DNA of 20,000 bases from an uncultured virus (IMG/VR IMGVR_UViG_3300030376_004046) (IMGVR_UViG_3300030376_004046:48712-68711), one strand, 5' to 3'; shown: positions 1 to 20,000, counted from the stretch's first letter. Notes: generated by a model from the letters alone, not told the origin. Translations and numbers: made by a program.

Positions 1-82
1 ATACTTAAATGAATATATAATAAAAACAATGGAGGAGCAGTCAAAAAGAAAAACCTCAGTAAGAAAATCTTCTAAGAGATAA
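1..82 (+). CDS. Possible 3' end of an upstream gene (partial, ...YLNEYIIKTMEEQSKRKTSVRKSSKR*)
   Basis: Frame starting at position 2 is open to TAA at 80-82, on the same strand as the downstream block. Too short to verify. Confidence 0.35.
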   Translation, partial: YLNEYIIKTMEEQSKRKTSVRKSSKR

Positions 83-120
83 TAAAGTAAAGATTTAAAA
101 AAATAAGTGATTATATAAAA

Positions 121-1200
121 ATGGTGAAAAAACTAATAATACTACTGCTATTACTACCTAGTTTAGTAGTTTGTCAAACTTTTAAAAAAGAAGACCTTGA
201 AGACTTGCTAAAGTTTTCTACTTTTTATGCCGCAGTTAACGGTGGTACATCATTATCTGATGTTGATGTATTTTCTGTAGATAATGGTTTATCTACACAA
301 ACTATTTCAACTCCTTATGATTATAATTTTACCATAGGACTCCGTAAAATAGCTAGGTTTGGATATGAGAATAAGGCAAATACTTTTTACGATGGTACGG
401 AATCTAATTACAGTGACGCGGCAACTGTTGGTAAAGTTAGAGGGGTTGAGTATTTATTTGAAATAGATTACAAAAGACAAGAAGGAGTAGATTATATGGA
501 TCAACATCATTTTATTAGATTTAGTTCTGACGATGGTTGTCCTGATGAATTATGTGTAAACTTTTTTGCTTTAAAACTAGAGTATCTTGAAGATGGTTTT
601 GCAGATGTAAAATATTTTGAAGCTTCAGAACGTTATAGACATAGAAAAAATGCTAATTTATCTTGGAACATAGGGCTAACGCATCGCTTAGCTGAACCAT
701 ACGGTTATAACGCTTTAGATGAGTGGATGTTAAGCAATGGCAATATACATTATACTTATTTAGCGTTACAAGAAGGATATACGGTCGATGTGTATAGCAG
801 TGAGTACTATAATCCAGCTGGCGAATTAGTGGCTACAAGCGCTGAAGTTTGGGAGGCAGTTGTTATACCTGAAGTGTTAGCTGGTTACACTCAAAAGAAA
901 AGAAACGAATTAAAAAAAACAATACAACACTCTTTAGTTTTAGGATTTGATTATTACAAATATTCTAAATCAACATGGCTACACGCTTGGGGTAGTATAA
1001 TGCCTTATCACTATGATGATGGTAGCGAGTTTAGTTATCACAATTATGTTGATGGTCAATGGTATGATTACTCAGGAGGGTTAATATATGGTATAAAAGT
1101 AAACAAACAACTAGGGTATTTTGTAGAAGGAAAGTATAATAAATATTGGAACAGAGAGTGGTACGATTTTAAACTAGGAGTTAACTACACAATTTTTTAA
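121..1200 (+). CDS. Secreted protein, predicted outer-membrane beta-barrel
   Basis: Sec signal peptide MVKKLIILLLLLPSLVVC|Q. Tyr/Trp/Phe-rich alternating strands (LVLGFDYYKY, WLHAWGSIMPY, GGLIYGIKVN, LGYFVEGKYNKYW). C-terminal FKLGVNYTIF ending in Phe, like a BAM beta-signal. Confidence 0.7.
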   Translation: MVKKLIILLLLLPSLVVCQTFKKEDLEDLLKFSTFYAAVNGGTSLSDVDVFSVDNGLSTQTISTPYDYNFTIGLRKIARFGYENKANTFYDGTESNYSDAATVGKVRGVEYLFEIDYKRQEGVDYMDQHHFIRFSSDDGCPDELCVNFFALKLEYLEDGFADVKYFEASERYRHRKNANLSWNIGLTHRLAEPYGYNALDEWMLSNGNIHYTYLALQEGYTVDVYSSEYYNPAGELVATSAEVWEAVVIPEVLAGYTQKKRNELKKTIQHSLVLGFDYYKYSKSTWLHAWGSIMPYHYDDGSEFSYHNYVDGQWYDYSGGLIYGIKVNKQLGYFVEGKYNKYWNREWYDFKLGVNYTIF

Positions 1201-1219
1201 AAATTAAAAAACAATAATT

Positions 1220-1417
1220 ATGGCATTTAAAATGAAATTAAAATCTCCACTTTTTCAAAAAGTTGGGAAGTTGAAAGTACAGCAATTAAAAAAAGTTGGA
1301 AGGTTGACAAAAAAGAACTACGAAGGATCTTTTGAACAAGCTTTTGCTAATGCTAGAAAAAGTGGTGCTAAAGAGTTTATTTATAAGGGTAAAAAATACA
1401 ATACTAAAATAAAGTAA
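1220..1417 (+). CDS. Small basic protein with MAFKMK...SPL leader and SFEQAFANARKSGAKEFIYKGKKYNT motif
   Basis: 65-aa Lys-rich ORF that fills the gap between neighbours and has an A-rich leader. N-terminus shared with ORFs 3179 and 3337. Confidence 0.8.
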   Translation: MAFKMKLKSPLFQKVGKLKVQQLKKVGRLTKKNYEGSFEQAFANARKSGAKEFIYKGKKYNTKIK

Positions 1418-1422
1418 ACATA

Positions 1423-1713
1423 ATGGCAAAAGAATTAAATGAAGATACAGCGTTTAAGCTAAGTATAAAAACAATGATGGGGCTAGCGTTTGCAATAGCA
1501 ACTTTAGCTGGTATGTGGTTTACATTACAAGCTGAAATAGCAGAAGCTAAAGAATTACCAGTTATACCACCACCACCAGATCCAGAAGTTACGCGTATGG
1601 AGTTTGACATGAAAGATCAAATGATACGTAATACTATTATGACAACACAGAAAGACGTTGAAGAAATAAAACAAACTTTAGAAAAAATAGAAGACAAACT
1701 TTATGATAGATAA
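1423..1713 (+). CDS. Single-pass membrane protein with Pro linker and C-terminal coiled coil
   Basis: Hydrophobic segment MMGLAFAIATLAGMWFTL, linker LPVIPPPPDP, heptad-like tail QKDVEEIKQTLEKIEDKLY. Confidence 0.75.
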   Translation: MAKELNEDTAFKLSIKTMMGLAFAIATLAGMWFTLQAEIAEAKELPVIPPPPDPEVTRMEFDMKDQMIRNTIMTTQKDVEEIKQTLEKIEDKLYDR

Positions 1714-2062
1714 TATTAACTGGCAAACAAGAGTTATGTACATGTTAATAATTATTATCATGTTATCTTGTAGTGTTTGTTTTAGTCAAATAAAAGTAGT
1801 GCAGTTTAATGCTGGTTGGAATAAGGCTAACGATGTGCCTTGGGTAATGAGTTTAAAAGACTGTAAGACTATAGGTTATACAGATGTTGGTAAAGATACT
1901 AAAGCACAAGCAAAATACAAAATAGCCTCTGTACCTACTATAATAATATTTAAAGACGGAGAAGAAGTTGCAAGATTTCAAGCTGATCTTAGTTTTACAA
2001 TGGTAGCAACAAAAGAAGAAGTACAAGAAGAAATAGATAATATAATAATGAGCGATTTTTAA
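1703..2062 (+). CDS. Exported thioredoxin-fold protein lacking CxxC
   Basis: Signal-like MLIIIIMLSCSVCFS|Q. Thioredoxin hallmarks VVQFNAGW and KYKIASVPTIIIFKDGEEVARF (cis-Pro loop). WCxxC position reads WNKAN. Confidence 0.75.
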   Translation: MIDNINWQTRVMYMLIIIIMLSCSVCFSQIKVVQFNAGWNKANDVPWVMSLKDCKTIGYTDVGKDTKAQAKYKIASVPTIIIFKDGEEVARFQADLSFTMVATKEEVQEEIDNIIMSDF

Positions 2063-2064
2063 TT

Positions 2065-2436
2065 ATGCCAGGAACACACAAACAAAACAGTATGTTTAAA
2101 AAAACTAAAGGATACATTCAAGATGGTAATCCTTTTCCCGTGACTAGTTGTGGTAGACGTAGAAATACAGGGTCACCATTACACAGCAACGAACCGCGCA
2201 AAACTACAAAAGGTAAAAATAGGAACTTTAGAACAGTTGAGGAGGGCGCTGGGATGACCGCTAAAGGAGTTAAAGAATATAAACGTAAAAACCCTGGAAG
2301 TAAGCTTAAAACAGCTGTAACAGGAAAAGTTAAACCAGGTAGTAAAGACGCAAAAAGAAGAAAATCTTTTTGTGCTAGATCAAAAGGTTGGACTGGCGAA
2401 AGAGGTAAAGCGGCAAGAAGAAGATGGAAATGTTAA
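2065..2436 (+). CDS. Basic phage hypothetical protein (KRRKSFCAR...RRRWKC type)
   Basis: Lys/Arg-rich. GMTAKGVKEYKRKNPGSKLKTAVT...KRRKSFCAR...ARRRWKC resembles small basic proteins I recall from aquatic phages (not verified). Confidence 0.8.
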   Translation: MPGTHKQNSMFKKTKGYIQDGNPFPVTSCGRRRNTGSPLHSNEPRKTTKGKNRNFRTVEEGAGMTAKGVKEYKRKNPGSKLKTAVTGKVKPGSKDAKRRKSFCARSKGWTGERGKAARRRWKC

Positions 2437-2957
2437 AAGATTTTGACATATCAAGTTTTAAAAAACAAAAACCACCTAGTGATAATAGTTTTGATACAGA
2501 CCAAGAAATTAAAGCTCTTAAAAAAATACCTTTAAGAAAAGAGTTTGTTAAAAAGTATGATGACATAGAGGCGGCGTTTGAAAAAACAGCTAAAGAAAAT
2601 AATATAAAAGATTACGATAAAAAGATCGCTGCTAAACTTATAAAAGAGTCTGCACCTGTAATATTAAAACTAAAGAAATATCACAACAGACCAAGGCCAT
2701 ATGAATTAGATAAATCTTTAAGCGCTGTTAAAATGAAATCAATGAACACGCCTTCATATCCATCTGGTCACTCTGCGCAGGGTATGCTTATAGCATCGGC
2801 ATTGAAAGACAAATACGGTAAAGGAAAAGCCTTTATGCAAACGGCTAAAAACATATCTGATAGTAGAAACACAGCGCACGCTCATTATAAAAGCGATAGT
2901 AAAAACGGAACAGAATTAGGAAAACAAATGTATAAACACGTTAAAAACAAAATTTAA
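2424..2957 (+). CDS. PAP2/haloperoxidase superfamily phosphatase (soluble)
   Basis: All three PAP2 motifs present: K-x6-RP (KKYHNRPRP), PSGH (TPSYPSGHS) and SR-x5-H-x3-D (SRNTAHAHYKSD). Start may be the ATG at 2430. Confidence 0.9.
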   Translation: MEMLKDFDISSFKKQKPPSDNSFDTDQEIKALKKIPLRKEFVKKYDDIEAAFEKTAKENNIKDYDKKIAAKLIKESAPVILKLKKYHNRPRPYELDKSLSAVKMKSMNTPSYPSGHSAQGMLIASALKDKYGKGKAFMQTAKNISDSRNTAHAHYKSDSKNGTELGKQMYKHVKNKI

Positions 2958-2958
2958 A

Positions 2959-3177
2959 ATGAAAAAAGCACCTACAAAAATGAAAAAAACAGCAATGAAA
3001 ATGAAAAAAGCTCCTGCTAAAATGAAAAAAGCTCCAATGAAAAAAGCTTTAGTTGGTAAACAAGCTAACTTACCAAAAGAACTTAGAGATAAAATACTAG
3101 CTTCTCCTGGTAAAATGTTAAAACCAGCTGCTATGAAAATGATGAAAAAAGGAGCGGTTAAAATGAAAAAGAAATAA
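2959..3177 (+). CDS. Histone H1/protamine-like Lys-Met-Ala-Pro repeat protein
   Basis: MKKAPTK MKKTAMK MKKAPAK MKKAPMK K. Very basic, with almost no acidic residues. Confidence 0.8.
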   Translation: MKKAPTKMKKTAMKMKKAPAKMKKAPMKKALVGKQANLPKELRDKILASPGKMLKPAAMKMMKKGAVKMKKK

Positions 3178-3178
3178 T

Positions 3179-3337
3179 ATGGCATTTAAAATGAAATCAC
3201 CTTTAAAAGGTAAAAGAGGTTTGTGGGATAATATACATGCTAAAAGAAAAAGAATAAAAGCTGGTTCTGGAGAAAAAATGAGAAAACCTGGCAGTAAAGG
3301 TGCTCCGTCAGCTAAAGATTTAAAAGACTCTCAATAA
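3179..3337 (+). CDS. Small basic protein, 52 aa, not in ORF track (MAFKMKSPLKGKRGLWDNIHAKRKRIKAGSGEKMRKPGSKGAPSAKDLKDSQ)
   Basis: Translated by hand. ATG at 3179 lies one base after the previous TAA, and TAA 3335-3337 overlaps the next ATG. Shares 19 nt of 5' sequence with ORF 1220. Confidence 0.85.
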   Translation: MAFKMKSPLKGKRGLWDNIHAKRKRIKAGSGEKMRKPGSKGAPSAKDLKDSQ

Positions 3338-3465
3338 TGGCATTTAAATTAAGACAAGTAAATTCACCTATGAAGTGCTGGACAAAAGCTGGTTATATTA
3401 GAAAACCTGGTACAAAAAAAGGCGCTAAGGGCAGTTGTTACAAGCCTGGTAAAAAGAAAAAATAA
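3337..3465 (+). CDS. Small basic protein, 42 aa, not in ORF track (MAFKLRQVNSPMKCWTKAGYIRKPGTKKGAKGSCYKPGKKKK)
   Basis: Translated by hand. TAATG coupling to the upstream ORF, and stop at 3463-3465 directly abuts ATG 3466. MAFK...SPMK leader and two Cys. Confidence 0.8.
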   Translation: MAFKLRQVNSPMKCWTKAGYIRKPGTKKGAKGSCYKPGKKKK

Positions 3466-5619
3466 ATGAAAAAATTATTATTACTATTATTATTACCAAT
3501 ACTATCATTTAGTCAAAACTGCACACCAACTTTAATAGCTACTGACACGTGTATGTACGGTTATGCTAGAACATGGGTTGAGTGGCAGCCGTTAGATAGT
3601 GGTTGTACTATTGCTAATATTCATAGAGGAACACCTTATAATACATATTCTTGGGGTTGGAGTAATCAAAATATAACTAATTATTCTTTTTATAATAATT
3701 ATAGTCCTGGAGATCCATTTGCTAGTTCAGATGGTTTTTGGATGTTTTTAGAAATGACTGATGGTACTTTTACCGATACGATATATGCTAGTGAATTTAC
3801 TTGTATATCTGGCTGTATGGATCCATCTTATGATAATTATAATCCATTAGCTAATATACCAGATGTTTGTTTAGCAATACCACCACCACAAGATGATTGT
3901 GCTGATACTACAAAAACATCTATAACAATAGAGTTTGTGCCAGACACGTATGCCGGTGAAACATCTATGCGCGTGTTGAACCAAGATGATAGTACTTTGT
4001 TTTTCTTACCACAAGGATTTTTCAATAATGTAGGCACTGGTAATATGTATATTGAAACAATATGTGTGCCTATAAATGACACAGTTAGATTTATGATATA
4101 TGACTCGTATGGCGATGGCATATGTGGTAGTTGTTTTGGAGGTGTTGATGGTTATGCTTTAATCACGGATGAGTGTGGCGATACTATATATAGTTTAACT
4201 CCAGGTGATAATTTAAACTTTGGTCATAGCGATACATCAGATGTGTTTGTAATGAAAGATTGTAGCTGGATACCTGTTGTTGGCTGCCCTAATCCAGCTT
4301 ATTTAGAGTTTAATCCAGCAGCTGATATAGATAATCCAGCACTGTGTGTTACACCTAGAGTAATAGGTTGTATGGACAGTGCTATGTTTGATTTTAACCC
4401 TATAGCTAATACGCCACTTATGGAAGATACTTGTGGTTATATGCTAGAGCTTACTGATGGTGGCGGTGATGGTTGGTTAGGTGCTTACGTTGTGGTAAAT
4501 CAATTAGGTAATTCATACGGTCCTTATACTAACGTAAGTTCTTTTGTTGAAACCATAAACTTAGAATTAAAATCAAACCACCCGGTTACAATTAGAGCTT
4601 ACTCACAAACAAGTTCTGATGCTACTATAGATCAGATAGGTTTTAGATTAATAAACCCAGAAGGTATAATTATAGCTTCAGGTGGCACAAACCCTTGGAG
4701 TGATAGAATAATGTTATTTCCAGATAAATACATAGCTTTACCAAATTGTCCTACTATATGTATGCCATATTATTATGGTTGTATGGATGCTACGGCTTAT
4801 AATTATGATGATAATGCAAATACTAGTGATAGTAGTTGTTATTACGAACCTGGATGTACTGATCCACAGTACTTAGAATATTACACTCAAGGATATACAG
4901 CTGATTATAACAATGGTGATTGTCAAACAGAAGCTATATGGGGTTGTACTGATAGTTCGGCTTTTAATTATGATAGTTTAGCTAACTTAGATAATGGTGG
5001 TTGTACACCTGTAATATTAGGTTGTATGCAGCCTCTAGCGTTTAACTATGATGCAAACGCTAATACTGACGATGGTAGTTGCATACCTTATATATATGGT
5101 TGTATTGATCCTACAATGTTTAACTACGATGCAGCTTGTAACACTGATGATGGAAGCTGTATACCTTACAGTTACGGCTGTACAGATTCAACAGCATTTA
5201 ATTATGATCCAAACGCTAACGCAGACAACGGGTCTTGTATTGAAATAGTACATGGCTGTATGGATCCAAACGCATATAATTACGAGTCAATTGCTAATGT
5301 TAACGATACTTTATCTTGTTTATATGATGCTGGTTGCATTACTGGTCCGGGAATACCTTATTGGTTAAATGATCCTTGTTATGCTTGGGTTATTTCAGTA
5401 GATGATTATTGTTGTAACAATGAGTGGGATGAAATATGTCAGTTAACATATGATTATTGTGAAGGAACTTGGATTGGTCCTCAACCAAAAAGAGATTCTG
5501 AAAAGAAATTATTAGCAATTACAGATATATTAGGTAGACCTGTAAATAAAATAGAAAAAAATAAACTTATGATATATATCTATAGTGATGGAACTATAGA
5601 AAGAAAATTAATTAAGTAA
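3466..5619 (+). CDS. Secreted Cys/Asp-rich repeat protein (GC[MT]D..A.NY...A..DDGSC repeats) with a T9SS-CTD-like C-terminus
   Basis: Signal peptide MKKLLLLLLLPILSFS|Q. About 10 GCxD-type repeats and two DSYGDG/DGGGDGW beta-rich domains. CYAWVISVDDYCCNNEWDEIC module. Tail KKLLAITDILGRPV...MIYIYSDGTIERKLIK. Confidence 0.85.
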   Translation: MKKLLLLLLLPILSFSQNCTPTLIATDTCMYGYARTWVEWQPLDSGCTIANIHRGTPYNTYSWGWSNQNITNYSFYNNYSPGDPFASSDGFWMFLEMTDGTFTDTIYASEFTCISGCMDPSYDNYNPLANIPDVCLAIPPPQDDCADTTKTSITIEFVPDTYAGETSMRVLNQDDSTLFFLPQGFFNNVGTGNMYIETICVPINDTVRFMIYDSYGDGICGSCFGGVDGYALITDECGDTIYSLTPGDNLNFGHSDTSDVFVMKDCSWIPVVGCPNPAYLEFNPAADIDNPALCVTPRVIGCMDSAMFDFNPIANTPLMEDTCGYMLELTDGGGDGWLGAYVVVNQLGNSYGPYTNVSSFVETINLELKSNHPVTIRAYSQTSSDATIDQIGFRLINPEGIIIASGGTNPWSDRIMLFPDKYIALPNCPTICMPYYYGCMDATAYNYDDNANTSDSSCYYEPGCTDPQYLEYYTQGYTADYNNGDCQTEAIWGCTDSSAFNYDSLANLDNGGCTPVILGCMQPLAFNYDANANTDDGSCIPYIYGCIDPTMFNYDAACNTDDGSCIPYSYGCTDSTAFNYDPNANADNGSCIEIVHGCMDPNAYNYESIANVNDTLSCLYDAGCITGPGIPYWLNDPCYAWVISVDDYCCNNEWDEICQLTYDYCEGTWIGPQPKRDSEKKLLAITDILGRPVNKIEKNKLMIYIYSDGTIERKLIK
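4942..5319 (+). repeat. Five tandem 78-bp (26-aa) degenerate coding repeats
   Basis: Gly-Cys codon pairs start at 4942, 5020, 5098, 5176 and 5254, an exact 78-nt period. More diverged copies lie upstream (e.g. 3811, 4777). Confidence 0.9.
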
Positions 5620-6716
5620 TGAAATTTATCGGTCAATTTATACAAAGCTTTATAGCTAGATTTCGTAACTCTGTGTTTTTTGAAAGTGTAGAAAACGCAG
5701 ACTCTGATACTGATAAATTTTTAGTTATAGGATCATCTGGTAAGTTAAAATATAGAACAGGAACTCAAGTTTTATCTGATATAGGTGCAGGAACAGCAAC
5801 AGGAGATATAACTTCTGTAACAGTAACAACTGACACCGGAGCACCTGGTAGGATTTCTGTTGCTAGTGGAGATGTTAGTATTGCTTTAGAAGGTGCTAAT
5901 GGTGTTAATGTTACAAATTCTGGTACGACAATAACAGCACAAGCAGTTCCTGGTGAAATAGATCACGATTCGTTAAGTAATTTTGTTGCGGCAGAACACG
6001 TTGATTGGGCTGGGTCTAGTGCTGGAACAATACACTCTACTAATATACCTACACTAAATCAAGATACAACTGGATCTGCTGCTACACTTACAACTGCAAG
6101 AGCTTTTCAAACTGACCTTGCAAGTACATCTACAGCTAATTTTGATGGTAGCGCTGCCAACACTCACGGTGTAACTGGAACTTTAGCTTTAGGCAATGGT
6201 GGTACAGGTAATACAACCGGTGTTCAGGCTGGTAAAAATTATAGAATAGTAAATTGTAATTTTAGAGCAGACATAGGTACAACTAAATACTATTTACCAT
6301 TAAAATCTCAAGATGAGCAAACGGTACTAACGAGGGAAGAAAATCAAGAAGTAGCAATTTGTGATGGTAGACTAGTTTCTATTACGTGGAGAGCAGAGGC
6401 TTTTCATAATTTTGGTTCTGATGCTACAGTAACTTTTGGTGTTGAAACAAATACTGTAGGAAGCTCATACTCTGGTGGTTATTCTGTTCAAGAAACAGAG
6501 TCAGTCACAGTTAACCACGCGGATGACCAACATTTATGGCATGTTGTTTTTGATACAGCAAAACATTGGGATTCTACAGATATGTTTGCAATATCAATAC
6601 AATCAGATACAGATATAACAGGTAGTAACGAGAGAATATTTTTAACATTAGTAATAGAAGATGATTGGTCTACATATTTAGCTGGATCAACTAGAGAAAT
6701 AGATACAACACCTTAA
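5619..6716 (+). CDS. Putative tail-fibre/virion appendage protein
   Basis: Thr/Gly/Ser-rich shaft with fibre-type motif GTLALGNGGTG and a beta-rich C-terminal domain. Short N-terminal segment MKFIGQFIQSFIARFRNSVFFE may be an anchor. Confidence 0.65.
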   Translation: MKFIGQFIQSFIARFRNSVFFESVENADSDTDKFLVIGSSGKLKYRTGTQVLSDIGAGTATGDITSVTVTTDTGAPGRISVASGDVSIALEGANGVNVTNSGTTITAQAVPGEIDHDSLSNFVAAEHVDWAGSSAGTIHSTNIPTLNQDTTGSAATLTTARAFQTDLASTSTANFDGSAANTHGVTGTLALGNGGTGNTTGVQAGKNYRIVNCNFRADIGTTKYYLPLKSQDEQTVLTREENQEVAICDGRLVSITWRAEAFHNFGSDATVTFGVETNTVGSSYSGGYSVQETESVTVNHADDQHLWHVVFDTAKHWDSTDMFAISIQSDTDITGSNERIFLTLVIEDDWSTYLAGSTREIDTTP

Positions 6717-6747
6717 TAAAATAAATAAATATTAAACAAATAATAAC

Positions 6748-7104
6748 ATGGCAACATTAATACCAACTTTAACATTATCTTGTGCAGATGCCACAACTGA
6801 TTTAATAAACTTTTCTGTGGTAGATAATTTAAATATAACTAAAGCTGTAATAGCACCTAGTAAAATAAAATTATCTACAGGCGATTTAACTTTATTTGCA
6901 GCTGCATCTTACACCAAGTCATATGTTTATCTTAAAAATACAGACGACACTATAGCTATAAACATAGAAATTACAGATGGTAATGATACGATACAATTAG
7001 CAGCTAAAGAATTTGCTTTTTTTCCTTGGACAAGTGGAAGTGATATTATAGCGTTTTCAGCTTCAGGTACACCATACCTAGAATACGCTATATTTGAGGC
7101 ATAA
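6748..7104 (+). CDS. Putative virion structural protein, paralog 1 of 3
   Basis: MATLIPTLTLSCAD...YVYLKN...LAAKEFAFFPW...LEYAIF pattern matches ORFs 7141 and 7594. Confidence 0.75.
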   Translation: MATLIPTLTLSCADATTDLINFSVVDNLNITKAVIAPSKIKLSTGDLTLFAAASYTKSYVYLKNTDDTIAINIEITDGNDTIQLAAKEFAFFPWTSGSDIIAFSASGTPYLEYAIFEA

Positions 7105-7140
7105 AATAAAAATCAATTAATAACAAATAAAAACAACAAC

Positions 7141-7569
7141 ATGGCAACAACAACAGCAACAATTAGCATTTCCAGTTCAGACTTGATGCCTGGTAGTCCT
7201 TTAAATATAAGTGCTAGTTCAACATTAATGAAGACTGGTATAACTACTGGCATGGAGTTGATGGAAATGGGTAATGCAGAAATAGCACAGGATTATGAGG
7301 CTCAGTTATTTGCGGATGGACCTGCAACAGACAACGGTGCTTATTGGATCTACATTTGCAATACAACTACAGATGATGATACTAGATACATAGAATATAA
7401 ACTTCATGAAACCGTAATAGGTAGATTATATGCAGGTGACTGGATGTTTGTACCTTATAATGCTAGTGACGGCGACGCGGAAGTAGAGGTAAAAGCTCTT
7501 ATAGGTATAAACAAGATAGAGTACGCAATGTTTAAAACCGCATGGACTCTTCCAGCAGCTGAATCATAA
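7141..7569 (+). CDS. Putative virion structural protein, paralog 2 of 3
   Basis: MATTTATISISSSD...WIYICN...GRLYAGDWMFVPY...IEYAMF. Confidence 0.75.
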   Translation: MATTTATISISSSDLMPGSPLNISASSTLMKTGITTGMELMEMGNAEIAQDYEAQLFADGPATDNGAYWIYICNTTTDDDTRYIEYKLHETVIGRLYAGDWMFVPYNASDGDAEVEVKALIGINKIEYAMFKTAWTLPAAES

Positions 7570-7593
7570 AAATAAATAAATAAATAAATAAAT

Positions 7594-8034
7594 ATGGCAA
7601 CAACAACAGCAACTATTAATGTTAGTAGTGATATACTTAGTTATCCTGTTAGTATTAGTAAAACAATGACAATGAGCAAAAGTGCTAATCCTTCTGTAGG
7701 TTTAGATGAAACAACTGGTTTGCGTACTAAAAAATTTACAACTGCAACTGCAGCGGTAATTGTTGAGCACGATGAGCTTACAGACGATAAAGCACATAAA
7801 ATATATATAAGAAATGCCAGTACGAATAAAGCAGAGTTTTTCTATGTAGCTTATAATGCCTCTGCAGCAGCAGCAACTACAGCTGAAACTATAGGTAAAT
7901 TATATGGTGGAGACTGGATGCTTATGCCTTATGATGGTAATGTTAATATAACTGTAGCTTCTTCTACTGCAACCGAAACACAAATGCTAGAATACATGGT
8001 ATTTGCAGATGGTATTGTAGAAGCTAAAGGCTAG
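7594..8034 (+). CDS. Putative virion structural protein, paralog 3 of 3
   Basis: MATTTATINVSSD...KIYIRN...GKLYGGDWMLMPY...LEYMVF. Confidence 0.75.
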   Translation: MATTTATINVSSDILSYPVSISKTMTMSKSANPSVGLDETTGLRTKKFTTATAAVIVEHDELTDDKAHKIYIRNASTNKAEFFYVAYNASAAAATTAETIGKLYGGDWMLMPYDGNVNITVASSTATETQMLEYMVFADGIVEAKG

Positions 8035-8040
8035 AATAAC

Positions 8041-8361
8041 ATGGCTAAATACTTTAATATAACTGGTGCATCATCTGCAGCTGCTGAATTAACTAGAGAG
8101 TTATTAGCGCCTGGAGATGGTGTAAGAGTTTCTTCTATATCACTAGTTAACGTGCACGCAGACACTAAGTGTACCGTTGATTTATATATAGAAAAATCTT
8201 TAACTGGTAAATTTTATATATTAAAGAGCGTTGAACTACCTATAGGTGCAACACTAGTACATGATTTTACCTTTAACAATGGTACTAATGAATTTGGTTT
8301 ATATTTAAAATTAACTAAATCAGCATCTGAAACACCTTCTGTAGATGTAATAATTAAATAA
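8041..8361 (+). CDS. Putative small beta-rich virion protein
   Basis: Beta-strand-like pattern (SISLVNV, TVDLYIE, FYILKSVELPIGATLV) within the structural cluster. Confidence 0.65.
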   Translation: MAKYFNITGASSAAAELTRELLAPGDGVRVSSISLVNVHADTKCTVDLYIEKSLTGKFYILKSVELPIGATLVHDFTFNNGTNEFGLYLKLTKSASETPSVDVIIK

Positions 8362-8367
8362 AATAAA

Positions 8368-11300
8368 ATGGCAATAGATTGTTTAGATTGTAAAATAGTT
8401 ATATCAAACACCTCAGGCGTTTTGGGTGGCCCAATAACTTTTACAGATCCATTTACTGGTCTTTCTAACACAGTTTCATATCCTTATTTTGAACCAGGTG
8501 AGGTTGCAAAATATGACAATTTGTTTTGGATAAAATGTCCTTATTTTCCAACACCAAACAATCCTTTTGCAGGTGGTGAACAAATAAAAAGATTTGTAAT
8601 TACAGAGAGTGACTGTACTCTTGGGCATGCTGACACTGGACCAACATCTGTTATATGGACTCCTAATAATAATCCATTAGGTATTACTTCTACAGGTAAA
8701 GGTATGTGCGCTAAAAATGCAACAACATTAATAATAGGTAGTGTATCTTTAAACTTGGGTACTGATTGGCTTTGTGAGGTAGATGTAAGTGGTTCCACAG
8801 CGGTGGTAACACCTTTGTTTCAAGCTGGAGGTTTTATAAACGGAGACATTGTTTATATACCTTCTACTGATACAATAGTCGCTACTGTAGACACAGGTTC
8901 AGGTTTAACTTTTGCTATTCACTATGACATGAATGGTAACGTTTTGGGCCAAAGTTCTTTAAATTTAATAGGTACAAATCCAGATTCTGTTTTTTCTCAA
9001 GATGATGATGTTTATATCTGTACTAATAATAACATATTTCAATTTGATTTATCTTCTTATACGTTAAATCCTTCTATATTAACTAATGTCGGTGCGGGTG
9101 TTACTGATACTGGTAGTCATCCAGAGTGTTATATTAAAGATTTTTGTTATGAAATAGGTGATGTAACAAGCACGTTTAACGGTGGGGCAGGTGGTATTGT
9201 TTTTGCTACACCGTTTACTGGTTTAAATCAAACGCCTTTTTATTATGAAGTAGCTTTTGATGATTTAGCTACGGGTACCACGCCTATAAATACCGTATTC
9301 ACTGATGATTCATTTCCTTTTTCACAATATAACTCTCCAGATGGACAAGTTCAATGTGGTGAAGAAATATTTGCTGGTTCCTTGGGTACACCTATATACA
9401 AACCGTGGGATCTTTTAGGTGCTGAATTTGGTTCTTACAATAACGGTTTAACAATACCCACCTCAACTGATTTTGGCACCGGTGATGTTAATACATTTAA
9501 CATTTTAAATCACCCTGCCACACCTACTTTCCCTACACACGATATAGCTGCTTATTTATGTTCAAACTACATATTTAATGGAACTAAAGGTTGGTTTTTA
9601 CCGTCGTTAATGGAGTTTCATTTATTAGCTACTAATCTTGGGCCTGGAACTCCTTTTGAAAATGATTTAAATTTAGACACTAATTTTAGTAGATTACAAA
9701 ACACTTATTGGACTTCTTCTGAGGTTAATGGTAAAATACTTAACCCTCTTTATCCCGACACATCTCTTAAATATATAGGAGGTCCAGACGATTTTAAATC
9801 AGATCCTTTCGCTTGGGGTTATACAGCTGTTAACCCAACTCCTCCATATAGTGCTTCTACTTTTACTCCAGGACCTCATGTTTTTGCTAGATGTAATACT
9901 CTTTCTGTAAGAGCTATAAGAAAATTTGAGTGTGTAGAGCCAGAACCTACTCCAGAAATTCCTTTCAATTGGGTAGATGATGTACAGTACAGACAAAACA
10001 AAATTCAGCAAGAATTTAGTATGTCAACTGGTATAAATCTTGCTGGTAGCGCTGCTAGTAACTGGAGTAGAACAATGTTAACCGGTCCTAGTAAACTTGC
10101 ACCATCTTTAGACCCATCAACTTGGGTTACTAGTGAATATGAATTTGATGCTGTTATTGGATTAGAAGAATTTAGATGGGCTGTAAGTGCTACAGATGTA
10201 GCTGGTAATAAATATGACGTAGGCGATTTTAGTGATTTTAATAACCCAGATGGTTATAAGTTTAAATTTTATACAGCTGACAAGGTATTTTTAGGGGAAT
10301 GGCATTATCAAAATTGTGAAGTAAAACAACCAGGTATGCAGCATAATATCTTTGATAATCCTGTATACTCTTTTGCTAACGCACCTTGGTTTGATGATAC
10401 GGTGTTTCCAGGTAGAATATCTTTAATATTTACAAACCCTACACATATTAGTGGAGATTATCCAATTGTTTCATATGGTTTTTATGATTCTGTTTGGGGT
10501 CAAGGTGAATCTAGAGGTAGAAAAGTAGATAATTCATGTGCAACGTGTTGTAACGATGCAATACATGTGTTAGCAGATCCTTCAGTACCTTTACAAGGAT
10601 ATACTAGGTCTCATTTTCCGTACTTACCAGATCCTAAGTTTCATTATGCTTATGATAATGAATATGAAGAAGGAACTTTTCAAGGTACTACTGGTAGTTA
10701 TGCTTTTATTCATTTTAGTTGTAAAATGGCTGATCAAAAAACAATACCTTTGCCTGATATGAACACTGGCACCAACACTACAACAAATGCTAAAAATGTT
10801 ATTTGTCTTAAAGAACCTTTTAATGATATAAAACAAACACCAGGACAAAACGTTTTGGCTGAAAAAACAAGTGGACACATAGGTACCGCTTATCCACTTA
10901 CTAGAGACTACGGAGATGATTGCCAGGGCAATTGGATAGGTTTACAACCTTCGTCTTTTAACACTAATATTTATTCAAACTATGCTTTATCAGGTAGTAA
11001 CCCACCTGTAACTTTAGGTTTAATCGGTGCGCCAACTAACCCGAATGGGAGTTATGGGGTAGGTACTTTAAGTACGTTAAGATCTATTAATAAACCATTC
11101 TTTCCAAAACATTTTTTATGGACTTGGCATGCTGTTTTTGACCCAAATCAATTTACAAATAATTTAACACCAATTTTTGATAATTTTTTAGATGGTTTAG
11201 ATTCAGGTTGTAGTCATGGTTGTAGTTACGATGTAGGAGACACGGGTCCAGCAGGAGGTATTATTTGTGCTGTTCCATATATGAATGTTAATGATACTTC

Positions 11301-12792
11301 AAATGCTATTTACGGTCCTATTGTACCGCCTATACAAGGTAATGTAACTTTAGTTAACCCAACTAATTTTTACTATGAATTATCGCCTGTAAACTTAAAT
11401 ACACCATCTACATCTAGTTACACTAACTATCCACAATGGGGTTCTCAAGACATTATAAATGGTATAGATATAAATGTTGCTTTTGATCCTAATTATGCTG
11501 GTTTATGGGCCTTTGACTCTAGTTTATATGATTATTTTGGTACCGGTCCAAACTTACTTGATTATCCATCTGGCCCACTAAATGACAGTTGGGAAATGGA
11601 ACAAGTTGGTCAAGGAAAAATTACACATGATGCAATGATTGCTGTTAACAATGGTAATCCTGTACTTACTTTACCTACAAACCCCGCAAATCCACCAGGT
11701 GATTATTACAATGCTTTTGAGGCGTGTGATAATTATACTTTAAATAATTTTGATGATTGGTTTTTACCAAACGTAAGAGAAATGGAGTTTGCTAGAAGTT
11801 ACACGCCACCAGGAACATTACATAATTCACTTGGCGCTTATACAGCTTCTATTACTTGGAATACAGGTTCTAGTGAAACTAGTTATTGGACATCTAATAC
11901 CGCTAAAGGAAATCCAAACTCTTTTTATGCCCCATCAAACTATACTAGTGGAAGTCAGTTTCCTATGACAGCAGCCCAAACCACTTTTCATGAAAACTCC
12001 GGTGGTACAGCTTATATACCACAAAACTATCAATTTGTAAACTATGTAAGTGGAGGATTTGCGCTTAATTACGGTTATGTAGTTGCATCTGATCCTTTAG
12101 TTGAAGCAAATCCAATAGATAATCCCATAGGTCCTGGTTGGAGAACTCCTAGTAGTAGAATTAATAGACATAATGTTAGAGCAATGCGTAGATTTACCTG
12201 TCCACCACCCGCTGTAGTGGGTGCAGAAAAATATACTTGGTCTTTATGTGCTTATAAAGATACTAGCGGGGTAATTAATTTTTTCCCTGGTCCTTGGGTT
12301 GTTGGTTCTGTTTATGATCAAGGCCCAGTAGTTATGGATAATATAGGTTCTAATGCGTTTGCAGATGATTGGGTAGCTGATGTTCAAACTACTTTAGGTG
12401 TATCTGTAATGCCAGGACAGGTTGTTGGGGTTAATTTTTCACCACCTTTACCAGGTGGTATGACAGATTTATATATTAAATTTGAAGGTTTAAGTTTACC
12501 TTGGGATGAAAAATTAGAAATAACAGGTTTATTAGCAACACCAGTTACCACTGTTACATACACATTACACCAAGACTGTGATACTGCTATCTATGGAGTA
12601 TCTATAGTTGATCCTGATGATACAAGCACCGCTCGTTTACAAGCGCCTGATGTTAAATTTAAAAAGAGAGTAACTACAACGGAAATTATAAATGAAGAGC
12701 AAAAAAAGGAAAATAGAGATATAATAGAAAAAAACAGAGAAAACAAAAATATAATAAGAAAAAATGGACAAAATGATAAGCGGACATATTAG
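8368..12792 (+). CDS. Large (1474 aa) putative receptor-binding/adhesin protein with two DUF1566 (Lcl/C-type-lectin-like) domains
   Basis: Two copies of C-Y-x-[IV]GD...AGGI, A..C.NY..N...W FLP...E, YWTS, VRA[IM]R[KR]F.C at about 9145-9933 and 11221-12201. No signal peptide. Confidence 0.7.
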   Translation: MAIDCLDCKIVISNTSGVLGGPITFTDPFTGLSNTVSYPYFEPGEVAKYDNLFWIKCPYFPTPNNPFAGGEQIKRFVITESDCTLGHADTGPTSVIWTPNNNPLGITSTGKGMCAKNATTLIIGSVSLNLGTDWLCEVDVSGSTAVVTPLFQAGGFINGDIVYIPSTDTIVATVDTGSGLTFAIHYDMNGNVLGQSSLNLIGTNPDSVFSQDDDVYICTNNNIFQFDLSSYTLNPSILTNVGAGVTDTGSHPECYIKDFCYEIGDVTSTFNGGAGGIVFATPFTGLNQTPFYYEVAFDDLATGTTPINTVFTDDSFPFSQYNSPDGQVQCGEEIFAGSLGTPIYKPWDLLGAEFGSYNNGLTIPTSTDFGTGDVNTFNILNHPATPTFPTHDIAAYLCSNYIFNGTKGWFLPSLMEFHLLATNLGPGTPFENDLNLDTNFSRLQNTYWTSSEVNGKILNPLYPDTSLKYIGGPDDFKSDPFAWGYTAVNPTPPYSASTFTPGPHVFARCNTLSVRAIRKFECVEPEPTPEIPFNWVDDVQYRQNKIQQEFSMSTGINLAGSAASNWSRTMLTGPSKLAPSLDPSTWVTSEYEFDAVIGLEEFRWAVSATDVAGNKYDVGDFSDFNNPDGYKFKFYTADKVFLGEWHYQNCEVKQPGMQHNIFDNPVYSFANAPWFDDTVFPGRISLIFTNPTHISGDYPIVSYGFYDSVWGQGESRGRKVDNSCATCCNDAIHVLADPSVPLQGYTRSHFPYLPDPKFHYAYDNEYEEGTFQGTTGSYAFIHFSCKMADQKTIPLPDMNTGTNTTTNAKNVICLKEPFNDIKQTPGQNVLAEKTSGHIGTAYPLTRDYGDDCQGNWIGLQPSSFNTNIYSNYALSGSNPPVTLGLIGAPTNPNGSYGVGTLSTLRSINKPFFPKHFLWTWHAVFDPNQFTNNLTPIFDNFLDGLDSGCSHGCSYDVGDTGPAGGIICAVPYMNVNDTSNAIYGPIVPPIQGNVTLVNPTNFYYELSPVNLNTPSTSSYTNYPQWGSQDIINGIDINVAFDPNYAGLWAFDSSLYDYFGTGPNLLDYPSGPLNDSWEMEQVGQGKITHDAMIAVNNGNPVLTLPTNPANPPGDYYNAFEACDNYTLNNFDDWFLPNVREMEFARSYTPPGTLHNSLGAYTASITWNTGSSETSYWTSNTAKGNPNSFYAPSNYTSGSQFPMTAAQTTFHENSGGTAYIPQNYQFVNYVSGGFALNYGYVVASDPLVEANPIDNPIGPGWRTPSSRINRHNVRAMRRFTCPPPAVVGAEKYTWSLCAYKDTSGVINFFPGPWVVGSVYDQGPVVMDNIGSNAFADDWVADVQTTLGVSVMPGQVVGVNFSPPLPGGMTDLYIKFEGLSLPWDEKLEITGLLATPVTTVTYTLHQDCDTAIYGVSIVDPDDTSTARLQAPDVKFKKRVTTTEIINEEQKKENRDIIEKNRENKNIIRKNGQNDKRTY

Positions 12793-13228
12793 TTATAAAG
12801 AAAGCGTGTATAGCACAACTGCTTTACGTAGAGGTATAGATAACAAACCTAATGAAGAGCAATTAGCAAACATGAAATTAATTGGTGAAAAAATATTTGA
12901 ACCACTTAGAGAATATGTTGGTGGACCTATAAAAATAAATAGCTTTTTTAGAGGTAAAGAGTTAAACAAGGCTATTGGTGGTAGTAATAGATCACAACAT
13001 TGCAAAGGCCAAGCTATGGATATTGATGACACGTTTGGTTATAAAACAAATGCACAAATGTATGATTTTATAAAACATAATTTAGATTTTGATCAAATGA
13101 TATGGGAGTTTGGTAATGATGATAATCCTAACTGGGTACATATCAGTTATGTTTCACCTAATAAAAATAGACAGGTTTGTTTAAAAGCATATAAACAAAA
13201 CGGTAGAACTAAATACATGGTTATATAA
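12764..13228 (+). CDS. Peptidase M15 family zinc peptidase, putative endolysin
   Basis: SFFR..ELNKAIGGS.RSQHCKGQAMD (H-x6-D) and WVHISY zinc-ligand motifs. Confidence 0.9.
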   Translation: MDKMISGHISYKESVYSTTALRRGIDNKPNEEQLANMKLIGEKIFEPLREYVGGPIKINSFFRGKELNKAIGGSNRSQHCKGQAMDIDDTFGYKTNAQMYDFIKHNLDFDQMIWEFGNDDNPNWVHISYVSPNKNRQVCLKAYKQNGRTKYMVI

Positions 13229-14889
13229 TGGACAATAGATTAATGACACTAGCAGGTTTATCACCTTTAAAACAAGATGATAACAAAGAAGAAGTAAGAA
13301 CTTATGAACTAATGGATTTTGATGATCTTATTATTAGACAACAGTTTAATGAATCAAGATTTAAATCAGATGCAGTTAGTCCTGCCGGTGCTATTAGCAT
13401 TGCACAAATAACTAAACAAACTTTTAATGAGGGTATAAAAAATGGTTACGTTCCAAAAGATACTAAATTTGAAGATTTAGCAAAAGATGATGCTTTAGCA
13501 GAAAAATTCCAAAGAGCATACATAAAAGATTTAATGACTAGATCTTGGAATAAAGGTTCTGATGTGGTTAAACAAGCAAAAGCTTTAGCTGCATATAACA
13601 TGGGTCCTACTAGACTTGTAAATATACTTAATGAAATGAAAGCAGATGGTATAGATATATATAGTGATGATATGTTATGGGTGGCAAAATTACCAGAGTA
13701 TCACAAGCACTTAAAAGGAACTAAAAAAGGAGAAAGTATAATTGAATCAATGAATTATGTTGAAAATATAATGCTAGGTGGAGATGAGATATACGAAAAC
13801 AATTACAAAAGATTATATGATGAAAGATTTCCAGAAGAAGAAGTAATAGAAGAAGAAAAAGAACTTAGTTTTTTTGAAAAAATGATGGAAGCTATGAAAG
13901 ATGTTAAAGCCAAACAACAAAAAACAGAGGGTTCTTTAATGAAACTAAAAGATCCTTATACTGGTGAAAAAATGTTTGAGTCACCTATAAAAAATATTAC
14001 TGTAAATCCTATATCAGGTTTATCACCTTTCAAACAAGCAGAAGAAGAAAGTTTTTTAGATAAATTACCTTCATATACTGATATGTTTGATGTAAAAGCT
14101 TTAATAAGAAAACAACTAGCTAAAAATTTATATCCAGTTGGATACACAGGAAGATATGGAAGTGGTGTTGGATTTGGTGAAAGATTTTTTAATGCTTTGT
14201 TTGGTAGTGAAGATGAAAAAGATTATGCTAATAGTAATACATCTTATAATGATATTGATAGTTATTATAAACGTACAGGATTAGATCCATCTAGAGATCT
14301 TGATTTTATTGCAGAAAAAGAACGTATGGATTTATTACAAATGGTAATGGGTCAAGAACAAAAATATAATACAATACAACCTTCTAGATATAAACCAACT
14401 GTAGGCCATGAAAAAGGTGATAAATATTATCGATCAAAAGCAACAGAAATATCTATAAGAAAAAGTTTAGAAAGTAATTATGTAGAAAGTGAATATGATA
14501 CACTTGGTATGACTAATATATATAGAGAATTACAAAAACAAAAACCTAATAAAAAAGGTATTAAAAGCATATCAAAACGATTAGAGTTTTTAGGCGAATA
14601 TAATAGTTTAGGAAATACTACATTTAGTTTAGGTGAAGATGAAAAAGGAAAGTATATTTCTTATTATGACGTATGGGATTTAGATCCTACACTTGAAAAA
14701 ACAGATAGTGGAATTTTTGTTAATTATCTTGGTTCTACCGATAATAATGCATTAGATAAAATAATATCATCAATTATTGATGGTGCAAGTATTTCAAATA
14801 TATTAGATTTAACACCTCCAAAAATTTATGGAAGAGTTTATTTGAAAGAAGTTTTATCTGAAGATCAGATAAAAGAATTAACTAAATAA
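13228..14889 (+). CDS. Lytic transglycosylase (SLT) domain protein with an unknown C-terminal domain, putative virion-associated/ejected protein
   Basis: ESRFKSDAVSPAGAISIAQI (catalytic Glu in ES, then the AVS..GA.G..Q-type motif) and ALAAYNMGP, followed by an acidic linker and a second domain. Confidence 0.8.
   Translation: MDNRLMTLAGLSPLKQDDNKEEVRTYELMDFDDLIIRQQFNESRFKSDAVSPAGAISIAQITKQTFNEGIKNGYVPKDTKFEDLAKDDALAEKFQRAYIKDLMTRSWNKGSDVVKQAKALAAYNMGPTRLVNILNEMKADGIDIYSDDMLWVAKLPEYHKHLKGTKKGESIIESMNYVENIMLGGDEIYENNYKRLYDERFPEEEVIEEEKELSFFEKMMEAMKDVKAKQQKTEGSLMKLKDPYTGEKMFESPIKNITVNPISGLSPFKQAEEESFLDKLPSYTDMFDVKALIRKQLAKNLYPVGYTGRYGSGVGFGERFFNALFGSEDEKDYANSNTSYNDIDSYYKRTGLDPSRDLDFIAEKERMDLLQMVMGQEQKYNTIQPSRYKPTVGHEKGDKYYRSKATEISIRKSLESNYVESEYDTLGMTNIYRELQKQKPNKKGIKSISKRLEFLGEYNSLGNTTFSLGEDEKGKYISYYDVWDLDPTLEKTDSGIFVNYLGSTDNNALDKIISSIIDGASISNILDLTPPKIYGRVYLKEVLSEDQIKELTK
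13253..14038 (+). repeat. 24-nt direct repeat (23/24 identical) encoding GLSP[L/F]KQ at 13253-13276 and 14015-14038
   Basis: caggtttatcacctttaaaacaag versus caggtttatcacctttcaaacaag. Confidence 0.85.
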
Positions 14890-14917
14890 AAAAAAGGGAG
14901 CATAGCTCCCTTTATTA
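14890..14917. terminator. Intrinsic terminator between convergent blocks, probably bidirectional
   Basis: Inverted repeat aaagggagc-ata-gctcccttt (14893-14913). A long A-run on the left gives a U-tract for - strand transcripts, and tttattatt follows on the right. Confidence 0.85.
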
Positions 14918-16792
14918 TTATAAATTAGTTATCTCACAACTACCACCACTACAAGCTAGTTCACCTGATAAATCTGTTTCGTCTGTAGTTTCTGTGATGT
15001 TAGATAAATCTACATCATTTAAACTTTTAACTCTTTTATTAAACTCTGTTTTAGTAATATCTTCAAACGGTGCTTGAGTATAAGTACCACCATCGTAAGG
15101 TAAAACAGATAAACCATTATACTTATCTCTATTTTCCCACATCCACTCACCTGCTTTTTTCCAGTCTTCTTTCTTTAAACTAATAGTCGCAGATACATTA
15201 TGTGTGTTACTACCTTTTCTGTGACCAGGTTTAACCCACTCTGTAGCTACTTTTTTTACACGTTTAAGTAAATCAAACGCAGACTCAGTTCTTAATATAG
15301 AACCTTGCGGTGCTGACTGTGGTATTTCTATAACAGCAGTATCGTGTGGCCTAAAGTATTCGTCTTCTATTAAATCAGGATTATTTTCTTTTAAATACTT
15401 ATATATAGGTTCATTTTTACCTACACGTAATCTACGTATATAATAATCATTATGCCAAGCATGTATACCAGAAGAAGTTCCAAGTACAAGAGATGTTGTT
15501 CCAGCAGGTTTTATACATGTTGTTCTAGCTGCTTGGTTTATTCCTATTAGCTTTGCTACTCTTGTGTTCTCTCTTTTTACTATACTTGCAGCTTCCTTCA
15601 TATCCATTTGGAGCACAGCGGCACTCCCGATCCCTGTCATTGACACACCTATAAGTGCGTCTTTTTCTGTTGTCTCTTGCCATATTTCTCTTAGATAGTG
15701 GAATTCCGTATAACCTGCTTGAAGCGTGCCTATAAAAGATGCGGCCTTAACTCGTAGGTTAAGATCTTCTTGGCCTGTGACGTCACTTACATTAACTTCG
15801 CATAAGTTACAAAACTGATATGGCCTTAAAGCAATTTCACAACAAGGATTAGTACCCCAATCTTTATCATGATTAAAATATATGCCAGGTTCACCAGCTC
15901 CGGATAATTCAATACGTTTCCACAAATCTAAGAAAAATTCCTTTGTTATTTTATGTCTCATTAATACAGCAGAGTTATTAGCTCTACCACGTTGTGGATT
16001 TACTTCCCACCAATTACCTGATTTACATGAAATCATTTCTTCATCATACGCTGAAAATAACGATATAAGGGCTGCACGACGTATTCCACCAGCAAGTACT
16101 GCATCAGCCACGTGACAAATGATATCGTGTACTTCAAGTGTAGTAAGCTTTGTGCCATCTTCTTTCGCATCTAATATTCCTTTAATTTTTACTAAACATT
16201 CTTTTAACGGTTGTGGTCCTGGAGCTTTACCGCCAGACGTAACAAGCCTAGCTCCTTTTGGTCTAATATCAGAATAATCAAACTTTATCTTAGATGATCT
16301 CTTAGAGCCTAAATAAGACTTAATTAAAACCTTTATTGCATCAGACCAACCTTCAATACTATCACCAATAACAAATCTTCTTGTTCTACCTTTAAATGGT
16401 TTTGTTATGCAAGGGAGTAAGTTAATATGGTGCTTTTGAACTGAATAACCCACTCCACAACCAGAGAGTAAAAGAAACATGCATTCACTGAAGCTATCAA
16501 CATGATCAATAGGTAAGTAACTACAATTGTATAATCTATTTGGGCTAATTTCGATCGGCTTACCGCTGAACTGAAGCGAGCGCATAGATGGTAAAACTTT
16601 TTTTTCATAAACGTATTTATAAGCTAATTGTATTTGGTCTGTTAATTGTGGATACCTTTTTTGGTGCATCTCTTTATTTCTTGTAACTAATTCTTCCCAA
16701 GTCTCTCTTCTATTTAATTCTGGTATATACTTTGCATATTTCATATGCACAGTTAAATCAGATAATATTTTTTTATTTAAATCTACTGTCAT
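14918..16792 (-). CDS. nrdJ: Class II (adenosylcobalamin-dependent) ribonucleotide reductase, monomeric RTPR-like
   Basis: RRETWEE, LPSMRSL, YNCSY, GCGVGYSV, GGIRRAALISL, RANNS, GEPG, TNPCCEI (thiyl-radical Cys), TCIKPAGTTS and a C-terminal redox pair ACSGGSCEI. No NrdB/NrdF gene in the window. Confidence 0.92.
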   Translation of the reverse strand: MTVDLNKKILSDLTVHMKYAKYIPELNRRETWEELVTRNKEMHQKRYPQLTDQIQLAYKYVYEKKVLPSMRSLQFSGKPIEISPNRLYNCSYLPIDHVDSFSECMFLLLSGCGVGYSVQKHHINLLPCITKPFKGRTRRFVIGDSIEGWSDAIKVLIKSYLGSKRSSKIKFDYSDIRPKGARLVTSGGKAPGPQPLKECLVKIKGILDAKEDGTKLTTLEVHDIICHVADAVLAGGIRRAALISLFSAYDEEMISCKSGNWWEVNPQRGRANNSAVLMRHKITKEFFLDLWKRIELSGAGEPGIYFNHDKDWGTNPCCEIALRPYQFCNLCEVNVSDVTGQEDLNLRVKAASFIGTLQAGYTEFHYLREIWQETTEKDALIGVSMTGIGSAAVLQMDMKEAASIVKRENTRVAKLIGINQAARTTCIKPAGTTSLVLGTSSGIHAWHNDYYIRRLRVGKNEPIYKYLKENNPDLIEDEYFRPHDTAVIEIPQSAPQGSILRTESAFDLLKRVKKVATEWVKPGHRKGSNTHNVSATISLKKEDWKKAGEWMWENRDKYNGLSVLPYDGGTYTQAPFEDITKTEFNKRVKSLNDVDLSNITETTDETDLSGELACSGGSCEITNL

Positions 16793-17232
16793 TTATTTTC
16801 TTTAATTAATTCTATTACTTTATCACATTCCTTTTGGTTCTGAGGTTTATATAAGGTTACATGTTTTAAGTTATCATTTACATATTTTTTAAACATTTTC
16901 CATCTCATTGGAAAACTTTCGTTAGCTCTACCTTTACACTCAATTATAAATGTATCAGAAATAAAGTCTGGTGTGTATCTTATAGGTAATATTTTTTTAC
17001 AACCTCTATTAACTAATTCACCTTTACCATTGCTTTGCCTTTCATAACTCTCATTGTCAAACATAAAACCTTCTTGTACTGTATATGTTTTGCCTTCGTA
17101 TTTAGCTTTTATTTTAGCTTTTTTTAAAGCTATATACATATATTTTTCTAAACCACTAGCAAACGTGATCCCGTCAAACTTAACTTTCTTAGCTCTAACA
17201 GGACCACGTTTTCTTTTATATTTCTTTTTCAT
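16789..17232 (-). CDS. PD-(D/E)XK nuclease, T7 endonuclease I-like (putative Holliday junction resolvase)
   Basis: FASGLE, YTPDF and IIECKG motifs match the endonuclease I pattern (SGLE...YTPDF...ETKG). Confidence 0.8.
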   Translation of the reverse strand: MKKKYKRKRGPVRAKKVKFDGITFASGLEKYMYIALKKAKIKAKYEGKTYTVQEGFMFDNESYERQSNGKGELVNRGCKKILPIRYTPDFISDTFIIECKGRANESFPMRWKMFKKYVNDNLKHVTLYKPQNQKECDKVIELIKENK

Positions 17233-17485
17233 CTAACTCTTCTCTTGCGGCTTGTATGTATAGCACAGCATCCATAAGCTCTTCTTGTATATCATTTAAA
17301 TATTCAGCTAAACCTTTTATACGTGAAGTTCTTTCTTCGTGTAATGTTTGGCCATATTTATCATAACCTACGTCTGATCTTTTAACAAACTTATCAACTA
17401 CGTTTTTAACTACAGGATCACGAAAGCCATAAGACTCTCTACACATTATACCGTTTTTTGCATCCATTATTTCTCTTTCGCTCAT
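17216..17485 (-). CDS. Small all-alpha NTP pyrophosphatase (MazG-like superfamily)-like protein
   Basis: R...G..KYG.TL...YLNDIQEELMDAVLY with an EExxD acidic helix. Family assignment is from recall. Confidence 0.55.
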   Translation of the reverse strand: MSEREIMDAKNGIMCRESYGFRDPVVKNVVDKFVKRSDVGYDKYGQTLHEERTSRIKGLAEYLNDIQEELMDAVLYIQAAREELDEKEI

Positions 17486-17486
17486 A

Positions 17487-18326
17487 TTAATCTTTTTTAA
17501 ATGTTCCGTTACTCATTTTACCTGTTCTGTTTTTAATCTCTTCATACGCAAGATCAATACAGTCTTCAATACTAGTGCCAGCAAGTTCAGCTAAGTTAGT
17601 TAATACAACAACACAATCACCAATACCATCCATTGTAGCTTTTTTGTCAACTTTAAGTACAGCTCTACATATTTCTCCAGCTTCTTCCATTAACTTTAAT
17701 GTTTGTGTTTTTGTATCACCAGCACTATATAAACCTCTTTCATTAGCCCATAATCTAATTTTATCAAATCTACACATTGTATCACATTTTTCTCTTGTAT
17801 CATTCATAATACCACCAGATCTAGTTTTACCATTGTATTGATCTTTCATATGTAAATTAGCTAAAGTATCATGGGTATCATGATTATCAAACCATCTAGC
17901 AAAAGCTCTATTGTATACGTAGCATCTGTCGTTTGTATATTGTGATCTTGCTACATTACTCATAATCCACTCTATTGATTTGTTTGTTATTGTACACTCA
18001 CCGAATGGTGTATCCCATGACATACCTATATTATCCATAAGTTGTCCTTTTAGTTTTCTGACCGGACAAGGAAAAGTCGTAGTCATTTCTGTTACATTAA
18101 TTTTCATTTGATTACATTTTAATTTATTATAAGGTTTTTCGTCTATTCTGTAGCCGTGAAGTTGTTGCAAATATAACTCTTTTTTTGAAATATATTTAAT
18201 ATCATCAGACATTTCTAATATTTCATATTCATCTTCTGTGTAGCCTTGCTGTTGCTCAACACGGTGTTTTACATTATTTGTTACACCTATTTTTACACCC
18301 GGTATATGGTATATACAATATGTCAT
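17487..18326 (-). CDS. Fusion of a GIY-YIG-like N-terminal domain, an unknown middle region and a MazG-like NTP pyrophosphatase
   Basis: N-terminus YCIYHIPGVKIGVTNNVKHR...KKE. C-terminus WANERGL...KLMEEAGE...DGIGDCVVVL...AYEEIKNRTGKM.NGTFKK, with the EExxE...D..GD motif of MazG-like enzymes. Confidence 0.75.
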   Translation of the reverse strand: MTYCIYHIPGVKIGVTNNVKHRVEQQQGYTEDEYEILEMSDDIKYISKKELYLQQLHGYRIDEKPYNKLKCNQMKINVTEMTTTFPCPVRKLKGQLMDNIGMSWDTPFGECTITNKSIEWIMSNVARSQYTNDRCYVYNRAFARWFDNHDTHDTLANLHMKDQYNGKTRSGGIMNDTREKCDTMCRFDKIRLWANERGLYSAGDTKTQTLKLMEEAGEICRAVLKVDKKATMDGIGDCVVVLTNLAELAGTSIEDCIDLAYEEIKNRTGKMSNGTFKKD

Positions 18327-18979
18327 ATCTTATCATTATATAGATGCATATTATGTGCGAAATGATAATATACACCAGGTTCAACATTTAATTCATGTGC
18401 AACTAAGCCTTGTAACATAGAGAAACAATATTGATCGTTACAAAAACCATACCAAAGATCATTGCTACGCATTGTAACACACATATCAAGTCTATTATGT
18501 ACAATTGTAAATTGTACAGCGTAAGTACAAGGTGTGTCATGCGCATAATCAGTAATTTCTTTACCGTCATATATAGATATAGCAGCTTGTCTAGTTTCTT
18601 TGTTTTGTTTTAACATTTCAATAACCATATCTAGTTGAGCATTACGTTTCCATTGCCAACCATAATTAGAATTAACATTACCTTTGTCGTCAGCCATACG
18701 TTTCCATATTTCAGGTACTTTACCGTATAATCTACCAAGCTCTGATATATTGTTATTACCAGATAAGTACCACTGCCATTCAGCTATTGCATAATCTTCT
18801 TTCCATTTACGTTCTCTATTTATTATTTTATTGTCTAGTGGATCTGTTATATAAAAACCTACGTTAAACAATGCTTTAGTACCTGCAAAGTCTACACCGT
18901 CTTGTAATATACGATCGTGTATATACTCATATGCTTCATTTGCATTTCTAAAGACTTTATTATTTATTGTATTTATCAT
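18323..18979 (-). CDS. Thymidylate synthase-fold enzyme, T4 gp42-like dCMP hydroxymethylase candidate
   Basis: PEIWKRMADDKGNVNSNYGW, DTPCT (catalytic Cys), MRSNDLWYGFCND and HNMHLY. The likely start is the ATG at 18979, because the ORF-track start at 19030 overlaps the upstream gene by 71 nt. Confidence 0.85.
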   Translation of the reverse strand: MINTINNKVFRNANEAYEYIHDRILQDGVDFAGTKALFNVGFYITDPLDNKIINRERKWKEDYAIAEWQWYLSGNNNISELGRLYGKVPEIWKRMADDKGNVNSNYGWQWKRNAQLDMVIEMLKQNKETRQAAISIYDGKEITDYAHDTPCTYAVQFTIVHNRLDMCVTMRSNDLWYGFCNDQYCFSMLQGLVAHELNVEPGVYYHFAHNMHLYNDKI

Positions 18980-19229
18980 AATAGTATTTATAATATTCGT
19001 TAAACTTATCATAAACGGTGTTGTCCTCATATCTATTTGGATCTATATGTATTTTACCGTTTATATTTATTTCAATTTGCCATCTTGTTAAATCATCTTT
19101 CCAATCAGGACTTATAGCTATTTTAATGTTGTTACGCATGCACCAACCTACTATTTTCATCTCGTCATTAGACCAAGATCTCTGTGGTAGTTTTCTACTA
19201 GGTGCTTTTTGCCATTTAAAAAATGCCAT
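18960..19229 (-). CDS. Hypothetical protein
   Basis: 89-aa ORF translationally coupled (TAATG) to the helicase. No recognised motif. Confidence 0.75.
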   Translation of the reverse strand: MAFFKWQKAPSRKLPQRSWSNDEMKIVGWCMRNNIKIAISPDWKDDLTRWQIEININGKIHIDPNRYEDNTVYDKFNEYYKYYYDKYNK

Positions 19230-20000
19230 TATTCCCAGGGCATAGGCTCAGCTTCAACTTCATCTATTACATGTGGCACAAAGCTACCAGACCTTGGTTC
19301 CCAAGTAAAATGTGACTCAGCGCCATTTTCACCTAAGTTTTGAAATTTAACTTTAAGTACTTTAACTTTAGTTGTTTTTGCTTCATAGTCTCTATGTACT
19401 AACAAACCGTGATAACTAGCATCGTACCACTCACCACCACCTTTAATATTGTACATTGTAGGCTCTTCCATCTTACCATCAGAACCTTTGTACATTTTAG
19501 TTGGGTGAGCAACTATAAAAGTTAATACATCATACTTTTTACAAAAAGCTTCGATCTTAGCTAAATAATCCATTGTGTAACGGTTTACGTCATCTGATAC
19601 TGCATTTGTGTCTCTGATCTTATTAAACGGATCGAGGACTAAACATTTAATACCCTTACGTTTTACAAGCTCAGCGCCTTTACGTAATACAGCTTCAAGA
19701 CTATATTTATCCATATCAATAAAGAAATAGTTGTCGTTTACATGATCAGTTACTTGTTGCCATTTATCATTACCAATATCATCTACACGTGGCATATCTT
19801 GCCAATGCTTACGCATTAATTTATGAGCATGAAGATATACCGGCTGATTTTCTGGCGAAGCATACGCAGTTTTCCAACCATAATTATTATTATAACCAAC
19901 AACCATTTGATCAACAAAGTCAGATTTACCGCTACTAGGCACACCAGTGACAGTAATAAACTGCCCAGTATACGTGCTAAATATTTTATCGAAATTATTA
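19229..20000 (-). CDS. SF4 (T7 gp4/Twinkle/DnaB-like) replicative helicase, C-terminal part (5'-truncated by window edge)
   Basis: The frame stays open past the ORF-track start to the window end (...NNFDKIFSTYTGQFITVTGVPSSGKSDF). Walker A GVPSSGKS, SPEN, Walker B LVLDP, IVAHPTK, and IKGGGEWYD. Confidence 0.92.
   Translation of the reverse strand, partial: NNFDKIFSTYTGQFITVTGVPSSGKSDFVDQMVVGYNNNYGWKTAYASPENQPVYLHAHKLMRKHWQDMPRVDDIGNDKWQQVTDHVNDNYFFIDMDKYSLEAVLRKGAELVKRKGIKCLVLDPFNKIRDTNAVSDDVNRYTMDYLAKIEAFCKKYDVLTFIVAHPTKMYKGSDGKMEEPTMYNIKGGGEWYDASYHGLLVHRDYEAKTTKVKVLKVKFQNLGENGAESHFTWEPRSGSFVPHVIDEVEAEPMPWE

Follow-up and report, generated by a model that had tools for sequence, protein, structure and literature searches.

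Is the thymidylate synthase (TS)-family gene carried by an uncultured virus (IMG/VR IMGVR_UViG_3300030376_004046) an ordinary thymidylate synthase, as its automatic label says, or does it belong, together with a neighbouring MazG-type gene, to a system that modifies the cytosine of the phage DNA? The window analysed here is a stretch of 20,000 nucleotides of this ~98% complete genome, and its features are listed in Table 1. A preliminary description of the sequence had claimed a cytosine-type enzyme rather than ThyA and had foreseen that automatic annotation would call the gene thyA. Pfam and PHROGs do both name it thymidylate synthase, and so are called all 12 of the 120 relatives listed that carry a name; calling predicted hydroxymethylase genes by this name amounts to a systematic annotation error. 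The cytosine-type enzyme itself is supported by the residue signature and by T4 gp42 as the best solved match.

Table 1. Features of the window discussed in the text (coordinates in nucleotides of the window)
Feature	Coordinates	Strand	Basis or remark
Primase-helicase, C-terminal 256 residues, cut by contig end	19229..19999	-	PHROG 239 'DNA primase/helicase', E 2.3e-35
89-aa ORF between helicase and TS homologue	18960..19229	-	poorly conserved
TS-superfamily protein, predicted dCMP hydroxymethylase (5hm-dCMP synthase)	18323..19030	-	PF00303, T4 gp42 match and residue signature
279-aa fusion protein	17487..18326	-	Pfam MazG; PHROG MazG-like; model pLDDT 83.3
MazG domain, proposed dCTP (and dCDP) pyrophosphatase	17490..17771	-	residues 186-279; specificity inferred
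89-aa conserved protein, predicted two-helix hairpin	17216..17485	-	model pLDDT 78.5; no Pfam family
147-aa DUF1064 protein, putative nuclease/Holliday-junction resolvase	16789..17232	-	Pfam DUF1064, E 1e-8
624-aa class II (B12-dependent) ribonucleotide reductase	14918..16792	-	PHROG 367, E 1.4e-131; Pfam RNR-II insertion domain and RNR barrel

The first ATG of the TS-family ORF gives a protein of 235 aa, while the likely true starts are at 19012 (229 aa) or 18979 (218 aa), lengths which are taken from the gene calls in relatives, where the 18979 start is the commonest. PF00303 matches residues 73-234 with 96 bits against a cut-off of 24.3. Such a score, together with residues that do not vary across the query and 79 related viral loci, argues that the homology and the motif are not due to chance. 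A search of PDB sequences identified T4 gp42 (1b49, E 6.5e-18) as the closest solved relative, followed by the CMP hydroxymethylase MilA (E 4.2e-15); the top chain named thymidylate synthase is 6auj (E 2.4e-14), and E. coli ThyA was found with an E of 2.3e-10.

An Asp at the position of ThyA Asn177 had been claimed within RSNDLWYGFCND (~18434-18469), which corresponds to residues 188-199 of the 235-aa form (nt 18469-18434), and two alignments confirmed it. The final Asp of this segment pairs with Asp179 of the T4 dCMP hydroxymethylase (phmmer, 1b49, E 6.5e-18) and with Asn177 of E. coli ThyA (MAFFT). Two further segments described as gp42-like are also real, namely IW...A...G..NSNYGW, where the query PEIWKRMADDKGNVNSNYGW is aligned to T4 PKIWQQVASSKGEINSNYGW, and D..CT, where the query has DTPCT, T4 DFMCT and ThyA LAPCH. 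In E. coli numbering the signature of the TS homologue is Glu58, Ser93, Tyr94, Asp143, Cys146, Thr147, Ser167, Asp169 and Asp177. Cys146 and Glu58, along with Arg166, His207 and Tyr209, are invariant in the 79 loci plus the query, as are all twelve TS positions checked. The N-S-N-Y-G-W stretch, which holds the Ser-x-Tyr motif, is identical to T4 and invariant in the lineage. The acidic residue three positions before the catalytic Cys is Asp143, located within H-D-T-P-C, whereas ThyA has Leu at 143; the query likewise has Thr and not His at 147, Met and not Trp at 83, and Ser and not Val at 93. R-S-N-D and E-T-R-Q of the query align with Ser167 and Arg126 of T4 and ThyA, and RB69 has R-S-Q-N where the query, with its Asp169 kept, has R-S-N-D.

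These residues can be compared with published rules. An Asp in place of Asn177 specifies cytosine (PMC8670742; PMC13326640); hydroxymethylation goes with Leu143Asp/Glu and Ser94-x-Tyr96 (PMC6400193; PMC13326640), a Ser or Thr two residues ahead of the catalytic-base Tyr being a hydroxymethylase mark (PMC6400193). Specificity for deoxyribose is ascribed to Ser167 and Arg126', in place of which MilA has Ala and Lys (PMC5175136), and 5-hydroxy-dCMP synthases are marked by Asp169Asn, every one described as tested having Asn (PMC13326640). All of the dCMP hydroxymethylase marks checked are present in the TS homologue, although the rules are correlative and come mostly from Enterobacteria phage enzymes. 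The canonical ThyA marks (Asn177, Leu143, His147 and the C-terminal segment) are absent, as are those of the ThyA Asn177Asp methylases (a hydrophobic residue 143 and a ThyA-like C-terminus). With an Asp in place of Leu143 and a Ser-x-Tyr motif, the rules favour a 5-hydroxymethyl product over a 5-methyl product, and the retention of Asp169 excludes, by the same rules, the 5-hydroxy-dCMP synthase type.

The C-terminus of the TS homologue is short. The protein stops 4 residues past His-Leu-Tyr, a point followed by ~30 residues in T4 and by 13 in the active RB69 enzyme, and nearly all of the C-terminal segment of ThyA and T4 gp42 is missing. A truncation or a split gene was considered and rejected, as the start of the next ORF is not TS-like and the same end is shared by 48 of the 80 lineage sequences (the 79 loci and the query). 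Because the active RB69 enzyme is similarly short, the short tail weighs less against activity.

Among the best 150 cluster representatives, 116 sequences are full-length; Cys146, Asp169 and Asp177 are present in all of them and Asp143 in 113. A phylogeny, a check that the preliminary description had suggested, places the query in a 22-row clade of short-tailed proteins (SH-aLRT 98), within an Asp177 radiation that also includes T4 gp42 and outside of which ThyA and the Vi01 homologue fall. More than 585 contigs of the viral collection carry a relative, and marine metagenomes of at least 9 studies contain the lineage. Contigs from RNA libraries cover the region as well; being assembled contigs, they give no reading of transcription or base modification.

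The neighbourhood is conserved along with the enzyme. An adjacent MazG-type pyrophosphatase had been claimed, and it proved to be a conserved companion: in 69 of the 77 related viral contigs with room for it, the TS gene is followed within 100 nt by the start of a MazG ORF, and in the window the 279-aa gene starts with a 4-nt overlap of the TS stop. In a second phage type, unrelated to the first, the TS gene lies beside a stand-alone MazG of 97-100 aa (5 loci), and a phage type other than that of the query has a gene for a PLP-dependent enzyme directly upstream of the TS gene. The space between TS and MazG is occupied by a 2OG-Fe(II) oxygenase gene in some relatives (L023, L034), an insert absent from the window, and by a dCMP deaminase gene in one related locus. 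The TS slot itself is open to exchange. Among 65 loci found via the MazG protein, 5 have in this slot a full-length ThyA-like Asn177Asp gene, predicted to encode a dCMP methylase; in L150, L159, L163 and L165, Asp177 is combined with a hydrophobic residue 143 and a ThyA-like C-terminus. In this lineage the MazG partner can therefore go with a methylase-type enzyme as well, and the swap of hydroxymethylase-type and methylase-type enzymes suggests that the slot always holds a cytosine C5 modifier.

The 279-aa protein consists of a T5orf172/GIY-YIG-like region (residues 1-65), a second alpha/beta domain (75-150), a disordered linker (151-183) and a MazG-type all-alpha NTP pyrophosphohydrolase domain (186-279). 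The MazG assignment is well founded. PF03819 matches with 25 bits (cut-off 22) and is found in 45 of 45 relatives, PRA-PH is matched by 41 of the 45, and the PHROG MazG-like match has an E of 6e-34. The domain has the four-helix fold of the family and resembles HisE (1yvw, VIA Z 10.0), M. tuberculosis MazG (9.9), the mouse dCTPase-family protein 2a3q (9.1) and the MazG of cyanophage S-2L (8.6), and its metal-binding acids Glu214, Glu215, Glu218, Asp233 and Asp237 are invariant in all 45 sequences. Comparisons of the domain with T4 gp56 gave nothing significant. As many as 1489 phage records contain MazG domains, many of them without known modification, so that the substrate is not readable from the sequence.

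The nuclease domain reported at this locus was seen only below threshold in the query, whose N-terminus scores 16.8 bits for T5orf172 (cut-off 20) and 17.7 for MUG113 (cut-off 22.3). The family bears the claim out better: T5orf172 is matched by 31 of 45 relatives at E <0.1 (best 2.6e-4), and Tyr6, Lys12-x-Gly14, Arg22 and Glu50 are invariant. Language-model neighbours of this N-terminus are stand-alone viral proteins, some with T5orf172, and fold searches with the whole model gave matches covering residues 179-279 only. From these sequence comparisons, the N-terminus is T5orf172-like and may belong to the GIY-YIG superfamily, as a candidate nuclease. A relationship to T4 EndoII (DenA) was rejected; there is no significant similarity, and only the K/Y-I-G-x-T-x-N-x-x-R motif aligns.

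Two NTP pyrophosphatase-like proteins had been described, of which the MazG domain is confirmed and the 89-aa protein downstream is not supported. The latter is syntenic in 67 of 80 loci and has an invariant QEE-x-M-D motif, with E-E-x-x-D on a helix as its only family-like feature. BLASTP against the MazG protein was negative, Pfam gave no family up to E 10, and a 41-sequence profile of the family matched no PDB sequence. Pfam over all 41 members most often matched EncFtn-like, in 5 of them (best E 5.6e-4). The hhalign probability against the MazG domain is 2.9%, and the comparison with T4 gp56 was negative too. With the structural model, Foldseek reached a best E of 2.6 and VIA-align wide a best Z of 4.0, no NTP pyrophosphatase being among the matches listed; ESM Atlas returned viral clusters without names only. 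A second pyrophosphatase thus finds no support in sequence, profile and fold searches, which leaves one recognisable pyrophosphatase-type protein and not two.

Further downstream, the DUF1064 gene (also matching PHROG 190 'Holliday junction resolvase', E 1.2e-10) is present in 64 of 80 loci. Upstream, the small ORF between helicase and TS homologue had no Pfam or PHROG match and was found by tblastn at 34-68% identity in some relatives only. Full primase-helicases of relatives are 569-574 aa long, and the piece in the window matches residues 317-571 of one of them. The helicase frame continues without a shift from one contig end into the other as far as an ATG, as if the genome were a closed circle, which comparison with relatives revealed to be a coincidence; by synteny, ~1.1 kb is missing from the contig, holding only a 102-aa gene and the N-terminal 314 residues of the primase-helicase. 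The genome was also searched for the dNMP kinase and glycosyltransferases that the preliminary description had suggested looking for. No dNMP kinase was recognised (PHROGs on 61 ORFs, Pfam on 44 ORFs), and a P-loop motif occurs in one 95-aa ORF only among 72 ATG ORFs of at least 60 aa. The genome ORFs had no family match to glycosyltransferases, of which divergent forms are possible, nor to a carbamoyltransferase, aminoacyltransferase or DNA kinase in PHROGs and Pfam, and no DNA polymerase was recognised. Many early ORFs of the genome have no family at all.

Taken as a pathway, the TS homologue would turn dCMP into 5-hydroxymethyl-dCMP using methylene-tetrahydrofolate and water. The MazG domain would most likely cleave dCTP to dCMP and pyrophosphate, which would keep ordinary C out of the phage DNA and feed the hydroxymethylase with dCMP. 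Deoxynucleotides come from the ribonucleotide reductase of class II, encoded two genes beyond. The 5hm-dCMP would then receive its further phosphates from a kinase of the host or from a phage kinase that was not recognised, and 5hmC incorporated into phage DNA would protect it from restriction. In T4 and RB69, according to PMC13326640, an own kinase is needed for good incorporation. We consider it rather likely that the TS homologue is a dCMP hydroxymethylase, that MazG removes dCTP and that 5hmC is built into the phage DNA; more broadly, the DNA of this phage probably carries modified cytosine.

Other readings of the locus have to be weighed against this one. That the gene is an ordinary thymidylate synthase converting dUMP to dTMP, the name used by Pfam, PHROGs and the source databases alike, is scarcely credible, as none of Asn177, Leu143, His147, Trp83, Val93 and the C-terminal 50 residues of ThyA is retained, and the E-value of E. 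coli ThyA lies eight orders of magnitude above that of T4 gp42. A dCMP methyltransferase forming 5-methyl-dCMP, as in Xanthomonas phage XP12, would put 5mC and not 5hmC into the phage DNA. Asp177 alone turns a TS into a dCMP methylase (papers cited in PMC8670742), and close relatives have the ThyA-like Asn177Asp gene in the same slot. We nevertheless regard this as improbable for the query, which has Asp143, Ser93, Thr147 and Met83 instead of Leu, Val, His and Trp and lacks the C-terminal segment of ThyA and of the methylase-type relatives. In addition, the D145N mutation of T4 abolishes 5hm-dCMP formation (PMC6400193), from which it follows that this Asp matters for hydroxymethyl chemistry.

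The product may also be another C5-modified cytosine nucleotide, or 5hm-dCMP may be an intermediate on the way to a hypermodified base made by unrecognised genes. The many early ORFs without family leave room for such genes, TS homologues have recently been reported to perform flavin-dependent 5-hydroxylation (PMC13326640), and the oxygenase of L023 and L034 and the PLP-dependent enzyme of another phage type point the same way. This seems unlikely to us, because Asp169 is kept where the 5-hydroxy-dCMP synthases described as tested have Asn, the genome has no match to glycosyl-, carbamoyl- or aminoacyl-transferases or a DNA kinase, and the window lacks the oxygenase insert. We rate as similarly doubtful that the TS-MazG pair remodels the nucleotide pool and leaves the phage DNA unchanged, either draining dCTP and dCMP against host replication or acting on CMP like MilA; the product would stay out of DNA if no kinase accepted it. 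Such a role is consistent with MilA being the second-best solved relative, with no dNMP kinase or phage DNA polymerase being recognised in a nearly complete genome, and with the trace incorporation seen when TS homologues are expressed alone in E. coli (PMC13326640). However, Ser167 and Arg126 are of the deoxyribose type, unlike the Ala and Lys of MilA, and the gene sits in a replication and nucleotide operon near the ribonucleotide reductase. The swap with a methylase-type enzyme in relatives fits DNA modification better, and TS homologues of Enterococcus and Lactobacillus phages adjoin beta-glucosyltransferase genes.

A more speculative arrangement can also be imagined, to which we give a small chance. 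The 279-aa protein may act as a single-chain 'cytosine exclusion' device, in which MazG would destroy dCTP while the T5orf172/GIY-YIG-like domain would bind or nick DNA that contains cytosine, as that of the host does. It would form a fixed platform, possibly with the 89-aa hairpin, that takes either a dCMP hydroxymethylase or a methylase. As neither a kinase nor a DNA polymerase of the phage was recognised, phosphorylation and polymerisation would be done wholly by the host. One chain would here do what T4 divides between gp56 and EndoII, a separate enzyme of the GIY-YIG type.

If 5hmC is indeed made, 5hmC takes the place of C in a marine phage group that is among the most common, and 5mC does so in some of its members. 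Methods that assume canonical bases would then be biased, and the choice of restriction, CRISPR and glycosylase defences effective against these phages would be affected. The cassette is far smaller than the T4 pathway, with no recognised kinase or glycosyltransferase, and would show the minimal needs for cytosine modification. The published residue rules could be tested cleanly by comparing the hydroxymethylase-type and methylase-type enzymes that replace one another naturally in this slot. Searches of full-text literature listed no work dealing with modified cytosine in phages of Cellulophaga or Flavobacterium.

Among solved structures, T4 gp42 (1b49/1b5e, 6a9a, 6l18) is the best match and shares the TS fold. 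Glu60, Ser94, Tyr96, Asp145, Cys148, Thr149, Ser169, Asp171 and Asp179 (T4 numbering) are identical in the query, although overall identity is only 28%. Both phages associate an all-alpha NTP pyrophosphatase gene with the TS-type gene; in the query, however, the pyrophosphatase domain is of the MazG/HisE type, is joined to a T5orf172-like module and has no detectable relation to gp56. T4 has the gp56 dCTPase, the gp1 dNMP kinase and glucosyltransferases, whereas neither a gp1-like kinase nor a glucosyltransferase nor a DNA polymerase of the phage was recognised here. The 5-hydroxy-dCMP synthases RB69 gp48 and DLP3 gp80 (NAR 2026, PMC13326640) resemble the query in being short TS homologues (238 aa) that are acidic at position 143 and have Asp177; they differ in the diagnostic Asn169, a position at which Asp is kept in the query and in each of the 79 lineage relatives. 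With the XP12-type and the engineered N177D/N229D TS dCMP methylases the query has the cytosine-specifying Asp in common, but compared with the ThyA Asn177Asp methylases it has hydroxymethylase residues and is without the ThyA C-terminus.

The closest homologue from a cultured phage is BF486P2_00032 of the Bacteroides phage BF486P2 group (48-49% identity), annotated as deoxycytidylate 5-hydroxymethyltransferase. It is 226 aa long and has the short tail, the signature and the 22-row clade in common with the query. Its genome is that of a different phage with a different neighbourhood, having a second Asp177 paralogue near a dUTPase and no adjacent MazG annotated. A parallel in gene content is provided by MetaGPA (eLife 2021, PMC8670742), where TS domains with Asp177 co-occur with PRA-PH-type domains on contigs experimentally selected for modified cytosine. 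The samples described there are from sewage and one coastal, the modules include dCMP deaminase, which among relatives of the query was seen in the one locus mentioned above, and the query genome differs in having no carbamoyltransferase. Like the query, these modules combine Asp177, an altered residue 147 and a phosphoribosyl-ATP-pyrophosphohydrolase-type partner. This kind of system is well known, and the present locus is a further case of the TS(Asp177) plus MazG type.

The window forms the final 20 kb of a single contig of 68,711 bp with a G+C content of 32.7%. The best matches of the terminase are to uncultured Caudoviricetes and to phages of Flavobacterium, Cellulophaga, Tenacibaculum and Maribacter, and therefore the virus is regarded as a phage of Flavobacteriia-type hosts. 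A replication and nucleotide operon on the minus strand contains the thymidylate synthase (TS) homologue and its neighbours. Details of these genes, and of the ThyA-like genes of related viruses discussed later, are presented in the table.

Genes of the operon in the window and ThyA-like genes at the equivalent position in related loci (L-numbers)
Feature	Location	Strand	Remark
Primase-helicase	19229-19999	-	cut by contig end
89-aa ORF (first)	18960-19229	-	between primase-helicase and TS homologue
TS homologue	18323-19030	-	Pfam PF00303
279-aa protein	17487-18326	-	MazG domain at C-terminus
89-aa ORF (second)	17216-17485	-	two-helix hairpin
DUF1064 protein	16789-17232	-	putative nuclease or resolvase
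Class II ribonucleotide reductase	14918-16792	-	last of listed operon genes
ThyA-like slot gene	L150:3109-3993
ThyA-like slot gene	L159:3156-4004
ThyA-like slot gene	L163:3116-3988
ThyA-like slot gene	L165:462-1310
ThyA-like slot gene	L166:3154-4004		frameshifted

The TS homologue scores 96 bits against its Pfam family (cut-off 24.3) and, as had been anticipated, is misnamed thymidylate synthase by automatic annotation. When ranked against all solved structures, its top match is T4 dCMP hydroxymethylase (E 6.5e-18), followed by MilA CMP hydroxymethylase (E 4.2e-15), the highest-scoring thymidylate synthase by name (6auj, E 2.4e-14) and E. coli ThyA (E 2.3e-10). The preliminary description had read an Asp at the position of E. 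coli ThyA Asn177 within RSNDLWYGFCND (residues 188-199, nt 18469-18434); our alignment confirms this residue, which is aligned with T4 Asp179, and the two other T4 gp42-like motifs described there are also visible in the alignment with the T4 enzyme.

Published residue rules allow the specificity to be considered further (E. coli ThyA numbering unless a T4 residue is meant). Positions 177 and 147 of the TS domains tell apart cytosine-modified and unmodified contigs in MetaGPA, a study of metavirome contigs selected for modified cytosine (PMC8670742). In the T4 ternary-complex paper, the mark of hydroxymethylation is an Asp located three residues ahead of the catalytic Cys, combined with Ser94-x-Tyr96, and the T4 D145N substitution abolished product formation (PMC6400193). 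According to Lee et al. 2026 (PMC13326640), Leu143Asp/Glu sets hydroxymethyl apart from methyl products, and Asp169Asn is diagnostic of the recently discovered flavin-dependent 5-hydroxy-dCMP synthases. Ser167 and Arg126' are the deoxyribose-type residues (MilA paper, PMC5175136). Alignments of the TS homologue place Glu58, Ser93, Tyr94, Arg126, Asp143, Cys146, Thr147, Ser167, Asp169 and Asp177 at the corresponding sites. T4 gp42 has the same residue at all rule positions, whereas RB69 gp48 differs by Asn169, the Vi01 homologue by Asn177 and ThyA by Leu143, His147 and Asn177. From this sequence signature we predict, with good confidence, that the TS homologue is a dCMP hydroxymethylase-type enzyme.

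The signature is conserved among relatives. Of 1.84 billion cluster representatives searched, 8065 matched at E up to 0.001; of the best 150, 34 shorter than 190 aa were left out, and among the 116 kept Cys146, Asp169 and Asp177 are invariant (116/116), Asp143 is found in 113 and the exact five-residue signature in 104. The query was placed within a 22-row clade of short-tailed proteins (SH-aLRT 98) in a maximum-likelihood tree of 126 rows, built quickly and suited to coarse placement only, as many of its deep forks lack resolution and the branches of the reference sequences are long. The same clade includes the homologue of Bacteroides phage BF486P2, which is annotated as dCMP hydroxymethylase and is 49% (MAFFT) or 48% (tblastn) identical to the query. 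T4 gp42 is located in a neighbouring part of the Asp177 radiation of the query, and ThyA and Vi01 outside it. The possibility that the short C-terminus is an artefact could be ruled out, since 48 of the 80 lineage sequences (79 loci and the query) also end 4 residues past His-Leu-Tyr and the RB69 enzyme, whose activity has been shown experimentally, has only 13 residues after this motif in the alignment.

Some annotated relatives deserve mention. The cultured phage BF486P2 encodes two TS homologues (L001:5159-5920 and L001:7992-8672), both with Asp177, and a dUTPase gene is present two genes downstream of one of them. A gene of Agathobaculum phage AB434P2 (L009:3838-4500) is annotated as deoxyuridylate hydroxymethyltransferase, yet has Asp at both 177 and 143, so that the pyrimidine given in this annotation is probably incorrect. 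In Enterococcus phage VPE25 (L007:4992-7350) and Lactobacillus phage ATCCB (L008:4986-6890), Asp177 TS homologues are located 0-1 gene from annotated beta-glucosyltransferase genes, a neighbourhood consistent with glucosylated 5hmC in both phages.

Relatives of the TS homologue are encoded on at least 585 contigs of the viral collection, and the best 80 (61-89% identity, mostly contigs of 40-79 kb) were used for comparing gene order. In 69 of the 77 loci whose sequence continues for 300 nt or more past the TS gene, a MazG ORF starts no more than 100 nt beyond the TS stop. The eight exceptions are L032, where the MazG gene was missed by the ORF finder, two loci in which the contig ends inside the MazG gene (partial matches), L023 and L034 with an inserted oxygenase gene, L050 with an inserted dCMP deaminase gene, L052 with an inserted 117-aa ORF without known function and L030 without a MazG gene. 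In five loci of a different phage type, the gene after the TS gene encodes a MazG protein of 97-100 aa that stands alone, and therefore the pairing survives a changed genome context. In this second phage type, a dCMP deaminase gene is present between the TS and MazG genes of one locus (L050:7729-8145), and a PLP-dependent enzyme of the PALP family is encoded directly upstream of the TS homologue in another (L042:7088-7981). The insert between the TS and MazG genes in two loci (L023:1880-2638 and L034:2892-3590) encodes a 2OG-Fe(II) oxygenase (PF13640, E 1e-9 to 8e-11), for which the modified base is a possible substrate.

The strongest support from gene context for a role of the cassette, i.e. 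the TS homologue and the adjoining 279-aa MazG-domain protein, in cytosine replacement comes from a gene exchange. Loci were collected through the 279-aa protein, and in the 65 with at least 900 nt upstream the preceding gene is hydroxymethylase-type in 60 and ThyA-like in 5. In those five the slot lies between a small ORF after the primase-helicase and the MazG gene. The ThyA-like proteins are full-length at 282-294 aa, share 41-43% identity with E. coli ThyA and carry Leu143, Cys146, His147, Val93-Tyr94, Asp169 and the ThyA C-terminus, with Asp at 177; by the published rules they are predicted from their residues to be dCMP methylases. The slot before the MazG fusion is therefore always filled by a predicted cytosine C5 modifier.

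The preliminary description had counted two pyrophosphatases next to the TS homologue, of which one stands. The MazG domain at residues 186-279 of the 279-aa protein is genuine: it scores 25 bits in Pfam (cut-off 22), the protein matches PHROG MazG-like at E 6e-34, and its metal-binding acids are invariant in 45/45 relatives. In the predicted model of the protein (pLDDT 83.3), the fold of this domain matches HisE (VIA Z 10.0), M. tuberculosis MazG (9.9), a mouse dCTPase-family protein (9.1) and cyanophage S-2L MazG (8.6). Similarity of the domain to T4 gp56 is not significant. MazG domains are common among phages, with 1489 records, and it is its gene position that suggests the domain may act as a dCTPase. 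The N-terminal 150 residues are T5orf172/MUG113-like, sub-threshold in the query, with T5orf172 matched in 31 and MUG113 in 22 of 45 relatives; the proteins nearest to them by language model are viral, stand-alone and 128-145 aa long, and some carry T5orf172. A disordered linker (residues 151-183) is predicted between the two parts. At window 17824-17884, within this predicted linker, metagenome contigs lack 39-56 nt or have other sequence in their place, and therefore the population is polymorphic in linker length.

The second supposed pyrophosphatase, the 89-aa protein downstream, could not be linked to that family in sequence, profile or fold tests. Its predicted structure is a hairpin of two helices; the protein is conserved and its QEE-x-M-D motif is invariant. 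The DUF1064 protein is assigned as putative nuclease or resolvase by Pfam and PHROG.

A search of the genome's ORFs with PHROGs and Pfam for a dNMP kinase and glycosyltransferase, both raised earlier, found none, and the same profiles recognised no DNA polymerase family in this genome of about 70 kb, which encodes primase-helicase, Erf, exonuclease, a sigma-like factor and ribonucleotide reductase. Only one of 72 ATG ORFs, a 95-aa one, contained a Walker-A match. A closed circle was considered, as the helicase frame continues in phase across the contig ends (window 19229-19999 to L002:1-165) to an ATG; comparison with relatives indicates that this is coincidental. In the relative L013, about 1.1 kb lies between the positions of the contig ends, comprising what remains of a 102-aa gene together with residues 1-314 (primase half) of the primase-helicase. 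Since only about 1.1 kb is lost, the absence of kinase, glycosyltransferase and DNA polymerase is real for recognisable families. Efficient incorporation in T4 and RB69 depends on their own kinases (PMC13326640), and the missing kinase is therefore the main gap in the pathway. A 3225-aa ORF located among the virion genes (L004:1116-10793, ending at window 82) matched nothing in Pfam or PHROG; a highly diverged virion RNA polymerase and an injected protein are possible identities.

The window is contained in marine metagenomes (14 DNA runs from 9 studies, 35-64% of sampled words), and assembled contigs of four runs aligned to it reveal a very microdiverse population.

Taken together, the cassette is best explained by a T4-like reading, in which the substrate of the MazG domain, the phosphorylation by a kinase and the chemistry of the final DNA are our inferences. 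Of some interest are the minimal size of the gene set, the fusion of T5orf172 with MazG, the conservation of the 89-aa hairpin protein and the finding that genes of hydroxymethylase type and methylase type replace each other naturally in one slot. T4, MetaGPA and the annotated homologues of Bacteroides phages already provide examples of this kind of system.
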